A stretch of 64,000 bases of DNA from an uncultured Ignavibacteriales bacterium (GTDB lineage: Bacteria > Zixibacteria > MSB-5A5 > GN15 > JAAZOE01), in assembly GCA_964611355.1 (NCBI GenBank), contig CAZSYD010000007.1, positions 1 through 64,000 of the forward strand. Direction: 5' to 3'. This document shows, piece by piece, positions 1 to 64,000 of the stretch. The position numbers and the translations under genes are program-made. The notes beneath the pieces were generated by a model. That model had not been told where the DNA came from. It did not search any database and saw only the letters and a program-made list of their open reading frames with translations. How positions within the stretch are numbered: position 1 is the stretch's first letter; each line of letters begins with the position of its first letter.

Positions 1-26
1 ATTGAACCTGCGGGTTATCTTTTTTA

Positions 27-110
27 TGCGGAAGGCGGGAGTTGAACCCGCACAGGCATTAGCCCGCCACCCCCTCAAGATGGTGTGTCTACCAATTCCA
101 CCACTTCCGC
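27..110 (-). tRNA. tRNA-Leu (anticodon GAG), CCA not encoded
   Basis: Reverse complement reads GCGGAAGTGGTGGAATTGGTAGACAC...CCATC-TTGAGGG-GGTGG...GCGGGTTCAACTCCCGC-CTTCCGCA: acceptor stem, D loop, GAG anticodon, long variable arm, TTC loop. secG followed by tRNA-Leu(GAG) is a conserved arrangement. Confidence 0.95.
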
Positions 111-120
111 ATTGAAATTT

Positions 121-537
121 TTATTGCGAGTCGGGTGTTGCTTCGGTTGCGGCAGGCGTGTTGAAAATATCTTCCGGCGTTGTGCCTTCGCCTTCCTGCG
201 GCATAGCCTGCTGCTGGGCCGCCTGTTGCTGCTGAGCGGCCATATCCCGCTGAGCCGCTTCGGTTACAACCGATTCGGAAGCTACGCCGGCCGTGCTGCG
301 ACCACTCGATAAAAGCGATAAAGTCAGGCAGGAAACCATAAAAAGAACCGCCAGTATGGTGGTCGCCCTGGATAAAAACGAAGCTGCGCCGCGCCCGCCA
401 AAAACAGCCCCGGTTACGCCGCCACCGCCGCCGAAGGCGCCGGCCAGGCCTTCACCCTTGGCCGACTGCATCAACACCACAATAACCAGCGCGATGCAGA
501 TCAGGACATGAATTATAAGAAGAATTGGAAATAACAT
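121..537 (-). CDS. secG: Preprotein translocase subunit SecG, with an acidic/Gln-rich C-terminal tail
   Basis: Two TM helices with VLMQSAKGEGLAGAFGGG...FLSRATTILAVLF; directly downstream of tpiA. Confidence 0.93.
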   Translation of the reverse strand: MLFPILLIIHVLICIALVIVVLMQSAKGEGLAGAFGGGGGVTGAVFGGRGAASFLSRATTILAVLFMVSCLTLSLLSSGRSTAGVASESVVTEAAQRDMAAQQQQAAQQQAMPQEGEGTTPEDIFNTPAATEATPDSQ

Positions 538-549
538 TGATCCTCCGGC

Positions 550-1305
550 TTATTTCATCGCTTGCACAATCGCCGTAAATTCGTCCGCATCAAGGCTTGC
601 GCCGCCGACCAGGGCTCCGTCGATATTATCTTTCTCGAAAAGACCATCGGCGCTGCTCGCCTTCACCGATCCGCCGTAAAGAATCGTCACCCGTTCGGCG
701 GTATCGTTGCCGTATTCGTCGGCAAGGAGCCCGCGTATATAAACGTGAACTTCTTCGGCCTGTTCGGGCGTCGCCACTTTTCCTGTTCCGATTGCCCAAA
801 CCGGCTCATAAGCGATGACCGTCTTTTCAATATCCGCCTCAGACAAAGAATCGAGCGAGCCTGTTATCTGCTCCTCGATCACTTTTTCGGTAATTCCGGC
901 TTCGCGCTGTTCGAGCTTTTCGCCGACGCATACAATCGGCGTCAGGCCGACCGTCAGAGCCTTCTTTGTTTTAGCGTTGACCTTCCGGTCAGTCTCCGAA
1001 AAAAGCGTCCTTCTCTCGGAGTGACCCAATATAACGTGACTGCAACCGCTTGTCAACAGCATTTCAGCCGAGATCTCGCCGGTGTATGCGCCCGAGTCGG
1101 CATCGTGCATATTCTGGCCGCCGATGAGGATGTCGCTGTCTTTGAGCGCCATAGCAACCTCAGCCAGAACAGTGAACGGCGGACAGATAATCACCACCGG
1201 ATCGGTTACGCTCCCTACGCTTTTCCTGAGAGCCTCGATCAGAGATTTGGCCTCGACGATAGTCTTGTTCATTTTCCAGTTGCCGGCGATAATTCTTTTT
1301 CTCAC
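550..1305 (-). CDS. tpiA: Triosephosphate isomerase
   Basis: IIAGNWKM, GHSERR, AYEPVWAIGTG, YGGSV and LVGGASL motifs. Confidence 0.98.
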   Translation of the reverse strand: MRKRIIAGNWKMNKTIVEAKSLIEALRKSVGSVTDPVVIICPPFTVLAEVAMALKDSDILIGGQNMHDADSGAYTGEISAEMLLTSGCSHVILGHSERRTLFSETDRKVNAKTKKALTVGLTPIVCVGEKLEQREAGITEKVIEEQITGSLDSLSEADIEKTVIAYEPVWAIGTGKVATPEQAEEVHVYIRGLLADEYGNDTAERVTILYGGSVKASSADGLFEKDNIDGALVGGASLDADEFTAIVQAMK

Positions 1306-1314
1306 GTCAGGCTC

Positions 1315-2523
1315 CTATACCGAAACCTCAACATCGGTTAAAGCGGCAATACCCGGCAGGGTCTTCCCTTCCAGGAATTCGAGCGACGCCCCGCCGCCGG
1401 TCGAAATATGCGTGATGCGGTCTTTGACACCGGCCTTGATGGCTGCCGCCGCCGAATCGCCGCCGCCGATGATCGATACCGCACCGTTGTCGGTCGCCTG
1501 GGCCATCTGCCCGGCCAAGCCAATTGTCCCGAGAGAGAACTTCTCGATTTCAAATACTCCCATCGGGCCGTTCCAGATAATCGTCTTTGACTTGGCAAGA
1601 ACATCCGAAAACCGCTTCAGCGTTTCAGGGCCGATATCAAGGCCTTTCATGCCGTCGGGTATGGAGCCTGCATCAACAATCATAACCTCGGCCGTCTCGG
1701 AAACATCGGACGCCACCACGCAATCGACCGGCAAAAGGAAATTGACATTATTGTCTTTCGCCTTTTCAAGAATTTCTGCGGCCAGATTGATTTTATCCTC
1801 TTCAAGAAGGGAATCGCCGATGTTTTCCCCCATTGCCTTGAGGAAAGTAAACATCATCCCTCCGCCGATGAGAAGATTGTCAACTTTGTCAAACAGGTTG
1901 TTGATGACATCGATCTTGCCCGATATCTTGGCCCCGCCCAAAACGGCGGTAAAAGGACGTCGGGGATCGGTCAATGCCCGGCCAAGATATTTCAGTTCCT
2001 TTTCGATTAGAAATCCCGCCGCCGCCCGGTCGAAGTATTTGGTTACGCCTTCGGTGGAGGCATGCGCCCGATGAGCCGAACCGAAGGCATCATTGACGTA
2101 TATATCAGCCAGCGAGGCCAGTTTTTTGGCGAATTCGGGGTCGTTGTCGGTTTCCTCCTTATGGAACCGGAGATTTTCAAGAAGTAAACACTGCCCATTC
2201 TTCAGATCGGCTGCTTTCTGTTCGGCTTCGGAGCCGATGCAATCGGAAGCGAACCTGACCGGCTTGTTCAACAGGTCGGCCAGATGCTCAGCCACCGGCC
2301 GCAGGCTCATCTCCGGAATAACCTTTCCTTTTGGGCGGCCAAGATGACTGCATAGAATCGCGCGCCCTCCGTCATCAAGTATCTTTTTAATAGTCGGCAG
2401 GGAAGCGATTATCCGGGTATCATCGGTTATTCGCTGTTGACCGTCGAGCGGGACGTTGTAGTCAACCCGCACCAGAACTTTTTGTCCGGCGAAGTTTATA
2501 TCTTTCACCATCAGCTTATCCAT
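1315..2523 (-). CDS. pgk: Phosphoglycerate kinase
   Basis: [33 protein letters not shown] and [15 protein letters not shown] motifs. Confidence 0.98.
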
Positions 2524-3604
2524 CGCTTTTCTCTATGACCTGCCCGTGCGGGATAGATTTTGCCAGATCAAAAGAATCATTACGACCGGAAGGCGATTCG
2601 GAAAAGCGACTACCCATCATCCGCGCGACCATTTCAACCATCCGGCTTGAGAAGCCCCATTCGTTGTCGTACCAGCTGAAGACCTTTGCCATTTTGCCGA
2701 AGGACATTGTCATATTGGCGTCAAAAACCGAAGAATGCGGGTTGCCGGTTACGTCGATGGAAACGATCGGGTCCTCGCAGTATTCCAGGATACCTTTCAT
2801 CGGGCCGGACGCAGCCTGCTTCATGGCGTTGTTTATTTCTTCGACGGAGGCTTCCTTTTTCAGCGTAACCGCCAGGTCAACAATCGAACTGCACGGCGTG
2901 GGGACGCGGATAGCACAGCCGTCCATCTTCCCTTTAAGCTGCGGCAGGACTTCCGCTACGGCCTTTGCCGCGCCGGTGGTAGTGGGAACCATCGACAGGG
3001 CGGCGGAACGAGCCCGTCGTAAATCACTATGCGGAGCATCAAGCAGCCGCTGGTCGGAGGTATAAGCATGGATGGTGGTCATAAAGCCTTTTTCAATGCC
3101 GAAACTGTCCGCCAGTACCTTGCAAATCGGCGCCAGACAGTTGGTGGTGCAGGAACCGATGGAGATGATGTCATGCCTGGCGGGGTCATATTCGCCGTCG
3201 TTGACGCCCAGGACAAAAGTGCCGTCGTGCTGCTTGGCCGGGGCTGAGATCAGGACCTTTTTGGCGCCGGCGCTGATATGTTTGGAGGCCGCTTCGCGGC
3301 TGCGAAAGAGACCGGTCGACTCGACCACTACCTGGGCCCCGAGATTCGCCCAAGGCAGATTGGCCGGATCGCGCTCAGCGCTGATCGGGAATGATTGACC
3401 GTCAACAATAAGATTGTTTTCGTCGTAGCCGACGTTTCCGGGATATTTCCCCTGAGTTGAATCGTACTTCAGAAGATGCGCCAGTGTTTTGGCGTCGGTA
3501 ATGTCATTGATACCGACTATCTCCACATCGCCATTTTGCATAGCCGCCCTGAACACCAGGCGACCGATACGTCCGAATCCGTTAATTCCCATTTTGACCG
3601 ACAT
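2516..3604 (-). CDS. gap: Type I glyceraldehyde-3-phosphate dehydrogenase
   Basis: [16 protein letters not shown] and WYDNEWG motifs. Start placed at ATG 3604, after a GGAGG RBS. Confidence 0.97.
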
Positions 3605-3628
3605 TTTTCCCTCCGTCTTTATCAATTC

Positions 3629-4309
3629 CTATTTTTTATGTAAATAGTACGCTACTCCAACCGAGATCGCCAAGCCGGAATAATCAGTGATTTCGGCCAG
3701 CGAATCGCCAAAATCGATCGGGTGGTACTTACTCGTAACGGTCATGCCTATTTGTTCCGAAAGGGGTATGTCAATTCCACCTCCAAAAACACATATAAAG
3801 GACGTTTCGGAGTCCTCAACCAGATCCGGATAAAGATATGATCCGGTACCGACGATGACATCGGTATTATGCTTTCCATATACAATTCCACCGCCGGCGA
3901 TTAAAAAAGGGTGAAAACTGCGTGATCGGCCGGAAAGCGGCGAAAGCTTAACCTGCAACAACATGGGATAAAGGTTTATTGGTCCGATGTAACGGTCATT
4001 CCCGACGAAAAAAGTAGCATCTCCCCGGCTGACCACACCCAGCGAAAGCTCCAGCATAATCATCGGCGTGAAACGATGATCATAGAAAAGTTCGGTATAG
4101 AAACTGGCGTCGGGGAAATCAGCCGTTACCGAACCGCTGACAATCTTATCTCCTTCGTCAATCCAGGCGCCGAGCCGGATGCCGGCCATAGAATACCGAG
4201 CATCGGTTATTCTGTCCGCCGGTCTTTTTTCGATGGCGAGAACTGAATCGGCGCTTATAAGCAGCAGAAATATTAATAGGCAGAATGAAAAAGCGCATTT
4301 CTTAACCAA
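3629..4309 (-). CDS. Outer membrane beta-barrel protein (OmpW/porin-like, about 8 strands)
   Basis: Signal peptide, amphipathic strands, HPFLIAGGG, FGGGIDI and a C-terminal SVGVAYY beta-signal-like end. Start (TTG ~4309) is uncertain. Confidence 0.7.
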   Translation of the reverse strand: MVKKCAFSFCLLIFLLLISADSVLAIEKRPADRITDARYSMAGIRLGAWIDEGDKIVSGSVTADFPDASFYTELFYDHRFTPMIMLELSLGVVSRGDATFFVGNDRYIGPINLYPMLLQVKLSPLSGRSRSFHPFLIAGGGIVYGKHNTDVIVGTGSYLYPDLVEDSETSFICVFGGGIDIPLSEQIGMTVTSKYHPIDFGDSLAEITDYSGLAISVGVAYYLHKK

Positions 4310-5348
4310 AGAACACCTCGGCGATTTCATATAATTGGTTATCAACGGTACGGGTTTTGCCGGCCATCTCAGAAAGCGGAACTGGTACTATCTGATCGCC
4401 CTTAAGGGCCACAAAGTAACCGAATTTCTTTTTATGCACCAGATCAATAGCCCCTATGCCATAACGCGTCCCCAGGATTCTATCAAAAGCGGTGGGCGAT
4501 CCGCCCCTCTGGATATGCCCCAAGATAACCACCCGAGATTCAAATCCAAGGCCTTTCTCGATTTCCCTGGCTACGTAATTGCCGACGCCGCCAAGCCGGA
4601 CGTTGCCGAATTCATCGATCGAATCGTCCTGAACAATAAACCCGCCTGAAGATTCTTTGGCCTGCTTAATTTTGGTACCTTCCGCCACGACGACGATGGA
4701 AAAATCTTTGCCTCGGTCATGCCGACGTTTCAGCAATCTGCATACAGATTCGAGATCGGCCGGACGCTCAGGGATAAGTATCATATCGGCGCCGCCGGCG
4801 ATTCCGGACTCGAGCGCAATCCATCCGGCATGTCGGCCCATTACTTCAACGACCATGACGCGGTTATGCGCTTCCGCCGTCGAATGCAGGCGATCAATCG
4901 CATCAGTAGCCGCACTCAGCGCCGTATCAAAACCGAAGGTTCTATCAGTTCCGCATATATCATTGTCAATTGTCTTCGGAACACCGATTACTCTTAGGCC
5001 CCGCTCATGAAGTTTTGCGGCCACACCGAGAGTATCATCGCCGCCGATGGCTATCAGGGCTTCAATACCGTGCTTTTCGAGGGTATCGATGATTTTTTCT
5101 TCACCGCCTTCAACCTTGAACGGGTTCGTTCGTGAAGTCTTCAGAATCGTGCCCCCAAGGTGCAAAATGCCGCTGGTAGCGGTAAGATCCAGGGGTCGCA
5201 CAAGTCCCTCTTCAAGCAGCCCTCTCCAGCCCTGATAGATACCGTAAATGACATATCCGTAGCGGGTTATTCCCTTCCTGGCAATCGCTCGAATTACAGC
5301 ATTAAGACCTGGACAATCGCCTCCGCCAGTAAGGATGCCAACTTTCAA
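4302..5348 (-). CDS. pfkA: 6-phosphofructokinase (group III), predicted PPi-dependent
   Basis: GGGDCPGLN, IGGDD, PKTIDND and VEVMGR motifs. TTG start at 5348 after GGAGG. Confidence 0.93.
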   Translation of the reverse strand: MKVGILTGGGDCPGLNAVIRAIARKGITRYGYVIYGIYQGWRGLLEEGLVRPLDLTATSGILHLGGTILKTSRTNPFKVEGGEEKIIDTLEKHGIEALIAIGGDDTLGVAAKLHERGLRVIGVPKTIDNDICGTDRTFGFDTALSAATDAIDRLHSTAEAHNRVMVVEVMGRHAGWIALESGIAGGADMILIPERPADLESVCRLLKRRHDRGKDFSIVVVAEGTKIKQAKESSGGFIVQDDSIDEFGNVRLGGVGNYVAREIEKGLGFESRVVILGHIQRGGSPTAFDRILGTRYGIGAIDLVHKKKFGYFVALKGDQIVPVPLSEMAGKTRTVDNQLYEIAEVFFG

Positions 5349-5378
5349 AATGTCCTCCAAAGACCCAGATTGTTTGTC

Positions 5379-5406
5379 AATATACCGGGGCAGGATATCC
5401 TGTCAA
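5379..5406 (-). promoter_or_regulatory. sigma70-type promoter for the pfk-OMP-gap-pgk-tpi-secG run
   Basis: TTGACA-16 bp-TATATT on the minus strand. Confidence 0.6.
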
Positions 5407-5509
5407 GGCAAAACCCCGGCTTGTAAATCGCCGACTACAAACAAGCACGTCAAACGAAAACATAATGGCAGACACAATTCAACCCGCCGTTTGGACTTCT
5501 TCTTTTCGC

Positions 5510-6676
5510 CTAATCTGCGTCCCTGCCGCTTTCAATCGCTTCGACCAGTTCAGCCCCTCGCGACATTTCCTCAATCTTTTCCCAATCCAGGCCTAAGGAC
5601 ACACCAAGCGAACGGGCCGCTTTTATCATTTGCGAATCAAACGGAACCGTCCTGACTTTGCCTTCTACGTCTCCCAGCGGGATAGACATTATATCGTTGC
5701 CCTTCAGGACCACCAGGCGGCCATACTTTTTCTGCGCCACCAGCCGGACAGCCTCGCAACCGAAATAGGTCGCCAACAGGCGGTCAAAAGGCGTTGGCGA
5801 TCCTCCCCGGACAAGATGACCCAATATGGTAACCCTGGTTTCCAAACGGGTAAGAGCTTCAATCTGTAAAGCCAACCGATTCGATACGCCCCCCAACCGA
5901 ACGGCATCGGGCGAGTTTTCCACCATCCGCTTGATAATCATTTCACCGCCTTCGGCTTTGGCGCCCTCGCCGATAACCACTATCGAGAAATTTTTGCCCA
6001 ATCGGTTGCGTTCCTTAATCTTCTCGCAGATCACATCGATATCGTATGGTATCTCCGGAATAAGGATTATGTCACCCCCACCGGCCAGCCCGGAGGCCAA
6101 GGCAAGCCAGCCCGCGTAGCGCCCCATTACTTCGACGATCATAACTCGATGATGCGATTGAGCGGTGGTATGAATCTTGTCAATGGCCTCGGTAGCGGTA
6201 ACCACTGCGGAGTCAAAACCAAAGGTTTGATCGGTACCGAACAAATCATTATCAATCGTCTTGGGAACACCGACAATATTGATTCCGATCTTACTCAAAC
6301 TGGCCGAAGCGTTCATGGTACCATCGCCGCCGATGGCAATTACGGCATCGAGACCAAGCCGCTCATAATTGGCGGTTAGATCCGCCGACCTGTCAAGATA
6401 AATATATTTATCTTTCTGTAGTATGGGAAAATTAAACGGGTCGGCTCGATTGGAAGTTCCAAGTATCGTTCCCCCCAAAGACAGGATGCCCGAAACCGAA
6501 CCTTTGTCAAGAGTAATATAATTATTCAGTATCAATCCTTCATAGCCATCTCTGAAGCCGATGACCGACATATTGTAGTCGTGAATGGCAGTCTTTACCA
6601 CCGCTCTCAGAACAGCATTGAGACCCGGACAGTCACCGCCGCCTGTTAAAACACCTATCTTCAATTTATCCTCCAT
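5510..6676 (-). CDS. pfkA: 6-phosphofructokinase (group III), predicted ATP-dependent
   Basis: GGGDCPGLN, IGGDG, PKTIDND and VEVMGR motifs. Confidence 0.93.
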   Translation of the reverse strand: MEDKLKIGVLTGGGDCPGLNAVLRAVVKTAIHDYNMSVIGFRDGYEGLILNNYITLDKGSVSGILSLGGTILGTSNRADPFNFPILQKDKYIYLDRSADLTANYERLGLDAVIAIGGDGTMNASASLSKIGINIVGVPKTIDNDLFGTDQTFGFDSAVVTATEAIDKIHTTAQSHHRVMIVEVMGRYAGWLALASGLAGGGDIILIPEIPYDIDVICEKIKERNRLGKNFSIVVIGEGAKAEGGEMIIKRMVENSPDAVRLGGVSNRLALQIEALTRLETRVTILGHLVRGGSPTPFDRLLATYFGCEAVRLVAQKKYGRLVVLKGNDIMSIPLGDVEGKVRTVPFDSQMIKAARSLGVSLGLDWEKIEEMSRGAELVEAIESGRDAD

Positions 6677-6693
6677 ACGTTTCTTTTACGGCA

Positions 6694-6721
6694 ATATTAC
6701 CGGCACAGGCTGGCCAGTCAA
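6694..6721 (-). promoter_or_regulatory. sigma70-type promoter of the second pfk
   Basis: TTGACT-16 bp-TAATAT on the minus strand. Confidence 0.5.
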
Positions 6722-6928
6722 GTATTTATGCCTCAATGAAATAATATCGACCAAGAAACGCATTATTTTATGGCTCAGTATTTGTCGAAATATATCTTCC
6801 CGATCGAGTAATCGATGAAAAGATTAAATTCCCTGAGGATTTGCAAACCCAAAAGACCCTCAATATAATCCGGCAATGGCAGGCCGGAAAAATCTTCGGC
6901 CGATTGCAAACCGGCAGTTTCCGATTAA

Positions 6929-8161
6929 TCAATATTCCTGCCAATGGTAATTCGCCAGAATTAACAAGCCGATAAGAACCCAGAAAAATACGAGGGAAGT
7001 TCCGCCATAGCAGACGAACGGCAGCGGCAGGCCGGTAACCGGCATAAGTCCTACCGTCATGCCGATATTGACCACCATTTGAAAGAAAATGATGGTGACA
7101 ACTCCCCAGGCTATGGTTCCCATAAAAGTAGAGCGGCACCTAACGGCAATTTGCATTCCCCGAAAAATAATAAAGGCAAACAAACCGATGACTATAACCC
7201 CGCCAAGAAAACCAAACTCTTCGCCAAGCACGGAAAAGATAAAGTCGGTATGGCGTACCGGCAGATATTCCAGTCGCGTTTGCGAACCGTTCAGGAATCC
7301 TTTTCCAAAGATGCCGCCCGACCCGATAGAGATTATCGACTGGATAATCTGGTATCCGGCCCGCTGGGGGTCGCGGCCCGGATCGAGAAAGATCAGTATT
7401 CTCATTTTTTGATAATCGGCCAGCCGATTCCAGATTAAAGGCGTCATCATGCCGAAGGCAAGGTTAGCTACCGTTGCCAGGACTCCAACCAGTAATCTGG
7501 GCCGTCCGACAAGCAACAGCACCAGCAGCAGAAAGAAATAGACCGCCCACGCCAGCCAGTGAAAAGCCGCGACCATCGATATTATCGGAGAGACAATCAA
7601 AATCAGATATAACGGAGAGAGACCGGAAAAAAACCACAGCGAAAACAGAAGTATAAAATATACCAGCGATGTTCCCAGGTCAGGTTGTCTTAGAATCAGC
7701 GCCGCCGGGACAATTACCAGAATAAAGGAAAAAGCAAGTCTTCTTACCGATTCGGGAGACAGTTTGGTATAGGCAAAAAAACGGGCAAGTGCGAGCAAAA
7801 CGGCCAATTTGGCGAATTCCGACGGCTGGAAGCTAATCGGTCCCAAGGAAAACCATCGAGCCGCCCCTGTTTGTCGTGATCCGACAAAAATAACCCCTAC
7901 GAGCAGGATCAACGCGAGCAGGTATGACAGATAGGCAACGAAATCATAAAAGCGCGGCGGCAACGACACGGTTATTGCAAAAGCAAACAGCGCGGCCGCT
8001 AACCAGACCAACTGTTTTAGGAAAAAAGTTTGCGCGGTAGGGTTGTCGTCATAATACTGAGCTGAAAATATCAAGCCGATTCCAATCAGAGAAAGTAACA
8101 ACGCCGCCCCAAAAAGCTTCCAGTCGATCTCCGCCCATCTGATACCGCTGAATGACCCCAC
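6929..8161 (-). CDS. rodA: Rod shape-determining protein RodA (SEDS peptidoglycan polymerase)
   Basis: GAARW, FQPSEFAK, QPDLGT, HTDFIF and GLPLPFVCYGGTS motifs; next to mrdA. Confidence 0.96.
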   Translation of the reverse strand: MGSFSGIRWAEIDWKLFGAALLLSLIGIGLIFSAQYYDDNPTAQTFFLKQLVWLAAALFAFAITVSLPPRFYDFVAYLSYLLALILLVGVIFVGSRQTGAARWFSLGPISFQPSEFAKLAVLLALARFFAYTKLSPESVRRLAFSFILVIVPAALILRQPDLGTSLVYFILLFSLWFFSGLSPLYLILIVSPIISMVAAFHWLAWAVYFFLLLVLLLVGRPRLLVGVLATVANLAFGMMTPLIWNRLADYQKMRILIFLDPGRDPQRAGYQIIQSIISIGSGGIFGKGFLNGSQTRLEYLPVRHTDFIFSVLGEEFGFLGGVIVIGLFAFIIFRGMQIAVRCRSTFMGTIAWGVVTIIFFQMVVNIGMTVGLMPVTGLPLPFVCYGGTSLVFFWVLIGLLILANYHWQEY

Positions 8162-8163
8162 CG

Positions 8164-9978
8164 TTACCTCTCTTTAGCCGCGGCCATATCGGTTCCGATA
8201 AGATTATGTTTTTCGAGATAGGCCTTAATAATGTTTCGAACCGCCGGGGCGGCGAATTCCGAGCCGTGCCCGGCGTTTTCAATAATGACACAGGCGACGA
8301 TTTCGGGATTCTCCGCCGGGGCAAAACCAACAAACAAGGAATGATCTTCACCGTGAGGATTCTGAGCCGTGCCGGTTTTTCCCGCCATGGTAACACCGGT
8401 TATTCGCGATCCGCGGGCCGTGCCTTTCTCTCCATGAATAACGGCGATCAACCCTTCTTTAAGCATTTCTATTGTTTCACCGGAAAACGGAAGGTTGAAG
8501 GAAAACTCTCCCCCATGCAGAGTTTCGCGCCCGTCAGGCCCGATTATCGACTTGAGAAGATGCGATTTGTAAACCCTTCCCTTGTTGGCCAAACCGCAGT
8601 AAAATTGAGTAAGTTGAAGAGGCGTTACCAGAATTTCTCCCTGGCCGATAGCCAGATTGAGCAATACCGCCTTGGTCCACTGACCGGCGCCGATTTTATT
8701 ATCATACCACTTTTTATCAGGAATAATACCGCGTGATTCCTGCGGTAGATCTATTCCGGTTTTTCGCCCAAAGCCGCAGGCCCTGGAAAACCGGTGAAAC
8801 TCGATTAGGCCAAGCTTGTACCCGAGCTGATAGAAATATACATCACACGATTCTTCTATGGCTCTGACCAGCCCTAATTTCCCATGACCCGGCGCATACC
8901 AGCACTTAAAAACACGATTGCCGAATCGATACCCGCCGGTGCAGGGAGAAAACGTAGTTTTCCGGTCAATCAATCCCAGTTCAAGGCCGGCCCCGGCGAT
9001 AACCGTTTTATATATAGAACCTGGGGGATAAAGACCGTCCAGGGGACGATTAAGCAGCGGATTATTAGGGTCGGTCAGAATTGAACTCCATAAACTGTCC
9101 GGCATGACGGTGGAAAAAATATTGGCGTCGTTGGGCGGGCTCGACACCATAGCCAGAATCTCGCCGTTACGCGGGTCAATCGCCAACGCCGCCCCGCAAC
9201 AGTGTTCCCCGAACGCGTCCGAGGCCGCTTTTTGAATATCGATATCGATAGTAAGCACGAGGTCGCTACCCGGCTCCGCAGGCACCCCCGGATGATCCTC
9301 CAATATCCCCAGCAGTTGCCCCGATGCGGCAATTTCAATATAATTTATGCCTTCCATTCCGCGCAATTCCCGGTCGAAGCACTTCTCTATGCCGGCCTTA
9401 CCGATTACTGTCCCGGTACGGTAAACAGACGCGTCGAGATTTTTCATCTCCTCTGACGATATTTCTCCGACGTATCCGGTGAAACACTCGATTCCAAACC
9501 CCTCGGCGTATTTTCGAACCTGATCCTTGCTGTATACGGCCCCCGGATAAAACTCATTTTGTTCTTCGAGAACAGCTACATTGGCAAAATCAAGATCACG
9601 CTTAATCAGGGCCGGTTGAAAACGGCCATTTTGATTTTTTTTAATTCGGCGCTTCATCTCATCATTGCTCATACCAAGGAGCGAGGTGAGCCGTTCAATA
9701 GTGGCCGTTCTGGAAACTTCGGCCGGCACTACCGCCAGAGAATACGAGGCCCGATTATCAATCAGGACACGTCCCTCGCGATCAAAAACCCGGCCTCGAA
9801 CCGGCGTTACCGGTTGAATACGAATGCGATTGCTTTCCGACTGGGCGTAAAAGTACGCCCGCCGAAAAGTCTGCAGATATAGCAGCCTCCCCAAAAGTAG
9901 CGCAAAAAACAGAGTGCATAGAACAACACCAATGACAAATCTTTGCTGCATTCTGAGACGTCGATGAGCCATAATCAA
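8164..9978 (-). CDS. mrdA: Penicillin-binding protein 2
   Basis: N-terminal TM, RGRVFDREG, PPGSIYK (SxxK), SCD and KTGTAQ motifs. Confidence 0.96.
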   Translation of the reverse strand: MIMAHRRLRMQQRFVIGVVLCTLFFALLLGRLLYLQTFRRAYFYAQSESNRIRIQPVTPVRGRVFDREGRVLIDNRASYSLAVVPAEVSRTATIERLTSLLGMSNDEMKRRIKKNQNGRFQPALIKRDLDFANVAVLEEQNEFYPGAVYSKDQVRKYAEGFGIECFTGYVGEISSEEMKNLDASVYRTGTVIGKAGIEKCFDRELRGMEGINYIEIAASGQLLGILEDHPGVPAEPGSDLVLTIDIDIQKAASDAFGEHCCGAALAIDPRNGEILAMVSSPPNDANIFSTVMPDSLWSSILTDPNNPLLNRPLDGLYPPGSIYKTVIAGAGLELGLIDRKTTFSPCTGGYRFGNRVFKCWYAPGHGKLGLVRAIEESCDVYFYQLGYKLGLIEFHRFSRACGFGRKTGIDLPQESRGIIPDKKWYDNKIGAGQWTKAVLLNLAIGQGEILVTPLQLTQFYCGLANKGRVYKSHLLKSIIGPDGRETLHGGEFSFNLPFSGETIEMLKEGLIAVIHGEKGTARGSRITGVTMAGKTGTAQNPHGEDHSLFVGFAPAENPEIVACVIIENAGHGSEFAAPAVRNIIKAYLEKHNLIGTDMAAAKER

Positions 9979-10469
9979 AAGAGTGATTTAAGCTTCTTGT
10001 AAGAAATGCGCCCCGATCGCATCACGAAAAATATCCAACCAATCAAGGCGCTGTATATTACGCTGAGGACGGGGCCTTGCAAGAAAATACCGACAAACTC
10101 GCCTTTACCGAAATGCGAATAGAGCAGAAGCCGGGGTATTGAATATACAAACAGGCCGGCCAGCACCAACAGGACCCGACTTTTCATCGACTCAAGATTA
10201 AAGTGATCCTTAATCCGCGCGGCTACGACGCCGATGATCGCAAGAATAATCATATGCACGCCCAGGTAAGATGGATCGGGAGCATCATAAATCAACCCGG
10301 CGGCAAAGCCGAACCATAAAGCTGTCAGACAATCCTTGTTAAGAGCCACCAAAAGGACAATCAGAGCGCTCAGATATATCTCCGCCCACATTATTGAAAA
10401 AAACTCGACCAAGATCGTGCGGTAGAAGGCAATAAGGAAAAGGTAGAGCAGATAAGGCACGAAACGCAT
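9975..10469 (-). CDS. mreD: Rod shape-determining protein MreD
   Basis: Polytopic 164 aa protein with GFAAGLIYD, between mreC and mrdA. Confidence 0.85.
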   Translation of the reverse strand: MRFVPYLLYLFLIAFYRTILVEFFSIMWAEIYLSALIVLLVALNKDCLTALWFGFAAGLIYDAPDPSYLGVHMIILAIIGVVAARIKDHFNLESMKSRVLLVLAGLFVYSIPRLLLYSHFGKGEFVGIFLQGPVLSVIYSALIGWIFFVMRSGRISYKKLKSLF

Positions 10470-11260
10470 TAATCCTCCCTGGCCAGAATATACAGTTCAT
10501 CAAGCCCGTTGAAATTAACCGCCGGTTCAATAGTAATATTATAAAAGAATTCCCTTTTCGGAGAATCGACGCTCGTTACCGTGCCGATAACCAGTCCTTC
10601 CGGGAAAATCCCGCCCAAACCCGAAGTAATAACGGTATCCCCAATCTTGACATCTCCCTGCTGGGGCGAATTATCAAGGTACATCCTTCGAATCATGCTA
10701 TAACGAATAATTCCCTGTTCCCGGCTGCGTTTAACCCGGGCCGCCACCCTACAACGCGGTTCGGTGAGCAGGTACACGACGGAATAATCATTCATCACCC
10801 TGGCCACCCGACCGGCCAGACCGTTACGGTTGACCACGGTCTGATTCACCCGAATGGAATCTTCATCACCCATATTGATAAGAACCGTATTGGGTATACC
10901 GGAACCGCGCACGCGCACAATTTCCGTAGGGACAATCTTAAATCCCGCCGGAGGGACAAAACCCAAAAGGGCTCGCAACCGCCGATTCTCTTCCAACATC
11001 TCATTAAAGAGCTGCAATCGGGTGGAAAGCTCGATCAGCGACGCCCGCAAAGCCCGGGTTTCTTGGCCTGCGCTAACCAGCCGGGAAATCGTGTTTTTAA
11101 GCTTGAAAAAAGGATAGTAAAACAGAGTTACGGTCGCATTTCCGACAAAACCGGTTACGCGCTGACCGGCGAGGAGAAGAACCAGCGATATAAGCAGAAC
11201 GAATACGGTATGTATGACCACCCTCTTATCCCGGGGGAAAAAAGATAATCGCCAGTCCAT
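10469..11260 (-). CDS. mreC: Rod shape-determining protein MreC
   Basis: TM, coiled coil ENRRLRALL and GDTVITSGLGGIFPEG. Confidence 0.95.
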   Translation of the reverse strand: MDWRLSFFPRDKRVVIHTVFVLLISLVLLLAGQRVTGFVGNATVTLFYYPFFKLKNTISRLVSAGQETRALRASLIELSTRLQLFNEMLEENRRLRALLGFVPPAGFKIVPTEIVRVRGSGIPNTVLINMGDEDSIRVNQTVVNRNGLAGRVARVMNDYSVVYLLTEPRCRVAARVKRSREQGIIRYSMIRRMYLDNSPQQGDVKIGDTVITSGLGGIFPEGLVIGTVTSVDSPKREFFYNITIEPAVNFNGLDELYILARED

Positions 11261-11291
11261 TGGCTTAATCCCTCGATAAAATCAGGCCGTA

Positions 11292-11744
11292 CTATTCGAC
11301 CGAATCAAGAATGGAGAGAAGCTCTCCGGGAGAGCTTACCTTCGTAAGTTTTTCGCGGTTTTCCTCCGATTTCATAATATAAGACAGCCGGGCCATGACA
11401 TTCAGATGGGCCCCGATGGCGTCTTCCGGGGCAGCGATGAGAAAGAAAACGTAAACCGGTTTTTTGTCCATGGCCTCAAAGTCTATACCATCCTCGCTTC
11501 TACCGAAGGCGATGACTATTCCCCTGGTCGCTTTTGTCTTGGCATGGGGAAAGGCGACACCATATCCGATACCGGTGGTAACCATATTCTCGCGGTGGAT
11601 AATATCCCGCAAAAGTTCATCACTGTCTTTAACCAACGGCGAATTGGACGCCAGTTTAACCAGTTCCTCAATCACGGCGTCTTTAGTCGTCGCCTTAAGG
11701 TTAAACGCTATCAGGTTTTCATCACAGAATTTGGATAGTCTCAT
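11292..11744 (-). CDS. PTS IIA component (Fru/Ntr family, PtsN-like)
   Basis: RENMVTTGIGYGVAFPH phospho-His motif; GIDFEAMD. Confidence 0.9.
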   Translation of the reverse strand: MRLSKFCDENLIAFNLKATTKDAVIEELVKLASNSPLVKDSDELLRDIIHRENMVTTGIGYGVAFPHAKTKATRGIVIAFGRSEDGIDFEAMDKKPVYVFFLIAAPEDAIGAHLNVMARLSYIMKSEENREKLTKVSSPGELLSILDSVE

Positions 11745-11837
11745 TTTCTCTCCATTATGACATATTGCTACCCGGAGAAGTTAATCGGCAACTAAATTCC
11801 CCCGGGGTTCCTTACCACTCACCCCCGGCCATTGAAC

Positions 11838-12797
11838 CTACTCGTCAAAAACGCCCATTCGGCGGTATTTCCCTATTCTCTGCTCTATCAACTCCTCCAC
11901 GGAAAGAGGGTCAAGTTCCGCCAAAGCCCTGGCGATATATTCCTTCAGATTCGCGGCCGCCTGATTAACGTCGCGATGCGCCCCGCCTTCCGGCTCAGGA
12001 ATAATGCCATCAATCAGACCAAGATTTTTTACGTCTTCCGCTGTCAACTTAAGCGCTTCGGCGGCTTCGGGGGCTTTGGCCACATCCCGCCATAGAATAG
12101 CGGCGCATCCTTCAGGGGATATCACCGAATACCACGAATTTTCCATCATGTAAACGCGATCCCCCAAGCCGATACCCAGCGCACCGCCCGAGGCGCCTTC
12201 GCCAATGATGACGATTACAATTGGAACCTCCAGGATGGCCATTTCGCGCAGGTTGCGGGCGATCGATTCCGCCTGTCCACGTTCCTCGGCGCCAATACCG
12301 GGGAAAGCCCCGGGAGTATCAATCAGTATAACCACGGCCCGGCCAAATCTGACGGCCATCTGCATAAGGCGCAAAGCCTTGCGGTATCCCTCCGGACTGG
12401 CCATACCGAAGTTGCGATAAAGTTTGCTCTTGGTGTTGCGTCCTTTCTGCTGGCCCAGAATCATTATCGACCGACCTTCAAACCGGGCAAACCCGCCCAC
12501 CATAGCCTTATCATCGGCAAAGCAACGATCTCCATGCAGTTCCAAAAAATCCGTGGTGATCAGGTTTATATAATCGAGGGTATATGGTCTTTTGGGATGC
12601 CGCGCCAACTGAACTCGCTGCCACCGGGTAAGATTGGAAAAGATGGTTTTCTGAAGCTTTTTGAGTTTGTTCTGAAGCGCTTCTATTTCACTCGAGAGTT
12701 CAATCTCCTCGACTCGACTGAACTCTTCCATATCGGAGATTTTCTTTTCAAGCTCCAGGATAGGCTTCTCGAAATCTATATAAGGACCTTCGGTCAT
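11838..12797 (-). CDS. accA: Acetyl-CoA carboxylase carboxyltransferase alpha subunit
   Basis: [33 protein letters not shown] and YSVISPEG motifs. Confidence 0.97.
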
Positions 12798-12799
12798 CG

Positions 12800-13858
12800 T
12801 CAGTTTTCTTTCCCGCTCCTTTTGCCATACGCGAGCGTAAATCTAAATAATATCACGAAAATTACAACCATAAAAATAATCAGAATGGCAAAGACGGCAC
12901 GCCGGTTGAAGATAATCATGGCCCCCGAAAAGACTGCAAACACAGCCGAAAGAAGATAAAACACCCAGACCACCTGCGCCTTGGACAACCCCAGGGCAGC
13001 CGCGTAATGGAACAGGTGACGGTTATCGGCCTTATAGAATTTCCGGCCCGTGACCGTACGGCGAGCGAACGATATTACCGTTTCAATAACCGGGACGCCC
13101 AGAGCAACCAGCGGGACAAACACCGCCGCCGTGGTGTACGATTTGATCGGAAACAGAATCGAAACGACGGCGAAAAGATACCCCAAAAAAAGCGACCCGC
13201 TGTCACCCATAAAGATTTTGGCCGGATAATGATTGAAATAAAGAAACACCAACGACGAGCCGATGATGGCGACCGTAAAAACCATAACCGTGAAAAGACT
13301 ATAATAAATTCCGACGAAAAGCAGCGCCAGGGCCGCAATGGCCGATACACCGGCGGCCAGCCCATCAAGACCATCGATCAGATTAATGCAATTGATCAAT
13401 CCTATCAGCCATAATAGCGTTACCGGCAAGGAGATAAAACCAAGTTCAATCGGACCCTGAAACGGAATATAGAGAACCGTTATTTTTAGCCCGCCGGAAT
13501 ACAAGAGAAGTCCAACGATTATTTGAGACAGTAACTTAAACAAAGCCGAAAGACCGCTGATATCGTCAATCAGTCCGGTAAGAAAAACAACGACCCCTCC
13601 GGCGATGACAAAATAGAGGTACGGCTCCAGTTCCTCAGCAAGAGGCGGATAGGAATGATATGAAAAAATAACCGCCGCCCAGAACCCCACAAATATGGAT
13701 ATTCCGCCGAGATTGGGAGTAGGAAAGCGGTGACGCTTGTGCTCCCCCGGCACGTCAAGAAGGCCGGCTCTAAAACATATCCCGCATATAACAGGTACCA
13801 GGACAACCGTACAAATCCCGGCCAAAAGGAAAATTTTAAGAAAGTCGAACCAACTCAC
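12800..13858 (-). CDS. WecA/TagO-type polyprenyl-phosphate HexNAc-1-P transferase (MraY family)
   Basis: [26 protein letters not shown] and RHLFH motifs. Confidence 0.9.
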
Positions 13859-14712
13859 TTTGATAAAGTAAACAATTCGCGGATCAAAGACAATAGACAG
13901 TTACCTGATACCAGGGGGATAAGAATGGCTTGCCGCCAAATCGACTTATGATATTTTCGAAAATATCTCCACGCTGAAACATGATGCCAGATTATCCGCC
14001 TGAACCGATAGTGACAGGTAGAATGCCCCCAAAGATGCACCGCCTTGGCTCCGGGAACATACAGGATTTTATATCCCTGCCCGGCCAAGCGATAACAGAG
14101 ATCGGTGTCTTCCATATAAAGGAAAAACGACTCGTCAAAACCGCCGAGTTGGTCAAAAACGGTTTTAGGAATCATCATCATCGCAGCCGCGGCTGCCTCT
14201 ACCGTCGTGATTTCCGGATAATCCGGCAGCGTGTAAGCGCCTTCTTGGGTTTTGATCCACCCGCGCAGGAAGAAACCGCGTGAAAAAAACAGATTTTTAA
14301 GCGTCGGGAAACGGCGGCATGATGGCTGAAACGATCCGTCGGCATTTGTAAGACGACCGGTAACAATACCGACTTCGCGACTGCTTTCCAAAGTAGAATA
14401 AAGCCGGTCAACAGCTGTCTTTTCCGGTTTCACATCGGGATTGAGGAAAAGGAGATAATCCCCGGCAGCTTCGGCCACGCCCAAATTACAGGCCGCCGCA
14501 AAGCCGATCCGTCGTTTCGTAACTACCTGTTTTACTACTGCGTTCCTTAACTCGACCTTCGGAGCGGGCGAAACATTGGGCGGATTGTCCACTACGATTA
14601 TTTCCGTATCCAAGCGATTATCGCTCCGGTCAATCGAGACCAGACAATCATTCAGGATCGCCTCGGAGCGATGGTTGACAATTATAACCGATAACCGGGG
14701 TTTGGTGTTCAA
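13855..14712 (-). CDS. GT2 glycosyltransferase (WbbL/rhamnosyltransferase-like)
   Basis: VVDN, GFAAACN, FLNPD and GGFDESFFLYMEDTDLC motifs. Confidence 0.88.
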   Translation of the reverse strand: MNTKPRLSVIIVNHRSEAILNDCLVSIDRSDNRLDTEIIVVDNPPNVSPAPKVELRNAVVKQVVTKRRIGFAAACNLGVAEAAGDYLLFLNPDVKPEKTAVDRLYSTLESSREVGIVTGRLTNADGSFQPSCRRFPTLKNLFFSRGFFLRGWIKTQEGAYTLPDYPEITTVEAAAAAMMMIPKTVFDQLGGFDESFFLYMEDTDLCYRLAGQGYKILYVPGAKAVHLWGHSTCHYRFRRIIWHHVSAWRYFRKYHKSIWRQAILIPLVSGNCLLSLIRELFTLSK

Positions 14713-14729
14713 GGAATTGCCTGCAGCAG

Positions 14730-15458
14730 TTACAACTTACCCAATATGGCCGCCAGGCGCAGCCACCAGACCATCCAGATCGCTTCGCGAACGATCTTCT
14801 TTGACATTTTCGATGTCCCGCGCAGACGGTCGGTGAAGACGATCGGAATCTCCTTGATTCTGAATTTCCGGACATGAGCCCGCATAGTCATCTCGATCTG
14901 AAAGGTGTATCCGTTTGATTTAACATCATCGAGTCTAATCGCCTCCAGCACTTCCCTGCGGAAACATTTGAAACCGCCCGTGGCGTCACGCACCGGCAGA
15001 CCGGTGACAAGGCGGGAATAAACATTGGCATAATACGATAAAAGCAATCGGGTCATCGGCCAGTTGATGACATTGACGCCGCTTATATATCGCGAACCGA
15101 GAACCAGGTCGTTTTCTTTGATGGCTTCCAGAAAATCGGGGATATAGTCGGGGCTGTGGGAGAAGTCAGCATCCATTTCGAAGATATAATCGAAACCTTT
15201 TTCAAGCGCCCACTTAAATCCGTGAATATACGCCGTGCCCAGGCCCGCTTTGCCGGGACGATGCTCAACGAAAACACGGGGATCTTCACCGGCCATCCCG
15301 TCGGCAATTTCTCCCGTCCCGTCGGGAGAGTTGTCATCGACGATCAGGACATGAATCCGGTCGTCCTTGGCCAGAACCGCCCGGGTGATTTTTTCTATAT
15401 TTTCCTTCTCGTTGTAAGTCGGGAATATTATAAGCGCTCGCTTGTCATTTTCAGTCAT
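14730..15458 (-). CDS. Polyprenol-monophosphomannose synthase-like GT2 (DPM1/Ppm1 family)
   Basis: PTYNE, IVDDNSPDGT, KAGLGTAY, MDADFSH and DATGGFK motifs. Confidence 0.92.
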   Translation of the reverse strand: MTENDKRALIIFPTYNEKENIEKITRAVLAKDDRIHVLIVDDNSPDGTGEIADGMAGEDPRVFVEHRPGKAGLGTAYIHGFKWALEKGFDYIFEMDADFSHSPDYIPDFLEAIKENDLVLGSRYISGVNVINWPMTRLLLSYYANVYSRLVTGLPVRDATGGFKCFRREVLEAIRLDDVKSNGYTFQIEMTMRAHVRKFRIKEIPIVFTDRLRGTSKMSKKIVREAIWMVWWLRLAAILGKL

Positions 15459-15459
15459 G

Positions 15460-17871
15460 TCATTTGCCCATTGTCGATGATTTCGCCCGGCGACGCGGAA
15501 TTATATGAAAACCGGCCGCGACCCCCACGAACAGGAGAGAAGCCAGTGAAATCAGTCGCCCGATTCTGGAAGTTTTCGAGATGAAACGGAATTCCACTTT
15601 ATGCTCGCCGGCCGGAACAACTACGCCCCTAAAGGCCGCATTGGCCCGAAATACCTCCACCTCCGTGCCGTCAACAAACCCTTTCCATGCAGGATACCAG
15701 TTGTCGGCCAGAACAAGAATGCCGTCGGCGCTTGATCGCATCCTGATGGAAATATAACCGTTTTCATATTTATCAATAGTTACGCTATCGGCAATTTCGC
15801 CGACGGTATCGTCTGCGGGGATGATTCCCGGATTTTCAAATAGCCCAACCTGCTTTTTTGGATCAAAACCTTGCGAAAGGATTATTTTCTGCAACTTTTC
15901 CTCATCAGGCTCCACAATCCAGTCATGAACAAGATAAGCGCGTTCGTTCGCCGACAGGTTTTCGTGTACCTGCAGGTTCCGCCAGCGCTTAACCTCCTTG
16001 AAACCGGCCGCCGTCAGTTGTTCTCCCCTGATACGCGACCCTTGCGATAAAAGCAGATAACGGGTATTTGTCATGTTCATCAGATTGATGTTGAACATGT
16101 TACTCATTCGCATACCGCCAAGCAGACTATGATACCAGCGGGGCTGGCTGCCGTGATAGGAGGTCATCTCCTCGATGCCCCAGCGGGGCAGGTAATTAGT
16201 CGGGAAATCTCGATCGGTAATATCAAGCACGCGGAATTTGCCCGGTATTGATCTGAAATAATCGACAAGAGGCGTGCGGGCAAAAGAAGCATCCTGATCA
16301 TAAGTATGGATAAACTTCAGATCGAATCTCCCGGCATCCACAAGCGCCGCGGCAATTACAATCCAGAGAATCAGGACGCCCGCCTGTCGCCGACTATACA
16401 GCCAAACAACAGCAGCCGGAACGATCAGGAAAAGAAACGTTTTCCAAAAACCGGCGGTGATGCCGCCGAGGTGACTTTTCAGAATCATATCTTTTTGAGG
16501 CTGGATATTACCGTAAAAAATCGATTTGTATAAACCGGCCGCCGACTCGGGGGAGGCGGCAAAAAACAGGGCCCCCAAAAACACCAGACCCGGCAAACCA
16601 AAAAGCCCCAGCATAAACAACCGCCTTTGCTGATCCTTCAACTGCCGGCTTTTTTCAATTATAAAGTCGAGTCCAAAAGCGGCCAGAAGGGCGATTGAAA
16701 AAGAGAACAAAAACATAATCATCGACCATGCGCGGGTCGATTTCACGTTTGGTATCAAATAATAAAACAGGTAAAAGAACGGCGTATCACCGGCCAGGCC
16801 ATATATCACCGCAAAAAGGGCCAGCGCGCCGAAAAACCAGGTTTTGCGGGAACGAATCATAATCACCGCAACCAGGGCGATTAAAAACGGTACCGCCCCG
16901 CAATATTCGGAGTTATCCTTGAAAAAATTTCGCCCCCAGTAGGTGTTGCCTTCAACGCCGGAGACGCCGCAGAATTCCGGAACGACAAGCGATACCGCCT
17001 CTTCGGGATGAAGCGACCATGATTTGGCCCAGTCCTCACCCCGTTTTTCGTCGGCGCGAGGAGAATAATTCTTGACGTACTTATATCCGCCGTAAAAGTG
17101 AACCGCTGAAACCGATAGTCCTATTACAACAGCCATAATAAAAAATGTCGTCGGTTTGATAAGAGCATTTATGGATTTGCCGTCAACGTAACGGAATACC
17201 AGCTTGAATACGAAATACAGCGCACACGCCCAGAGAGTATAATACGCCATCTGCGGATGCGGCGTCAGGATAATGATCCCGATTATCAGACCAAGCTGCG
17301 TGAAATGAAGAAAAGATTTACGTTCAAAGGCCAGTTCAATAAGCATGATCGTCAGGGGGAAAAGGGCAGTGACAAACATCTTTCCGTCATGACCCGGCGA
17401 CACCTGTGAAACGAAATAAGCGGCAAACATGTATGATACCGCCGCTAAAGTCGAGGCCATCTGCGACCTTTTGAACACCCGGGCGCAGAAATACATTGTA
17501 ATGCCGGCGAAGAAAACATGCAGAAGCAGCGCCCACCCGAAGTAGCGGTAGATATTATCCTTAAACCAGAATTTCATGATCGTAAACGGGTAAAACGTAT
17601 CGCCGTGGAAACATTCGAGGTACGGAATACCGCAGAACTGATACGGATTCCAAACCGGTGCGGCTCCATGTTCACACACATAATCGACATAAAAAGAGCG
17701 ATAAAAGCCGGCGCCCTGTATAAAATCTGAACTGTAAAGCATCTCATCGGAAAAAACAAAAACACTGAATAGAAGTATGACGGCCGCAAACAGCAGGGTA
17801 AACAGAATCAGGTTAAACAGGACCGTATTATTTGTAATATTGCCGCAGGGTATCGACTTTGTCTTGGCCAA
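15460..17871 (-). CDS. YfhO-family GT-C membrane protein
   Basis: About 13 TM helices, PVWNPYQFCGIP, HPQMAYY and the YfhO-type C-terminus YPAWKGFVDG...AFRGVVVPAGEHKVEFRF. Confidence 0.85.
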   Translation of the reverse strand: MAKTKSIPCGNITNNTVLFNLILFTLLFAAVILLFSVFVFSDEMLYSSDFIQGAGFYRSFYVDYVCEHGAAPVWNPYQFCGIPYLECFHGDTFYPFTIMKFWFKDNIYRYFGWALLLHVFFAGITMYFCARVFKRSQMASTLAAVSYMFAAYFVSQVSPGHDGKMFVTALFPLTIMLIELAFERKSFLHFTQLGLIIGIIILTPHPQMAYYTLWACALYFVFKLVFRYVDGKSINALIKPTTFFIMAVVIGLSVSAVHFYGGYKYVKNYSPRADEKRGEDWAKSWSLHPEEAVSLVVPEFCGVSGVEGNTYWGRNFFKDNSEYCGAVPFLIALVAVIMIRSRKTWFFGALALFAVIYGLAGDTPFFYLFYYLIPNVKSTRAWSMIMFLFSFSIALLAAFGLDFIIEKSRQLKDQQRRLFMLGLFGLPGLVFLGALFFAASPESAAGLYKSIFYGNIQPQKDMILKSHLGGITAGFWKTFLFLIVPAAVVWLYSRRQAGVLILWIVIAAALVDAGRFDLKFIHTYDQDASFARTPLVDYFRSIPGKFRVLDITDRDFPTNYLPRWGIEEMTSYHGSQPRWYHSLLGGMRMSNMFNINLMNMTNTRYLLLSQGSRIRGEQLTAAGFKEVKRWRNLQVHENLSANERAYLVHDWIVEPDEEKLQKIILSQGFDPKKQVGLFENPGIIPADDTVGEIADSVTIDKYENGYISIRMRSSADGILVLADNWYPAWKGFVDGTEVEVFRANAAFRGVVVPAGEHKVEFRFISKTSRIGRLISLASLLFVGVAAGFHIIPRRRAKSSTMGK

Positions 17872-17883
17872 AATGGTTCCCCA

Positions 17884-18816
17884 TCATTTAATTCTAAGCG
17901 CTATCAGCGCCGATATTGCCTCGGCAATGATTAACCATAACCGGGCGGCGATCGCGATCGCGGCTGAAACCGCCGGTCCGAAAAATGGCGTCAAAAGCAA
18001 CTGCATTACGACTTCTCGCGGCCCCACGCCGCCGGGTGCAAAAAGCGCCAGATAACCAACCTGGTAAGCGATAATAAAAAGCCCCATCATCGGGAACAGG
18101 GCCGCATTCTGAGGGATAATACCTTTCAAAAACAGCCAGAAGGAAAATCCGTATAAACTCCATACCAGAAAATAACCAACATATAATTTTACCGCAAGCC
18201 GTTTATCGATATCGATCCTGATCGGCCGGCGTTTAAGCAGTTTAAAGAACGCATTAATAATCCGTTCAAACGGCCTCGGGAAAAACACCATCATAATCGA
18301 AAAGACCAGTACCCCGATGCCAAAAATTATAACGCCTGCGGCAAAAAACGGGATTCCGATAAATTCGGCAAAAAAACCGGGATACAGGGCAAGATACAAA
18401 AGCCCTGAAAAAATGGCGGGCGGCAGAGTAAAAGTCAGCGTTATCCCAAAGGCGGTCACCGCCTCCTCTTCAGTTATGCCCTCTTTTTTGGCCAGGTAAA
18501 TAAAGCCGAACACCTGCCAGATTTTACCCGGTACATACCGGCCCAAATTGGCCAGATAGCAAATTTTGAAAGCTTTGGCATACCCGATCTGCTTGCCGAA
18601 TGAAAAAACAATCCGGCGCCAAATTGATGATATAATAAAAAAGGTTATAATTACGCAGATTACCGACAGTAAAAGGTAGAAATAATTAAGCTGCCATTCA
18701 TAAGCGACGACCTTTTCCCAGTTGACAAACAGCTGTTTGCCGAGATAATAGAAAATGACGGCAATTACAAGAACCTGAAGCGCCCGCTTTATTATTTTCC
18801 CGGCGATGGTGCTCAT
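17884..18816 (-). CDS. Flippase-like membrane protein (UPF0104 / LPG synthase TM domain)
   Basis: NLGRYVPG, PGGVGPRE and ARLW motifs in a polytopic protein. Confidence 0.82.
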   Translation of the reverse strand: MSTIAGKIIKRALQVLVIAVIFYYLGKQLFVNWEKVVAYEWQLNYFYLLLSVICVIITFFIISSIWRRIVFSFGKQIGYAKAFKICYLANLGRYVPGKIWQVFGFIYLAKKEGITEEEAVTAFGITLTFTLPPAIFSGLLYLALYPGFFAEFIGIPFFAAGVIIFGIGVLVFSIMMVFFPRPFERIINAFFKLLKRRPIRIDIDKRLAVKLYVGYFLVWSLYGFSFWLFLKGIIPQNAALFPMMGLFIIAYQVGYLALFAPGGVGPREVVMQLLLTPFFGPAVSAAIAIAARLWLIIAEAISALIALRIK

Positions 18817-20015
18817 GCAGCATCCGTTTTCTTCGAGCCTTCGGATAATGATACAAACAGGTTATAGACTTTATTAACCAGGACCGGCGTGGCGAATTTC
18901 TCCATAGCCTTTTTATGACCGCCGTCGCCCAGCCGTTGCCTCATTTCACGGTCTTCAAAAAGCGTCTTTATCGACCGGGCCAGACCTCCAATATCGCCCG
19001 GTTCCACGAGCAGCCCGTTCTCCCCTTTATCAACTATATCGGTAATGCCGCCGGAACGCGACCCGATGACCGGTCTGCCGGTCAGACCGGCTTCCACCAG
19101 CACCAGACCGAATCCCTCACCTTCCGAAACCAGAACGACCACGTCGCTTTGTCGATACAGCTCACCGAGCTTCTGCTGCGCCACCAGCGGGATAAATTCA
19201 ATCCTGTCGGATAAACCTGTTTTCTCAGCCAGATATTTCAGTTCGGTCTCCAGCGGTCCTTCTCCAACCATTAAAATCTTAAACGGTATTTTATCGGCGG
19301 CGACCTTTTCTGCAGCGGCGATAATATCAGAAAGCCGTTTCTGTTTTGTATAGCGGGCCACTGAAAGCAGGATGGGAACATCATGGTCAGGAAGATCGGT
19401 CTTAGGGAAATGCTCCATGCCGACCGGCATCGGGATAACGGCCACGCTGTCTTCTGCGATTACGCCCACACGTTTCAAAAGCCTTTGCTTTAGAAAAGTC
19501 GACACGACCGTCGCCATATTTGTCCGCTTGTAAACATACCGACTCAGAGATTTAAGAATTCCTCCTTTTTCCAAAAGACCGATATCGGTACCATGCGATG
19601 ATATTACCAAAGGTATCCTGAATTTCGAAGCGACCCGGGCAGCCACCAAGCCGGGCGGTATCCACCAGTTGGCCCAGATGATATCCGGCCTTTCCCTGCG
19701 GCATACCCGCACGACGGCACGATAAAATGACCAGAGGAAACAGGAAAATACAACTTTGGCAAAAAGCGAGGCCGCAACTATCTCATGCATATTACCCGTA
19801 TAGACAATAGGTTTTATTCCGGAAAAAAGGTACGGGAAACGGATAATCTTAACGCCGTCGATGGTGTCTTCTTTAAGCAATCCCGGCGCATGAGGGCAAA
19901 TGACGATCAGTTCAAGCCCTTTACGAACCAAACCCGATGATAATCTATGAAGGTATAGGGCAGTCAGGTCTCCCCGGCGGCGGATATAATTATGAGTGAT
20001 TACGACAGCCTTCAA
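18813..20015 (-). CDS. GT4 family glycosyltransferase
   Basis: SHGTD, ARYTKQK and EGFGLVLVEA (ExxxxxxxE). TTG start at 20015 is preferred over the long overlapping ORF start. Confidence 0.9.
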   Translation of the reverse strand: MKAVVITHNYIRRRGDLTALYLHRLSSGLVRKGLELIVICPHAPGLLKEDTIDGVKIIRFPYLFSGIKPIVYTGNMHEIVAASLFAKVVFSCFLWSFYRAVVRVCRRERPDIIWANWWIPPGLVAARVASKFRIPLVISSHGTDIGLLEKGGILKSLSRYVYKRTNMATVVSTFLKQRLLKRVGVIAEDSVAVIPMPVGMEHFPKTDLPDHDVPILLSVARYTKQKRLSDIIAAAEKVAADKIPFKILMVGEGPLETELKYLAEKTGLSDRIEFIPLVAQQKLGELYRQSDVVVLVSEGEGFGLVLVEAGLTGRPVIGSRSGGITDIVDKGENGLLVEPGDIGGLARSIKTLFEDREMRQRLGDGGHKKAMEKFATPVLVNKVYNLFVSLSEGSKKTDAA

Positions 20016-20029
20016 AGGTACTACCTGTC

Positions 20030-20998
20030 TTATTCGTCGCGGCGCTGTTCCAGTTTCTTTTCGAGTCGTCGGATCGTTTTGCGGATACCGCCAAATTCTT
20101 CCTTGATGGCCGTCATGGCCTCGGCCAGAAAACCGAGCACAAAGAACATTATTCCGGTAACCATCAGCAGGATAACCAAATAGAGCAGTGGTCGGAAACC
20201 GGCGTTTTCCATGAAACGGAGATAAAGTGCGACAAGCCCCACAAGAATGCCGGCGCAAATTAATCCCAATCCCGGAAATCCAAAAAACAGAAGCGGCTTG
20301 CGAAGCAAAGTCAACTGCGATTTGACCGCCAGCATATCAAGAAAGCCTATCGGTATGCGCCAGAAACCGGAGAACTTGGACCGGCCGCTGTACCGGGGAT
20401 AAAGAGGCATCCTGACTTCGTCAACGCGATAACCCTGCTCCACGGCAAGGGCCACCAGGTAACGGTGCCAGTCCTTGCGAAGAAAAATATCCTCGACCAC
20501 CTCGCGGCGAAAGGCCTTGACCGAGTTGAGATCATGAACCTTTAGACGGAAGATACGCCGGGACAGGAAATTATATATATTTGAAATAAACCTTTTGGCG
20601 TAGGGGCCCTGTTTCCAGCCGGTGACCAAATCGTACCCTTCGTCGATCCTGGCCATCATCCGGGGAATATCCTCCGGTCTATATTGCAGGTCGGCCGGAT
20701 AAAAAAGAAATATCTCTCCCCGGGCGCTGTAAAAACCGGTATAGAGAGCTTCGGTCAATCCCATATTGCGATTATGAGTTTCCACGCACAAAAAAGAGTA
20801 TTTGCCTTCCAGTGTTCTCAGGATTTCTCCGGAACGATCTGTGGAACCATCGTTGACAATAATCACTTCAAAAGAAAAGGGAGCCTTCTTGCCCATTTCG
20901 TCGAACTGACGGCAGAGTTCCTCAAGGTTCCCTTCTTCATTGTAAGCGGGAACGATAACCGACAGGCGTAAATCAGTTTTGGAAATCGTTCTTTCCAA
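20030..20998 (-). CDS. GtrB/ArnC-like polyprenyl-phosphate glycosyltransferase (GT2 with two C-terminal TMs)
   Basis: VPAYNEE, VNDGSTD, PADLQY and two C-terminal TM helices. Confidence 0.88.
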   Translation of the reverse strand: MERTISKTDLRLSVIVPAYNEEGNLEELCRQFDEMGKKAPFSFEVIIVNDGSTDRSGEILRTLEGKYSFLCVETHNRNMGLTEALYTGFYSARGEIFLFYPADLQYRPEDIPRMMARIDEGYDLVTGWKQGPYAKRFISNIYNFLSRRIFRLKVHDLNSVKAFRREVVEDIFLRKDWHRYLVALAVEQGYRVDEVRMPLYPRYSGRSKFSGFWRIPIGFLDMLAVKSQLTLLRKPLLFFGFPGLGLICAGILVGLVALYLRFMENAGFRPLLYLVILLMVTGIMFFVLGFLAEAMTAIKEEFGGIRKTIRRLEKKLEQRRDE

Positions 20999-23138
20999 GA
21001 GAATTTTCCTTCATAGATCCATTAATATATTCGTCAAAAGTATGATAACCTAAATCAAGCCGTGTCGCCATATCCATTTCCTGCTCTCCCAGCCGGTGCA
21101 GGGAATCATCGCCAATGTCTTTAGCCCTGGCAATATATGCCTGCCCCAATAAATAGTGAAGATTAAAATCGGTAGGGGAAAATTCGACCGCCCGTTCGAA
21201 AAACTTAATGGCCCTATCGTAGTCACCTCTCAGTTGGGCATAGTAGCCGGTTAGAATATTTCCGCTGGCGTTATCCGGGTTCATTCGCTGAAAACGATTC
21301 AGGTAGAAATCCGCGGAATCGGGCATACTCAACCTGTAAAACAGGACCGCTTTCTCATAGTTGGAGGGAAAATAGTTTGCCGCCTTTGGATTGCCGGAAA
21401 AATAAGCGATCCGATAAACCGTCAACTTGCGGCAATTGACATAATAATGGGTTATGGCTTTTGCGCGTTCCATTATTTCAGGATAGAACTCGCGAGCCGC
21501 CTCCTCATTACTGCGCTCCACGACAAGATGAGTGACCGGATATTTCCTGAACAGCTCCGGGTCGGGGCGGCTGGTTCCGAAAATATGGATAACGCATCCC
21601 AGGTTGTTCTCCTGGGCCAGCGCCGGACCATAAGGGCCCGATATGACCGCCCCCGGCGAGAGTATTGTACCGAGATCGCGCGATGCCTGACGGGTAGTGT
21701 AAAGTACGGTATCTGTCCCGGCCAGGTAGTTTTTCCCCTGATAGAATAAAAAGACGAATAACATCAGCAGTATTCCACTATATCGTAAAGTAGCCGGTAG
21801 ATCTATTTCATATACCCTTTTTATTCGGGCCAAGACGAAATAAGCGACCGACACCGGTACAATAAAGGCAAGGATATACGGTATATGCTCGCGAAAATAG
21901 AACTCAAATCCCATTTTTAAAATAAGATTTGCAACCAACTGATAAGTAACCAGAAGCAGTGACACAAAGAGTATGATATTGAACAAGATCGAACGATTGA
22001 GCGCATTAAACTTTGATCCAAGATTGTGGAGATAAGCTATGAGCGAAGCGGCCAGCATTCCAAAAGGAAAAATCATGGCCGTCTGATACCTGGCCGGTTG
22101 ATAATTCCAGGGCATTTGGAAAAGGTAGGTACTCACCAGCCAGGCGGCAACCGCGATAAATATGGTGTTCCTGAAGCGAGGGGTTTTAGTATCCCGATTT
22201 CGTGTAAACAACCGCCCGGAAAGAATAACTATCAGAATCAGGGAACCGATGCTCAAAGCCGGCATGCGATCGAAAAATTCGGACTTCTTTCCAAAAGCCA
22301 AAAACTTCCATACGAATTTCCCAAAAGACTGAAACCCTTCCGGCATACCATAAAGACCCAATGCCTGTTCGTCGACGTATCCGGTCACCTGCTCATGATG
22401 CGGCGTAAATATAACCATAAACCACGTGATAAAAACGCCCAGGAAACCAAGCGCCATGGCAGTCATATGCCCGACGGCTTTCCTGTCTTTCAGATAGAAC
22501 AAGCGGTAGGAGTAATAAACAAGTGGGACCCCCATAAACGCCACGCCGATGATTTTGCCAAAGACCACCGCTCCCGCAAAAAATACCCCGAACAGGAAAT
22601 GACCCAGTGTCCGTTTTTCCATGTAGGTCAGAAAAAACAGGCCCATAATAAACAGACAATTCATGCCGTTTTCCAGGAAAGGCCGCCGACCGAAGAATAT
22701 GCCGAGATAATTGGCGCCGATAAAAAGAAGCGCCAGAAGCGCCACCCCGTTGCCCAGAGACTTGCGCACGATGAAATAGAATAAAAGAATCGACAAAAGC
22801 GATAATATCACGGCGGCCAGATTGGTCTGATAAACGCCGAAACCAAACAGCTTGTAAACCAGCCATCCGGTCCCCGACACCAGCGAATAGAGATACGTTA
22901 TATGGCGGTAATCCTGCTGCGGGTTCCAGTCACCGGTCAATACGGCGTCGCGCGCGAACAGAGTATACTGCGGCGGATCGGTTTCAATTCCCAGCGAAAA
23001 CGATATTCGATGGGGAGAATCAGCCCCAAGATGATTAAAGCGCAAAAATACCGCCAGCCCGAACAGAATCACAAACAGCATCAATTCCCGGCGAACAGGT
23101 ACGCAAAGCGCAAACTTGTCAAACGTCTTATTCATCAA
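20973..23138 (-). CDS. ArnT/PMT-like GT-C glycosyltransferase with C-terminal TPR repeats
   Basis: First TM ending LAVFLRF followed by an acidic loop ETDPPQY, about 13 TMs, a soluble domain, then TPR-like GDYDRAIKFFERAVEFSP...LHYLLGQAY. Confidence 0.72.
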   Translation of the reverse strand: MMNKTFDKFALCVPVRRELMLFVILFGLAVFLRFNHLGADSPHRISFSLGIETDPPQYTLFARDAVLTGDWNPQQDYRHITYLYSLVSGTGWLVYKLFGFGVYQTNLAAVILSLLSILLFYFIVRKSLGNGVALLALLFIGANYLGIFFGRRPFLENGMNCLFIMGLFFLTYMEKRTLGHFLFGVFFAGAVVFGKIIGVAFMGVPLVYYSYRLFYLKDRKAVGHMTAMALGFLGVFITWFMVIFTPHHEQVTGYVDEQALGLYGMPEGFQSFGKFVWKFLAFGKKSEFFDRMPALSIGSLILIVILSGRLFTRNRDTKTPRFRNTIFIAVAAWLVSTYLFQMPWNYQPARYQTAMIFPFGMLAASLIAYLHNLGSKFNALNRSILFNIILFVSLLLVTYQLVANLILKMGFEFYFREHIPYILAFIVPVSVAYFVLARIKRVYEIDLPATLRYSGILLMLFVFLFYQGKNYLAGTDTVLYTTRQASRDLGTILSPGAVISGPYGPALAQENNLGCVIHIFGTSRPDPELFRKYPVTHLVVERSNEEAAREFYPEIMERAKAITHYYVNCRKLTVYRIAYFSGNPKAANYFPSNYEKAVLFYRLSMPDSADFYLNRFQRMNPDNASGNILTGYYAQLRGDYDRAIKFFERAVEFSPTDFNLHYLLGQAYIARAKDIGDDSLHRLGEQEMDMATRLDLGYHTFDEYINGSMKENSLGKNDFQN

Positions 23139-23192
23139 TAAATGCAGACTGCATATAATAAGACACTAATTTAGATCGAATGACTTTACCGG

Positions 23193-24218
23193 TCAAGGGC
23201 AATGTACTGAAGCCGCCTCGCGGGCAGAAATAAACTTTACCCGGGCATCGGCCTTAAGGGCGACATCGACAATATCCTGCAAATTGGTTTTGAGATATTC
23301 CGCCGAGTATAACCATGATCCGTTTTGAGCCGTTTCATCAGCGTGAAAATAGCTGTTGAAAATAAACACTTCCGATTGACTTTCCCTAAGGTCTCTGCGG
23401 AACTGGTTTAATATCGGCTTGAAATACCTTTTTCCCGCGGTGATGTTTATGACATATCTCGGACGAAGCAAGGCCTGGAGAAACGGCCTGAAAGCTTTCA
23501 TCTTTTTGGCAAGCACCAAGCCGGCCACCATTCCCCACCAGAATGAACGCGATACCAGATTCGGTACTTCCAGGATTTTCAAAGCATCATTTTCGTTACC
23601 CTCAGCCTGATAATTATGCCCGGACGGATAATATGGCCGCCGCGTCGTATTGTACCAGTTGTATATATTTTCCTGTTTGGCGAAGGTTCGGCCAAGTTTC
23701 ATTCCGGGCACGGCGGAAAAATCGACTCTTACGCCCAATTCCGCCAGGGCGTTCATGGTATCGGTGTTATGGTAATTCCAACCCATCCGTACCGACTGCG
23801 GCGAGCCGGGAAAAACTTCACGGTAGGCGGCATATGCCTGATGCAGCATTTCCACCTGCCACCGACGGTCGTCGATCTCCTGGTACCATCTCCCCTTTTC
23901 CCGATCGAAACGCCAGAAATGCGGATGCCAGCCCAGTTCATCCCCCGAATCGGCCAGTTCCTGCAGGAACTGTCGATGTTCTTTTAACACCCAGGCATAA
24001 TCATTGTAATAATGCCGAATCTGATTATCGACTCTCAAGCACCACGTAAAAACCGGCCCATTCCCTTCGGAATCCTTAATCTCGGCCGTACATTCCCTGG
24101 CCCGCGATATACCCTCGCGCATACCGACCCAGCTCAATTCCTTATCTCCAACGCCGGGAATAAACGACCGACGGTCGTGATCGGTATCGCATCCGATTAT
24201 GATATAAACCCGCTTCAT
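23193..24218 (-). CDS. Polysaccharide deacetylase-like protein (NodB/WalW-like fold)
   Basis: GCDTD, ELGWHPH, SVRMGW, VDFS, LEVP and YFH motifs typical of CE4-like barrels. Confidence 0.65.
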   Translation of the reverse strand: MKRVYIIIGCDTDHDRRSFIPGVGDKELSWVGMREGISRARECTAEIKDSEGNGPVFTWCLRVDNQIRHYYNDYAWVLKEHRQFLQELADSGDELGWHPHFWRFDREKGRWYQEIDDRRWQVEMLHQAYAAYREVFPGSPQSVRMGWNYHNTDTMNALAELGVRVDFSAVPGMKLGRTFAKQENIYNWYNTTRRPYYPSGHNYQAEGNENDALKILEVPNLVSRSFWWGMVAGLVLAKKMKAFRPFLQALLRPRYVINITAGKRYFKPILNQFRRDLRESQSEVFIFNSYFHADETAQNGSWLYSAEYLKTNLQDIVDVALKADARVKFISAREAASVHCP

Positions 24219-24239
24219 GGTACATTCCGCCTGATGGGA

Positions 24240-25334
24240 TCACCAGTAATTATCCATATCGGCATCGCCAAGGGTCAGATGCCAGATATGTTCGTATTTC
24301 GGCCTGAGTTCCTGAACATTAAAATCGGTCTCCTTGACAAGCATAATCTGCACTCGACTCAAAACCATACCGTTATGTCGGAAAGCCCGTTTAATCTCGG
24401 GCGAAGACGCCACGCCGACGATACTATCGACATCGTCTTCCAGGAGCCGGTCAACGGCAGTTTTAATCATATAAGACGCCAGAGGTTCGCCCAAGTTGGG
24501 ATCATGAACAAAATCCACGATTCGGCCAAGCCTGATGTTTTTTACATCACTTACCGACGTTCGAAAGACAATATAACCAACCGGCCGATTATCGTTTTCA
24601 AATATGAGGACTTTATGTTTGACATCCGTGCGACGGCGATATTTGTAATTCAGAAAGTCGGCCTGCCTGATATAATGGACAGCATAATCTTTGAGATATT
24701 CTTTCCAGCAGGCATCCCATTCCGGCTGGAAGCGGTCAACCTTCCTGAAAGATATTCCCTCCGGCCGGCTCGAAGTGGAAACCGCACGATATAGCTTCAG
24801 AATAGCTTCAAGAACTTTAAGGGCAGGCGCCAGAAACCAAGCCATCCAAGTCGGCTTTTTAAGAAATTTCAAAGCCGGGACAGGATGCAGGATAATTGTA
24901 TGAAGTCTGGCGTGGCGGAGAGCCACCCAGCCCCTTTTTTGAAAAGCGCTGAGGGAGGCCGGCGTGGGGCCGTAGGCAAAAGGGACACCGTCCAGATTTT
25001 CGTTGTTTTCGATCAACGCGTGGCCGATACCGCGTCCTTCCATCCCGGGTTTGACAATCAGGTTAGTACTGCAATATCCCTTGTATTGCCTGTGGTCAAT
25101 GCTAAGAGGATAAAGGAAGATGGAATTATGACCGACTATTTCACCGTCGGGAGATTCCAGATACCAGATCAGCGGCCGTTCGTTTATGTCTTCGAGCGGG
25201 TTTCCAAACGATTGCCAGTTGAATCGGTCTTCGGCAACCGCCTCCGGCACGGTCGGATAAACGTCCCGGTAAAATGCAAAAAGCTTTTGGCGCGCTTCCG
25301 GGGAATCCTGATATTTTTTAAGAATCGGCGTCAA
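24240..25334 (-). CDS. Tandem-GNAT N-acyltransferase
   Basis: LIVKPGMEGRGIG acetyl-CoA motif and a second GNAT-like half (FLNYKY, PVGYIVF, RIVDF). Start probably TTG 25334, just after the upstream small ORF. Confidence 0.72.
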   Translation of the reverse strand: MTPILKKYQDSPEARQKLFAFYRDVYPTVPEAVAEDRFNWQSFGNPLEDINERPLIWYLESPDGEIVGHNSIFLYPLSIDHRQYKGYCSTNLIVKPGMEGRGIGHALIENNENLDGVPFAYGPTPASLSAFQKRGWVALRHARLHTIILHPVPALKFLKKPTWMAWFLAPALKVLEAILKLYRAVSTSSRPEGISFRKVDRFQPEWDACWKEYLKDYAVHYIRQADFLNYKYRRRTDVKHKVLIFENDNRPVGYIVFRTSVSDVKNIRLGRIVDFVHDPNLGEPLASYMIKTAVDRLLEDDVDSIVGVASSPEIKRAFRHNGMVLSRVQIMLVKETDFNVQELRPKYEHIWHLTLGDADMDNYW

Positions 25335-25336
25335 GA

Positions 25337-25510
25337 TCAGACGTCTCGGGATTTTTGCAGAATTGTTACCACGACGCTCATAACGACCAATGAAATCATG
25401 CCCCAAAGCAGCAGGCGCGGATCACTGGAAAACAGCAGGCCGGATATACATAAAACAACACTCAGGAGAAGCAATATTAAGGCAATAATTCTAATGATTG
25501 TATTGTTCAA
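25337..25510 (-). CDS. Small two-TM membrane protein (~57 aa)
   Basis: GAAGG RBS, then TTG-NNTIIRIIALILLLL...; two hydrophobic segments; stop abuts the GNAT start. Confidence 0.5.
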   Translation of the reverse strand: MNNTIIRIIALILLLLSVVLCISGLLFSSDPRLLLWGMISLVVMSVVVTILQKSRDV

Positions 25511-25631
25511 CCTGACGTTTCCTTCAAAGAAAATACTTCCTTTTATCAAAGAAGAACCGCCCGGGAAGATAAAAACGCCGAATGAACATGGCAAGCTGTT
25601 TTTTTATCTTCAGGGCGCCGGCAGGAACACG

Positions 25632-25664
25632 AAAAAAGGTCAGGCCGTTTTGGACGGCCTGACC
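25632..25664 (-). terminator. Intrinsic terminator of the large secreted protein gene
   Basis: Perfect 11 bp stem GGTCAGGCCGT/ACGGCCTGACC followed by T6 on the minus strand. Confidence 0.85.
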
Positions 25665-25727
25665 CTGATATTTATTTCCTTCCCCGAAGGCGCGGGAAAA
25701 ACATCCCCGCAGAGAGGAAGAAGGATT

Positions 25728-28700
25728 TTATTTTACCAGCATCATTTTCTTCGTTTCAATAAAGTTACCGGCCCTGAGGCGGTAAAAATATATGCCGCTG
25801 GTTACCGGCTGACCATTATTGTCGGCGCCGTCCCAGCCAACGTGGTGAATGCCAGCCGTTAAATCGGCATTAATCAACGTAGCCACTTTCTGACCCGTGA
25901 TGTTGAATACATCCAGAATAACACCGGACGCTTCCGGCAGGTTGAAGCTGATTTGCGTAAATGGGTTAAACGGGTTGGGCTGATTCTGATCCAGCCTGTA
26001 AGCGTCGGGCAGGGCTTCTTTTGTTTCGATCATCACTCTGGCGCTGACACCCTGTTCATCAGCCGCTACGGCGGAAACCGGTCGGGCATGCCCGGAAATC
26101 TCAAGCGCTGCGACCTTTCCGGCCGGGATATGGTTTTCCCCATTGATATCAAGCAAACCGGCTTTTGCTATGCCGCCCGAATAACTGCTATAAAGCTGAA
26201 CGCCATTTATAAGATTAGTGACGACAGCATCCTCGTTACATTCAAAAACAAACTCGATACCATACAGGTCAATCGCCGATTCGATTTCGATAACCGTTTT
26301 TTCACGGTCAAAGCAAGCGGTCAGGACGGGCAAGGGCATATCGTTTCCACACTTTGCCGGCGCACCTTCGCCGCAATAAACCGGAGCCGGGCCGCCTTTG
26401 AAGAGATAATTAATCAGATAAACGATATCAGCGACGTTTATGACGCAATCGCCGTTGGCGTCGCCGGCTTCACGGCTCGGCGGCGGCGGTCCGTTTTCAA
26501 ATATGTACTTAACAAGATACATCGCATCACCGACGTTGATCTCGCCGTTGCCGTTGGCGTCGCCGGCAAGACAACATCCGTAAAGCCTTATCGGGCTGAT
26601 ATCGACGAATGGAACGTACTCCCGGCTAATCGGATCCTCGCAGCCGACAAACAACAGGGACGCATTGTACTCACCGATGGTAATCGTAGTCGTATCTATT
26701 GTCAGCATGAGAGCTATATCGGGCGGGCCGATAACGACACTCGAAAACGCCAGTATTCCGACAAGCTCGTCGTCGCCGGCCGGAACCGGCGTGCCGGTCG
26801 TTCCCACCATGCCTCCGAACAGTACTCTCTGACTGTCATTATCTATTGTCACCGGAGTGAATTCCCAATCGCCGACAGCGGTTGTATCGAGTATCACACT
26901 ATCGAGATGCAATGCGCCATTCCATCTCAGCGGTAACTGCAAACCACAGACATCATCAGCGGCGTTTATATATACCGGCACATTAAGTCTGCCGTCAGGC
27001 CCGATACAGGTCTGAGGATCATAAATAACCAGGCTGCCGTCTTCACCGTCACCGCAGCCGACGCCGAAAGCCCCGATTAATTCTCCGCAGACATTGTTTT
27101 CCGGCAAACATGGAGAATTCGACATCAAGCGATAATCGCGTTCATTGATATCGCAGAAAAGCGGGTTGGCGGAAATATCATTTTCACCCGGAAAAGCTTG
27201 TCCCATGTAGTCATTGCTGCCGTTATTCCAAACATCGTTGCAATCCCAGGTTACTCTTGCGCTGTCTATACCGGTAGCCCCGATTTCCAGTCCACCTTCA
27301 AAGTTATTGGTAATGATGTTATTGCGTATCGTAACACGAGCAAGCGAAACGCCGGACATCCCGCGGGAGTTACGATCGATGGTATTGTTACAAACTTTTA
27401 TTACCTCGGCGCGGAAATACACTACTCCGCGGGCAATCGATCCCGGATCAGGCACGTGATTATCATATACCAGATTCCATTCAACGACCGCGCCTTTACC
27501 TTCAATCAAAGATATTGCCGGACCGTTACCGCCCCGGTTACCATGGAAAATATTGTTTATAAAGCGCGCAGTGCCGTGAGACCTGCAGCCAAGCCTGATA
27601 AAGATACCGGCGCCGGATATGAGAGTATAGTTGTTGCGAATGACACAATCGTATACCCGGGGGATACAACGCTGAAAGAACATCCCGCCGCCGTCATAGT
27701 AACCCCGGCAGTTTTCAACTATGCAGTGGCTGATTTCCGGGTGGGAACCAACGCAGTGGATGCCCTGAACCATATCACAACCGTTAATCGTAAAACCGAT
27801 TATCCGAGTCGTACCGTCGCTTCCCGGATCAAGTACGATTACGGGATCATACGGGACTGAAACGGCTTGTTGTCTGTACTTATCCCATTCATACGGTGAA
27901 ATCAAGCTGTCCAGACCAATCGGAAACCCCAGCCCCGTCTTGGCGTTCGGACATGTTTTTATAATGGTTGATTGCGCACCTTCTTCGGACAGCAGGACGA
28001 TACTTTTGCCCATAAAGTTAAGGTTTTCGGTATATATCCCCGGGGCAACCAGCACGGTATCGCCGTATATAGCGGCGCTGATGGCCGCCTGAATGGTGCT
28101 ATATTCGGAAGGGACACGAAGCGTCACCGGCGTATGCGGCATCCGGTACGGTCGCGCCCCGATATCGTTGCGGCCGCCGTCGGGGTCGTTATAGACCGAA
28201 TCGGGGTCGCCGGCATCGACACACGGCGACATCTTAGTCAAATAATACTGACCCGCCCGACTTGTATCGAATATCGGATTAACCGATATATCGGTCTCGG
28301 CCGGGAAAGCCCAGCCCAGGTAATTACTGTCGCCGTTGTCAACGACATCGTTGTACCCCCAGGTCACATTGGAGCTTTGACCGACAAGGTCCTTAAATTC
28401 CAGGCCGCCTTCATCATTATTGTCAATTATATTGTTTCGGACATCGACATCGGTTATGGAGATGCCGATCATGCCGCGCGAGTTTTGAGCCACAGTATTA
28501 TTGATTACCCTGATGTCGGAACCGCGGAAATAAACCACGCCGCGTACGTACGAACCCGGATCAGGCACGCTGTTGTAGTGCACGATATTTCGAGTAATCA
28601 ATCCTCCGTCGCCTTCAATCAGCGATATGGCGGGCCCGTTGCCGCCCCGGTTACCATAGAATTCATTACCGATGAAGCGGGCGGTGCCAAAGCCGACTCC

Positions 28701-29306
28701 CAGCCGGATAAAAATACCGGCTCCGGTTATCGGAGTATAGTTGTCGCGGATAATACAGTCCTGAACAAGCGGCGCACAATGCTGGAAGAACATGCCGCCT
28801 CCGTCCCAGAAACCGCGGCCGTTTTGTACAATGCAATCGGTTATCGCCGGAGACGACTCGACGCAGCAAATCCCTTGAACGGCATCCTTTCCGTCAATCG
28901 TAAAACCGGAAATGATCGTAGTTGAATCGCTGCCCGGCTCAAGTATTACAACCGGAAAGGCCTGCGCCGCCGCGGCTGCTCTGAATTCTGCCGCCTCAGA
29001 TGGCATTGCCAGACTATCCAAATAATCAGGAAACTCAAACTTTTCACATCTCTTGCCCGGAAAACGAATAAAGGTCTGTGACGGGCCGGCTTCGGATACC
29101 AGGACAATGCTTTTGCCGCGGAAATTGAGCCATTCATCGTATTCCCCCGGAGCCACCAGGACCGTATCGCCGCGGGCGGCCGCATTAATTCCTTCCTGTA
29201 TGGTCGGCTGATCGGCGGGGACACGGATAGTCACCGCGAACGAGGACACGGCGAAGCAGATTGTCGCACACAGCGTTTCCAATAGAAAGTATCTTTGGTT
29301 TTTCAT
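25728..29306 (-). CDS. Large secreted protein: two right-handed beta-helix modules, cohesin-like domain, dockerin, FlgD-Ig/T9SS-like C-terminal domain
   Basis: Signal peptide; repeats of TIQxxIxAA..GDTVLVAPG; paired GDANG.G.IN..D..YL..Y.F dockerin loops; C-terminal QNQPNPFNP...SGIYFYRL...KKMMLVK. Confidence 0.85.
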   Translation of the reverse strand: MKNQRYFLLETLCATICFAVSSFAVTIRVPADQPTIQEGINAAARGDTVLVAPGEYDEWLNFRGKSIVLVSEAGPSQTFIRFPGKRCEKFEFPDYLDSLAMPSEAAEFRAAAAAQAFPVVILEPGSDSTTIISGFTIDGKDAVQGICCVESSPAITDCIVQNGRGFWDGGGMFFQHCAPLVQDCIIRDNYTPITGAGIFIRLGVGFGTARFIGNEFYGNRGGNGPAISLIEGDGGLITRNIVHYNSVPDPGSYVRGVVYFRGSDIRVINNTVAQNSRGMIGISITDVDVRNNIIDNNDEGGLEFKDLVGQSSNVTWGYNDVVDNGDSNYLGWAFPAETDISVNPIFDTSRAGQYYLTKMSPCVDAGDPDSVYNDPDGGRNDIGARPYRMPHTPVTLRVPSEYSTIQAAISAAIYGDTVLVAPGIYTENLNFMGKSIVLLSEEGAQSTIIKTCPNAKTGLGFPIGLDSLISPYEWDKYRQQAVSVPYDPVIVLDPGSDGTTRIIGFTINGCDMVQGIHCVGSHPEISHCIVENCRGYYDGGGMFFQRCIPRVYDCVIRNNYTLISGAGIFIRLGCRSHGTARFINNIFHGNRGGNGPAISLIEGKGAVVEWNLVYDNHVPDPGSIARGVVYFRAEVIKVCNNTIDRNSRGMSGVSLARVTIRNNIITNNFEGGLEIGATGIDSARVTWDCNDVWNNGSNDYMGQAFPGENDISANPLFCDINERDYRLMSNSPCLPENNVCGELIGAFGVGCGDGEDGSLVIYDPQTCIGPDGRLNVPVYINAADDVCGLQLPLRWNGALHLDSVILDTTAVGDWEFTPVTIDNDSQRVLFGGMVGTTGTPVPAGDDELVGILAFSSVVIGPPDIALMLTIDTTTITIGEYNASLLFVGCEDPISREYVPFVDISPIRLYGCCLAGDANGNGEINVGDAMYLVKYIFENGPPPPSREAGDANGDCVINVADIVYLINYLFKGGPAPVYCGEGAPAKCGNDMPLPVLTACFDREKTVIEIESAIDLYGIEFVFECNEDAVVTNLINGVQLYSSYSGGIAKAGLLDINGENHIPAGKVAALEISGHARPVSAVAADEQGVSARVMIETKEALPDAYRLDQNQPNPFNPFTQISFNLPEASGVILDVFNITGQKVATLINADLTAGIHHVGWDGADNNGQPVTSGIYFYRLRAGNFIETKKMMLVK
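27055..29234 (-). repeat. Internal tandem duplication of a ~369 aa beta-helix module (29234-28128 and 28127-~27055)
   Basis: Both copies share GDTVLVAPG, GKSIVL, GFTI, DGGGMFFQ, GAGIFIRLG, GNRGGNGPAISLIEG and RGVVYFR. Confidence 0.9.
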
Positions 29307-29430
29307 TTTAATCCTCTTGTCTCTAAACGGCAACCCGTCAGGATTCCCCGATGGTTACGAGGGGTATATCCGCAAATCTTCCGAAATGGTTGTTCTTCCG
29401 CAGTAATTATAGTTTTTCCTACCCTTTTAT

Positions 29431-29458
29431 AATATAGAGCAATCTTCTTACGCGTCAA
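29431..29458 (-). promoter_or_regulatory. sigma70-type promoter of the large secreted protein gene
   Basis: TTGACG-16 bp-TATATT on the minus strand. Confidence 0.5.
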
Positions 29459-29600
29459 GCGTTTTCGCCATTGGCGGGTAGAATACCGATGGCTTTGAAT
29501 ATACAGACGTATTGATTATCGTCTTTGCCATATTGTCCACGGGCACCCCCTGGTTACGAGTAAATCCGGCAGTCTCGACAATTCCTTATAATTCCATTGT

Positions 29601-29627
29601 TAAGTGTACCATATTCCGTTCCGATAA
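29601..29627 (+). promoter_or_regulatory. sigma28(FliA)-like promoter
   Basis: TAAG-N15-TCCGATAA, against the consensus TAAA-N15-GCCGATAA; the same boxes and spacing occur upstream of pilT. Confidence 0.6.
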
Positions 29628-29662
29628 CCAACATATAGATATATATACGTAGGATTTGATCT

Positions 29663-30076
29663 ATGTATAAGATTGAGAAAAAGAAATACGGGTTCAGGCT
29701 TACTTTTGCCGGCAAAATGGACGCCGATGAGATGGAAATGTGGCTTATGGATTTGCGCCGAGTGCTGGCAGACCAAACGGATCCATTTTTGGTATTCGTG
29801 GATATGCGCACCCTGATTCCCATCGACGATGACGCCCGACAGTCCATGCTGAACGGGCAACGGTTTTACAAAGAAAAAGGGATGGAGCGTTCGGTCGCTA
29901 TATTAAACAGCCCGATAATGATCATGCAATTCAAAGGAATTGCTCATGAAACCGGCATATATGAATGGGAACGATATATTGACGCTTCCACCGAGCCTGA
30001 CTGGGAAAAGGTCGGCCTTGACTGGATAATAAACAGTATTGATCCCGATAAGAAAAAAGAGACCGTCTCAGGTTGA
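29663..30076 (+). CDS. Hypothetical protein, possibly STAS/SEC14(SpoIIAA)-like fold
   Basis: AGGA RBS; beta-alpha pattern LTFAGKM...VFVDMRTL...RSVAIL. Confidence 0.65.
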   Translation: MYKIEKKKYGFRLTFAGKMDADEMEMWLMDLRRVLADQTDPFLVFVDMRTLIPIDDDARQSMLNGQRFYKEKGMERSVAILNSPIMIMQFKGIAHETGIYEWERYIDASTEPDWEKVGLDWIINSIDPDKKKETVSG

Positions 30077-30092
30077 GCCTGATGCGCAATAA

Positions 30093-30650
30093 TTATCTCT
30101 TTGAACGTTTATGTCGCGCTTCCCATTTCCTGGTGGCCATATACTGCATAAAATGAAGCACCATAAGGGCGCTAAGTAGAATCAGATTTATCCCTATCAT
30201 TACTTCGCGGGGAAAGGAGAGAATTCCGGATAATATGAATCCCAGTATCCAGATGCCGATGCCGATAAACGCCATAAGATAAACGGAGTCCTCTTTTTTC
30301 ATATACCCGTAGACCGCTCCCATTATCAGGGAAATATAATAAGCCATAAGCATAGGAATTAACAAAACGCCGGGGGCCGATTCGAGCCACCCAACGTGAA
30401 ACAGTTTTCCCATAATTCCAAAGATCAGCATGATCCCCAAAAGCGGTAAAGGCAAATAGGTCATAAAAATCAGGAATCTAAACGGCCTGTTCACGATCAG
30501 GTAAATCGGCACGACCAATATCCAAGCTATGAATGCCCCTGCAGCCCACAGCGCTTTCGTATTAAGATTCAGCCTTTTGGCGTCAGAATATATCAACGGT
30601 GCGGCTATTATTCCTGTAAGACATATAAATACCAGAATTTTGACTTCCAT
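30093..30650 (-). CDS. Hypothetical membrane protein (about 6 TM)
   Basis: Hydrophobic ORF downstream of pyrC; start at MEVKILV (30650). Confidence 0.65.
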   Translation of the reverse strand: MEVKILVFICLTGIIAAPLIYSDAKRLNLNTKALWAAGAFIAWILVVPIYLIVNRPFRFLIFMTYLPLPLLGIMLIFGIMGKLFHVGWLESAPGVLLIPMLMAYYISLIMGAVYGYMKKEDSVYLMAFIGIGIWILGFILSGILSFPREVMIGINLILLSALMVLHFMQYMATRKWEARHKRSKR

Positions 30651-30672
30651 TACACCACCCGTTAGAAACCTG

Positions 30673-31977
30673 TCATGTTCTATAAGTAACCCGCCCGTCC
30701 ATAATAGTAGCAATTACTCTCCCTTTCAGTTTCCAGCCAATGAACGGAGAGTTTTTTGATTTTGAACGGAATTCTTCCTTTTTTACAACCCATTCGGCTT
30801 CGGGATCGAAAACGGTCATATCGGCAATCTCGCCGACGTTCAAGCCACCCGAAGGTATTCCGATAATCTTAGCCGGATTAGCGCTGAGTTTGCCCACCAG
30901 ATCGGGAAGGGTCAGGTATCCTTTATCGACCAACTGCACGATCGAAAGGCCGAGGCAGGTTTCCAAGCCGATCATCCCCGGTGGCGCGTGGTCGAACTCG
31001 ACGTCTTTTTCCTCTTCGGTATGAGGCGCATGATCGGTAGCGATACAGTCGATAGTGCCATCCACCAAGCCTTTGATCACCGCCTGACGATCGGCTTCAG
31101 TCCGAAGCGGCGGGTTGACGCGCAGATTGGTATCAAAACTTTCGCCGATTAAATCGTCGGTCAGAGTGAAATGATGCGGCGTCGCTTCGGCAGTAACCTT
31201 GACTCCCTCTGCTTTTCCGCGACGAATTGCCTCCACACCGCCCGCCGTGGAAACATGAGCGATATGGAGCCGGCAGCCGGTCAAACCGGCCAGCTTGATA
31301 TCGCGAATGATAGCGATCTCTTCGGCCACCGCCGGGCTCCCGGGTATGCCCAGGCGAGTCGACTGGAAAGATTCGTTCATAATGCCGCCGGCCGCAAGAT
31401 AGCTGTCCTCGGCGTGTGAGATAACGGGGATATCAAACATCCTGGCGTATTCCAAAGCCCGGCGCATCACCTCCGGATTCTGGACGTAGTCGCCATCATC
31501 TGAAATGGCCACCACTCCCGCCTTGACGAGGTCGCCGATTTCAGAAAGTTCCTCCCCACCCCGGTTTTTCGTAATCGCTCCAATGCAGTACACCCGGCAA
31601 TCGCCCTTTTCCGCCAGCGAAGAAACGAATTTGACCGTTTCCTGGTTATCAATTGCTGGTTGAGTGTTCGGCATGCAGCAAACCGATGAAAAACCCCCGG
31701 CCGCCGCAGCCCTTGAACCGGTTAGCACGGTCTCTTTATCCTCTCTTCCCGGTTCTCGAAAATGAACGTGCAAATCGACAAATCCGGGCGAAACCACTGC
31801 TCCGGCCGCGTCAATAATTTTATCTGCGGGATATTTCTCCGCAGCGATCCGGGCCATCTGATTATCGGTAAATATCTGCACGATCCTTCCGTCTTTGACG
31901 GCAATATCGGCTTTATTGGTAAATCCAAAGCCGGGGTCAATCAGATACCCGTTTATTATGATAAGATCGAAATCCAT
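30673..31977 (-). CDS. pyrC: Dihydroorotase (type I)
   Basis: DLHVHFREPG, MPNT, HAED, HVST and ATDHAPH motifs. Confidence 0.96.
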   Translation of the reverse strand: MDFDLIIINGYLIDPGFGFTNKADIAVKDGRIVQIFTDNQMARIAAEKYPADKIIDAAGAVVSPGFVDLHVHFREPGREDKETVLTGSRAAAAGGFSSVCCMPNTQPAIDNQETVKFVSSLAEKGDCRVYCIGAITKNRGGEELSEIGDLVKAGVVAISDDGDYVQNPEVMRRALEYARMFDIPVISHAEDSYLAAGGIMNESFQSTRLGIPGSPAVAEEIAIIRDIKLAGLTGCRLHIAHVSTAGGVEAIRRGKAEGVKVTAEATPHHFTLTDDLIGESFDTNLRVNPPLRTEADRQAVIKGLVDGTIDCIATDHAPHTEEEKDVEFDHAPPGMIGLETCLGLSIVQLVDKGYLTLPDLVGKLSANPAKIIGIPSGGLNVGEIADMTVFDPEAEWVVKKEEFRSKSKNSPFIGWKLKGRVIATIMDGRVTYRT

Positions 31978-31992
31978 ATCTTTCCTTACTTA

Positions 31993-32943
31993 TTACTCAC
32001 CGGCAACCATTTCAGTTTCGCCCGTATCAGCGCCGGCCAAAAGATATAATACCGACATGCGCACCGCTTGCCCGTTGGTTACCTGATCAAGAATCACCGA
32101 GGACGATCCGTCGGCAACCTCATTGGTTATTTCCACACCGCGGTTCATCGGCCCCGGATGCATTATGGTAAAGTTTTTATTCAGCCTCCTGAGCCGCTGA
32201 CCGGTTATGCCAAACAGATTGGTATATTCCCGCCGCGACGGGAACAGCCCGGCCTGCTGACGTTCCAGTTGGATACGCAGGATGTTGACCACGTCAACTC
32301 CTTCCATAGCTTTGTCCAGATTGGTATATACGTCAATCCCGAATCTTTCCGCTTCATAAGGCAGCAGCGTTCTCGGGCCGCAGACGGCCACCGAAGCCCC
32401 CAGCGTTGTCAATCCCCATATATTGGAGCGGGCGACCCGAGAGTGTTGGATATCCCCAACCAGCAGAACCCGCAGGCCGGCGACCTTTTTGTACTTCCTC
32501 CTGATAGTAAAAATATCCAGAAGACCCTGGGTTGGATGCTCGTGGGCGCCGTCGCCGGCATTGAGAATGTTGGCATCAAGACACCGGGTCAGATAGTAAG
32601 GCACGCCCGGAGAGCTGTGACGAACGACAACCATATCTATTTTCATGGCCTCGATTGTACGCACCGTATCTTTGAGCGACTCTCCTTTTCTGACCGATGA
32701 AACCTCCGGCGAAAAACTTACCGTATCGGCGGAGAGCCTTTTTTCAGCCAGTTCGAATGATATCCTTGTACGCGTGGAAGGTTCATAGAACAGGTTGAGC
32801 ACCGTTTTCCCTCGCAGCGTAGGGACCTTCTTGATCGGCCGGTCGAGGATTTCCCTGAAACTTTCGGCCGTATCCAGAATAAGCTCCAGGTCCTTTCGGG
32901 GCATTCCCTCAAGCTGCAAAAGGTGCCGGGAAGACAGACTCAT
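31993..32943 (-). CDS. pyrB: Aspartate carbamoyltransferase catalytic subunit
   Basis: FYEPSTRT, HEHPTQ, HSRVARS and MHPGP motifs. Confidence 0.97.
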   Translation of the reverse strand: MSLSSRHLLQLEGMPRKDLELILDTAESFREILDRPIKKVPTLRGKTVLNLFYEPSTRTRISFELAEKRLSADTVSFSPEVSSVRKGESLKDTVRTIEAMKIDMVVVRHSSPGVPYYLTRCLDANILNAGDGAHEHPTQGLLDIFTIRRKYKKVAGLRVLLVGDIQHSRVARSNIWGLTTLGASVAVCGPRTLLPYEAERFGIDVYTNLDKAMEGVDVVNILRIQLERQQAGLFPSRREYTNLFGITGQRLRRLNKNFTIMHPGPMNRGVEITNEVADGSSSVILDQVTNGQAVRMSVLYLLAGADTGETEMVAGE

Positions 32944-32975
32944 ACCCTTTCTCCCTTTGAAATTTCCCCTTCCAT

Positions 32976-33536
32976 CTATTTCTCTTCCGGCGCCGGATAA
33001 AGAAGCACCTCATCAACGCCGTCGCGTTCAACAAGATGAACCCGAACATCGTCCTCAAAAGTGGTGGGAACATTCTTGCCGACATAATCTGGCCTGATCG
33101 GTAACTGCCGGTGACCGCGGTCGACCAGAACGGCCAACTGGATCGTCCGGGGACGACCAAACTCAATCATCTGTGAGAGAGCGGCGCGAACCGTCCGGCC
33201 GGTATAAAGCACGTCATCGACGAGGATCAGGTTTTTCCCATCAATATTAAACATTATCTCGGTCTTGCGCACGATCGGCTGATCCGGTTTGTAGCCGACA
33301 TCATCGCGATACAGGTTGATATCCATTAAACCGACAGGGACCCTGACGCTTTCGATCTTCTCTATCAATTCGGCCAGGCGGGCGGCCATATCGGCGCCCC
33401 GCGTCAATATACCGATAATCACCAGCGATTCCGGCCCGCCATTGCGTTCAAGCACCTCGTGGGCAATGCGCGTAACGGCCCTGGAGATTCTTTTATCATC
33501 CAGCAGTTGTATCGTTTCCGACTTATTCAAGGCCAT
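32976..33536 (-). CDS. pyrR: Bifunctional pyr operon regulator / UPRTase PyrR
   Basis: RIAHEVLE, LYRDD, VDDVLYTGRT and DRGHRQLPIRPDYVGK motifs. Confidence 0.97.
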   Translation of the reverse strand: MALNKSETIQLLDDKRISRAVTRIAHEVLERNGGPESLVIIGILTRGADMAARLAELIEKIESVRVPVGLMDINLYRDDVGYKPDQPIVRKTEIMFNIDGKNLILVDDVLYTGRTVRAALSQMIEFGRPRTIQLAVLVDRGHRQLPIRPDYVGKNVPTTFEDDVRVHLVERDGVDEVLLYPAPEEK

Positions 33537-33545
33537 CCCTCAGGT

Positions 33546-33576
33546 AAAAAAATATCGGGAAAACTATGGTCCCGAT
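33546..33576 (-). terminator. Attenuator terminator in the pyrR leader
   Basis: ATCGGGA-loop-TCCCGAT then A and a T run, about 10 nt before the pyrR start. Confidence 0.75.
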
Positions 33577-33615
33577 CAAATTGCTCTTAAGAACCGGCAC
33601 TGATAACTTTTTCAT

Positions 33616-33647
33616 CCTTTACGGCCTCTCCGGACTCGTTTAAAAGG
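33616..33647 (-). promoter_or_regulatory. PyrR-binding RNA stem-loop
   Basis: CCTTTTAAACG-AGTCCGGAGAGGCC-GTAAAGG matches the ARUCCNGNGAGGYU loop motif with a CUUU/AAAG lower stem. Confidence 0.88.
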
Positions 33648-33695
33648 TTGCCACAAAAAAATAAATCCTGTACCGGTTGTCAAGTACAAATTTTT

Positions 33696-35243
33696 CTACA
33701 CAGCAAAAAGGTCACCGGTTTTGGACGTATATACCTTTCCATAACGCTCTGTCTGATAACTAATAATTTGAGGAATCGCAAGTATTCCTTTATACTCTGT
33801 ACAATTGAAAAAATCTATCGGTTCAAGCAGGCATTTAATTTTCCCCTCGGCCAAAAGAGCAATCCGATCGGCCAGATCACCCAGGATATTGCCGTCGTGC
33901 GAAATTATAATTACCGTTTTTCCGTTCTTCTTAAGGCTGGCAACCAGTTTCTTAAAAAACCGTATGCCAACTTCGTCCAATCCACAAGTCGGCTCATCAA
34001 AGATTACCAGGTCAGCATCCAACGCAACAATAACCGCAAAAGCCAGCCGCCGCGCTTCCCCCCCGGATAGACTATGCGGATCACGGTCCTTGAATCGGGA
34101 AAAATCAAGCCCGGCCATCTCCATACTCTGCCGGACGGCTTCGGTTAACTCCTCGTTGGTATTATGCTTTTCTCGGATACCGTATGATATCTCATCAAAG
34201 ACGGTGTCGAGGAAAAACTGCCTTTCCGATTGCTGAAAACTCATCACTGCTTTGGAGTCGGGCGCGGGAAAACCTATGGCTCCGCTCGACGGTTGGTATA
34301 TACCGCAAACCAATTGCGCCAGTGTTGATTTACCGCAACCGGAGGGACCGACCAGGCCCAGGATTTCTTTTCGGATTATGTCAAGCGACAAATTGTCAAT
34401 AAGATAAGACGGATCGTTAATGTCATAGTTGAAGGTCACGTTCTCGATTTTCAGGATAATGCCCCTCGAATTTTCGTGGCTCCGTTGCGGCATAATTGGA
34501 GGCTCGTTCGACTTCGGGGTCAGAAAACGAAGCGGCGGCCTGAGCCCGGCCCCGGATAATGTTGCACTATCGGAGAACACCTTCTCAGGGGTATTGTCTT
34601 TGACGATTTTTCCTTTGTCAAGCACAACAACGCGCCGATGGCGTTCGGCAATTGCGGGATACTGGGTGACCCTGACGATTGCCATCGATGGATCAGCCCG
34701 CTTTACCTGCGCAAGAGTTTCTTCCAGTCGCTCAGCACCGGCGTAGTCGAGATATGAAGCCGGTTCATCAAGGAACAGGATTTTCGATCCGGCGGCAAAC
34801 AGTCCGGCCAGCGACAACCGCTGCTTTTCCCCGCCTGACAGATGCCATACCAGTCGGCGGCGATAGCTGCCCAGGCTGAAAAGGTTAAGAGTATCCTCGA
34901 CTACCCGGCGTATCTCTTCCGGCGGCGCATTCCGGTTTTCGAGGGAAAAGGCAACTTCCCGCTCCACCGTAGTCGCCACCAATCCATTGTCAGGGTCCTG
35001 AAATAAAAAACCGACAACGGACGTTGTCTTTTCTCCACCAGGCGTTTTGCCGTAGATTTCAATGGATCCCGATTGCGGCTTAAGAATACCGCACAACAGC
35101 AGCCCAAAAGTGGTTTTTCCAGAACCATTACCGCCTATGACGGCCAGTTCTTCACCCTCTTCGATGGAAATAGAGAAATTATCAAGGGCGGGTCCGGAAC
35201 CATCATCACCGTAGGTATATGTAACACGATCAAATCTGATCAT
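33696..35243 (-). CDS. Fused double ABC ATPase, ECF transporter EcfA/EcfA'-like
   Basis: Two Walker A motifs (GGNGSGKT, GPSGCGKST), FQDPD...TVEREVAF, LSGGE twice, and DEP motifs. Confidence 0.88.
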   Translation of the reverse strand: MIRFDRVTYTYGDDGSGPALDNFSISIEEGEELAVIGGNGSGKTTFGLLLCGILKPQSGSIEIYGKTPGGEKTTSVVGFLFQDPDNGLVATTVEREVAFSLENRNAPPEEIRRVVEDTLNLFSLGSYRRRLVWHLSGGEKQRLSLAGLFAAGSKILFLDEPASYLDYAGAERLEETLAQVKRADPSMAIVRVTQYPAIAERHRRVVVLDKGKIVKDNTPEKVFSDSATLSGAGLRPPLRFLTPKSNEPPIMPQRSHENSRGIILKIENVTFNYDINDPSYLIDNLSLDIIRKEILGLVGPSGCGKSTLAQLVCGIYQPSSGAIGFPAPDSKAVMSFQQSERQFFLDTVFDEISYGIREKHNTNEELTEAVRQSMEMAGLDFSRFKDRDPHSLSGGEARRLAFAVIVALDADLVIFDEPTCGLDEVGIRFFKKLVASLKKNGKTVIIISHDGNILGDLADRIALLAEGKIKCLLEPIDFFNCTEYKGILAIPQIISYQTERYGKVYTSKTGDLFAV

Positions 35244-35249
35244 GGCAAT

Positions 35250-35279
35250 AAAAAACCGATGCCGCCATGGCGGCACCGG
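35250..35279 (-). terminator. Intrinsic terminator after gcvPB
   Basis: CCGGTGCCGC-CATG-GCGGCATCGG followed by T6 on the minus strand. Confidence 0.75.
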
Positions 35280-35301
35280 CGGCTTTTGGAATCGTGCCTG
35301 C

Positions 35302-36750
35302 TCACTCGGTATATTTAACATCAAGCGTTTTCGTTGCCCTGACTTCATCGAGTCGCCGCACCGGTGTGTTATGCGGGGCACCGGTAATCAATTCGAGATT
35401 CTCATCGATTTCACGATCAATTTGAATCATTACCCTGGCAAAGGCGTCAAGCGTATCCTTCGACTCCGTCTCGGTCGGCTCAATCATTATCGCTTCGCTG
35501 ACGTTCAGCGGGAAATATATCGTCGGGGCATGAAAGCCGAAATCGAGCAAGCGTTTGGCAATATCGACAACCCGGGCGCCACGCTTTTTCTGCCTGATGG
35601 CGGAGAGTACGAATTCATGCTGGCAGACAGTATCATGCGGCAAATAATAGTGCCCTTTTAGAAGAGTCATCAGGTAATTGGCATTGAGCACGGCGTTTTC
35701 TGAAACGCGGCGAAGCCCATGTGCGCCAAGATGACGAATATAGGCATAAGCTCTGACCATATTGGCAAAATTGCCGTAAAAGCTGTGCATCCGTCCGATA
35801 CTTTCCGGCCGATCCTCATCGAGATAATAACGACCGTCTTCCTTCTCCACGGTCGGTTTCGGCAGAAATGGCCCCAGTTCCCCTGTTACCGCCAGTGCGC
35901 CGCCTCCCGGCCCGCCCCCGCCGTGCGGCGTTGAAAAAGTCTTATGCAGATTGAAATGCACGATATCGTATCCCATCTCAGCCGGCCTGGCCTGCCCCAG
36001 CAAGGCATTGAGATTAGCGCCGTCCATATACAAAAGTCCACCGGCGGCATGAACAACTTCCGCTATCTGCTCAATCTCGGATTCAAAGAGACCAAGGGTG
36101 TTCGGATTGGTAATCATCATACCTGCGGTTTCTTCATCGACTACACGAGCCACTTCATCAGCCGAAAGAATGCCCTTTTCAGTCGACCTGACCTGGACAA
36201 CATCATAGCCGGCCATTATGACCGAAGCCGGGTTGGTACCGTGAGCCGAATCGGGAATAATGATATTCCTGCGAACCCTGCCACGTTTTTTCATGGCCGC
36301 CCGAATGATCAACAGCCCGATCAATTCGCAATGTGCACCGGCCACCGGTTGCAACGTGGCCCGGGCAAAACCGGTTATTTCCGCCAGCATCGCGCCGAGG
36401 TTATACATCAACTCCAGCGCACCCTGGCTGTTTTCATCGCCAACCAGCGGATGCAATTGTGAAAAACCGGGATATTCAGCCGCAACATCATTGACCCTGG
36501 GGTTGTACTTCATCGTACACGATCCCAGCGGATAAAACCCCTTATCAATGTGATGATTTCGCGTCGACAGTTCGATATAATGGCGCACCAGTTCCGGCTT
36601 GGATATTTCCGGCAGGTCAGCCATATCGGATCGAAGGAGATGACGAGGAATAAGTTTATCAACCTCGCCGTCGCCGGAGTACGTCTCAGGCAACGAAAAA
36701 CCCACTCTCCCCGGCCTGGATTTTTCGTAGATCAATATCTCGTCAGTCAT
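35302..36750 (-). CDS. gcvPB: Glycine dehydrogenase (decarboxylating) subunit 2
   Basis: YPLGSCTMKYNP, AHGTNPAS and HFNLHKTFSTPHGGGGPG (PLP lysine). Confidence 0.97.
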   Translation of the reverse strand: MTDEILIYEKSRPGRVGFSLPETYSGDGEVDKLIPRHLLRSDMADLPEISKPELVRHYIELSTRNHHIDKGFYPLGSCTMKYNPRVNDVAAEYPGFSQLHPLVGDENSQGALELMYNLGAMLAEITGFARATLQPVAGAHCELIGLLIIRAAMKKRGRVRRNIIIPDSAHGTNPASVIMAGYDVVQVRSTEKGILSADEVARVVDEETAGMMITNPNTLGLFESEIEQIAEVVHAAGGLLYMDGANLNALLGQARPAEMGYDIVHFNLHKTFSTPHGGGGPGGGALAVTGELGPFLPKPTVEKEDGRYYLDEDRPESIGRMHSFYGNFANMVRAYAYIRHLGAHGLRRVSENAVLNANYLMTLLKGHYYLPHDTVCQHEFVLSAIRQKKRGARVVDIAKRLLDFGFHAPTIYFPLNVSEAIMIEPTETESKDTLDAFARVMIQIDREIDENLELITGAPHNTPVRRLDEVRATKTLDVKYTE

Positions 36751-36756
36751 AACGGT

Positions 36757-37713
36757 TTAGTCGTTCTCCTCTTCTTCCGGAGGATTTTCAATCTCATCTA
36801 TCTTCTCTTTAACCCAACTGGTGTCGGGTGAATCGGGATGAGCCTCAAGGAATTTCCCGTATAGCCGCAATGCTTCCTCTTTTTCGCCCTTTTGATTATG
36901 AGCGTAGGCGATATACAATTCGGCGTCATTGGCCAGATCGGATTCAGGGTACAATTGCAGGAACTCTTTGAATCCGGCTATAGCTTCATCGTACTTTTCC
37001 GCCCGCCGCCTTGTATCAGCTATTTTGAACATAGCATTATCAGCAAGATCGGATTCGGGGTAGGTCTTAAGAAACCGATTGAAAATCTCTTCAGCGGCGC
37101 CATATTTTTTATCGCGGCTTTTCATCTTCCCCATTGAATACAATGCGCTGTCGGCATATCCGCGCCGGTTGGCGGGATCTTCCTGGAGAATCTTGCGATA
37201 ATAAGTTTCCGCGTCGGTGAATTTCTTCCGACCGACGTATTTTTCGGCTATCTTATAATACAGTTCGTGCGTGGCGGCGGTGTCGATTCGGCGGAGATAG
37301 TCGGCCAGAGTATTGCGATCGACCTGATAATCTCTTATTGTACTGACATATTCGGGGGCTTCGGCATATCCCCAGATGCGATCAATTTCGGCGCCGTCCG
37401 GCCCGGCAAAAACAATAGTCGGGTAACCGGCCACACCATACTTGTTGGCCAAAATCGTATCTTTCTCGGCATCAATTTTGACGAAAATCATCTCATCGGC
37501 CAGAGCAATTACTTCATCCTGTCGATACGTCACGGTATCGAGTTTCTTACACCAGCTTCACCAATCGACATAGAAAGTTATCAGGATATTCAGGTTTTTC
37601 TCGGCGGCAACCTTTAGCGCATTCTCATACGTATCGACAAACGGTATTTCCGCGGCCGTGACAGCCGCGGCTCCGAAGAGAAACAACAGAATCGCCAAAG
37701 TAGTCTTTTTCAT
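36757..37713 (-). CDS. Exported thioredoxin-fold selenoprotein (UxxC) with C-terminal TPR repeats, 318 aa, Sec at codon 52
   Basis: Frame continues from ATG 37713 (MKKTTLAILLFLFGAAAVTA signal) through ITFYVDW-TGA-SWCKKLD into the tracked ORF; TGA (37558-37560) sits at the first Cys of a WCxxC motif. Confidence 0.85.
37519..37557 (-). promoter_or_regulatory. Candidate bacterial SECIS hairpin
   Basis: TCGATAC-CGTGAC-GTATCGA (7 bp perfect stem, 37541-37522); loop starts 23 nt after the TGA and has G at its second position. Confidence 0.7.
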
Positions 37714-37722
37714 GTTATCTAC

Positions 37723-38124
37723 CTATTTATCGTTAATGTCAACGATTTTTGCTTTCTCCCATTCTTCCCCCAAAATCGATTGTGCTTCACTATCGGCATC
37801 GACAACAAAATCTTTCGGAACCATTAACGTATATGCCCCACCCGCAGGACGATAAGACAATACGCCAAATTGCCCGGTCTGGCCAAAATGCCCGGCTCGC
37901 GAATCAATGACGACCGGGATACCTTTGGCTCGCAAACCTTCCAGGACCATCTCCGCCAGTTGCTGAGACGTAAGGCGAGCTATCGGTATCCAATCCTTGT
38001 ACGGGGTTTCTTTGCCGTCTGGCTGGTCTTCATCAGGGAGCCGGTCAACCAGTTTCTCTCCACAGTCGGGACAAACCGCAATTCCTATTTTATACTCATA
38101 TTTGCACGATGGACAATAAGGCAT
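37723..38124 (-). CDS. Zn-ribbon + DUF2007 (putative signal-transducing) domain protein
   Basis: CPSC...CPDC followed by AEMVLEGLRAKGIPV...LMVP...A..IL. Confidence 0.75.
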   Translation of the reverse strand: MPYCPSCKYEYKIGIAVCPDCGEKLVDRLPDEDQPDGKETPYKDWIPIARLTSQQLAEMVLEGLRAKGIPVVIDSRAGHFGQTGQFGVLSYRPAGGAYTLMVPKDFVVDADSEAQSILGEEWEKAKIVDINDK

Positions 38125-38126
38125 GA

Positions 38127-38462
38127 TCATTCTTCTTCGTATTCATTCAAATCATCATCCGTCTGCTGACCACTACCGAGGAAAATCTTTACGATTTCAG
38201 AGGCTTCCTCTGCGCGTTCCGCGGGAACCATTATCTTGAATTTGTCCAGCTTGCCTGTCTTGAGAGATCGCAGTTGCATTCCCGCCGTTCCGAGAAATCC
38301 CGGTTTGGCATCAAGCACCGCAGGGATATCATATGATTTCAACCCATTGACGGCAAACTCGGCGATAGTTCGGCTTGCCTCTTCAGCGATAATTACCCAA
38401 TGAGACCGAACATTTGCCGGCGGCGTTTGCTCATTTTCATTATGGTCAGGCAGGTTCATCAA
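38127..38462 (-). CDS. DUF2007-like domain protein
   Basis: AEFAVNGLKSYDIPA...IMVPAERAEEASEIV pattern. Confidence 0.7.
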   Translation of the reverse strand: MMNLPDHNENEQTPPANVRSHWVIIAEEASRTIAEFAVNGLKSYDIPAVLDAKPGFLGTAGMQLRSLKTGKLDKFKIMVPAERAEEASEIVKIFLGSGQQTDDDLNEYEEE

Positions 38463-38486
38463 ATAATATACGATTTATGGTTGGCG

Positions 38487-39857
38487 TTATTCAATGACGG
38501 CCGTCTCGGTCAGTTTCTCTCCCGCCGCCACGCGCGCAAGATAATCGGCCAACCGGTCGCAATCCTCGAAAGAAATCATTTCCGTAACCGCCAGCAGCAG
38601 GTGATGATCCAGAGCCGGGTAAAACCGTTCGAGATTGATCCCGGCCCCAATACCGACCCTGGACATTTCGGCGATTATCTGCGTCGACGGAATCGGCGTT
38701 TCAATCACAAATTCCTTGAAAAACGGTGCTTCCGACCAAACCGAAAAGCCTTCCAACCGGGTTATTTTCCCCGCCAGGTAATGCGCCCTTTCGGTTGAAA
38801 GCCGCGCTACCCGGGGAAGGCCCTTCTTACCCATAAGCGAAAGGTAAATAGTCGCACTGGCGGCGCATAAGGCCTCGTTGGTACAGATGTTTGAGGTCGC
38901 TTTATCGCGCCGGATATGCTGTTCACGGGTTTGCAGGGTCAGCACAAATCCGGTTTTGCCATCGACGTCAACGGTTCTGGCGACCAACCGCCCGGGAAGC
39001 CTGCGGACAAATTCCTTCCGGCAGGTGAAAAGACCCAGAAGCGGCCCGCCGAAATTGCGAGGAATACCCAGCGACTGACCTTCCCCCACGGCAATATCGG
39101 CGTTGTATTCGGCCGGTGTCTTCAGAATTCCGAGTGAGATCGGATCGACAACCATAATAAACAGACCGCCGGCGTCATGTATCGCCTTTTCCCCCTTGAC
39201 GGGTTCTTCGAGATACCCGAAGAAATTCGGCTGGGCCATTATCAGGCAGGCTGCCTTATCATCAACACAGCCGTTAAAAGCATCATAATCGGTTACACTT
39301 CCGTTCGCCGGAACCGTTACGATTTCCATCTCCCGCCCGGAAACCATTGCTTGCAGCACGTCCCGGTATAAGGGATTAACGGTCTCCGAAACGGCGATCT
39401 TACTGCGCCCGGTATGGCTGGCCGCCATAACGGCGGCCTCGGCCATGGCCGTGGCGCCGTCGTACATCGAGGCGTTACAAACATCCATGCCGGTTAACCG
39501 ACAGAGATGCGTCTGGAATTCGTAGGTGATCTGAAGCGTACCCTGAGCCACCTCCGCCTGATACGGCGTGTAGGCGGTGGCAAACTCCGGACGCATAACC
39601 AAACTTCGGATAACCGAGGGAACAAAATGATTATAGATACCGCCACCAAGAAATGACAGCCTGCCGATGTTATTCCTTTGCGACAGTTTTTCCAGATGCT
39701 TTATTAATTCCGGTTCCGAAAAAGGGCGCGGCAGTTCAAGCGGCTTTTTCAGACGGAGTTTCTCAGGGATTGGCATAAAAAGCTGGTTTATACCGGCAGC
39801 GCCGATTTTCTCCAGCATTTTCTTTTGATCATCCTCGCTGTTTGGAATATATGGCAT
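38487..39857 (-). CDS. gcvPA: Glycine dehydrogenase (decarboxylating) subunit 1
   Basis: MPYIP start, TAYTPYQAEVAQG, NASMYDG and REQHIRRDKATSNICTN motifs. Confidence 0.97.
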   Translation of the reverse strand: MPYIPNSEDDQKKMLEKIGAAGINQLFMPIPEKLRLKKPLELPRPFSEPELIKHLEKLSQRNNIGRLSFLGGGIYNHFVPSVIRSLVMRPEFATAYTPYQAEVAQGTLQITYEFQTHLCRLTGMDVCNASMYDGATAMAEAAVMAASHTGRSKIAVSETVNPLYRDVLQAMVSGREMEIVTVPANGSVTDYDAFNGCVDDKAACLIMAQPNFFGYLEEPVKGEKAIHDAGGLFIMVVDPISLGILKTPAEYNADIAVGEGQSLGIPRNFGGPLLGLFTCRKEFVRRLPGRLVARTVDVDGKTGFVLTLQTREQHIRRDKATSNICTNEALCAASATIYLSLMGKKGLPRVARLSTERAHYLAGKITRLEGFSVWSEAPFFKEFVIETPIPSTQIIAEMSRVGIGAGINLERFYPALDHHLLLAVTEMISFEDCDRLADYLARVAAGEKLTETAVIE

Positions 39858-39864
39858 CGTAAAA

Positions 39865-40245
39865 CTATTCCTCAATCAATTCCTTATATTGATCGGCTTT
39901 CAGCAGGCTATCCAGCTCCGACTTCTCAGACAGCTTTACCTTAATCATCCAGCCGTCGCCGTACGGATCGCGGTTAATTACGCCGGCATCTTCGTCGATC
40001 TTGCCGTTGACCTCGGATACCGTGCCGGTGATCGGAGAAAATAGCTCGGACACCGCCTTGACGGCTTCGATTGTCCCAAACGGTTCCATCTGTATGACCT
40101 GGGTCCCCGTTTCGGGAAGTTCTACAAAGACTATATCACCCAGCTCGCCCTGAGCGTAATCGGTAATACCGATCTCCGCGGTATCACCGTCGACGCGGAG
40201 CCATTCGTGCTCCTTGGTATAGAAAAGATCACTCGGTATATTCAA
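39865..40245 (-). CDS. gcvH: Glycine cleavage system H protein
   Basis: YTKEHEW, GITDYAQGELGD, EAVKA lipoyl lysine and DPYGDGW. Confidence 0.97.
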   Translation of the reverse strand: MNIPSDLFYTKEHEWLRVDGDTAEIGITDYAQGELGDIVFVELPETGTQVIQMEPFGTIEAVKAVSELFSPITGTVSEVNGKIDEDAGVINRDPYGDGWMIKVKLSEKSELDSLLKADQYKELIEE

Positions 40246-40262
40246 TTTGCCTCCAGGTTAAT

Positions 40263-41654
40263 TTACTCAACGGTCCCAACCGATTCAGGTTCAGCTATCG
40301 ACAAACCCGCTTCGCGGCTGAAGTTTTTCTCAATGAAGGAGGTTTCAAATTGACCGGAAACGAAATCCGGATGGGACAGAATCAATTTGTGAAAATCTAT
40401 CGTTGTCGGGACGCCCTCGATTACAAACTCTTCAAGGGCTGTAAGCGTCTTTCCGATAGTCTCGGCGCGGTTTTTTCCCCGGACAATCAATTTGCCGATC
40501 ATGGAATCGTAGAAAACAGGAATTACATATTGGGAATAAGCATGCGTGTCAACCCGGACGCCTTGTCCGCCGGGTTGATGAAAAACGGTTATCTGCCCGG
40601 GCGCCGGACGAAATCCTCTGGATGGATCCTCGGCATTGATGCGGCACTCAATCACATGACCACGGAATTGTATATCCGACTGGGCCAGCTCCATCCGTTC
40701 ACCTGAGGCGATTTTTATCTGCTCGGCGACAATATCGATGCCGGTCAGCTCCTCGGTCACCGGATGTTCGACCTGGATACGGGTATTCATCTCCATAAAA
40801 TAGAAGTTTCCCTCGCCGTTGACTAAAAATTCGATCGTTCCGGCTCCGCGATAACCGACGGCCGCAGCCCCGAGAACAGCTGTCTCACCCATCCTTTTCC
40901 GCAGTTCATTATTGACTACCGGCGATGGCGATTCTTCGAGGAGTTTTTGGTGCCTTCGCTGAATGCTGCAGTCACGTTCGCCCAAGTGAATAATATTGCC
41001 GTAATGATCGCCGAGAATCTGTACTTCGACATGATGTGCCCTGGAGATTATTCTCTCAATATAAAGGGAACCATCATTAAAGGCGGCTTCGGCTTCGGCC
41101 CGCGCCATATTAAAGGCGGTTTCCAGCTCTTCCGGGGCAGAAGCAATCCGCATGCCTTTTCCTCCTCCGCCGGCCGAGGCTTTGATCAAAACCGGATACC
41201 CGATCTCCCCAGCTACCTGAGCGGCCTGGTCAATATCCCTGACCAGACCATTCGAGCCGGGAATCGTCGGCACGCCCGCTTCGCTCATCAACTCTTTTGC
41301 CCGTGCCTTGGCCCCCATTTGACGGATCATTTGCCCGCTCGGCCCTATAAAGGTAATGCCGCATTCCTCGCAGATTTCGGCGAATTCGGCGTTTTCGGCC
41401 AGAAAACCGTATCCCGGATGAATGGCGTCGGCATTGGTAACTTCGGCGGCGGCAATAATTCTTTTGGGGTCGAGGTAAGATTCAAGGGCCATCGGCGGCC
41501 CGATGCAGACATCCTCGTCGGCAAAACGGACATGCAAAGAATCACGATCGGCCTCGGAATAAACGGCGACCGTTTTTATTCCAAGTTGGCGACAGGCCCG
41601 GATTATTCTCAGAGCAATTTCGCCCCGATTGGCTATCAATACCTTCTTAAACAA
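40263..41654 (-). CDS. accC: Acetyl-CoA carboxylase biotin carboxylase subunit
   Basis: [25 protein letters not shown] and [10 protein letters not shown] motifs. Confidence 0.97.
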
Positions 41655-41818
41655 CGAAGTCCTCTATTTCAAGATGTATATAATAACCAATCAGGCACCG
41701 CTTTTCAATAAACAAATATATTTTGAAATATATTTTTTGAGGATATTAACCGGTGAAACGATTTTTTATCCGAATATAGTTCTCAGCGGAAACCGTAAAG
41801 TGCATTCTCAATAAGCCA

Positions 41819-42949
41819 TCACGGAAACGTATTTGCCGATGATTCCGAAACGTCAACACCGTCGCCGCCCCAACGGTCGGAGGCGCCGACGATACCTTTG
41901 ACGCGCATGTCGAAATCGTCAGGATTGGAGGCGTTTTTCATCGCCTCTTCAAGGCTGATATTACCCTGCTTGTACAGTTTCATAATCGCCTGATCGAATG
42001 TCTGCATACCATACTGGGAGCCGCTTTCAACCAGTTCGGGAATATTGACGAATTTGTCCTGATCGATAATGCAGTCCTTGACGGCGGCGGTGTTTATCAT
42101 GATTTCAAGGGCCGGAACCAAGCCGGGCATGTCATAACGGGTCAAAAGTCTCTGGCAGACGATCGCTCTTAGGGTACCGGCCAAAAGCAACCGGATTTCC
42201 TGGTGCTGGTGCGGCGGGAAAAATGAAATAATACGGCTTATCGTCTGGAGGGTATTAAGGGTATGCAAAGTAGTCATAACAAGATGCCCCGTATCGGCGG
42301 CAGTCAGCGCAATCGACATCGTTTCGAGATCACGAATCTCACCGATCAGAATTACGTCCGGGTCCTGGCGAAAAGCATGACGCAGGGCAGTGGCGAAGCT
42401 TTCTGTATCGCCGCCAATCTCGCGCTGCGCGATGATACATTTTTTATCCCTAAAGATATACTCAATCGGGTCTTCGATGGTCATGATATTGCTGGTGCAG
42501 GTATTGTTCATCTGCTCGATAATCGCCGCCAGCGTGGTCGATTTGCCGGAACCGGTGGTTCCGGTGATAATAATAAGCCCGCGGTTCTTTTCGGAAAGCT
42601 TCTTTACCGTATCGGGGATATGGAGTTCTTCAAAACTGGGAATACGCGTATTGACGGCTCGAAGAGCCAAACCGGTGGTTCCGCGCTGACGGAAAAGATT
42701 GATACGAAAACGTCCCAGTTTGGCTACCGACAGGGCCAGATCCATTTCGTTGCGCTTAAAAAACTTCTGCTGCTGCTCTTCGGTAAGAACCTGAGAAATT
42801 ATGGTTTGCATTACGTCAATAGAGAGGGGATCTGTTTCGATCTGCTGCAGAATGCCGTTGACGCGAATGTAAGGTCTCAGGCCGACTCTTAGGTGAAGGT
42901 CCGACGCTTTCCGTTTCAACATTTCGGTCAACATTTGTTTCAGGTTCAT
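41819..42949 (-). CDS. PilT/PilU-family type IV pilus retraction ATPase (second paralog)
   Basis: ASDLH, GTTGSGKST, TIEDPIE, RQDPDVILIGE, TGHLVMTTLH and GMQTFDQ; the AIRNLIRE motif is replaced by AVKDCIID. Confidence 0.92.
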   Translation of the reverse strand: MNLKQMLTEMLKRKASDLHLRVGLRPYIRVNGILQQIETDPLSIDVMQTIISQVLTEEQQQKFFKRNEMDLALSVAKLGRFRINLFRQRGTTGLALRAVNTRIPSFEELHIPDTVKKLSEKNRGLIIITGTTGSGKSTTLAAIIEQMNNTCTSNIMTIEDPIEYIFRDKKCIIAQREIGGDTESFATALRHAFRQDPDVILIGEIRDLETMSIALTAADTGHLVMTTLHTLNTLQTISRIISFFPPHQHQEIRLLLAGTLRAIVCQRLLTRYDMPGLVPALEIMINTAAVKDCIIDQDKFVNIPELVESGSQYGMQTFDQAIMKLYKQGNISLEEAMKNASNPDDFDMRVKGIVGASDRWGGDGVDVSESSANTFP

Positions 42950-42975
42950 CGGACCCTCCTTATGTTGCTGTCGGC

Positions 42976-43452
42976 CTATCCGGACGGGTCGATCAAAAAG
43001 AGGGTTTGACCGAACTCAACCGGTTGAGCATTTTTAATACACACCTTGACGACCCGGCCCGCCACGTCGGATTCGATTTCGTTCATCAGCTTCATCGCCT
43101 CGACGATGCAAACCACCTGTCCTTTATCGACATGCCGGCCCACATCCGTATATGGCTCAGCGTCCGGGGCTGGGGCGACGTAAAAGGTACCGACCATCGG
43201 TGATTTGACGGGGACGTACTTGTCTTCGTCAGTCTTTTGCTCACCGCCCGGCTCTTCCTGCGGAGAAACCGGCACCGGCATTCCCTGAGGCACAGCGACG
43301 TACTGCCCGGCAGGACTACCGCCGTTGCCGGAAGACGGGCCGTTGAGCCTCCGCGTGATCCGTACCTTTGTTCCCCATCTCGAAACTTCGAGTACGTCTA
43401 TATCAGATTCTTCGACCAACCGGATGAGATTCTTTATTGATTTTTCCTTCAT
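42976..43452 (-). CDS. accB: Acetyl-CoA carboxylase biotin carboxyl carrier protein
   Basis: SPMVGTFY and the EAMKLMNEI biotinylation motif. Confidence 0.97.
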   Translation of the reverse strand: MKEKSIKNLIRLVEESDIDVLEVSRWGTKVRITRRLNGPSSGNGGSPAGQYVAVPQGMPVPVSPQEEPGGEQKTDEDKYVPVKSPMVGTFYVAPAPDAEPYTDVGRHVDKGQVVCIVEAMKLMNEIESDVAGRVVKVCIKNAQPVEFGQTLFLIDPSG

Positions 43453-43497
43453 ATTCGACCCCAATTTATACAGATATAAAAAGGTAACCGCTACTGA

Positions 43498-44592
43498 CTA
43501 TAATTCCAACAAATTTTTGGGCGCTTTGTTCAAAACAGTACACCCTTTGGGACGGACAACCACATCGTCTTCAATCCTGACGCCGCCCCAACCGGATATA
43601 TACACGCCCGGCTCAACAGTTATAACCATATTGGTCTTAAGGATTTGTGTTCCCTTAGGAGAAACCCGGGGGCCAGCGTGGACTTCCAGACCGATACCAT
43701 GTCCTGTACCGTGGCCGAAGTTCTTCCCGTACCCGGATCGCTTGATGACATCGCGGGCAGCCTTGTCCACCTCGCGGGCATGAACCCCCGTTTTAACCTT
43801 GCGGATGCCCGCCATTTGAGCGCGAGCAACAATATCATAGATCTTCTTCTGCCGGGCGGTCGCTTTCCCGAGGACGACCGTCCGGGTAGTATCGGAGCAA
43901 TAGCCGTTGACCAGCGCTCCAAAATCGAAGGTAATAAATTCGCCTTTTTTAATCTTTTTCTCGGACGCCGTACCGTGGGGCATTGCCGACCGATATCCGG
44001 AAGCGACAATGGTATCGAAGGCTTCTCTTTCAGAGCCGAGCATCTTCATTTGATATTCCAGTTCGGCAGCTACTTCTTTCTCGGTCAAGCCGGGCCTTAC
44101 ATATCCAAGAATCCGCCCAAAAGCCTCGTCGCTAATCTTAACCGCGCCTTTTATGTTGGCTATTTCCCGGCTGTCCTTGCAAAGAGCCAGGTTTTCGAGC
44201 ATGTCGGAACAATCAATAAGAACGGCGTCGGGCAGTTTGGCGGCCAGTTGCTTTTTCTGATAAACGGTAAGCCGGTTGGCTTCGATGGCGATTTTCAGGT
44301 TTTTGGTGCGAGCTTCACTTATTTTTTCAAGCGAGGTTATCGGATCGCGGTCGCTGATAATTACCTTTGATCCCCGAATCTCTTTCCGGGCCTGGTCGGC
44401 GTAGCGGAAATCGGTAATGAAAGTCGAGGACTTGAGCGTAACGAACACCGCGCCGGTCGATCCGGAAAAGCCGGTCAGGTACCTGACCCCGGGCATCATG
44501 GTGGTATTGTCAATATCAAGTATCGCCACGAAGGCGGCATCGATATTTTCGGCAGCGAGATATTTTCTCAGCTTATCAAGGCGCGTTTTCAT
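43498..44592 (-). CDS. Xaa-Pro aminopeptidase (M24B family)
   Basis: RYLTGF, DFG...YCSDTTRT, HGTGHGIGLEVH, TVEPG and GVRIED motifs. Confidence 0.93.
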   Translation of the reverse strand: MKTRLDKLRKYLAAENIDAAFVAILDIDNTTMMPGVRYLTGFSGSTGAVFVTLKSSTFITDFRYADQARKEIRGSKVIISDRDPITSLEKISEARTKNLKIAIEANRLTVYQKKQLAAKLPDAVLIDCSDMLENLALCKDSREIANIKGAVKISDEAFGRILGYVRPGLTEKEVAAELEYQMKMLGSEREAFDTIVASGYRSAMPHGTASEKKIKKGEFITFDFGALVNGYCSDTTRTVVLGKATARQKKIYDIVARAQMAGIRKVKTGVHAREVDKAARDVIKRSGYGKNFGHGTGHGIGLEVHAGPRVSPKGTQILKTNMVITVEPGVYISGWGGVRIEDDVVVRPKGCTVLNKAPKNLLEL

Positions 44593-45218
44593 ACCTGTTC
44601 TTCCTTTATCCCAAGTTTTTTTTCGACTTCTTTAAGCTTTTCAGCGATCCGGCTGTTCTCGTTCCCGACCATAAGGCGACGATATACTTCGCCGGCGAGT
44701 TGATAGTACCCCTGATCGCAATAGATATCGCCGATAGTTTCAGTAACAAAGGCCGGCTCCTGAAGGGGCGTCTTTTGCTTTTTTGTGATCTTTTCTCTGG
44801 GACGTTTAAGCGTTAACTGCCTCGTTTGTACTGTTTCTTTTTTTTCGACAGAGCAATAAAGCCCGCCGCAACAGGGATCAATTTCTAACACCTGCCGATA
44901 ATAAGCCATAGCCGCCGCTTCCTCACCGTCGCGAAAGAAGATATCGCCAAGATGCTTCAAAGCCGCCAGATTGGCCGGATCCCGCCTGAGAATCTCAAGG
45001 AACTGTTCCCGCGCGCGTTCATATTGACCAGCCAGATAAAGCGAACAAGATAGAATAATCCGGCCGGACAATACGTCGGGTTCGTCTTCAAGCATACGAA
45101 GGCATAGCTCAACCGCTTTGGAATACTTTTCCTCGTCAAAGTATTTCCGAGCCAACGCGGGCCAGTACCCTTTGCGAGCCAGAGCCGTCGCGCTGTCATC
45201 TTTTACCGCCAAATCCAT
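44589..45218 (-). CDS. TPR repeat protein
   Basis: TPR-like helices and the C-terminal TETIGDIY.DQGYY..A..VY motif. Confidence 0.78.
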   Translation of the reverse strand: MDLAVKDDSATALARKGYWPALARKYFDEEKYSKAVELCLRMLEDEPDVLSGRIILSCSLYLAGQYERAREQFLEILRRDPANLAALKHLGDIFFRDGEEAAAMAYYRQVLEIDPCCGGLYCSVEKKETVQTRQLTLKRPREKITKKQKTPLQEPAFVTETIGDIYCDQGYYQLAGEVYRRLMVGNENSRIAEKLKEVEKKLGIKEEQV

Positions 45219-45229
45219 AACAATGAAAA

Positions 45230-45258
45230 ATGATAGCCACGGTCTGATTCCAAGTCAA
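45230..45258 (-). promoter_or_regulatory. sigma70-type promoter (very short leader before the TPR gene)
   Basis: TTGACT-17 bp-TATCAT ending 12 nt before ATG 45218. Confidence 0.55.
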
Positions 45259-45340
45259 GTCAAATCCCCGGACATTTATGGAAAGCTTTGCTAACTGACC
45301 CCTGATATATGTTTCGCTTGTAAGCGCGGCGATTTTTTTA

Positions 45341-45739
45341 TTACTCGCAGTAGATTCGGACTGTTTCCTTTTCGTCATCAACGTCGATGCTCATTTCCTT
45401 CAGGGCGTTCAGCACCTCGTTGAGCGAATCGGGATTCAGGCTGCGCACGTCGATATTTATTCCCTTTTTACCGAGAGCGCTGTTTATCTTTTCCCCGGCT
45501 TCACCGGGCAGGATCGACCCCAGCTTCATACCGGCTTTGACCAAAAGCAGCGGGACTTTAATATTGACTCTATCCCTTCCGCGGCCGGAGTCTTTCGGTT
45601 CAATCTCTATCCGCAGGTATTTAGGTTCCGATTTTGAGGTTGTTTTTGCTGTCGATTCAGTACCCGACTGACTCTCCCCCGACGATTCACTGATCGCTTC
45701 CAGAAGCCTCTCCGCTTCTTCAAGGCTGATTTTTTTCTC
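45341..45739 (-). CDS. SHOCT-like/YvlB-type protein, N-terminus lost in the gap
   Basis: Open frame from the gap edge: EKKISLEEAERLLEAI...PKYLRIEI...VNIKVPL...VRIYCE. Confidence 0.72.
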   Translation of the reverse strand, partial: EKKISLEEAERLLEAISESSGESQSGTESTAKTTSKSEPKYLRIEIEPKDSGRGRDRVNIKVPLLLVKAGMKLGSILPGEAGEKINSALGKKGINIDVRSLNPDSLNEVLNALKEMSIDVDDEKETVRIYCE

Positions 45740-45839
45740 NNNNNNNNNNNNNNNNNNNNNNNNNNNNNNNNNNNNNNNNNNNNNNNNNNNNNNNNNNNNN
45801 NNNNNNNNNNNNNNNNNNNNNNNNNNNNNNNNNNNNNNN
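45740..45839. other. Assembly gap (100 N)
   Basis: Run of N. Confidence 1.
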
Positions 45840-45857
45840 CTGCCAATCCTTAATCAT
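45840..45857 (-). CDS. Start of a gene entering the gap (MIKDWQ...), possibly DUF2089 family
   Basis: GGAG RBS + ATG ATT AAG GAT TGG CAG; DUF2089 genes commonly precede SHOCT-like genes. Confidence 0.4.
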
Positions 45858-46124
45858 ATTAATCTCCATATTGATTTACTTAACTATATATACGGTTATT
45901 TATTAATATGGTATTATATTCCAATCGGTTAGGGGGAAATGGGTTCGTTTTGTCATTTTTAGGGGTCCCATTATAATATTTCCCCCAGGGCATATAATAT
46001 AATCCACTAAAGCCCGGTAATTATGAAATAGTAGTAGCCTTGTAGCATTTCAGAAGGAAATTAAAAACCCGTTGTTCACTTCGCTCTGGGTGCGGCATTG
46101 CGCACTGCGTTTGATTGGGGGAAA

Positions 46125-46598
46125 TCAGATATTTCCAAGAATCCCACTCGTTGACCGGCCCGGAAGTAACTTGATGCGCCTTACTCTGCCGCCGTATGAT
46201 TTGACAAAATCGGCGCCGACGATTTGGCTGACTTTATAATCTGCGCCTTTGACAAGAACGTCGGGTTTGATCTGACGGATGAGTATCTCCGGTGTTTCTT
46301 CGGAAAAATAAACTATATAATCGACAAATTCCAGCGCCGATAAGACTCCGGCGCGGTCTGATTGTTTATTTATCGGCCGGTTTTTGCCTTTGATTTTCCC
46401 GGCTGACTTATCGGTATTGAGGCCGATTATTAAAATGTCTCCCATCGCCTTTGCTTTGGACAGGTAACTGATATGTCCCATATGAATAATGTCAAAAACG
46501 CCGTTGGTGAAAACGATTTTTCCGCCATGTTTGCGTATCCGGCTACAGAGATCGGCAACATCTCTGCGCGGAACGAGTCTTGATTTATACCTGCTCAT
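46125..46598 (-). CDS. rfaE2: D-glycero-beta-D-manno-heptose 1-phosphate adenylyltransferase (RfaE domain II/HldC)
   Basis: FTNGVFDIIHMGH, KGKNRP, LVKGADY and GRSTS motifs. Confidence 0.93.
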   Translation of the reverse strand: MSRYKSRLVPRRDVADLCSRIRKHGGKIVFTNGVFDIIHMGHISYLSKAKAMGDILIIGLNTDKSAGKIKGKNRPINKQSDRAGVLSALEFVDYIVYFSEETPEILIRQIKPDVLVKGADYKVSQIVGADFVKSYGGRVRRIKLLPGRSTSGILGNI

Positions 46599-47595
46599 AT
46601 TTCAACTTCGAGTTTTTTATAAACGCTTCTTTGAGAGCCTTTTTGGTGATGGTTGCCGTGCCGACTTCGCCGACGACGACGCCCGCCGCCTGGTTGGCGA
46701 TGACGGTCGCTTCTTCCGGAGAGGCTCCGGCTGCCACGGCCGAGACAAACGACGAGATAACCGTATCTCCCGCGCCGGTAACATCGTACACTTTTTTGGC
46801 GACGGTAGGAATCAACTTCATCTCTTCCCGGGTCTGAAAAAGGGCCATCCCTTTTTCGCCGCGAGTTATCAGAATCGAACGGGCTTCGAGTTTTTCCAGA
46901 AGTCCGTTGCCGACCGCCTTGAGTGTTTCTTCGTTGGTTATTCGCATTCCGTAGGCGAATCCCGCCTCGTGATGATTGGGCGTAATCAGCGAGACTTTTC
47001 TGTAAAGCGGAAAATTGACATCCTTGGGATCAATGGCGATAAAAATATCCTCGCGCAGGCAAAACTCAATCAGGCGCTCAAGTAATCTCTTCGTTATCAT
47101 CCCCTTGCCGTAGTCGGAGATAATCATTCCTTTGAGGGTTGACTTATGATATTCAAGCATCACCATCGCTTTATCTTCAAATTCCGCGGAGATATCGGTT
47201 TTTTGTTCCCGGTCGGCACGGACTACCTGCTGATTATGAGCGATAATCCTGGTTTTAACCGTTGTCGGCCGTCCCGTATCATGTATCAGGCCGCCTGTAT
47301 CGATACCCCGTTCGCGCAGGAGCCAGTCAACAGCGTCGGCAGCGTTATCGTTGCCGACCACGCCGATCAGAAGCGGCTTGTCTTCCAACCCGATGATATT
47401 GGCCGCCACGTTTGCCGCCCCGCCCGGCGTTGACGATTCCCGGTTAAGGCTCACCACCGGCACAGGCGCTTCGGGCGATATTCGGTCAACCGTTCCCCAA
47501 AGGTACTCATCAAGCATCAAATCGCCGACGACAGCGATTTCGTTTTCACCAAGATTATCTATGATCGAAAGCGCCCGCTTTCCGTCGATGGTCAT
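46585..47595 (-). CDS. rfaE1: D-glycero-beta-D-manno-heptose 7-phosphate kinase (RfaE domain I/HldA)
   Basis: GDLMLDEY...RISPEAPVPV, GGAANVA, SDYGKG and DVTGAGDT motifs. Confidence 0.94.
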   Translation of the reverse strand: MTIDGKRALSIIDNLGENEIAVVGDLMLDEYLWGTVDRISPEAPVPVVSLNRESSTPGGAANVAANIIGLEDKPLLIGVVGNDNAADAVDWLLRERGIDTGGLIHDTGRPTTVKTRIIAHNQQVVRADREQKTDISAEFEDKAMVMLEYHKSTLKGMIISDYGKGMITKRLLERLIEFCLREDIFIAIDPKDVNFPLYRKVSLITPNHHEAGFAYGMRITNEETLKAVGNGLLEKLEARSILITRGEKGMALFQTREEMKLIPTVAKKVYDVTGAGDTVISSFVSAVAAGASPEEATVIANQAAGVVVGEVGTATITKKALKEAFIKNSKLKYEQV

Positions 47596-47732
47596 CCCCG
47601 GCCTTTCCTGATTTTGGTTGACTTGACAGGTCAATATATTAGCTTTGATATAAAGCGCAAGCGATTTGGAAACCGGCGGCGTGTCGCAGCTTCCGCCACA
47701 GGTCAAAAAGGAATAATAATATTGGAGGATAA

Positions 47733-48041
47733 ATGAAACCGCAACAGCAGCGACTTAATATCGAGCTTGACGATAAGGCGGCCGAAGGGACTTATGCAAA
47801 TATGGTTATGATCGGGCATTCGCCGTCTGAGATAATTTTCGATTTCGTTCGGGTAATGCCCGGCATGCCGAAAGGCAAGGTATTTTCGCGTATCATTATG
47901 ACCCCGCCGCACGCCAAGATGCTTCTGAAGGCCCTGGAAGATAACATCAAGAAGTTTGAAAACCAGTTCGGCGAGATCAGGATTCACGGCAAGGAACATA
48001 AAAACATCGGTTTTGAAACTGCGGCCGAGGAAAGCGATTAA
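47733..48041 (+). CDS. DUF3467 family protein
   Basis: GGAGG RBS; AEGTYAN...HSPSEIIFDF...RIIMTPPHAK...FENQFGEI. Confidence 0.85.
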   Translation: MKPQQQRLNIELDDKAAEGTYANMVMIGHSPSEIIFDFVRVMPGMPKGKVFSRIIMTPPHAKMLLKALEDNIKKFENQFGEIRIHGKEHKNIGFETAAEESD

Positions 48042-48092
48042 TTCGACCCGGGCGTAGATTGGCCTGATCGGCTGAGGTCTTCGGAAGTAATA

Positions 48093-48268
48093 ATGGGCAG
48101 GCAAGAGATGGCGACGATTTCTCCTAATGCTCGCAACGTCAGGGAATGCCCCTTTTGCAGGGAGTTGATTGCCAAGTCGGCCACTCGATGCCCCCATTGT
48201 GGGCAGAATGTCTCCGTTCCCGTCCAAAGGCGGAAGCGTCCTTTCTGGATCGGCAACTTTATGATTGG
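48093..48268 (+). CDS. Zn-ribbon protein, truncated by the gap
   Basis: CPFC...CPHCG followed by a basic stretch and the start of a hydrophobic segment. Confidence 0.6.
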
Positions 48269-48368
48269 NNNNNNNNNNNNNNNNNNNNNNNNNNNNNNNN
48301 NNNNNNNNNNNNNNNNNNNNNNNNNNNNNNNNNNNNNNNNNNNNNNNNNNNNNNNNNNNNNNNNNNNN
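48269..48368. other. Assembly gap (100 N)
   Basis: Run of N. Confidence 1.
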
Positions 48369-49130
48369 CCGCATGCCGTCATGGGCAATTAACAGATCGG
48401 CCACTCCCGCCTTTTGAGCCATGACTAGAGCCTTTTCGGTATCGTAATCTTCTTCGAAATGAGTCAGGACTACCCGGCGGACGTTGTTTTCAATGACGGC
48501 GTACAGCAACGGGGCGATATCAATATGGGTCGATTCGATTATTAGGAGATCAAGGTTTTTAAGATGAGGCAAAATGTCTTTTTCGGAACCGAGATCGGCG
48601 GAATATAAAATCGATTTTTCATTAATCCTGATAAGGAAAGAATAGCTTTGCATTTTATTGGGCAGATTATATTCGGCTATAATCTCTTTATAGCCCCGCA
48701 GATGATTATTAAGAATCGGTAAAATGGTAATCCCGTCAGCTTCAATATCCGTTTCCTCTGAAACCGGCAGTAGGTTTATTTCAAATGGGAGCTTTTCCGG
48801 CAACAGGTATAGCGCCCTGAAATAACCCTTTAGCGGATCAATTACCTCCGCCGGTAAGTGGATATATATCTTTTCCCGGCGGTTTGCCAGGTACTGCACC
48901 TGGATATAAAGCGGCAGGTCGGATATATGATCCGGGTGAGTATGCGATATGAAGATTCTTTCCATGGCCAAAGGGTCAAAACCGGCTCGCCGAAACGCCG
49001 CCGAAACGCCGCCGCCGCAGTCAAACAGTATCAGGCGGCCGTCAACTTCAAGAACGTAGCCTGAATTAATACGCGCCGGTTGAGGCATCCCGGCCGACGA
49101 ACCCAGAATTGTAAAGGCGATTTTTGACAT
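48369..49130 (-). CDS. Metallo-beta-lactamase fold hydrolase (RNase Z-like), C-terminus at the gap
   Basis: ILGS, FDCG, SHTHPDH, SAD, EST, LTHF and AHDGM motifs. Confidence 0.88.
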
Positions 49131-49205
49131 GGTTTACTTCCTGCCCGGTCAAACGGCGTCAACGTTCAAATATTTTGCAAAAAATCGAATTCTTTTAAAC
49201 ATTCG

Positions 49206-49230
49206 GGAACCCTGCATCGTCTTAGACGTA
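49206..49230 (+). promoter_or_regulatory. ECF-sigma-type promoter
   Basis: GGAAC-N16-CGTA. Confidence 0.45.
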
Positions 49231-49235
49231 GAATA

Positions 49236-49341
49236 AACAGCAGTTAAGACAGAATGAAGGTTTAGCGCAAAACCTTCTGAATCTGACACCATCCTCTTAT
49301 CGTGATTTCCCTCCGCCCGGGCCCCCGCGGCCCGGGTTTTC
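49236..49341 (+). ncRNA. Candidate ~105 nt sRNA
   Basis: Upstream ECF-like promoter, internal hairpin, CU-rich stretch and a plus-strand terminator, with no ORF. Confidence 0.45.
49316..49341 (+). terminator. Intrinsic terminator (plus strand)
   Basis: CCCGGGCC-CCCGC-GGCCCGGG-TTTTCT. Confidence 0.7.
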
Positions 49342-49363
49342 TATTATGATCGAAATTCCAAAT

Positions 49364-50398
49364 CTATTTTCCCGTTACTTTTTCAACAGCCGCCGCCGCC
49401 TTCCGGCAATCCTCCTCGTCAACGTCAAGATGAGTCACAAAGCGAACGCGGTTGGGGCCGAAAGGAACGCACAAGACGCCTTCTTCGGCCAGTTTTGAAA
49501 TAAACCGGTCAACCGACATCTTTTCGGGATCAATGTCAACGACGACAATGTTGGTTTGAACCGTTTCCATATCAACCGACAGGCCCGGCAGTTGATTCAG
49601 ACTCTTCGCCAGATTACGGGCGTTCATATGATCATAAGCCATCCGGGTGATGTTGTTTTCGAGAGCATATATCCCGGCCGCCGCAAGTATGCCGACCTGC
49701 CGCATTCCGCCGCCGAACATCTTTCGAGTTCGGCGGGCTTTTTCGATAAATTCCTTGTTTCCCAGAAGTAATGATCCGACCGGAGCCCCCAGGCCTTTTG
49801 AAAGACAAACCGACACCGAATCGAAATACGACGCATATTTATCAAGCGAAACGGAGGCGGCCACATGGGCATTCCAGATACGGGCACCGTCAAGGTGCAT
49901 CCAGAGCCCGTGCTTATCGGCCACACCCTTTATCTCCTCAATAATGTTAATCGGATATATCGTCCCGCCCGCCCGGTTATGGGTGTTTTCAATGGAGACA
50001 ATCCTGTTACGGGGGCTATGAATATTCTGCGGCCGTATATTTTTCTCAATAAGCTCAGCCGACAGAATACCTTTTTTGCCTTCGACGGGATGGACAAGCA
50101 GCCCGGAAATAGCCGCAGGCGCAGCCACCTCGTAGTTGATTATATGGCTGCCCGTCTCGCAGAGAATCTCGTCGCCTCTTTCCGAGGCCGTGTACAGAGC
50201 CACCTGGTTGCTCATGGTGCCGGAGGCCATAAACAGAGCCGCTTCCATGCCAAGCATTTCAGCGGCCATCAATTCGAGCTTTTTAACGGTGGGGTCATCA
50301 CCAAAGACGTCATCCCCTACCACGGCCTCGGCCATGGCCCGCCACATTCCCGGCGAAGGGCGGGTTACCGTATCGGAACGCAAGTCTATCGGTTTCAT
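49364..50398 (-). CDS. ltaE: Low-specificity L-threonine aldolase
   Basis: DLRSDTVT, SGTMSN, ENTHN, HLDGAR, CLSKGLGAPVGS and GGGMRQ motifs. Confidence 0.95.
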   Translation of the reverse strand: MKPIDLRSDTVTRPSPGMWRAMAEAVVGDDVFGDDPTVKKLELMAAEMLGMEAALFMASGTMSNQVALYTASERGDEILCETGSHIINYEVAAPAAISGLLVHPVEGKKGILSAELIEKNIRPQNIHSPRNRIVSIENTHNRAGGTIYPINIIEEIKGVADKHGLWMHLDGARIWNAHVAASVSLDKYASYFDSVSVCLSKGLGAPVGSLLLGNKEFIEKARRTRKMFGGGMRQVGILAAAGIYALENNITRMAYDHMNARNLAKSLNQLPGLSVDMETVQTNIVVVDIDPEKMSVDRFISKLAEEGVLCVPFGPNRVRFVTHLDVDEEDCRKAAAAVEKVTGK

Positions 50399-50446
50399 AA
50401 CAGCCTAAAATTTCCAGTCGAAAATCAGGTTAAAAAATAAAATGAA

Positions 50447-51097
50447 TCATGGCGACGAAAAGGCGCCAAACAGCGCCGCCTGTTCAAAACCCATAAAACG
50501 CATGACCACGAGCATTACCAGTCCGGATATCAACGGAACGGTCATATTATCATCGATTTTTCCGGAGAAGGCTTCTGTCAGAGCGGCGGCCACCGCGCCG
50601 ATAATACCCGCCAGTGTCGGCAAACCGGGGATCAAAAACGACACCAGCGTCACGGATACCAGGCAGGCGGTTGAACCCTCTATAGATTTTTTCCCGATCA
50701 GTTTATGTTTTCCATATAACCGGCCGACCAGAGCCGCCGCGGTGTCACCGATGACTATAAACACCATTGCTGCAACGGCGATCGTTTTCGGGAAAAGAAT
50801 TATGGTACACAGGGAAGTAACCAGTATATAACTCGCACCCATGAAGCCGCCTTTTATTTCATGTTCCCGAATAATGGGAATCAGCATCCATGACAGCCAC
50901 TTCCAGAGCGCCCATTGCCTAAAGCGGGAAATATCAATCAGAATCGAAACGGCCGCCGACATGGCGACCCAGAAGATAACGGCCGGAAATGAAAGAAAGA
51001 GATACCCGACGGGAATAATAAGGGCAAAAAGATGAATTCCCTTTCTGACCATTTCGGCAGGGACAGGAATTTGATTCCCGTTATCCATACGGGTCAA
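50447..51097 (-). CDS. CTP-dependent polyprenol/diacylglycerol kinase family (SEC59/DGK1/VTE5-like)
   Basis: RKGIH, GDTAAALVG, KKSIEGS and IDDNMTVP motifs. Confidence 0.85.
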   Translation of the reverse strand: MTRMDNGNQIPVPAEMVRKGIHLFALIIPVGYLFLSFPAVIFWVAMSAAVSILIDISRFRQWALWKWLSWMLIPIIREHEIKGGFMGASYILVTSLCTIILFPKTIAVAAMVFIVIGDTAAALVGRLYGKHKLIGKKSIEGSTACLVSVTLVSFLIPGLPTLAGIIGAVAAALTEAFSGKIDDNMTVPLISGLVMLVVMRFMGFEQAALFGAFSSP

Positions 51098-52899
51098 CGC
51101 CCTTGAAAAAACCTGGGCGGGGGCAGTTCCTTGCGATATAAATCGCCCAGTCGTTCCCAGTATATCTTTGGCGGTCCGCCCAGCCCGTCCTCAACGTACT
51201 CTTTTCGGATCTTTTCCTTATGTTCCTTAATCAATAGCGAATTGATTCCCGAGCGGGCTTTTTCAAGGGTGGTGGGAAATGCTTTCCGGATAACTTTTAT
51301 CAGGTGGTAGCCAAACTCCGTTTTAACCGGGGATGAAATTCTTCCAACCGGCGTGGACATGGCCGCTCGCCAGAACGGCTCCGGCATATCGTATTCGCCG
51401 ATATAGCCCAAATCCGCGGCGGCGCGCCTGATATCCGGATCGCCCGGATAATACTCGTCGGCGGTCTCCAGAAAATCCGCTCCGGACATAAGCACGTCGC
51501 GCATGTGTTCGGCGAGATTGGAATCTGCAAAGATTATATGCTGCACATAAACGGGCCTGTCCGAAATATATTCGTCAATATGCTCATCATAGTAGGTCTT
51601 GATTTCCTCGTCGGCAGGTTTATAGTCATCCTCAATAAGTCTTTTTCTCATGGTGGCAACGGAATATTTTTCGATTAATTCCGCAGCCCACTCTTCGACA
51701 TCTTCACTGTCATAAAACCCCAGTTTGCTGGAGGCTCGGAGCATGTGGAAATGGACGGCGATATTCGTGATGAGGTCCGCCTTCTCATCCACGTTAAGGG
51801 GACGGGAAAGACCTTTCATCCTCTTATAAGGGTAAACCTGTTCGGCATAATCCTGGTAATAAAGAGTGTCGTTGCCGAATTCTTTATCGTCGGGGTTCAC
51901 GTAAGCCATCGGAGTATAGAGATTATGAAGCGAATCATCCATCATAAGAGAGGCGGTATCGATTACTATGGTTCCTTCCTCGGCAACCGAATCCACAAAG
52001 GCCCGGCTGCGGTCCATTAACGCCTTATCTTTCAATTTCGCTTCCACCTGACCGTACACCGAATCAAGCGGTTGGTAATGTTCCGGGGAATAATCATCGA
52101 CTCGAACCACATGCCAACCATACATGGTTTTGATTATCCCCGAAATTTCTCCGATCGGAGTGTGTTCAACCGTGGAGTCAAAGGGATACACCATGCTTTC
52201 AAGCTGAAAGTACCCCAGGTCGCCGCCTTTTGCTTTCGTATTGGGGTCATGCGAATACATCATGGCCAGAGTATCGAACGACGCTCCTCTAAGTAACTGC
52301 CTGCGCAGATCGGCAATCATCTCATAAGCGATGGAGTCCACCTGTTCATCGGTTTTGCCGAGATATAATACCGAGTCTTCGTCTTTCAAAACATGACCGG
52401 CTATAACTATGTGATGAGCGCGATATTGGTCGGGGAGCTTGTATTCCTCTTTGGCGATCTCATATGAGGCTACCACGGTCGATTCCGGCACGGTCACGGA
52501 GTCATAAATGACGTCGATGTACATCTCCCGCAAAACTTTTCCACGGCGCCTTTGCAGATATTGGCGATAAAGATCAGGCTCGGTGGTCAAGTCAAAGTCC
52601 TTACTCTCTTCGCCCAGAAGGGAATCAAGGAGCATCTGATAGACGGCGTCCAGCGCAGCGGCAGAATCAATCGTCTTAATGGCCGCCGGAATTTGGTTGA
52701 GTTGAAACTGTTCGGCCATCATGTCCGAATCTATGATCAGAAACGGCGTTTCAGCGAAGACGAACTTCTTCGGTCCTTCGGTAGCAGCCGAGTCGGCGGC
52801 GGGCGCTTCGGCAACCGGAACAGTCTGCTTCCCACTCTGACAGCCGAACAAAACAACACCCAGGGAAATTACCAAGCCAAAAGTGATATACCTGTTCAT
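51094..52899 (-). CDS. Lipoprotein peptidyl-prolyl isomerase with two parvulin (rotamase) domains
   Basis: Lipobox LFGC; HHIVI...FDTLA..YS.D...GGDLGYF...YGWH and QHIIF...DLGY...KTEFGYHLIKV. Confidence 0.88.
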   Translation of the reverse strand: MNRYITFGLVISLGVVLFGCQSGKQTVPVAEAPAADSAATEGPKKFVFAETPFLIIDSDMMAEQFQLNQIPAAIKTIDSAAALDAVYQMLLDSLLGEESKDFDLTTEPDLYRQYLQRRRGKVLREMYIDVIYDSVTVPESTVVASYEIAKEEYKLPDQYRAHHIVIAGHVLKDEDSVLYLGKTDEQVDSIAYEMIADLRRQLLRGASFDTLAMMYSHDPNTKAKGGDLGYFQLESMVYPFDSTVEHTPIGEISGIIKTMYGWHVVRVDDYSPEHYQPLDSVYGQVEAKLKDKALMDRSRAFVDSVAEEGTIVIDTASLMMDDSLHNLYTPMAYVNPDDKEFGNDTLYYQDYAEQVYPYKRMKGLSRPLNVDEKADLITNIAVHFHMLRASSKLGFYDSEDVEEWAAELIEKYSVATMRKRLIEDDYKPADEEIKTYYDEHIDEYISDRPVYVQHIIFADSNLAEHMRDVLMSGADFLETADEYYPGDPDIRRAAADLGYIGEYDMPEPFWRAAMSTPVGRISSPVKTEFGYHLIKVIRKAFPTTLEKARSGINSLLIKEHKEKIRKEYVEDGLGGPPKIYWERLGDLYRKELPPPRFFQGR

Positions 52900-52943
52900 C
52901 GCTTTATATCCTATAAGTTTGAAATAACGCTTAAGCTAACAAA

Positions 52944-52971
52944 TTACACCGGAAAATCAAGAAAAAGTTCC
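52944..52971 (-). promoter_or_regulatory. sigmaE-like promoter of the PPIase gene
   Basis: GGAACTT-N16-TGTAA on the minus strand. Confidence 0.5.
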
Positions 52972-52999
52972 GATGCGGCGTTCTTTATCAAATAATACT

Positions 53000-54721
53000 T
53001 TATTGTGAAAACGAAACCGGAACTGCCGGGACCGGCTTCCGCCCGGTCGATTCTTCACTGATTTCACGGAAATACAGCCGGAATTCAGCCCCTTTCCCGG
53101 GCGGCGACGAGAGTTCCACCCTTCCATTATGGGTTTCCATCAGGCGGGAAACGATGGCAAGCCCCAGACCGGTACCCCCCTTTTTGGTGGAATAGAACGG
53201 CAGGAAAACCTTGTCCGCGTGTTCCCGTGGAATGCCCAGGCCGTTGTCGCGTACCATCAGGCAAATCTCTTCTTTTTTCCCCGTCTTGCGGATCGTTTTC
53301 ACTTCAAATTCAATCAGGCCGCCTTTCTTCCCAAGAGCATCGCAGGCATTAACGGCCAGATTAAGAATCAACTGTTTCAGTTGATCTTCATCGCCGGAGA
53401 TATATACAATATTGTTTTCGGAATGAAATCCGATTTCGATGTTTTCATTGAAAGACGGGTGTTGCCGGATAACCTCAATAATATCCAGAATTGTTCGATT
53501 CAGTTCAACCTTTTGGATCTGAGTACGGCCTACCCGGGCATATAGAAGAAAATCGGAAAGTATCTTATTGAGCCGGGAAGTTTCCTTGATGATAAGAAAC
53601 ATCAGTTTTTCGTTGTCACCTTCGAGAAGCAGATCGTTCTTGAGGACTTCTACCGAGCCGGATATAGACGCAAGGGGATTACGAATTTCGTGGGCAATAT
53701 AGGCTGAAAGTTCCCCTACCGCAGCCATGCGATCAGCCTGCCTAATTCTTTCCTCAAGTTTTTTGGCATCGGTGATATCCTGGAAAATCGCAATCAGCCC
53801 GCGAATATTATTATTTTCATCAAACAGCAATGACGCGGAAATACCAATCGGGACCGTTTCCCCTTTGCCGTTAACGATTCCGATTTCCGCGCGCATCAGA
53901 TGCTGATGCGATTCGAGAACCGATGAAAGATGATCCGCCAGAGCAGCTAACCGCCCGGAGAAAATCCGCCGGCAGTTCATCCCGACCGCTTCCGATTCCT
54001 TAAGGCCAAGAATAGCCTCGGCGGCCCGATTGAAATAGATCACCTTTCCTCGCCGATTCACCGTCAACAGGCCCGAATTGAGATGGTATAGAATGTCGCC
54101 CGTCTCAAGCCTGACTTTTGTAAGCTCAACCGAGGCCAACTGCAGTTCCTTATCCTTCGATTGCAGCTTCTGGGCAAGATAACCGGCAATAAACGCGACC
54201 AGATAAAAGATTAAAATATGCAGAAAGGTGGCATAGAAAAGGGTGTCATCGGTCGAGAAAAGATTGCCGCCGGAAGGAAATATTCGTCCGCCGAGCCCGG
54301 CAAAGGAAGCGTTCATCCAGGTTACGGAGGCATACGCAAGGCTGACCAGCGAGGCCACCGCCAGAGTCCCGACCAAGCGATAAACCAGCGCCGCCGAGAC
54401 AATGGTCAACAGAAAAAGCGCCGCGAAGGGGCTATAAAGACTGCCGGTAGTATAAACGATTCCGGCTTCACACAGGATTTCGGTAATGAAATACAGGGCT
54501 ATTAAAAAATAATAAAGAAAATAGACTTTCCACCGGCCAAGAAAAAGGAGCGTTGAAAAAGAAGCCAGAGTAATAAAACAATACGCAAGAAGCGACGCCC
54601 GCAAATATGACGGATAGCCGAGCCAGCCGACAATTACGCCAAATATAAGAGAAAAAGTAATAAGGCGCAACGGCATCAGCCAGGTGCTTTTTGTTCCGGC
54701 ATATATCCGGGCCGAATCCAT
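53000..54721 (-). CDS. pilS: PilS-like membrane sensor histidine kinase with PAS domain
   Basis: About 6 TMs, PAS, AHEIRNPL, NLAVNA, DNG, PFYSTK and GTGLGL; directly after pilC. Confidence 0.85.
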   Translation of the reverse strand: MDSARIYAGTKSTWLMPLRLITFSLIFGVIVGWLGYPSYLRASLLAYCFITLASFSTLLFLGRWKVYFLYYFLIALYFITEILCEAGIVYTTGSLYSPFAALFLLTIVSAALVYRLVGTLAVASLVSLAYASVTWMNASFAGLGGRIFPSGGNLFSTDDTLFYATFLHILIFYLVAFIAGYLAQKLQSKDKELQLASVELTKVRLETGDILYHLNSGLLTVNRRGKVIYFNRAAEAILGLKESEAVGMNCRRIFSGRLAALADHLSSVLESHQHLMRAEIGIVNGKGETVPIGISASLLFDENNNIRGLIAIFQDITDAKKLEERIRQADRMAAVGELSAYIAHEIRNPLASISGSVEVLKNDLLLEGDNEKLMFLIIKETSRLNKILSDFLLYARVGRTQIQKVELNRTILDIIEVIRQHPSFNENIEIGFHSENNIVYISGDEDQLKQLILNLAVNACDALGKKGGLIEFEVKTIRKTGKKEEICLMVRDNGLGIPREHADKVFLPFYSTKKGGTGLGLAIVSRLMETHNGRVELSSPPGKGAEFRLYFREISEESTGRKPVPAVPVSFSQ

Positions 54722-54728
54722 AAGGCAA

Positions 54729-54750
54729 TTGCGGGCCGCCGGGCCCGCAA
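54729..54750. repeat. Perfect inverted repeat between pilC and pilS
   Basis: TTGCGGGCC-GCCG-GGCCCGCAA, with no U tract. Confidence 0.7.
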
Positions 54751-54757
54751 CCTGGTT

Positions 54758-55957
54758 CTATCCGATCTTGCCGATGATATCAAACATCGGCAGGTACATG
54801 GCGATCAATACCCCGCCGATGACCGCGCCCATGAAAACAATAACGACCGGCTCGATCACCGAAGTTAACGCCGAAACGGCGGTATCGACTTCCTCATCGT
54901 AAAAATCAGCGATTTTGCTGAGCATTTCATCGAGCCCGCCGGTTTTTTCACCGACCGAAATCATCTGCGTGACCATGGGCGGAAACACGCCGGTTTCCTT
55001 CAATGGGCTGGTAATTGTATCGCCCTCGGCAATCGATATCACAGATTTCCTGATAGCATCATGGATAACGCGATTTCCGGCGGTCTTAGCCGTAATCTCA
55101 AGCGCCTCCAGAATTGAAACGCCGGAAGACAGCAGTGTGCCCAGCGTTCGGGTAAAGCGCGAGACGGCTGATTTGCGGATCAAACTCCCGAGAATCGGCA
55201 TATTAATTTTTACCTTATCAACCGAAAGGCGCCCGTTGGGCGTTCTCACGAAAAGCTTATACCCGATAATCATCGCCACTATTCCGATAATCATATACAG
55301 GAAATTCGCTTGAAGAAAATTGGAAATGGCCAGTATAAACAAGGTTGGTCCGGGAAGTTCCGAGCCTAAACCGGCAAACATATTGGCAAAAACCGGTACG
55401 ACAAAAGCCAGCATGGCGATCGTTACGCCGGTGGCCACAATGCTGATGACTATCGGATACATCATGGCGCCCTTGACTTTGCGGGCCAATGCGTCGGCCT
55501 TTTCGCGATAAGTCGACAGACGGACCAGGATGACATCCAGAGCGCCACCCATTTCGCCCGCCGCGACCATATTGACATAAAGCTGATCGAAAACCTTGGG
55601 ATGCTTGCCAAGGGCGTCCGCCAGCGTTGAGCCTCCCCCTACCGAGTCCTTGATATTTATAATCACTTTTCGCATTTCGGCCGACTCAACCTGGGCCGCC
55701 AGAATATCCAGGCACTGTATCATCGGCAGGCCGGAACCAATCATGGTTGCAAATTGCCGCGTGAATCTGGAAATAGCCTGTTTTTTAATCCCCGTGCCGA
55801 ATTTGATGTTTAGTTCGACCGATTTTTTGCGGGCGCCGGTTACCAGGATACGTCTTTGCCTGAGTATCCGTTCCAGGTCCTGCCGGCTTTTGGCTTTCAA
55901 AACGCCGGAAACCTGGGCACCGGCCATCGTCTTGCCCTTGTATTCGAATTCAGGCAT
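54758..55957 (-). CDS. pilC: Type IV pilus platform protein PilC
   Basis: FTRQFATM, AGEMGGAL, GAMMYP, GEKTG and IAMYLPMF motifs. Confidence 0.96.
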   Translation of the reverse strand: MPEFEYKGKTMAGAQVSGVLKAKSRQDLERILRQRRILVTGARKKSVELNIKFGTGIKKQAISRFTRQFATMIGSGLPMIQCLDILAAQVESAEMRKVIINIKDSVGGGSTLADALGKHPKVFDQLYVNMVAAGEMGGALDVILVRLSTYREKADALARKVKGAMMYPIVISIVATGVTIAMLAFVVPVFANMFAGLGSELPGPTLFILAISNFLQANFLYMIIGIVAMIIGYKLFVRTPNGRLSVDKVKINMPILGSLIRKSAVSRFTRTLGTLLSSGVSILEALEITAKTAGNRVIHDAIRKSVISIAEGDTITSPLKETGVFPPMVTQMISVGEKTGGLDEMLSKIADFYDEEVDTAVSALTSVIEPVVIVFMGAVIGGVLIAMYLPMFDIIGKIG

Positions 55958-55969
55958 CTATTCCACTCC

Positions 55970-57046
55970 TTAAGTAAACGCAGGGGAAGGCTGTTTGGAC
56001 AGGATTTCATTCAACTCCTGCTGATTGCTGCTGCGAGCCATGCAATCGTTGAGTGTTATCCTGCCGGCTCGATAAAGCTCCGCCAGCGACATGTTCATCG
56101 TTCGCATGCCATATTTCTGACCCGACTGAATCATGCTGTATATCTGGTGGATTTTATCATCCCGAATAATGGCCCGTATCGCCGGAGTACAAACCAGAAT
56201 CTCGAGCGCCAGCGCTCTTCCTCCGCCTATCCTGGGAACCAACTGCTGGGCGATAATGGCCTGAAGAGTAAACGAGAGTGTTACCCGAATCTGCTCCTGC
56301 TGGTTGGTTGGGAATACGTCGATGATGCGGTTGATCGTTTCCGGAGCCGAGTTGGTATGCAGCGTGGCAAAAGCCAGATGCCCCGTCTCGGAAATCGTCA
56401 GAGCCGCCTCAATCGTTTCCAGGTCACGCATCTCGCCAATCAGAACCACGTCCGGATCTTCACGGAGAGCATACTTTAAGGCGGAGGCGAACGATGGGGT
56501 ATCGGAATACACTTCGCGCTGATTAACAAGGCAGTTGTTATGACGATGGAGATATTCAATCGGGTCTTCGACGGTTATTATATGGCCATAACGTTCGCGG
56601 TTGATTTTATCTATAATGGAAGCCAGGGTTGTCGATTTACCGGAACCGGTCGGTCCAGTAACCAGAATCAGCCCGCGAGGAAGATTGGCGAGATCGGCCA
56701 CTACCCTGGGCAGGCCGAGTTCTTCGAAGCTCATGATCTTGAATGGTATCTGCCTGATAGCGGTGGCGATGTTTCCCCGTTGAAGGAAGATATTGGCCCG
56801 GAAACGACTCAGTCTCTCAATTCCAAAAGAAAGATCCAGCTCGCCTTTTTCCTCAAACTTTTTCCTTTGTTTTTCGTTCATGATACTATAGGCGAGCTTC
56901 ATAGTCATTTCCGAGGTCAAAATTTCATGCTCTGTTCGGACCAGCTTACCGTCAATTCTTATTTGAGGCGGGGTTCCAACAGTCAGATGCAAATCCGAGG
57001 CTCTCCGTTTCACCATTTCTTCAAGAAGATCATGCAGGCCTACCAT
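55970..57046 (-). CDS. pilT: Type IV pilus retraction ATPase PilT
   Basis: GPTGSGKST, LREDPD, ETGHLAFATLH and AIRAIIRD (AIRNLIRE-like). Confidence 0.96.
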   Translation of the reverse strand: MVGLHDLLEEMVKRRASDLHLTVGTPPQIRIDGKLVRTEHEILTSEMTMKLAYSIMNEKQRKKFEEKGELDLSFGIERLSRFRANIFLQRGNIATAIRQIPFKIMSFEELGLPRVVADLANLPRGLILVTGPTGSGKSTTLASIIDKINRERYGHIITVEDPIEYLHRHNNCLVNQREVYSDTPSFASALKYALREDPDVVLIGEMRDLETIEAALTISETGHLAFATLHTNSAPETINRIIDVFPTNQQEQIRVTLSFTLQAIIAQQLVPRIGGGRALALEILVCTPAIRAIIRDDKIHQIYSMIQSGQKYGMRTMNMSLAELYRAGRITLNDCMARSSNQQELNEILSKQPSPAFT

Positions 57047-57106
57047 TATTTCTCCCTTGGACAAAAAGGTAGTTCGACCGATTTATTACCGGGCACGTCA
57101 TATATA

Positions 57107-57133
57107 TTATCGGAAAAAACGATTAAAACCTTA
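57107..57133 (-). promoter_or_regulatory. sigma28(FliA)-like promoter upstream of pilT
   Basis: TAAG-N15-TCCGATAA on the minus strand. Confidence 0.6.
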
Positions 57134-57260
57134 AGCTCCCATACAGGTTGCAGTTGCGCTTATCTTTTTGACTGCAAACAAGATATTGAGTCAAGAAGAA
57201 ATGCAGAGACTTAATCGCTTAATTGCAATCGGATTATGGCAATGTATGATTTATGACCGA

Positions 57261-58964
57261 TCAACCGGTTCCGGTTATAGCGAAAACCTCTTTCAGGTCG
57301 ATCAGGCCAGTCATCAATTTGCCAACGGCAGCCGCGCGAAGAGTAAGCATCCCCTCTTCAATGGCTTTATCTCTTATTTCAACGTCGGTGGCCCGAGTCA
57401 GAATTAATTGTTCTATGGCCGGAGTGATCGGCATCACTTCGAAAATACCGTTTCGACCCGACCGTCCCGTCCCGTTGCACTCGTTACATCCCGGGGATTC
57501 AAAAACATCCCGGGTTGTTATATAATGTTCAGGGACATCAAGTGCCTTAATATCATCATCCGTTAATTTGTAGGGACGTTTGCAACTGGGGCAGAGCATT
57601 TTGGTCATTCTTTGGGCCATAATCAGCCGTGTGGCCGAGGATACCAGGTAATTGGGAATGCCCATATCAATCAGGCGGTTGATTGATGACGGGGCGTCAT
57701 TAGTATGCAGCGTCGAGAACACCAGGTGGCCGGTGAGAGCTGCGCGGATGGCGATCTCGGCTGTTTCACCGTCGCGGATCTCACCAACCATAATAACGTC
57801 CGGGTCCTGGCGCAAAAACGACCGCAGGGCGGAGGCAAATGTCAACCCTATATCCGACCTGACGAGTACCTGATTGATGCCGTCGAAATTGAACTCGACC
57901 GGGTCCTCGACGGTCATAATATTAATATCATCATTATTGATCTGCTTCAGCGCCGAATAAAGGGTGGTCGTCTTACCTGAACCGGTCGGGCCGGTTACCA
58001 GAATAATACCGAACGGAAGTTTGATCGCTCCGGAGAATCGGTCCAGCGCCTTGGGAGTGAATCCCAGTTTGGTCATATCGACTTTCAGAGCCTCAGGATC
58101 AAGGATTCGCATGACGACTTTTTCACCGAAAATCGTGGGTAAAATGGAAACTCGCAAATCGACCGGTCGCCGGTCGAGCTTGATCTTTATACGGCCGTCC
58201 TGGGGCAGGCGCCGTTCGGAGATGTCGAGATCCGACATAATCTTTACGCGCGAAATAATAGCCGCCCGGTACTTGAACGGCAGGGGAGCCATTTCGCGGA
58301 GAGTACCGTCAATGCGGTAACGAACCCGTATTCGTTTCTCATACATTTCGATATGGATATCCGAGGCTTCCATTCGCACGGCGTCTTTAATAATCGAATC
58401 AACCAGTCTGACCAGCGGCTTGTCCTGGACAACCGACTCAAGGTCAGTGGCGGAAAGATCCTCATCCTCGGTCGAGACGATCTCCAACTCTTCATCATCT
58501 TCCAGACCTTTAAGGATTTCGCTGACGTCTTCTTCACTACCGCGGTAGTATGTGTCTATCGATTTTTCAATCGACTTCTCAGGCGAGATTACCGGTTGAA
58601 CGTTACATCCGGTGATAAACTTAACGGCGTCCAGCACATAGATATTGTTTGGGTCGGCGATGGCGACGATAAGCGTCTTGCCCATTTTGGAAACGGCAAT
58701 GACATTGAATTTCCGGGCAATATCAAGCGGGATCAGCTTGACGACTTCGGGGTTAAGCTCCACGTCACTGAGACGCAGCGAGCCCATATTGAGTTGCCTG
58801 CCGATGAAGTCAGCCAGGTCATCTTCGGAGGTGACGGCTCCGATTTCAACAAGAGCCCGTTCAAACTTCGAGTTTTTGCCACCCCTTAAGGCAAGCGCTT
58901 TATCCAGTTGCTCCTGAGTAATCTTGCCGGCTTTCACCAGCATGGCACCTAACTCAGCGGACAT
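57261..58964 (-). CDS. pilB: Type IV pilus assembly ATPase PilB
   Basis: LGAML N-terminus, ASDIH, ERRLPQDG, GPTGSGKTT, RQDPD and the tetra-Cys Zn motif (CPSC...CNEC). Confidence 0.96.
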   Translation of the reverse strand: MSAELGAMLVKAGKITQEQLDKALALRGGKNSKFERALVEIGAVTSEDDLADFIGRQLNMGSLRLSDVELNPEVVKLIPLDIARKFNVIAVSKMGKTLIVAIADPNNIYVLDAVKFITGCNVQPVISPEKSIEKSIDTYYRGSEEDVSEILKGLEDDEELEIVSTEDEDLSATDLESVVQDKPLVRLVDSIIKDAVRMEASDIHIEMYEKRIRVRYRIDGTLREMAPLPFKYRAAIISRVKIMSDLDISERRLPQDGRIKIKLDRRPVDLRVSILPTIFGEKVVMRILDPEALKVDMTKLGFTPKALDRFSGAIKLPFGIILVTGPTGSGKTTTLYSALKQINNDDINIMTVEDPVEFNFDGINQVLVRSDIGLTFASALRSFLRQDPDVIMVGEIRDGETAEIAIRAALTGHLVFSTLHTNDAPSSINRLIDMGIPNYLVSSATRLIMAQRMTKMLCPSCKRPYKLTDDDIKALDVPEHYITTRDVFESPGCNECNGTGRSGRNGIFEVMPITPAIEQLILTRATDVEIRDKAIEEGMLTLRAAAVGKLMTGLIDLKEVFAITGTG

Positions 58965-59030
58965 TCATTTACCCCTACCATATTTCATCGATGCAAAGGC
59001 GGCCTGTGTAAGGCTTTTTCGGATTACCCG

Positions 59031-59519
59031 TTAGTCCTTGAAGATATCGTCGAGCTTGTCGCCGGCCGAGGCGGCAAAATCAGCCGAGACCCCGGGTTGT
59101 TCCTGCTGGGACCTGTCGGTAAAGCTGGTAAATATCTTGGCCAATTCGCTCGAGGTCTCCTTGGCATACAGACGAACCATCCCGATTGTGGTCCGATCAT
59201 CGAAGATCACCACCAGAATCGACCGCTCACCGACCAGGGACATATGAATATGGTCTTTCTTCCCCTGGTGGAACAACACGGAAAACTCCGTCTCGCCGAC
59301 CAGCCTGGCGATTTCCCTGGTGGAAGCGAAAGATCCGGCCAGCAGAGCTGCCAGGGCCGTCGTGTCCAGGGAATGTGTAAAACCCTGGCGCGTTATAAGA
59401 TGCCCGTCTTTATCCACCAGGAGGGCGCATTTTGCTTCCGCCCCCTTAAGCAGCTTGGTCAGCAGGGAGTCTATCCGAATAATCTCTTCCTCGTAAATAA
59501 TCAGCGCATCTTCACTCAC
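59031..59519 (-). CDS. mglB: MglB-type roadblock/LC7 protein (GAP)
   Basis: IYEEE..., LLVDKDG, LDTTALAAL.AG, IFDDRTTIGMVRL and a C-terminal LDDIF helix; closely follows the Myxococcus MglB pattern as I recall it. Confidence 0.88.
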   Translation of the reverse strand: MSEDALIIYEEEIIRIDSLLTKLLKGAEAKCALLVDKDGHLITRQGFTHSLDTTALAALLAGSFASTREIARLVGETEFSVLFHQGKKDHIHMSLVGERSILVVIFDDRTTIGMVRLYAKETSSELAKIFTSFTDRSQQEQPGVSADFAASAGDKLDDIFKD

Positions 59520-59535
59520 GGAGGTTTCCTCCTAC

Positions 59536-60714
59536 CTATTTTAACCCGAACAGGCGTTTGATGAATGATCGTTTCCCGGGCGGCTTTTCAGCTCTCAGGG
59601 GCGGTTCCATTCGCGGCGCACCCGTCGGGGTTACATTCCTTTCCGGTTGACTATCTCCGCCAAATGCAGCGGCCGCTTCAGAATTGCGGGCAATACCGAC
59701 GCTACCGGAATCCAAGGGCCCACCTATACGAGCGGAGTCATGATGTCTTCTCCGATTCATCCGCTGTTCATCCTCCATCGTATTTCCAGGGAAGGGACGA
59801 GACACCGGTTCAACCCTGACCGAGGGTTGAACATCCGGTTGAGCGGGCGCCGGTTGCCGGGGTTCCGGATTCCGGACAACTTCCTGTCTTACCGGAGTCA
59901 ATTCCGGCTGAGGCACCGGTTGGCGCGCAACGGGGGCGACCGTCTCCTGACGAATATGCTCCGGACGTGCGGGCTCCTGATATACCGGTTCACTAATTTC
60001 CTTATAGGCCGCCTGGACAGGCAGAGGCAGAGGCTGAGATATTGGTCGAGGGGGCGGCGAGACCGCTGCAGGTTGCGGCTGCGTCGGTTGCGGCGCTTGT
60101 CCGGCGGCAGTTGCAGTGGACGGAACGGTACCGCCCGATTTGGCCTTTTCCAGAACCAGCTTCAGAATACATTTCAAAGTATCAAATACGCCGAACCCTT
60201 CGGTGGCCGAAGCCCTAAATTCCATCCAGCCGTGCGGATTAATCGTCGGGTTCATCTGCTCCGGGGTAAGAATTCCGGGCAGATCTTGTTTGTTATATTG
60301 AATAACGACCGGTATATCTTCCAATTTATATCCGTACTCAGTCAGATTTTCCTTGAGATTATTAAACGATTCGATGTTTTCATCCATTTTGTCGGGTTGA
60401 GAATCGGCCACAAAAACCAGACCGTCAACCCCTCGCAGAACCAGTTTGCGGGTAGCATTATAATACACCTGCCCGGGGACGGTATAGAGCTGAAACTTGG
60501 CGGCAAAGCCGTTTATAGTACCGATATTTATCGGTAAAAAATCGAAGTAGAGGGTCCGATCGGCATCGGTGGCAAGCGAAATCAGTTTCCCCTTGGTATC
60601 CGGGGGAACCTTTTTATGGACATACTGCAGGTTGGTCGTCTTGCCCGATAAACCCGGCCCATAGTAGACAATCTTGCAACTGACCTCTCTGGAGGCGTAA
60701 TTTATTGAAACCAT
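59536..60714 (-). CDS. mglA: MglA-family small GTPase with a ~200 aa C-terminal extension
   Basis: YYGPGLSGKTTN (G1), DRTLYFDF (intrinsic Arg), TVPGQ, NKQD and SAT. Confidence 0.93.
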   Translation of the reverse strand: MVSINYASREVSCKIVYYGPGLSGKTTNLQYVHKKVPPDTKGKLISLATDADRTLYFDFLPINIGTINGFAAKFQLYTVPGQVYYNATRKLVLRGVDGLVFVADSQPDKMDENIESFNNLKENLTEYGYKLEDIPVVIQYNKQDLPGILTPEQMNPTINPHGWMEFRASATEGFGVFDTLKCILKLVLEKAKSGGTVPSTATAAGQAPQPTQPQPAAVSPPPRPISQPLPLPVQAAYKEISEPVYQEPARPEHIRQETVAPVARQPVPQPELTPVRQEVVRNPEPRQPAPAQPDVQPSVRVEPVSRPFPGNTMEDEQRMNRRRHHDSARIGGPLDSGSVGIARNSEAAAAFGGDSQPERNVTPTGAPRMEPPLRAEKPPGKRSFIKRLFGLK

Positions 60715-60724
60715 CTTTCCGCTT

Positions 60725-61075
60725 TCACTTAATCGCTTCCTGCCGGCTTAGCTTGCTAATCGCGTTTTTGATCTCCAGTCGAACCAGTCCGATGTTAACC
60801 TCCGGTTCCGCCACGACAACCAGAATGCCTATTTCGGCATCGCAGAAAAACATCTTGGCATTATCGGCTTCAATCGTCACCTGAGTCAGTGGCCTTGATT
60901 CAAGACGCTCCAGCGACTTTTGAATATTGGAGGTTATGGACGCGGCAAGGGCACCGATGGCTTCCTCATCATACCGGGTGTTGAGATCGGCTGCGATCAC
61001 AATTCCATCGTTGCCCACGACCATGCTGCCGATGATCCCGCTTGTTTTGTTTAATACCTCAAGAATTTGATACAT
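60725..61075 (-). CDS. Stand-alone roadblock/LC7 protein
   Basis: GIIGSMVVGNDGIVIA...IGALAA...NIGLVRLEI; GGAGG RBS before ATG 61075. Confidence 0.88.
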   Translation of the reverse strand: MYQILEVLNKTSGIIGSMVVGNDGIVIAADLNTRYDEEAIGALAASITSNIQKSLERLESRPLTQVTIEADNAKMFFCDAEIGILVVVAEPEVNIGLVRLEIKNAISKLSRQEAIK

Positions 61076-62063
61076 AGCGTTCCTCCGCCCTGGCAAACAT
61101 CGCCGGGCTATACCGTTCACTCATATATTTTCGAACCATATCCGCCGCCTGGGCAATGCGGATATGGATTGTTTCATCGATATCCCTATCCGCCAGAATC
61201 ATCAGATTTACGTGTTCAATACGCCTTAGGATTACCCTTATTCTGTGTGTGCTCAGGTCTATTCTTTCCGCTGATTCCTTGTGTTCGAACCGCTCCAGCA
61301 GGTCACGGCAGGCCTGTCTTAACATGATTGCCAGAGGGGCCCACATTTCAACATCGTCGCCGTTCCGATCATAGCGGGCCAGAAGCAACCCTTCCTCGTC
61401 AACCAGCAAAGCCATTTGGACGGCGTTTAATTCGCCGAGGTAAGCTACAGCCCTCTCAAACTGGTTTTCATCGGCGGTATAGGCTGACGCCTGAGCGCCC
61501 GCCCTGACGCTATTCGGGACCGCCTCTTCTCGCCGGTCGTTAGCCGTTCCCCCGCCGACCGCAATCTCGTTCACGGCCGGATAAGCCTGATATTTGGTCG
61601 GTATATTGTCCGGGTAAATGACCGGCTTGGAAGCCGGTTCGGCACGGGAGGTTTTTTCTTTCCCGGCAGGCATCATTTGTTCCGCCAGACTCAGGTAAAA
61701 CGGTCGCATGATGAATGGAGCCGCGATTACGTGCAAAATCACTCCGGGCAGATATTTTGTCATACCGAGCGAGAACGAAACGGAACTACCAAGACCGTAC
61801 ATTATAATTATGGCCAGTCCAAAGGCCGCTCCCAAAGCCATCCGGTATACAAGCGTTAAGGCCGAACTGACCATCAGGGCAGCCAGCGTGGTCTCGCGGC
61901 GGAAAAGAAAATAAACAAACCCGTAAAAGAGAAATTCGTAAAGCATATTAACAGCCGAGCCGCCGGCCAGCGGCAATCCCAGGCGGTTGGGGAAAATGAC
62001 AATAGGAATGACCACCAGGATCAACGAGAACAACAAAATCAGTCGTCTGCTATTTTTATCCAT
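61059..62063 (-). CDS. Membrane protein (about 4 TM) with a C-terminal roadblock-like domain
   Basis: Hydrophobic first ~125 aa, a low-complexity linker, then VQMALLVDEEGLLLA... roadblock pattern. Confidence 0.75.
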   Translation of the reverse strand: MDKNSRRLILLFSLILVVIPIVIFPNRLGLPLAGGSAVNMLYEFLFYGFVYFLFRRETTLAALMVSSALTLVYRMALGAAFGLAIIIMYGLGSSVSFSLGMTKYLPGVILHVIAAPFIMRPFYLSLAEQMMPAGKEKTSRAEPASKPVIYPDNIPTKYQAYPAVNEIAVGGGTANDRREEAVPNSVRAGAQASAYTADENQFERAVAYLGELNAVQMALLVDEEGLLLARYDRNGDDVEMWAPLAIMLRQACRDLLERFEHKESAERIDLSTHRIRVILRRIEHVNLMILADRDIDETIHIRIAQAADMVRKYMSERYSPAMFARAEERYVSNS

Positions 62064-62084
62064 ACCAACTGTCTCCCGGCAGTA

Positions 62085-62993
62085 TCAGGCGGAAAGGCGC
62101 GGCAAGAGTGACGTCAACTTCATCTTCAAAGAACCAAGGTTGACAGTTTCCGAGCATACCACGGCCAGAAGCCGGCCGCAGGCGCCCGCCATATACGTCA
62201 ATGAACCATCCGTTTCGATCATCATCGACTGCAAATCGCCAAATCCGCTTTCGCGCATCTGGATGGTACTGTACTTGGCCGTTTCGGCCGCCAGGGCGGC
62301 TACCAGATCGGTTTCGCCCGGAATATTCCATTCCGCCTCGATTACCAGACCGTCAGCATTAACCAATAGAACTCCTTCAACTCCCGGCGTTCCGACCAGC
62401 GACCGCAGCATCTGCTTAAAATCAATATCCGGTTGTGGCGGCGCTTCCGCAGGTGCAGGGGGCGGCGGCGGGGAGAATTGCGGAGCCTTTTGTACGGCCA
62501 CAGGCGAAGTCGCGGAATATGCCGCGGAGGCGGGTTCCGGTGTGACGGCGGCCCGACCGCTATGATCGACGTTGAGCGGAATCTTTCTGGCAATCTCAAG
62601 AAGCTTTTTTATCTGATCATTTTCGGGGTCTGCCCGGTGCAGTTTCTCAAGTAATCGGCAGGCCTTATTGAACTCGCCTTTATATATATGGATTTCCGAC
62701 AGGAGCAGTTCGGCGGCCCGGGTAGTCCCATCCAGTTCGATCGCCTTCTCAACCTCGGCCTCCGCCCAATCGTATAGCCCCTTATCCATGTTAATTTTGG
62801 CCATAACCATATGGGCGGAACCGTAGTTCGTATGTATTTTAAGACCATTCTGACAGATACGAAAGGCTTTATCCAATTCCCCCTTTTTGCGGTGCGCATC
62901 AGCCAGGGCGGCAAAAATTTGCGAACCCGGATTCTGATCCAGGATTTTATTGCACTTGGCAATTCTATCATCTATGTCTGACCGGTCAATCAT
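62085..62993 (-). CDS. TPR + Pro-rich linker + roadblock/LC7 protein
   Basis: PGSQIFAALADAHRKKG TPRs, a PPPPP linker, then PGVEGVLLVNADGLVI...NLGSLKM. Confidence 0.82.
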   Translation of the reverse strand: MIDRSDIDDRIAKCNKILDQNPGSQIFAALADAHRKKGELDKAFRICQNGLKIHTNYGSAHMVMAKINMDKGLYDWAEAEVEKAIELDGTTRAAELLLSEIHIYKGEFNKACRLLEKLHRADPENDQIKKLLEIARKIPLNVDHSGRAAVTPEPASAAYSATSPVAVQKAPQFSPPPPPAPAEAPPQPDIDFKQMLRSLVGTPGVEGVLLVNADGLVIEAEWNIPGETDLVAALAAETAKYSTIQMRESGFGDLQSMMIETDGSLTYMAGACGRLLAVVCSETVNLGSLKMKLTSLLPRLSA

Positions 62994-63086
62994 TCTTTTA
63001 TTCCGCTATGAATAAGGCCATCCCATACTTTTTCGTTATCGAACGGATAATAACCGATGGCCAAATTTCAGTCAAACAAAATCGAA

Positions 63087-63449
63087 TTATCCCAAAACCT
63101 TGCGGGTTTGGAATAATCCTATAAACCAAAGCGTTACCGTGGCCAGATACATTATTCCCGCTACGTCAAAAGTAATGGTAAAAAAGCCCAGTTTTTCGGC
63201 AAGAACAAATACCTGACCCGCCGCCAGGGTAATAAACGATACGACGAACAACTGCCAGCCTCGGGCCAGAGCCCCGCCCCTGACCAGTCCAAGCAACTTA
63301 ATCGCGACGCCAAGACAGGCTGCCGCGCCGATCAGGATGATTAGATTCAGCATCACCGGTACCTGGGCCAGGCTGGAAAAATCAGCGGCTGCGGCGCGAT
63401 TGGACGACAGGAAAACGATCGCCGCCGCGGTTATCAAAAGTTTACGCAT
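63087..63449 (-). CDS. Small membrane protein (signal-like N-terminus + 3 TM)
   Basis: Hydrophobic ORF translationally coupled (TAATG overlap) to the upstream gene. Confidence 0.65.
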   Translation of the reverse strand: MRKLLITAAAIVFLSSNRAAAADFSSLAQVPVMLNLIILIGAAACLGVAIKLLGLVRGGALARGWQLFVVSFITLAAGQVFVLAEKLGFFTITFDVAGIMYLATVTLWFIGLFQTRKVLG

Positions 63450-64000
63450 TATGACGCACCTGTAAGCATTTTAACGGTTCGTTCGGCTTTCCGGATCGAG
63501 TCATAAAGGTTTTCGTCCAGCCGATATTTCTTAACCAGTTCACGACGCAACGCCAATGGCTCGGAGATTTCCTTTTTCACGTGGCCGATGGCCTCATGGA
63601 ACAGTTCCTGTCCCAGACGGTCAAAAATATATTCGAGCTGCTGGTGAAGCATATCTTCGAGCACGGTAAGCAGCCTATGCAAGCGCACCGATTCCGGAAT
63701 CTTTCGCGCCTCGGTCAGGAACTTTTCGAATGACGGCCCCGAGTCCGACCTTATATCCCAACCGGGGAAAAAGACCAATACCCCGTGACGGAAACCCGAC
63801 ATAAACCGAGAATAGTCGGGATTGGACACCCCTACCATACTTTCTACTACTTTGCGAATCCTCAGAAAGCAGGCGTTGTAAAGCCTGAAAATAATGCCCA
63901 AGATGATTTCTTCTTCATCCTCTCCGGGGCCGATATCCTCGCCCGAAGCCCGCCCAGCGCCTTCCACCAGGCCGCTAACAACCAGCTTATACAAGGCCCG
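63449..64000 (-). CDS. C-terminal part of a hypothetical protein, possibly DUF4388(PatA-N)-type; starts beyond the window
   Basis: Open frame to the window edge; RALYKLVVSGLVE resembles the winged-helix end seen in DUF4388 proteins. Confidence 0.5.
   Translation of the reverse strand, partial: RALYKLVVSGLVEGAGRASGEDIGPGEDEEEIILGIIFRLYNACFLRIRKVVESMVGVSNPDYSRFMSGFRHGVLVFFPGWDIRSDSGPSFEKFLTEARKIPESVRLHRLLTVLEDMLHQQLEYIFDRLGQELFHEAIGHVKKEISEPLALRRELVKKYRLDENLYDSIRKAERTVKMLTGAS

Follow-up and report, generated by a model that had tools for sequence, protein, structure and literature searches.

Thioredoxin-fold selenoproteins that carry selenocysteine (Sec) at the first position of a UxxC motif form a well-known kind of bacterial protein. 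In the portion covered here, Table 1 of a 2026 review (PMC13188914) lists among them Sec-thioredoxin (PF00085), a 'thiol:disulfide interchange protein' (PF13098), and DsbG-like and DsbA-like proteins, and it describes Trx7/PDZ as a CxxU protein with PDZ and TsoB as a UxxxxU protein with rhodanese. These last two (NF041199 and NF045694, respectively) are predicted selenoproteins in which a DsbD-like/Thioredoxin_7 domain is joined to another module. CnoX/YbbN places a thioredoxin domain ahead of a tetratricopeptide repeat (TPR) domain, and CnoX is described, in the part of its literature covered, as a cytoplasmic protein that partners GroEL. Here we describe a gene on the minus strand (36757..37713) of the window, by which we mean the whole 64,000-nucleotide stretch of DNA that was analysed. 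Judging from its sequence and those of its relatives, this gene very probably encodes a genuine selenoprotein, namely an oxidoreductase of the thioredoxin fold, exported to the periplasm, whose active site is Sec52-Ser-Trp-Cys55 and to whose C-terminal side a TPR domain is fused.

The protein shares with the thioredoxin-fold UxxC selenoproteins of the table portion covered the fold itself, Sec in place of the N-terminal Cys of CxxC, a SECIS element within the coding sequence just downstream, and the existence of Cys homologues; what it has in addition, compared by description, is a signal peptide and ~175 residues of fused TPR domain. The family is a new one of this well-known kind, set apart from the listed members by their descriptions. 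No Trx-TPR entry occurs in the portion of Table 1 covered (PMC13188914), and the words TPR and tetratricopeptide are absent from the main text of that review, as are TPR or thioredoxin terms from the main text of the deep-Sep paper. Literature searches over the articles proper returned nothing about this gene for Zixibacteria and selenocysteine, and nothing relevant for thioredoxin-like or tetratricopeptide selenoproteins in bacteria; the word selenoprotein was likewise absent among the listed matches of the CnoX/YbbN/chaperedoxin literature.

The coding sequence comprises 318 codons followed by a TAA stop (36757-36759), and orthologues align over residues 1-318. The ATG at 37711-37713 is the sole possible start, because an in-frame stop lies three codons upstream, and the only TGA in the frame is codon 52 (37558..37560, minus strand), which would be read as Sec in the context FYVDW-U-SWCKKLDTVTYR and which forms a TGA or TGT/TGC column in orthologues. 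The resolving Cys55 (37549..37551, minus strand) is invariant in an alignment of 42 sequences. A first-pass annotation of this DNA had proposed exactly such a frame, running through one TGA at the position of the N-terminal redox Cys to ATG 37713 and followed by a 7-bp hairpin with its loop 23 nt downstream and a G at loop position 2, and each of these elements is present. It had also anticipated that standard annotation would truncate the gene, which proved to be the case: gene callers give a 258-aa ORF (36757..37533, minus strand) that consists of the part downstream of the TGA and takes its GTG start from within the SECIS loop. The corresponding database protein (P0002) begins MTYRQDEV, of the 53 database proteins closest to the query, 47 cover at most 82% of it, and most close copies are ~258 aa long. 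The TGA, whose verification in reads had been called for, is spanned by contigs of three runs (X1, which may be the source, X3 and X12, a diverged one) with no difference listed there, and the 10 differences found over 112 nt of the X12 contig leave both the TGA and the hairpin untouched; given this concordance over 37558-37560, the TGA is not an assembly slip. Among the runs listed as containing the stretch, 24 are DNA runs, from metagenomes of salt marsh, marine sediment and cold seep, and none is an RNA run. General recoding of TGA was rejected, since TGA is the ordinary stop of 21 of the 54 long ORFs in the window.

An AlphaFold model of the whole frame (mean pLDDT 94.1, pTM 0.86) agrees with the proposed domain order, and together with Pfam matches and fold searches it bears out the signal peptide and thioredoxin fold of the first-pass annotation. 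The predicted signal peptide spans approximately residues 1-21 (37651..37713, minus strand; cleavage site approximate), opening with MKK and continuing through a hydrophobic core to V-T-A-A; residues 1-20 have a low pLDDT of 53-61, the folded domain beginning at about residue 24. Of 57 orthologue N-termini, 56 are hydrophobic, 52 contain K/R within their first 8 residues and 20 show a lipobox-like motif. The thioredoxin-fold domain (residues ~24-130; 37324..37644, minus strand), which PDB profiles and VIA-align place as DsbD-gamma/DsbH-like, scores above the cut-offs of Pfam Thioredoxin, Thioredoxin_7 and Thioredoxin_2, with 50 bits against a cut-off of 23.5 for PF00085 and 40.8 bits against 27 for PF13098. 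With its UxxC motif the protein thereby fits the 'thiol:disulfide interchange protein' selenoprotein (PF13098, UxxC) of the review, as a domain-level label only. The model places strand 42-48 ahead of helix 53-60, with UxxC where helix 1 begins, and the cis-Pro loop of a thioredoxin fold is present as well; this loop is GYPT (residues 96-99, with cis-Pro98), in which G96, P98 and T99 are invariant in the 42-sequence alignment. The TPR domain (residues ~136-310, helices H136-H309; 36784..37308, minus strand) was recognised by Pfam and Foldseek, with TPR_6, TPR_14 and YfiO (43 bits) above cut-offs.

The putative SECIS hairpin lies inside the coding sequence at 37522..37541 (minus strand) and is unique in the genome. 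Its perfect 7-bp stem is formed by arms at 37535-37541 (TCGATAC) and 37522-37528 (GTATCGA), which enclose the loop CGTGAC (CGUGAC in RNA; 37529-37534); the hairpin begins 16 nt and its loop 23 nt past the UGA, a spacing and size that match the bacterial SECIS pattern. Taken by itself, this hairpin is weak evidence. The single-sequence fold of 76 nt is unremarkable (z = -0.46), the window has 0.0011 perfect 7-bp hairpins per nt, and such a hairpin begins 8-30 nt downstream of 1.2% of TGA triplets (26 of 2157). An Rfam scan of 37400-37720 at E <= 10 returned no SECIS family and four chance-level matches (snoRNA, CRISPR repeat, sRNA). It is the comparative data across orthologues that put the hairpin far beyond chance. 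We compared synonymous sites in 12 Sec forms of the family to which the window belongs (amino-acid identity 44-82%, mean 55%) and observed 63 degenerate codons that are invariant in amino acid, just 7 of which are also invariant in codon, with 6 of these 7 being the consecutive hairpin codons 58-63. This comparison shows a hairpin held constant by selection at the level of the RNA, and its conservation was one of the points on which the first-pass annotation had staked its proposal.

At the same site, hairpins of other kinds, with compensatory changes, are found in other lineages. Over 23 sequences, 83% of cells pair, as opposed to 26-47% when the partner is slid, and pair 21-36 is GC in 18, CG in 5 and unpaired in none. 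The covariation score of 0.224 was reached by none of 500 shuffles (0.125 when shuffled); by pair count the covariation is modest, with 4 pairs changing on both sides and 53 of 500 shuffles reaching 4. In one lineage a swap of amino acids, Leu..Phe for Phe..Leu, goes with the replacement of a G-C stem pair by C-G. The mean fold energy over 48 nt is -10.7 kcal/mol in Sec forms (n=40) versus -8.1 in Cys forms (n=23), with a one-sided p of 4e-4 that is overstated because the rows are related by kinship. One Cys form (L029) retains the hairpin and on that account looks like a recent Sec-to-Cys conversion, while the Cys forms L033 and those of family f4 keep the peptide LDTVTY/F with varying synonymous sites and have lost the hairpin. 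Bacterial SECIS elements generally follow a loop-G rule, from which the family-f2 loops ACUAUAAC and ACAAUAAC depart in having no G at all.

Of the 285 genomes of the phylum, labelled Zixibacteria by the names that the sources give the matches, 256 gave an orthologue at E <= 1e-25, and a hand count of the 150 matches listed gave an in-frame TGA in 69 and none in 81. Wherever TGA-bearing orthologues were examined (60 of 60, from many families of Zixibacteria), the TGA stands at the same codon, the first position of UxxC, and the Cys forms have TGT/TGC in that column at all 23 genome loci examined, with Cys at the Sec position also in 6 full-length database proteins. Within the same family, the orthologue contains one TGA in 11 of 13 genomes and none in 2. 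An aromatic residue, W or Y, occupies the second x of UxxC in every form, and an unrooted tree requires at least seven Sec/Cys switches. Comparison thus shows the UGA of codon 52 to be conserved and selected, and to alternate with Cys among orthologues. Beyond the phylum, Cys-form Trx-TPR relatives with 27-40% identity occur in records whose titles name Ignavibacteria, Bacteroidota, Eisenbacteria, Calditrichaceae, Brachyspira and Armatimonadota; the contig scan that found relatives there used a pattern requiring Cys and was hence blind to Sec forms.

Two further points on which the first-pass annotation had staked its proposal were the retention of TGA in relatives and the presence of sel genes in the genome. 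The former holds, given that relatives keep TGA at the same codon or have Cys there, and so does the latter: selA (509 bits), selB (343 bits) and selD (374 bits), all above cut-offs, were found in this 96%-complete genome together with a tRNA-Sec (73 bits) that ARAGORN calls tRNA-SeC with anticodon TCA. The selD gene itself holds one TGA and is Sec-containing. By comparison, then, the bacterial Sec-insertion machinery is complete in the genome. We also considered whether the Cys forms are due to lost Sec machinery and rejected this, since 40 of 41 relatives yielded selB, among them G006, G013 and every one of the 11 genomes of family f4, where no orthologue has an in-frame TGA. The retention of selB alongside Cys forms indicates that Sec is not obligatory for function.

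These comparisons bear on three other ways of reading the TGA. The existence of Cys forms is what one would expect if the TGA were a nonsense mutation, pseudogene lesion or sequencing or assembly error in a Cys gene, but we assign that reading a practically negligible probability: the same codon recurs in all 60 Sec-form orthologues examined across many families, it appears in contigs of independent runs including that of a diverged strain, the frame is intact on either side of it, and the hairpin is under synonymous-site constraint. It is extremely improbable that the TGA is instead a true stop, dividing the locus into a 51-aa exported peptide and a 258-aa TPR protein initiated at GTG 37533. 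Gene callers do read the locus in this manner, and other ORFs of the window end normally at TGA; however, initiation at that GTG would put the N-terminus of the 258-aa product within helix 1 of the thioredoxin fold and would leave it without active site, strand 1 or signal peptide, whereas the whole frame is modelled to fold as one domain with pLDDT above 90. The Cys forms, moreover, are continuous, and a true stop leaves the conservation of frame and hairpin across the TGA unexplained. Finally, the UGA might be read through without Sec, for example by near-cognate insertion of Trp or Cys, with the hairpin merely stimulating read-through. The hairpins of some lineages that lack the loop G would suit this idea, but we consider it very unlikely given that the position is that of the catalytic Cys and alternates solely with Cys, that full Sec machinery is encoded here and selB in nearly all relatives, and that the hairpin conforms to the bacterial SECIS pattern in both spacing and size. 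We therefore retain Sec insertion at codon 52 as by far the likeliest reading of this gene.

The nearest kin of the thioredoxin domain by both sequence and structure are DsbD gamma and DsbH, all of which are extracytoplasmic. The NCBIfam DsbD model is matched over its positions 457-572, the gamma domain (E 3e-14), DsbD gamma chains in the PDB give a profile match of E 4e-16, and VIA-align scored DsbH at Z 15.2 and DsbD gamma at 14.8 (rmsd ~2 Å), with ordinary thioredoxins at Z ~14 and so within ~1 of these. The protein differs from DsbD in having neither alpha nor beta domain, Sec for Cys, and a TPR fusion, and its 52.5 bits against a DsbD (NF001419) cut-off of 330 show that it is not DsbD. 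The top NCBIfam match of the thioredoxin part is the C-terminal DsbD-like domain of TsoB, at 62.2 bits against a cut-off of 805, and the protein is thus not TsoB; NF041199 gave no match at E <= 0.01. Both Trx7/PDZ and TsoB, as described in the portion of Table 1 covered, differ from it in motif and in partner module.

In overall architecture the protein resembles CnoX/YbbN, with the same order of thioredoxin and TPR domains, and the best whole-chain Foldseek matches are indeed YbbN/CnoX 3qou (E 1.3e-7) and 3qdn, the two spanning E 1e-7 to 9e-7 over ~290-293 columns. The orientation of the domains differs from that in YbbN, however (rmsd ~23 Å, TM 0.26-0.29), and no YbbN chain is among the best 60 sequence-profile matches to solved structures. 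Unlike CnoX, which the literature portion covered places in the cytoplasm, the present protein has a signal peptide or lipobox. The TPR domain superposes on YbgF 2xev (TMt 0.81, rmsd 2.3 Å) and matches BamD 3qky in Foldseek; the YbgF/CpoB and BamD families have no redox domain. The first-pass description of these repeats as BamD/CpoB-like is therefore upheld by Pfam, AlphaFold and fold searches as a likeness and does not extend to membership, since the scores fall below the NCBIfam cut-offs for YbgF (TIGR02795, 76.1 vs 90.1) and BamD (TIGR03302, 70.8 vs 81.4).

From established bacterial Sec decoding, we would expect SelB.GTP.Sec-tRNA(Sec) to bind the hairpin as the ribosome gets to the UGA and to insert Sec, where termination would yield a mere 51-residue fragment. 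Following Sec-dependent export, Sec52 would be an exposed nucleophile attacking disulfides or sulfenates of envelope proteins, and Cys55 would resolve the mixed selenenylsulfide. The genome encodes, on its contig 1 at 84704-85348, a 246-aa DsbD_TM/CcdA-like protein, and this stand-alone membrane protein could re-reduce the enzyme as DsbD beta re-reduces DsbD gamma, with the TPR domain holding a client or partner protein. Taken jointly, attack by Sec52, resolution by Cys55, re-reduction by the CcdA-like protein and client holding by the TPR domain, which we propose from fold and genome content, have in our estimate about an even chance of being correct. Alternatively, the protein could be an envelope disulfide-forming oxidase or isomerase that replaces DsbA, rather than a CcdA-fed reductase. 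The Pfam DsbB, VKOR and DSBA models have no match in the 96%-complete genome, and enzymes of the DsbC/DsbG/DsbA type, unlike thioredoxin with its CGPC, typically share the aromatic residue seen here at the second x of UxxC. We nonetheless regard an oxidase or isomerase as unlikely: no oxidant partner was found in the genome, the nearest sequence and structure kin are reductases, Sec at the attacking position is typical of reductive selenoproteins, and absence of DsbAB is usual in anaerobes.

As a CcdA-fed reductase, the protein would be an extracytoplasmic counterpart of the Trx-TPR chaperedoxin architecture, which suggests that this architecture exists outside the cytoplasm as well. The prokaryotic selenoproteome gains a well-supported family with mixed Sec and Cys forms in one poorly known phylum. 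Public protein sets mostly keep an N-terminally truncated 'tetratricopeptide repeat protein', and correcting the frame restores the hidden signal peptide and redox active site. For SECIS evolution, the orthologues offer a clean natural data set, with several hairpin types at one homologous site and a relic hairpin in one recent Cys convert.

The gene is always located between gcvPA and gcvPB. In the window, gcvPB (glycine dehydrogenase subunit 2; 35302..36750, minus strand; Pfam GcvP2_C and GDC-P) begins 6 nt past the selenoprotein stop, and gcvPA (38487-39875; Pfam GDC-P, E 5e-121) and gcvH (39865-40245; Pfam GCV_H, E 3e-45) belong, as upstream members, to the same minus-strand gene string, with conserved synteny for all three. 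We further speculate, as a distinctly doubtful extension, that the protein is a selenium-dependent chaperedoxin outside the cytoplasm, with a Sec-thioredoxin tethered to a client-binding TPR domain, repairing or holding oxidised envelope proteins in anaerobic sediment bacteria, and that its strict placement throughout the phylum reflects a real coupling to glycine metabolism; if true, this placement would be more than operon hitch-hiking. Between gcvPA and the selenoprotein gene lie two small zinc-ribbon/DUF2007-like ORFs of 135 and 111 aa (37723..38462, minus strand), which have weak Pfam matches below cut-offs and are conserved upstream in relatives, the first of them ending 9 nt short of the selenoprotein ATG.

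On the minus strand, the Trx-TPR frame runs from an ATG at 37711-37713, the unambiguous start given an in-frame stop three codons before it, to a TAA at 36757-36759. Its sole internal TGA (37558-37560, codon 52) sits in the context ...FYVDW-U-SWCKKLDTVTYR..., where a thioredoxin CxxC motif has its first Cys; in a standard ORF listing the frame appears as two ORFs, one of 51 aa and one of 258 aa (36757-37533). The frame, the TGA at the redox Cys position and the 7-bp hairpin described in the first-pass annotation were all present where it had placed them. Contigs of three public runs cover the TGA with no differences listed there; one, from a diverged strain, carries 10 differences in 112 nt and leaves both TGA and hairpin untouched. 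Because TGA ends 21 of the 54 long ORFs in the window, the organism does not generally read this codon as sense, which ruled out general recoding.

The genome (2.57 Mb, 96% complete) also encodes the Sec machinery whose presence the first-pass annotation had proposed checking. On contig 10, selA (49488-50822) adjoins selB (50846-52690) across a 24-nt gap, and about 13 kb upstream lies tRNA-Sec (36182-36273, 73 bits), with ARAGORN reporting a tRNA-SeC with anticodon TCA in this genome. The selD gene (contig 13, 39628-40551) reads C-A-G-U-A-A-K across its one in-frame TGA, indicating that selenophosphate synthetase is itself a selenoprotein here.

We then compared orthologues, in which the first-pass annotation had proposed looking for Cys or TGA at codon 52. 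All 60 TGA-bearing loci examined (12 from the window's family, three from family f2 of the same phylum, five from the phylum search and 40 picked deliberately for TGA) carry it at the first position of UxxC, and that codon is TGT or TGC in all 23 Cys forms examined. Within the family, 11 of 13 genomes have an orthologue with one TGA and two have one without. In the phylum as a whole, Zixibacteria by the names of database hits, an orthologue at E <= 1e-25 occurs in 256 of 285 genomes; our hand count of the 150 matches listed from that search gives 69 that contain an in-frame TGA and 81 that lack it. A quick maximum-likelihood tree built from 60 of the examined loci (37 Sec, 23 Cys), skewed toward Sec by the deliberate picking, nests Cys forms among Sec forms and implies at least seven Sec/Cys switches, whose direction the tree does not give. 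Since selB was found in 40 of 41 relatives, Cys-form carriers included, the choice between Sec and Cys is specific to the Trx-TPR gene. Records titled Ignavibacteria, Bacteroidota, Eisenbacteria, Calditrichaceae, Brachyspira and Armatimonadota contain Cys-form Trx-TPR relatives with 27-40% identity (L105-L184). Weaker thioredoxin-like or TPR matches with a single in-frame TGA, among them G011:C25:32197-32754, G034:C64:9829-10368, G038:C75:78424-78789 and G018:C10:27010-27387 in relatives' genomes, may be further selenoproteins.

The hairpin UCGAUAC-CGUGAC-GUAUCGA (37522-37541, minus strand) is perfect and begins 16 nt 3' of the TGA. Taken alone it is weak evidence for Sec insertion: its single-sequence fold z-score is -0.46, and a comparable hairpin follows 26 of the 2157 TGA triplets in the window. 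Comparison across relatives argues that selection acts on it as RNA. Within the window's family, the 12 Sec forms share 44-82% pairwise amino-acid identity (mean 55%), and only seven of 63 amino-acid-invariant degenerate codons are also codon-invariant; six of these are the consecutive codons 58-63 (Leu-Asp-Thr-Val-Thr-Tyr) that form the hairpin, so the lack of conservation named beforehand as grounds for rejection was not what we found. The hairpin is still intact in L029, a Cys form sharing its genus with a Sec form; in L033, the family's other Cys form, and in all Cys forms of family f4 the peptide is kept, synonymous sites vary and the stem is lost. At the same place, family f3 has the stem (C)UGGACAC-GGUC-GUGUUCA(G) in all 24 Sec loci examined, family f2 has GAUGGAC-8 nt-GUUCAUC, and further lineages show two more stem types.

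Across 23 sequences of the f3/f2 type, 83% of cells are paired, a share that drops to 26-47% when the partners are slid, and one stem pair is G-C in 18, C-G in five and unpaired in none. None of 500 shuffles attained their covariation score; simply counting covarying pairs gives four, a number reached by 53 of 500. The compensatory G-C to C-G change coincides with an exchange of LDTVVF for FDTVVL (L072, L073, L096, L099 and L100 versus other f3 loci); here RNA structure constrains protein sequence. Local folds are stronger in Sec than in Cys forms (-10.7 versus -8.1 kcal/mol, p = 4e-4, with rows not independent). A loop G is typical of bacterial SECIS elements. Counting against a SECIS reading, the family f2 loops ACUAUAAC and ACAAUAAC have no loop G, and no Rfam family matches the hairpin. 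At the level of sequence comparison, we take SelB/SECIS recoding at codon 52 as shown.

Residues 1-21 (MKK, a hydrophobic core and V-T-A-A, at low pLDDT) look like a Sec-type signal peptide; 56 of 57 orthologues have a hydrophobic N-terminus and 20 of 57 a lipobox-like motif. Residues about 24-130 adopt a thioredoxin fold (PF00085, PF13899 and PF13098 above Pfam cut-offs), with the periplasmic reductases DsbD gamma and DsbH as nearest relatives (NCBIfam DsbD positions 457-572, E 3e-14; PDB profiles, E 4e-16; VIA-align Z 14.8-15.2 at about 2 A, ordinary thioredoxins falling within about one Z unit). Residues about 136-310 form TPRs (Foldseek match 2xev, TMt 0.81) that resemble YbgF/CpoB and BamD yet score below both NCBIfam cut-offs; no NCBIfam model reaches its own cut-off with the protein. 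The predicted whole-frame model (pLDDT 94.1) best matches E. coli YbbN/CnoX, but loosely (TM 0.26-0.29), and that chaperedoxin, likewise built of a thioredoxin domain and TPRs, is cytoplasmic whereas Trx-TPR carries a predicted signal peptide.

In the mechanism we propose, the exposed Sec52 would act as nucleophile, with Cys55 as the resolving Cys; electrons would probably come from a stand-alone 246-aa CcdA-like DsbD_TM protein encoded in the genome, and clients or partners would dock on the TPR domain. Pfam models for DsbA, DsbB and VKOR found no match in this 96%-complete genome. That the protein instead works as an oxidase or isomerase seems unlikely to us; its nearest relatives are reductases.

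As had been predicted of standard annotation, 47 of the 53 closest database proteins cover <= 82% of the query. Three truncated entries inspected all start past the TGA, and two (P0002, P0022) begin M-T-Y-R, which implies a GTG start (37531-37533) inside the SECIS loop and offers a signature for finding misannotated copies; all six full-length database proteins have Cys at the active site. A 2026 review of prokaryotic selenoproteomes covers 119 families and subfamilies (PMC13188914); no Trx-TPR protein is entered in the part of its Table 1 examined, and the terms TPR and tetratricopeptide are absent from its main text. Literature searches, supplements aside, found no description of the protein. 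Trx-TPR is a new family of a thoroughly known type, UxxC selenoproteins with a thioredoxin fold: solid and useful, and unsurprising to a specialist.

The gene for this putatively exported redox protein lies in a minus-strand glycine-cleavage operon (35302-40245) that reads, in transcription sense, gcvH, gcvPA, two small zinc-ribbon/DUF2007-like ORFs, Trx-TPR and gcvPB, with gaps of 9 nt before and 6 nt after Trx-TPR. Of the related loci that include some 1.5 kb of flanking sequence (L020-L062), all but L048, where the gcvPB match is only weak, keep gcvPA before and gcvPB after Trx-TPR, with small ORFs in the optional place behind gcvPA. The glycine dehydrogenase subunit genes gcvPA and gcvPB flank Trx-TPR across many families of the phylum (L020-L082), usually with one or two such small ORFs between. 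Elsewhere in the window, two runs of 100 N each (45740-45839 and 48269-48368) are either withheld sequence or scaffold gaps.

Follow-up and report, generated by a model that had tools for sequence, protein, structure and literature searches.

Which cellular process is served by a gene block in which a single MglA-type GTPase, encoded together with four roadblock domains, runs directly into the motor genes of a type IV pilus? The question is raised by the window, the whole stretch of 64,000 nucleotides analysed, which comes, as the preliminary description had surmised, from an uncultured lineage; its relatives are named Zixibacteria. The answer we infer, with a probability of roughly 0.6, is a phylum-wide Zixibacteria locus encoding a membrane-resident MglA/MglB switch that would control the type IVa pilus motor. 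All genes of the module and of the motor are co-oriented on the (-) strand, in the order PATAN/DUF4388 protein, small membrane protein, TPR-roadblock, TM-roadblock, roadblock, MglA, MglB, PilB, PilT, PilC, and PilS. According to the coordinates, the PATAN gene stop and the start of the small membrane protein gene overlap (-1 nt), followed by gaps of 93 nt to the TPR-roadblock gene and 21 nt to the TM-roadblock gene, an overlap of the latter with the stand-alone roadblock gene, and gaps of 10 nt to mglA, 16 nt to mglB, 66 nt to pilB, 196 nt to pilT, 12 nt to pilC, and 36 nt to pilS.

The locus was compared with 27 Zixibacteria-type related loci and 53 loci from other phyla. The order from PATAN through PilS recurs in 27 of the 27 related loci, within the span of the respective contigs, and the synteny of the module with pilB-pilT-pilC holds throughout this set. 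In addition, of 285 genomes from the phylum, 277 carry the TM-roadblock family, including 195 of the 198 high-quality ones. Within the genome itself (2.57 Mb), the sole MglA match and all four roadblock matches fall within about 3.3 kb, at this locus; given this clustering and the recurrence in the 27 related loci, the arrangement is not due to chance. The preliminary description had read a module of at least seven genes continuing into pilB-pilT-pilC-pilS, four roadblock domains for one GTPase, and mglB downstream of mglA; each of these readings holds, every named gene being present.

[quoted passage not shown] Its Pfam Robl_LC7 match reaches 51.4 bits (9.1e-14), and its family profile matches the M. 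xanthus MglB chains over positions 4-161 (4.8e-44) and Thermus MglB (8.4e-21); the protein scores 92.7 bits with the NCBIfam Thermus-type MglB model, under the cut-off of 200. Of the three extra roadblock proteins, two are fusions. The TPR-roadblock protein (62085-62993, (-); 302 aa) comprises a TPR region at ~6-135, a Pro/Ala-rich linker, and a roadblock domain at ~190-300, matching several Pfam TPR families and Robl_LC7 (42 bits, cut-off 23; 7.8e-11); it is present in 26 of the 27 related loci, the contig of the 27th starting too late. The TM-roadblock protein (61059-62063, (-); 334 aa) begins with a membrane domain of helices (residues 3-130), from which a disordered linker (131-199) leads to the C-terminal roadblock domain (200-325); it is reduced to 135-149 aa, without the membrane part, in three of the 27 related loci (L026-L028).

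Although the Robl_LC7 score of the TM-roadblock protein stays under the cut-off of 23 (14.6-17.1 bits), four lines of evidence establish the fourth roadblock domain as real: (i) hhalign against the stand-alone roadblock family (93.7%, E 2e-7); (ii) profile matches to solved roadblock chains, including 7f8f (E 5.5e-7), dynein LC7, and LAMTOR2; (iii) an AF2 model (mean pLDDT 80.3, membrane helices 85-95) with an alpha-beta-beta-alpha-beta-beta-beta-alpha domain at residues 200-325 (pLDDT 90-96); and (iv) Foldseek, with M. xanthus MglB as the best match (6hjm, E 2.6e-7, target TM-score 0.79-0.83), followed by LAMTOR2 and other roadblock chains. The roadblock folds and the membrane and TPR fusions proposed in the preliminary description are thus borne out, two extra proteins scoring over the Pfam cut-off and the third being recognized by profile and fold. 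The stand-alone roadblock (60725-61120, (-); Robl_LC7 46.6 bits, 2.9e-12) shows the highest conservation among the three (mean column identity 66%). Read from a GTG start it has 131 aa; an ATG at 61075, giving 116 aa, is the more likely start, since in 17 of the 27 loci the relative has a length of 111-117 aa. Its profile matches the Asgard chains 7yh1 (1.3e-12) and 9jue, CvnB5, LAMTOR2, and MglB, with no chain named MglC among its 32 matches, and its closest paralogue is the roadblock part of the TPR-roadblock protein (hhalign 98.8%, E 1.2e-16). Sequence comparison places the three extra roadblock domains in a paralogue group of their own.

The single GTPase, MglA (59536-60714, (-); 392 residues), carries a G domain (60130..60714, residues 1-195) that matches M. 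xanthus MglA over residues 3-195 (E 2.8e-78) and Thermus MglA (1.5e-73) in phmmer searches of solved chains, and residues R53, T78, Q82, N141, K142, and D144 are invariant in an alignment of 20 relatives. The preliminary description was therefore right in identifying the GTPase, but, in treating it as a plain small GTPase, overlooked a 197-residue C-terminal tail beyond the G domain. The tail proper (59575..60129, residues 196-380) is Pro-rich, with 18.6% Pro over residues 194-392 versus 5.7% in the G domain, and is predicted to be disordered, the AF2 model giving pLDDT 34-51 except for a helix at residues 313-326. Its length and sequence vary among relatives, the linker spanning 135-249 residues across the 27 related loci. 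Two short motifs are conserved in it, RPFPGNT (about 59779-59799) and PxM(A/E)P(S/P)L(R/K) (about 59593-59616), with R306, P307, P309, G310, M369, and P371 invariant in the same 20 relatives; RP[FY]PG is carried by 119 of the 120 best homologues.

The protein ends in ..KRSFIKRLFGLK (59539..59574, (-); the last 12 codons), a basic, amphipathic peptide in which F384, K386, L388, F389, and G390 are invariant across the 20 aligned relatives, and 118 of the 120 best homologues carry F[FLIW][KRAS][KR]LFG within their last 12 residues. It is a near match to the end of E. coli MinD, ..EEEKKGFLKRLFGG (KKGFLKRLFGG, read from the genome), which the available part of the source (PMC8155659) presents as an amphipathic helix that targets the membrane. 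On this likeness, the MglA end is read as a MinD-type membrane-targeting helix. Alternatively, it might be a protein-docking peptide on a disordered linker, comparable to the FtsZ C-terminal peptide; a candidate partner, such as the TPR domain or the membrane roadblock, lies within the module, and the two other invariant motifs of the tail must bind something. The hydrophobic moment does not single out the MglA end (0.42, against 0.45 for the MinD end), because buried helices of the G domain reach up to 0.66, the AF2 model renders the terminal helix as short (residues 385-388) and with low confidence (pLDDT 57-59), and Fibrobacter MglAs have long tails ending in ..DDEIELRPYVPKKK, which is not amphipathic. 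On the other hand, the closeness to MinD and a net charge of +2 to +9 in the last 16 residues across the 27 related loci favor a lipid-binding helix. In long-tailed sister MglAs of Planctomycetota, moreover, a hydrophobic transmembrane helix of about 20 residues occupies the end (4 loci: L055, L059, L078, L082), a substitution not expected of a docking peptide, and Fibrobacterota MglAs (L031, L033, L050, L054) carry other basic amphipathic ends. The different end chemistry at the same place argues that membrane attachment itself is the selected function, and we regard docking as improbable. Tail and membrane anchor together are the most distinctive feature of the locus.

The possible DUF4388 protein of the preliminary description proved to be one (Pfam 1.5e-35, 122 bits). 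Its gene (63449-64660 on the contig, (-); 403 aa) is cut by the end of the window, which contains the C-terminal 183 codons (63449..64000), and extends to contig position 64660. The PATAN domain spans residues 4-159 and contains an alpha-clip/MshEN_N-like insertion at 52-115 that matches the N-termini of PilF (6f8l, 5.2e-7) and MshE (5htl, 2.1e-4); the C-terminal region of about 240 aa is conserved in the family alignment of 25 rows, belongs to no family, and yields an Atlas lead to PatA_N-bearing clusters (scores 0.94 and 0.91). The c-di-GMP motif of alpha-clip/MshEN repeats includes RLG. The Arg of this motif is absent in both repeats of the insertion (LLG and ALG; consensus QLG), which makes c-di-GMP input through it doubtful. 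The neighboring small membrane protein (63087-63449, (-); 120 aa) has no match in Pfam or NCBIfam and is found at the same place in 22 of the 27 related loci by phmmer. Its sequence reads as a signal-peptide-like start followed by three hydrophobic helices. The loop that joins helix 1 to helix 2 carries (V/L)(R/K)GGxLSxxW, with G58, G59, and W65 invariant in the family alignment.

The motor genes are assigned by their profile matches. PilB (57261-58964, (-); 567 aa) matches TIGR02538 (682.2 bits, cut-off 675.65), Pfam T2SSE (2.3e-136), an N-terminal MshEN (4.3e-17), and the c-di-GMP motif model NF053729 (38.9, cut-off 38), whereas PilT (55970-57064, (-); 364 aa) matches TIGR01420 (502.2 bits, cut-off 319.1); on these models they are the extension and retraction ATPases, respectively, of a type IVa pilus. 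The platform protein PilC (54758-55957, (-); 399 aa) matches Pfam T2SSF twice (7.3e-64) and the NCBIfam PilC models at 507 and 420 bits, under their cut-offs of 700. A PilS-like sensor histidine kinase (53000-54721, (-); 573 aa) with 6TM_PilS (28.7, cut-off 27), PAS, HisKA, and HATPase_c completes the block. Since pilM and a secretin are found elsewhere in the genome, a full pilus machine is plausible.

Whether the module acts on this motor is the point at which a second explanation must be weighed, according to which it adjoins the motor only by conserved synteny and controls something else, such as flagellar or cell-pole organization, division, or envelope growth. MurJ, ComEC, and a PpiC-type isomerase, none of them known to be connected with MglA, are likewise part of the conserved block, so frozen synteny in the phylum could hold unrelated genes together. 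In the other phyla, a PilB/PilT-like frame accompanies the module in one of the 53 loci (L053), within the flanks fetched; the flagellar export gene FlhA, found in the same genome, leaves room for a role of MglA other than in pili; a promoter-like site (10/12 matches) precedes the TPR-roadblock gene; and the gap before pilT could contain another start. Against this, the mglB-pilB gap is short (66 nt in this locus, 9-204 nt across the 27 related ones), with no terminator-like sequence on its coding strand, and pilus ATPases have a relative of the PATAN insertion at their N-terminus. Furthermore, in the available parts of the sources, MglA is described as controlling type IV pili in Myxococcus and Bdellovibrio, and yeast two-hybrid tests of Synechocystis proteins show PilB1 bound by the PATAN domain on its own and the PilC N-terminal domain bound by PatA-type regulators (preprint 10.1101/2021.06.11.447907). 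On balance, adjacency by synteny is unlikely, albeit the strongest of the alternatives weighed here.

A third explanation narrows the output, the locus serving mainly natural transformation through a DNA-uptake pilus timed or placed by the module together with ComEC. The ComEC gene (Competence and DUF4131, 1.9e-53) is the immediate upstream neighbor of the PATAN gene and keeps this position in 20 of 20 related loci, of the 27, that reach far enough. However, the ComEC-PATAN gap ranges from 1 to 423 nt in the related loci, mostly >100 nt, and PilT and the PilS-like kinase indicate a retractile type IVa pilus, usually used for twitching as well. Transformation as the main purpose, which is compatible with the membrane switch, appears the least probable of the alternatives.

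The MinD-like anchor on the MglA tail and the three extra roadblock proteins give the locus the look of a membrane-bound cell-polarity switch. In the model we favor, the C-terminal helix would tether MglA to the inner face of the cytoplasmic membrane, the tail serving as a long flexible leash, and MglB would turn it off as its GAP. The stand-alone roadblock is probably the partner of the membrane-anchored and TPR-bearing roadblock proteins, through their roadblock domains, and the three could make up a platform at the membrane where, at particular sites, MglA or MglB is recruited or their nucleotide cycle controlled. The PATAN protein may be the output, contacting PilB and/or PilC in the manner of the Synechocystis PATAN domains, so that the switch would set the place and time at which the PilB/PilT motor engages the pilus base; the net outcome would be the choice of pole or the on/off switching of twitching, and pilus-dependent DNA uptake may be affected too. 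The PATAN-roadblock-MglA/MglB neighborhood is already in print (Makarova 2006 as cited; Wuichet 2015; Han 2021), as far as the available parts of these sources go; the literature search found no paper describing a tailed, anchored MglA with extra roadblocks beside a pilus motor.

Among known systems, the Myxococcus polarity module shares the GTPase and GAP families by sequence. As far as the available descriptions extend, it likewise comprises an extra roadblock protein, MglC, beside MglB, a TPR effector, SgmX, as a TPR protein occurs here, and an output to type IV pili, as proposed here; by analogy, the proposed platform would take the roles of MglC, RomR/RomX, and RomY. In contrast to the 195 aa Myxococcus MglA, the protein described here adds the tail of about 200 residues and the predicted membrane anchor; the gene order is mglA-mglB, the extra roadblocks number three, two of them fused to a TPR or a membrane domain, and the genes form one block with pilB-pilT-pilC. 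Judged crudely by composition, none of 43 receiver-domain frames resembled RomR (0/43). The preliminary description had proposed a distinct polarity system that replaces or supplements RomR/RomX/SgmX, with roadblock heterodimers acting in a Ragulator-like way; the anatomy behind this proposal holds, while its functional side is hypothetical. The actinobacterial conservon (CvnA-D), a membrane-associated complex according to the available part of the source (PMC4316618), shares with the locus an MglA-family GTPase, a roadblock protein, and a membrane sensor kinase. It differs in its DUF742/CvnC protein, absent here among the Pfam/NCBIfam matches, whereas the GTPase described here belongs to the group with an intrinsic arginine and the kinase is PilS-like.

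Cyanobacterial PatA-type (PATAN-REC) regulators such as PixE, PixG, and LsiR share the PATAN domain with its alpha-clip insertion, described in the accessible text as the output domain binding PilB1 and the PilC N-terminal domain; the protein described here lacks the receiver domain, carries the uncharacterized ~240 aa region after PATAN, and would be linked with a GTPase instead of a chemosensory kinase. The lysosomal Ragulator-Rag (LAMTOR) system brings several roadblock-fold proteins together with a small GTPase at a membrane, as is proposed here, and the roadblocks match LAMTOR2 in both sequence and fold comparisons. This likeness is an analogy, not membership, the heterodimers here being hypothetical; MglA itself lacks a roadblock domain, the tail being modelled as disordered, and anchoring would rely on membrane helices and an amphipathic peptide instead of the lipidated LAMTOR1. 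The layout of MglA, a G domain followed by a variable disordered linker and a C-terminal anchor, is that of the eukaryotic Ras/Rho/Rab GTPases, with a far longer linker and, in place of Cys/CaaX and lipidation, a terminal basic amphipathic peptide close to that of MinD; as MinD belongs to a different NTPase class, this end is either convergent or borrowed.

The module and the pilus motor genes comprise eleven genes, all on the minus strand, running from position 64660 down to 53000 of a 79-kb contig whose first 64 kb form the window, within a 2.57-Mb draft genome that is 96% complete. In order, these encode (i) a PATAN/DUF4388 protein (403 aa, extending past the window end; Pfam, 1.5e-35), (ii) a small membrane protein that falls into no family (120 aa, 63087-63449), (iii) a TPR-roadblock fusion (302 aa), (iv) a TM-roadblock with an N-terminal membrane domain (334 aa), (v) a stand-alone roadblock (131 aa, or 116 aa from the likelier start, an ATG at 61075), (vi) MglA (392 aa, a G domain followed by a C-terminal tail), and (vii) MglB (162 aa, recognized by the MglB family profile), followed by PilB, PilT, PilC, and a PilS-like kinase, assigned by Pfam and NCBIfam. 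The intergenic gaps within the module range from -1 to 93 nt, with 16 nt between mglA and mglB; 66 nt separate mglB from pilB and 196 nt separate pilB from pilT, confirming the co-oriented, tightly packed run of genes into pilB-pilT-pilC-pilS reported in the preliminary description. Consensus scans found no terminator-like site on the coding strand of the mglB-pilB gap and placed a promoter-like site 5' of the TPR-roadblock gene. A search for RNA runs covering window positions 57000-63500 listed none. The small membrane protein gene overlaps the stop codon of the PATAN gene, which suggests that the translation of both is coupled; its product displays a conserved loop, (V/L)(R/K)GGxLSxxW, between the first two mature helices, in which G58, G59, and W65 are invariant.

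The cluster is flanked upstream by ComEC and MurJ and downstream by a PpiC-type isomerase. ComEC (748 aa) and MurJ (520 aa) directly precede the PATAN gene at contig positions 64795-68593 (2795-6593 in L002, one of the loci compared) and keep this place in 20 and 16 of 27 related loci, respectively, the remainder being cut by contig ends; this constancy prompts one to ask whether the locus is linked to DNA uptake.

A scan of one genome per species yielded 80 loci carrying MglA relatives (labeled with L numbers), in which frames were called and matched to the window proteins by phmmer. In 27 of them MglA clusters with that of the window, and there the order (MurJ-ComEC)-PATAN-small TM-TPR-roadblock-TM-roadblock-roadblock-long MglA-MglB-PilB-PilT-PilC-PilS-(PpiC) is kept as far as each contig reaches, and the proposed synteny of the module with pilB-pilT-pilC thus holds among relatives. 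The small TM protein was found in 22 of the 27, four others showing a gap of 374-494 nt at its place, and the TM-roadblock position of L026-L028 is occupied by a roadblock of only 135-149 aa devoid of the membrane part. At the level of the phylum, the TM-roadblock profile is matched in 277 of 285 genomes, comprising 195 of the 198 of high quality, and in 128 of 130 genera. The record titles of the 27 loci are mostly Zixibacteria, with several of Ignavibacteria type, one Terriglobales, and two reading 'bacterium' only. A complete Zixibacteria-type locus occurs in the records titled Ignavibacteria, Ignavibacteriales, Ignavibacteriaceae, or Terriglobales (L004, L005, L009, L012-L014, L017, L020-L022, and L029); the MglA of these records groups inside the Zixibacteria clade, and the titles are probably wrong labels of binned genomes.

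The first 195 residues of the GTPase and the downstream roadblock protein are, as judged from their sequences, a true MglA and a true MglB, since residues 3-195 match M. xanthus MglA over its whole length (phmmer E 2.8e-78; 1.5e-73 for Thermus MglA), the profile of the MglB family reaches 4.8e-44 against M. xanthus MglB over positions 4-161, C-terminal helix included, and the catalytic residues are kept. The latter comprise the P-loop GxxxxGKT (G19-T26), the intrinsic arginine R53, T78, a threonine replacing the aspartate before PGQ, Q82, and N141, K142, and D144 of the NKxD motif, all invariant in 20 relatives; in the literature, Arg53 and Thr78 have stated roles in the MglA-type catalytic set. 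The NCBIfam equivalog for Thermus-type MglB scores 92.7 bits, under its cut-off of 200. The expectation of a canonical MglB encoded downstream of mglA is borne out by the 16-nt spacing and by full-length homology to the characterized protein. For MglA itself, the earlier assignment stands as regards a genuine G domain and falls as regards a plain GTPase, since 197 further residues had been missed.

This tail is proline-rich (18.6% Pro vs 5.7% in the G domain) and, in an alignment of 20 relatives, follows a nearly invariant G domain as a stretch variable in both length and sequence, interrupted by an invariant RPFPG motif and by PxMAPS(L)(R/K). It models as disordered (pLDDT 34-51) save for a helix after the first motif; the full-length model is poor (mean pLDDT 55.5, with low-confidence switch regions) and was used for tail disorder only. 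The protein ends in ..KRSFIKRLFGLK (consensus KKRSFFKRLFGLK), with F384, K386, L388, F389, and G390 invariant in the 20 relatives, closely resembling the end of E. coli MinD as taken from the genome record (..EEEKKGFLKRLFGG; compared form ..KKGFLKRLFGG), which is a classic amphipathic membrane-targeting sequence (PMC8155659). Among the 120 best homologues in a protein collection (215-686 aa), 118 carry F[FLIW][KRAS][KR]LFG in the last 12 residues, one of the remaining two displaying a close variant and the other ending early, devoid of the motif; RP[FY]PG is found in 119 of the 120. The extreme C-terminus of MglA is accordingly classed as a MinD-type basic amphipathic peptide, predicted to target the membrane because it is a near-copy of the MinD peptide, because it is invariant, and because a transmembrane helix replaces it in related proteins. 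The hydrophobic moment of the end peptide resembles that of the MinD end, a measure that fails to separate the end peptide from ordinary helices.

The replacement is seen in four Planctomycetota-type loci (L055, L059, L078, and L082), whose MglA-family proteins of 327-400 aa terminate in a hydrophobic helix some 20 residues long and, for this reason, look like tail-anchored small GTPases. Basic amphipathic MglA ends occur in four Fibrobacterota loci. Nine Fibrobacter loci (L057, L060, L066, L069, L070, L075, L077, L079, and L081) encode an MglA of 313-336 aa ending in ..DDEIELRPYVPKKK; these tails contain a repeated RMP(S/T)F motif and a nonamphipathic end, ..DD(E/D)I(E/V)LRPY(V/I/K)PK.., and mglB directly follows MglA, with neither PATAN nor an extra roadblock detected in the flanks. 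Across the loci compared, mglB always lies 3' of long-tailed MglAs and 5' of short MglAs. A quick, unrooted maximum-likelihood tree of 81 G domains, taken from the loci most like the query and informative on clustering, not on the order of events, recovers the Zixibacteria-type MglAs as one group (support 98), places the four helix-ended MglAs inside one group of five (support 99), and gathers the 30 short MglAs to one side of a branch with support 75.

The core formed by PATAN, TPR-roadblock, roadblock, MglA, and MglB extends beyond the uncultured Zixibacteria, since PATAN and roadblock genes also neighbor MglA/MglB in loci of other phyla: among the 53 other loci, a PATAN gene lies in the flanks of 15, and a TPR-roadblock and/or roadblock adjoins MglA/MglB in 10, for example in Planctomycetota (L055, L059, L082), Sumerlaeota (L034), and Gemmatimonadota (L051, L058, L067, L080). 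A PilB/PilT-like frame was found in the flanks of only one of the 53 (L053); the phylum is marked by its membrane roadblock, its small TM protein, and the joining of the module to the motor genes. L055, L059, and L082 each encode a 1055-1127-aa PATAN protein upstream, L055 and L059 add a TPR-roadblock gene, and a roadblock-type gene lies beside MglA in L055, L059, L078 (a 266-aa frame), and L082. In the four Gemmatimonadota loci the order is the opposite one, mglB-mglA: a TPR-roadblock gene and a roadblock gene come first, followed by mglB and a short mglA (product of 203-210 aa). PATAN genes flank the run at both ends in L051 and L080, at its upstream end alone in L067, and at its downstream end alone in L058, and L051, L067, and L080 encode another long TPR protein upstream.

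Four roadblock domains had been counted for a single GTPase, a count that Pfam reaches for three and profile and fold comparison for the fourth. The Robl_LC7 cut-off of 23 bits is exceeded by the TPR-roadblock (42 bits) and the stand-alone roadblock (46.6 bits), whereas the TM-roadblock stays below it at 14.6-17.1 bits. Family alignments built from the related loci (A2-A5) were compared pairwise by hhalign, and the C-terminal part of the TM-roadblock matched both the stand-alone roadblock family (93.7%, E 2e-7) and the TPR-roadblock family (94.6%, E 7e-8); its profile also matches solved roadblock chains, including 7f8f (5.5e-7), dynein LC7, and LAMTOR2. In the AF2 model (mean pLDDT 80.3), membrane helices occupy residues 3-130 and a disordered linker leads to a typical roadblock domain at residues 200-325 (pLDDT 90-96), for which Foldseek ranks M. 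xanthus MglB, LAMTOR2, and roadblocks of Streptomyces and Asgard origin highest (target TM-scores 0.73-0.87). By profile and structure, the TM-roadblock hence carries the αββαβββα roadblock fold. Its membrane domain found atlas look-alikes with a top score of 0.84, to be taken as a lead only. A CHASE8 assignment in the same protein was dropped (E 0.0038; 17.9 bits vs a cut-off of 27; overlap with the start of the roadblock domain), and where TM-roadblock matches bore the flag '1 TGA inside', as many did, the TGA was, in both cases read, the stop codon of the gene itself.

The three extra roadblocks are nearer to each other than to MglB, the stand-alone protein aligning with the TPR-fused domain at 98.8% (E 1.2e-16) and with MglB at 32.6%. 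Mean column identity is highest for the stand-alone roadblock (66%), the other two reaching 44% and 35%. The four roadblock matches of the genome and its sole MglA match all lie within the cluster. Complex prediction of the TPR-roadblock, the roadblock, and the MglA G domain with GTP returned a score of 0.00 in two runs without controls and carries no weight for or against an interaction.

The PATAN protein matches DUF4388 (PF14332) at 122.3 bits vs a cut-off of 25, with 156 residues spanning 121 model positions owing to an insertion at residues 52-115 that matches the N-termini of PilF (5.2e-7) and MshE (2.1e-4). The c-di-GMP motif of MshEN consists of two tandem RLGxx(L/V/I)(L/V/I)xxG... repeats in which the arginine is kept; the insertion reads LLG in repeat 1 and ALG in repeat 2 (QLG in the consensus), where MshE and PilF have RLG, and places a glutamate at the repeat-2 site occupied by glycine in both proteins. 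The insertion corresponds to the alpha-clip known from the literature. Atlas clusters matched by the C-terminal part of the protein include some with PatA_N, a match that sheds no light on function. Besides this gene, the genome has a single PATAN/DUF4388 gene, at G000:C21:28235-28705 (minus strand), a 304-aa frame in which an insertion likewise splits the domain match.

Profile scores above the cut-offs for PilB (TIGR02538, 682.2 vs 675.65) and PilT (TIGR01420, 502.2 vs 319.1), together with T2SSF in two stretches of PilC (7.3e-64), identify the three as a predicted type IVa pilus motor. PilB (57261-58964, minus strand) contains an MshEN domain of which residues 5-57 barely reach the c-di-GMP motif model NF053729 (38.9 vs 38 bits), so the motor itself may sense c-di-GMP through PilB; the genome contains four GGDEF matches. 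Since pilM and a secretin gene, located on another contig, and flagellar FlhA are present, the organism is likely to possess pili as well as flagella; chemoreceptor genes are also found. A second PilT-like ATPase (41819-42949, minus strand; 376 aa; T2SSE, 1.2e-48) is encoded between the genes for a biotin carboxyl carrier protein (42976-43464) and a biotin carboxylase (40263-41654).

The components, folds, and conservation of the cluster and its position next to the motor are observed, and from them a working arrangement can be proposed. MglA would be held on the membrane by its end peptide via a long leash, with MglB as its predicted GAP. The three extra roadblocks would form a membrane platform that recruits or regulates MglA or MglB, the stand-alone roadblock, whose conservation is the highest among them, being the likely common partner. 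[quoted passage not shown] Counting against this mechanism are the purely genomic nature of the evidence, the unrelated genes that also belong to the conserved block, the location of the module away from pil genes elsewhere, and the hydrophobic moment, which is not distinctive.

Taken further, a convergent, eukaryote-style membrane-anchored MglA and a Ragulator-like roadblock platform would constitute a self-contained polarity switch with no need of RomR/RomX, wired through PATAN to the pilus motor, a tentative reading to which we give about one chance in four. Bacteria would then have independently reached the eukaryotic layout, in which a long, hypervariable, disordered linker joins the G domain to a membrane anchor at the C-terminus. 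In Zixibacteria and some Fibrobacterota this anchor would be an amphipathic helix like that of MinD, and in Planctomycetota-type lineages a tail-anchor transmembrane helix. The platform of TM-roadblock, TPR-roadblock, and roadblock would serve as exchange factor or landing pad for MglA, as Ragulator does for Rag. Overall, the cluster is confirmed as first seen, and its initial interpretation is partly supported.

MglA/MglB is the model for the setting and flipping of the bacterial front-rear axis. In the species studied, MglA is a soluble protein of 195 residues whose polar recruitment depends on other proteins with still disputed roles; a 2026 paper contends that RomR/RomX acts as an effector rather than as a GEF. 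The phylum-wide version described here comprises a GTPase with its own predicted membrane anchor, likely partners including a membrane-embedded roadblock, and one block with the pilus motor; the interest of the locus lies mostly in the predicted anchoring of MglA. The C-terminal membrane-anchoring extension of small GTPases is regarded as arising during eukaryogenesis in an Asgard GTPase paper (PMC10933270), a claim on which the predicted MglA anchor bears. At 392 aa, and 328-442 aa among relatives in the 27 loci, these MglAs fall outside a single-domain size filter of 150-240 aa; a 2015 survey of prokaryotic small GTPases left out sequences >240 aa (PMC4316618), so the long-tailed class would be missed by design. 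A PATAN-roadblock-MglA/MglB neighborhood was noted earlier in the literature. The literature search returned no account of Zixibacteria MglA; an MglA with an amphipathic or membrane anchor is not described among the matches listed, and pilus genetics in Zixibacteria was not found.

Comparison with known systems highlights both likenesses and differences. The actinobacterial conservon places CvnC (DUF742) beside a roadblock and a GTPase, a family absent from the Pfam matches of the 12 + 13 proteins scanned. A C-terminal roadblock domain forms part of the GTPase itself in Ragulator-Rag, whereas the MglA tail here is disordered and devoid of one; likewise, the Ragulator roadblock heterodimers sit on a lipidated scaffold, whereas a LAMTOR1-like protein is absent here. 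For RomR, whose architecture we take to be a receiver domain plus a Pro-rich C-terminal region, a weak compositional test found such a region in 0 of 43 receiver-domain frames (maximum 7% Pro). As a working model, the Myxococcus module with MglC, RomR/RomX, RomY, and SgmX comes closest; the MglA tail and anchor, the membrane-embedded roadblock, the fixed TPR-roadblock partner, and the phylum-wide union with pilB-pilT-pilC appear to be new, and the seven proteins with PilB, PilT, and PilC provide a compact parts list for rebuilding a GTPase-controlled pilus switch.

Follow-up and report, generated by a model that had tools for sequence, protein, structure and literature searches.

Among bacterial polarity switches of the Ras-like kind, MglA serves as the model, and the known proteins, described as cytosolic, are still treated as small cytosolic proteins in a 2026 preprint (10.64898/2026.07.23.738820). 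Members of the family carry an intrinsic arginine finger and a catalytic glutamine (PMC4316618), and Thr78 is described as the threonine that replaces the usual aspartate of the MglA PM3 motif (PMC3000849). As stated in PMC4316618, the reference survey and classification of prokaryotic small GTPases excluded sequences longer than 240 amino acids (aa), so that long forms were filtered out before analysis; the single-domain size criterion of ~190-240 aa given there reflects how that study selected its sequences and not the biochemistry of the proteins. The same source describes SofG, a 239-aa paralog of MglA in M. xanthus that positions PilB and PilT and has additional sequence outside its G domain.

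Arf/Sar1, Asgard Arf-like proteins, archaeal ArcoA and SR-beta, which belong to the MglA-Arf side of the small GTPases, are reported to bind membranes through a helix or transmembrane segment of their own (PMC11914678, 10.64898/2026.07.23.738820, PMC3521125). The C-terminal peptide of MinD is described as an established lipid-binding helix, and a lone peptide of the E. coli MinD type is reported as too weak by itself (PMC8155659). Here, we describe a 392-aa MglA encoded in the window (the whole stretch of 64,000 nucleotides of DNA that was analysed), in which the G domain is followed by a long tail with a MinD-like end. Our literature searches found no description of a long MglA with a MinD-like membrane tether.

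The features of the locus are collected in Table 1. The open reading frame (ORF) at 59536..60714, here called MglA-long, is confirmed as a complete Ras-like MglA G domain and a long tail in one frame, and is the sole MglA of the window's genome (one match). Residues 3-195 align to residues 3-195 of M. xanthus MglA (5ymx_A) and match T. thermophilus MglA over the same span (3t12_A, E 1.7e-72). With these group 1 proteins (PDB 5ymx, 6h17, 3t12) MglA-long shares the G domain, the P-loop (GPGLSGKTT), R53, T78 and Q82 (M. xanthus register), as well as an adjoining MglB Roadblock gene and type IV pilus genes nearby; an NKQD motif is also present, and the DRTL and YTVPGQ segments line up, ungapped, with identical positions of 5ymx. 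R53 and Q82, which we take to be the arginine finger and the catalytic glutamine in M. xanthus numbering, are, together with T78, invariant across 74 homologs. Like SofG, MglA-long is an MglA-family GTPase with sequence beyond its G domain. SofG has an N-terminal extension and acts through bactofilins, whereas MglA-long has no such extension, starts MVSINY as MglA does, with residue 3 aligned to residue 3, and has a far longer tail with a MinD-like peptide at its end. The solved MglA chains comprise 195-203 aa, in contrast to MglA-long, which has 197 residues more and a membrane-type peptide at the end; its size thus lies outside the criterion of PMC4316618. The last helix of the G domain ends LKLVLEKAK (aa 184-192), so that positions 59536-60140 are the tail-coding region (aa 192-392 and the stop codon).

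Table 1. Features of MglA-long and its neighbours, in coordinates of the window
Feature	Position	Strand	Basis or remark
PilS-like histidine kinase, 573 aa	53000..54721	-	6TM_PilS, PAS, HisKA, HATPase_c
PilC-type platform protein, 399 aa	54758..55957	-	T2SSF 7.3e-64
PilT-like ATPase, 364 aa	55970..57064	-	
PilB-type type IV pilus extension ATPase, 567 aa	57261..58964	-	T2SSE 2.3e-136, MshEN 4.3e-17
MglB-like Roadblock protein, 162 aa	59031..59519	-	Robl_LC7 9.1e-14; 16 nt downstream of mglA
MglA-long coding sequence	59536..60714	-	392 aa + stop; stop codon 59536-59538
Polybasic stretch + MinD-like hydrophobic end, aa 377-392	59539..59586	-	KPPGKRSFIKRLFGLK
Conserved island 2, P-x-M-x-P-(S/P)-L-(K/R), aa 367-374	59593..59616	-	
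Spacer 2, variable, aa 329-366	59617..59730	-	
Conserved island 1, RPFPG then predicted helix aa 313-328	59731..59802	-	
Spacer 1, variable, Pro/Ala/Gln-rich, aa 196-304	59803..60129	-	without predicted structure
MglA G domain, aa 1-195	60130..60714	-	match to 5ymx_A, E 1.9e-77; invariant columns
Small Roadblock/LC7 protein, 131 aa	60725..61120	-	2.9e-12; 10 nt upstream of mglA
Membrane protein, 334 aa, C-terminal Roadblock-like region	61059..62063	-	hydropathy
TPR + Roadblock protein, 302 aa	62085..62993	-	domain match
Small hydrophobic protein, 120 aa, ~four hydrophobic segments	63087..63449	-	syntenic in relatives
C-terminal part of DUF4388 (PATAN) gene	63449..64000	-	synteny only

The preliminary description had proposed that MglA carries a disordered tail of about 200 aa, and this is borne out by the 197 Pro-rich residues, largely lacking predicted structure, that follow the complete G domain. 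Between aa 196 and 378, the composition is 19.7% P, 11.5% A, 9.8% R, 8.7% Q, 8.7% V and 8.2% E, with 18% bulky hydrophobics as against 37% in the G domain; the net charge is 0 over this region and +6 over the last 20 residues. AlphaFold2, run with 74 homologs, assigned no secondary structure to aa 196-300 and 331-366 (pLDDT 46-59), and searches of Pfam and NCBIfam gave zero matches in the tail. By composition and sequence, cysteine is absent from aa 196-392, so that the tail has neither a CAAX box nor lipid modification.

Two further conserved motifs lie within the tail, RP(F/Y)PG and PxMAPS, neither of which appears in the preliminary description. In the first island, R306, P307, P309 and G310 are invariant in 74 sequences, and RP[FYLW]PG occurs in at least 112 of the 120 best homologs (the best among at least 8,000 clusters of 215-686 aa), at 81 +/- 5.6 residues from the C-terminus. 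The second, in which P371 is invariant and P367 and M369 reach at least 90% in the 74 sequences, is present in 118 of these 120 homologs, at 24 +/- 1.1 residues from the C-terminus. The positions of the motifs are thus fixed relative to the C-terminus (sd 5.6 and 1.1), whereas the distance from the G domain to RPFPG varies among homologs (median 111, sd 18.7); the linkers are otherwise unalignable among the 74 homolog sequences. Among the sampled genomes, a tail with all three motifs is restricted to the order of the window: it was found in 63 of 64 from families f1, f2 and f4, in neither of two from f3 and, as a single weak match (f9), among 54 from other families. Searching 1.84 billion representatives with a profile of the tail returned 56 matches at E <=0.001, mostly short fragments matching at the C-terminal end and two full-length long MglAs, and revealed no such tail on another enzyme family.

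This spacing bears on a reading in which the terminal helix, or the helix after RPFPG, would pack against the G domain when one nucleotide is bound and come free with the other, as in an Arf-like switch. The helix after RPFPG is predicted with pLDDT 73/84/73 in the full-length protein versus 76/66/55 in the tail alone, a difference that is only a hint because the alignments differ (74 versus 15 rows). Such a switch is nonetheless quite unlikely, given that the spacing of the motifs is constant relative to the C-terminus and not to the G domain, that the first motif lies ~110 variable Pro-rich residues beyond the G domain, and that deep-branching families have the basic hydrophobic end while lacking RPxPG. 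The anchors of Arf/Sar1, the Asgard Arf-like proteins, ArcoA and SR-beta are N-terminal and beside the G domain, and in Arf this adjacency couples helix exposure to GTP; the putative anchor described here is, by contrast, C-terminal and far from the G domain. A predicted complex of aa 1-195 with aa 296-392 scored 0.00 and 0.00, which has no bearing on docking.

MglA-long ends KRSFIKRLFGLK, and E. coli K-12 MinD (NC_000913.3, b1175) ends KKGFLKRLFGG; the two ends have FxKRLFG in common, and the consensus of the homologs, KKRGFFKRLFG, is nearer still to E. coli MinD. The preliminary description had proposed to check whether such an end is kept despite a variable linker, and it is present in 119 of the 120 best homologs, with the strict pattern F-x-K-[RK]-LFG plus two residues in 112 of them. 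L388, F389 and G390 are invariant in 74 sequences, and K381, R382, F384, F385, K386 and R387 each reach at least 90%. The likeness to MinD is thus beyond chance; among 9,837 stop-to-stop frames of at least 80 aa in the window's genome, a loose F.[KR][KR]LF-type end was found in three and FxKRLFG in the MglA-long ORF only. As in MinD (and the FtsA type), the peptide follows basic residues at the very end of the protein, and it coincides with a short predicted helix (aa 384-388, moderate confidence, pLDDT ~70-76).

The hydrophobic moment of the 8-residue core is 0.67, versus 0.55 for E. coli MinD. In none of 28 relatives, however, did the moment of the last 14 residues exceed that of same-residue shuffles at the 0.05 level (the median fraction of shuffles reaching as high a moment was 0.62), and in a hydrophobic-moment scan, the C-terminal segment was not the top scorer in either the protein or the tail. 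Amphipathicity by moment was accordingly discarded as evidence, and the residue order is not demonstrably amphipathic; the distinctive feature is the composition together with the MinD-like sequence.

In MglA-long, unlike in MinD, the peptide sits on a Ras-like (TRAFAC) GTPase instead of a ParA/MinD ATPase, is preceded by a ~185-residue linker and a stronger basic run, and is not doubled by an ATP-driven dimer. The domain encoded at the mglA locus is Ras-like and not a deviant Walker A ATPase: the MinD model TIGR01968 had seven matches in the window's genome, none of them at this locus and none reaching the cut-off (best 53 bits versus 212.9). Whether or not the additional basic residues offset it, a single peptide may be weak. 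The peptide KKGFFKRLFGK is also repeated internally, 5-8 times, in unrelated Sel1-repeat proteins, as befits a generic module whose weak effects add up.

MglA was found in 268 of the 285 species genomes of the window's phylum and in 194 of the 198 high-quality genomes, with a single match per genome in most. Among the matches listed for the phylum, 148 of 150 are frames of 313-461 aa, and the remaining two short frames (G145 and G091) are cut by contig ends. Long MglA is therefore the norm in this phylum, and the prospect raised in the preliminary description, that orthologs stop at ~195 aa and the tail derives from a lost stop codon, does not agree with these data. An artefact of this kind, in which a lost stop, a frameshift or mis-assembly fused non-coding sequence to a 195-aa MglA, is almost certainly not the explanation. 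We found no point in its support; it is refuted by the in-frame conservation of the end motif in 119 of the 120 best homologs, the long frames throughout the phylum and the contigs of four other metagenome runs that span mglA at >=99% with zero indels and zero stops, and the tight gene junctions (10 nt upstream, 16 nt downstream) also speak against it.

One genome from each of 10 other families also encodes a long MglA (317-476 aa), and in all ten, the end differs in sequence and is again polybasic and rich in F/W/L; deep-branching families lack RPxPG and retain the basic hydrophobic end. Across the families sampled in the phylum, the chemistry of the end is kept while its sequence diverges. 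Outside the phylum, four Fibrobacterota MglAs have similar ends with a net charge of +3 to +4, cases that are weak since the loose end classifier passes 7.2% of the long frames in the window's genome (158/2,209). In Planctomycetota, six of seven complete long forms have a strongly hydrophobic, transmembrane-like tail segment (Kyte-Doolittle 19-residue mean 1.9-3.65). The long MglA genes of Fibrobacterota and Planctomycetota all adjoin Roadblock genes. In a tree of G domains, the AH-ended forms of the window's clade make up one clade (25 rows, SH-aLRT 97), which groups beside short Gemmatimonadota/Krumholzibacteriota forms (SH-aLRT 83).

The diverging polybasic, F/W/L-rich ends and the Planctomycetota transmembrane segments favour lipid binding over recognition of a specific partner. 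A partner is the premise of one alternative, in which the C-terminal peptide would be a docking motif for a specific protein (e.g. the TPR-Roadblock protein, PilB or the membrane Roadblock protein) and membrane association would be indirect. The two further conserved tail motifs resemble protein-binding sites, a TPR protein is conserved in the gene cluster, the TPR fold often binds short peptides, and the amphipathic order of the end is not significant, all of which would fit docking. We nevertheless consider it unlikely because in 10 of 10 families the end changes in sequence and keeps its charge and aromatics, which is unusual for a specific interface, because a transmembrane segment occupies the same place in the Planctomycetota relatives, and because the peptide occurs also in MinD and is repeated in unrelated proteins. 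Alternatively, the tail could be a scaffold or condensate region like those of Pro-rich polar organisers, with an end that binds a polyanion (nucleic acid or polyphosphate) and not lipid. Its richness in Pro, Ala, Gln, Arg and Glu, the neutrality of aa 196-378 next to a basic end and the lack of predicted structure are compatible with this; the abundance of Phe, Trp and Leu at the end in every family, the transmembrane anchors of relatives and the placement of the gene cluster around membrane machines make it very unlikely.

The genomic neighbourhood is conserved and membrane-centred. The order of the cluster is ComEC, PATAN, small membrane protein, TPR-Roadblock, TM-Roadblock, Roadblock, MglA, MglB, PilB, PilT, PilC and PilS, and it was seen by ORF order and size in all 13 loci examined, with the exceptions that L029 differs downstream and L030 is without one upstream ORF; domains were confirmed with Pfam in two loci. 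The MglB-like protein matches the NF052242 MglB model at 2.4e-26 (92.7 bits, under the 200-bit cut-off). The 334-aa membrane protein has three hydrophobic segments (aa 8-26, 69-87 and 108-126); Pfam Robl_LC7 was detected in its syntenic ortholog in L017 (2.5e-5), and neither the window's own copy nor the 120-aa neighbour had a match in Pfam or NCBIfam. The PATAN gene encodes ~400 aa in relatives; its N-terminus lies beyond the window, and the part inside the window gave no Pfam match. Conservation of this type IV pilus/Roadblock cluster does not feature in the preliminary description.

We propose that the tail of MglA-long is probably a flexible tether that constitutively holds a polarity GTPase of the type IV pilus at the membrane. 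In eukaryotic Ras and Rho proteins, the hypervariable region combines a polybasic cluster with a lipid anchor (e.g. K-Ras4B, Rac1). MglA-long, a GTPase paired with its cognate MglB, has the same succession of G domain, flexible variable region, polybasic cluster and putative terminal hydrophobic anchor, and its tail would work in a similar manner; it differs in that the anchor would consist of peptide alone, the linker is roughly tenfold longer and the origin is independent. The last ~16 residues, namely the polybasic run and FIKRLFGLK, are predicted to attach directly to the acidic inner leaflet of the cytoplasmic membrane, in the manner of the membrane-targeting sequence of MinD. The ~185 disordered residues ahead of this anchor would act as a leash, with a mean reach of ~10 nm and a contour length of ~70 nm (by polymer scaling), so that the G domain would diffuse in two dimensions beside PilB, PilT, PilC and the membrane-spanning Roadblock protein. 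RP(F/Y)PG with its helix, ~81 residues from the C-terminus, and PxMAPS, at ~24 residues, may dock partners, which would then sit at a set distance from the membrane. Of the earlier suggestion that MglA is tethered by its MinD-like end, possibly in a nucleotide-dependent way, the tether gains comparative support from the phylum-wide norm, the chemistry of the end and the Planctomycetota transmembrane segments, but nucleotide dependence does not, as nothing connects the G domain to the anchor across ~190 flexible residues; tethering would most likely be constitutive or set by lipid charge.

More broadly, MglA-family GTPases might have evolved C-terminal tethers resembling the Ras hypervariable region several times independently, as the polybasic MinD-like peptide of the Zixibacteria-type phylum, the similar ends of Fibrobacterota and the tail-anchoring transmembrane segments of Planctomycetota, a suggestion that we put forward tentatively and at somewhat less than an even chance. 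If it is true, membrane-tethered small-GTPase signalling would be a design that recurs among prokaryotes, rather than an invention of eukaryotes; in the window's phylum, the tether and the two fixed-distance motifs would replace cytosolic polar recruitment, and the MglA/MglB cycle would run in two dimensions on the membrane beside the type IV pilus motor. A phylum in which the sole MglA is tethered, along with differently anchored forms in two other phyla, would alter the view of how prokaryotic small GTPases are localised and a natural parallel to the membrane targeting of eukaryotic Ras, Rho and Arf. The fixed-distance tail motifs may indicate new partners of the type IV pilus machine. The putative anchor is a peptide of 12-16 residues that can be transferred to GFP, and the idea is hence easily tested.

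Sequence matching the window's was present in 24 DNA and 0 RNA sequencing runs. On the opposite strand, a 296-aa ORF (59647-60537) overlaps the tail, as is usual in GC- and Pro-rich sequence.

By every sequence test, the G domain (residues 1-195) of MglA-long, the open reading frame (ORF) under study, is an MglA. Its residues 3-195 align without gaps with residues 3-195 of M. xanthus MglA (5ymx_A, E 1.9e-77) and, again without gaps, with T. thermophilus MglA (3t12_A, E 1.7e-72), and the P-loop, R53, T78, Q82 and NKQD are all present and invariant among 74 homologs. The sole MglA criterion that the protein misses is size: solved MglA chains span 195-203 aa, and a 2014 survey of small GTPases excluded sequences above 240 aa (PMC4316618). 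One NCBI homolog record carries the name "MglA (modular protein)", so that the extra length has already been flagged by an annotation pipeline.

The segment LKLVLEKAK occupies residues 184-192, and the tail beyond the G domain comprises 197 residues that end in KRSFIKRLFGLK; the C-terminus of E. coli MinD, taken from the annotated K-12 genome, is KKGFLKRLFGG. Residues 196-378 contain 19.7% Pro, 11.5% Ala and 8.7% Gln, and their share of bulky hydrophobic residues is half that of the G domain (18% vs 37%). The preliminary description had noted this end of the GTPase domain, a Pro/Gln/Ala-rich linker and a MinD-like C-terminus, and structure alignments, composition and sequence show it to be correct in every detail. 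Residues 196-300 and 331-366 are predicted to lack secondary structure (AlphaFold2 with 74 homologs, pLDDT 46-59). An alignment of 120 homologs contains three conserved islands (table below), outside which the tail is unalignable; a helix is predicted at residues 313-328, after the RP(F/Y)PG island. The distance to the C-terminus is 81 residues from RP(F/Y)PG (sd 5.6) and 24 residues from the P-x-M-x-P island (sd 1.1), whereas the stretch that links the G domain to RP(F/Y)PG is more variable (median 111, sd 18.7). Positions in the tail thus seem to be set relative to its C-terminal end and not to the G domain. A subset of long MglAs (L011, L014, L015, L019, L025) shares a further motif, (E/D)RRIT(V/M)SDFQ, about 15 residues after RPFPG (columns about 30-45 of the tail-region alignment A2). 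Antisense to the tail coding region lies a 296-aa ORF (59647-60537, + strand), which most likely arises because the opposite strand is GC-rich and encodes a Pro-rich stretch.

Such a tail could in principle result from a lost stop codon, in which case orthologs would stop at about 195 aa. Among the best 120 homologs in a collection of 5.8 billion proteins (284-421 aa), all but one end in K(K/R)(S/G)F(F/I/L/W)(K/R)(R/K)LFG plus two residues, and 112 match a strict version of this pattern; the lone exception is a 284-aa protein on a 2.5-kb contig. The end is thus conserved despite a variable linker. Relatives that carry a name are mostly labelled Zixibacteria, some Ignavibacteria. MglA (E <=1e-20) was detected in 268 of 285 species genomes of the phylum, including 194 of the 198 high-quality ones, mostly as a single match, and MglA-long is the only match in the window's genome (96% complete). 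Among the phylum matches listed, 148 of 150 are open frames of 313-461 aa, and the other two (in genomes G145 and G091) are truncated where their contigs end. The MglA-long gene is also covered, at 99% or more, by contigs from four additional metagenome runs, which show zero indels and six substitutions, none of which creates a stop. The conserved end, the phylum-wide long frames and the intact gene in these four runs rule out a lost stop: MglA-long is a genuine variant of a well-known switch, conserved throughout the phylum.

In a profile search of sampled genomes, the full three-island tail was limited to the window's order. The profile matches 65 of 121 genomes, the window's own included; by family of the order, it was found in 8/8 (f1), 44/45 (f2), 11/11 (f4) and 0/2 (f3), and a single weak match (f9) came from the 54 genomes sampled in other families. 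We also sampled ten other families of the phylum, with a single genome per family. All ten encode a long MglA (317-476 aa) that ends in a Lys/Arg run followed by a Phe/Trp/Leu-rich stretch; RPxPG is absent from all ten, and their ends have little sequence in common with FFKRLFG beyond short Phe/Leu-rich fragments. Deeper-branching species representatives (L023-L033) likewise have a basic run and a Phe/Trp/Leu-rich end of diverged sequence. The median net charge of the last 20 residues is +7.5 in 28 such ends (range 3-11) vs +2 in short MglAs. Chemistry that is kept while sequence drifts would be expected for an acidic lipid surface and unexpected for a specific protein interface.

Comparative evidence makes a strong case that MglA-long is tethered directly to the membrane. 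The last ~16 residues would form a direct, peptide-only anchor like that of MinD, reinforced by the polybasic run and possibly dependent on acidic lipids; the remaining tail would serve as a flexible leash on which two motifs, each a fixed distance from the membrane, bind partners. The overall design is comparable to the Ras/Rho hypervariable region, but the MglA-long tail contains no cysteine and hence would not be lipidated. The anchor resembles the MinD membrane-targeting sequence in look and putative action, although MglA-long is not a MinD/ParA ATPase. One source describes the MinD peptide as an amphipathic lipid-binding helix, a single copy of which is too weak without dimerisation in E. 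coli, whereas one copy of the longer B. subtilis peptide is enough (PMC8155659). In MglA-long the predicted terminal helix is short and of moderate confidence. The hydrophobic moment of the end exceeded that of shuffles in 0 of 28 relatives, and the protein's top-scoring segment lies elsewhere than at the C-terminus. Nucleotide-dependent membrane binding, raised as a possibility in the preliminary description, found no support; the sole sign that the tail might touch the G domain is that the RPFPG helix has a higher pLDDT in the full-length model than when the tail is modelled alone, and these two runs used different alignments.

The window's genome encodes no MinD above the TIGR01968 cut-off (best score 53 bits vs 212.9), and no other frame in it ends in the terminal motif of MglA-long; the MinD-like peptide thus appears there only on MglA. 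Among proteins retrieved by the tail-profile search, (K)KKGFF(K/S/A/G)RLFGK occurs internally 5-8 times, with acidic linkers in between, in unrelated Sel1-repeat proteins of about 1,070-1,140 aa (P0135, P0147, P0160), and 2-3 times in two smaller proteins (P0165, P0170); the peptide is thus a module that recurs and can be repeated in proteins other than MinD and MglA. In the accessible parts of the literature searched, with subscription journals outside its scope, we found no description of an MglA that carries a membrane anchor itself, and bacterial MglA is called cytosolic in a 2026 preprint (10.64898/2026.07.23.738820).

The gene neighborhood runs ComEC, DUF4388 (PATAN), a small hydrophobic protein, TPR-Roadblock, a membrane protein with a Roadblock-like C-terminus, Roadblock, MglA-long, MglB, PilB, PilT, PilC and a PilS-like kinase. 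The window shows this arrangement up to its boundary, and all 13 related loci examined keep it by ORF order and size, except that L029 differs downstream and L030 lacks one upstream ORF; Pfam confirmed the domains in two of the 13. This conservation with Pil genes ties the MglA module to the type IV pilus motor. The membrane Roadblock-like protein may serve MglA as a membrane receptor or a regulator. A tethered switch would diffuse in two dimensions and be held close to PilB, PilC and this protein.

Features of the MglA-long gene, its neighbors and transmembrane-type relatives
Feature	Position	Strand	Remarks
MglA-long ORF, 392 aa	59536-60714	-	ORF translation
Island RP(F/Y)PG	aa 306-310		R306, P307, P309, G310 invariant in 74 sequences; at least 112/120 homologs
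Island P-x-M-x-P-(S/P)-L-(K/R)	aa 367-374		118/120 homologs
Island polybasic run + FFKRLFG(L/I)K	C-terminal end		terminal motif in 119/120 homologs
Membrane protein, three hydrophobic segments + C-terminal Roadblock-like region	61059-62063	-	syntenic, just upstream of small Roadblock gene and mglA
DUF4388 (PATAN) protein, ~400 aa	window 63449-64000; L020:2115-3317; L017:1977-3182		conserved cluster member; the window contains the C-terminal part, assigned by synteny
MglA ORFs of loci L060, L063, L084, L088, L053, L067	start at 6001		Planctomycetota-labelled; 356-462 aa, transmembrane-strength tail segment

For other lineages, we analyzed the best 80 species-level loci of at least 600 matching stretches, using a quick IQ-TREE G-domain tree, midpoint-rooted without an outgroup. 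The 25 forms of the window's clade, window included, group together (SH-aLRT 97); next to them, under this rooting, stand 30 short (189-209 aa) Gemmatimonadota/Krumholzibacteriota forms (SH-aLRT 83). In a Planctomycetota-centred clade (99), four forms have a C-terminal hydrophobic segment of transmembrane strength and two more have one within the tail, amounting to 6/7 complete forms (Kyte-Doolittle 19-residue means 1.9-3.65). A Roadblock gene follows the transmembrane-type MglA in all four loci checked (L060, L063, L084, L088), and a TPR protein is encoded upstream in three of these; in both Fibrobacterota loci checked (L037, L059), a long MglA lies between an upstream PATAN gene and a downstream Roadblock gene. 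Given these Roadblock neighbors, the forms of both lineages are true MglA/MglB modules. Four long forms of the Fibrobacterota clade have similar but weaker basic hydrophobic ends, which are tentative because the loose classifier for such ends passes 158 of 2,209 (7.2%) long frames of the window's genome. The same clade includes nine Fibrobacter MglA-like proteins (L064, L071, L074, L075, L081, L083, L085, L087, L089; 313-331 aa, starting MSSINF) with a different conserved, non-hydrophobic end, an acidic run followed by ELRPY-PKK.
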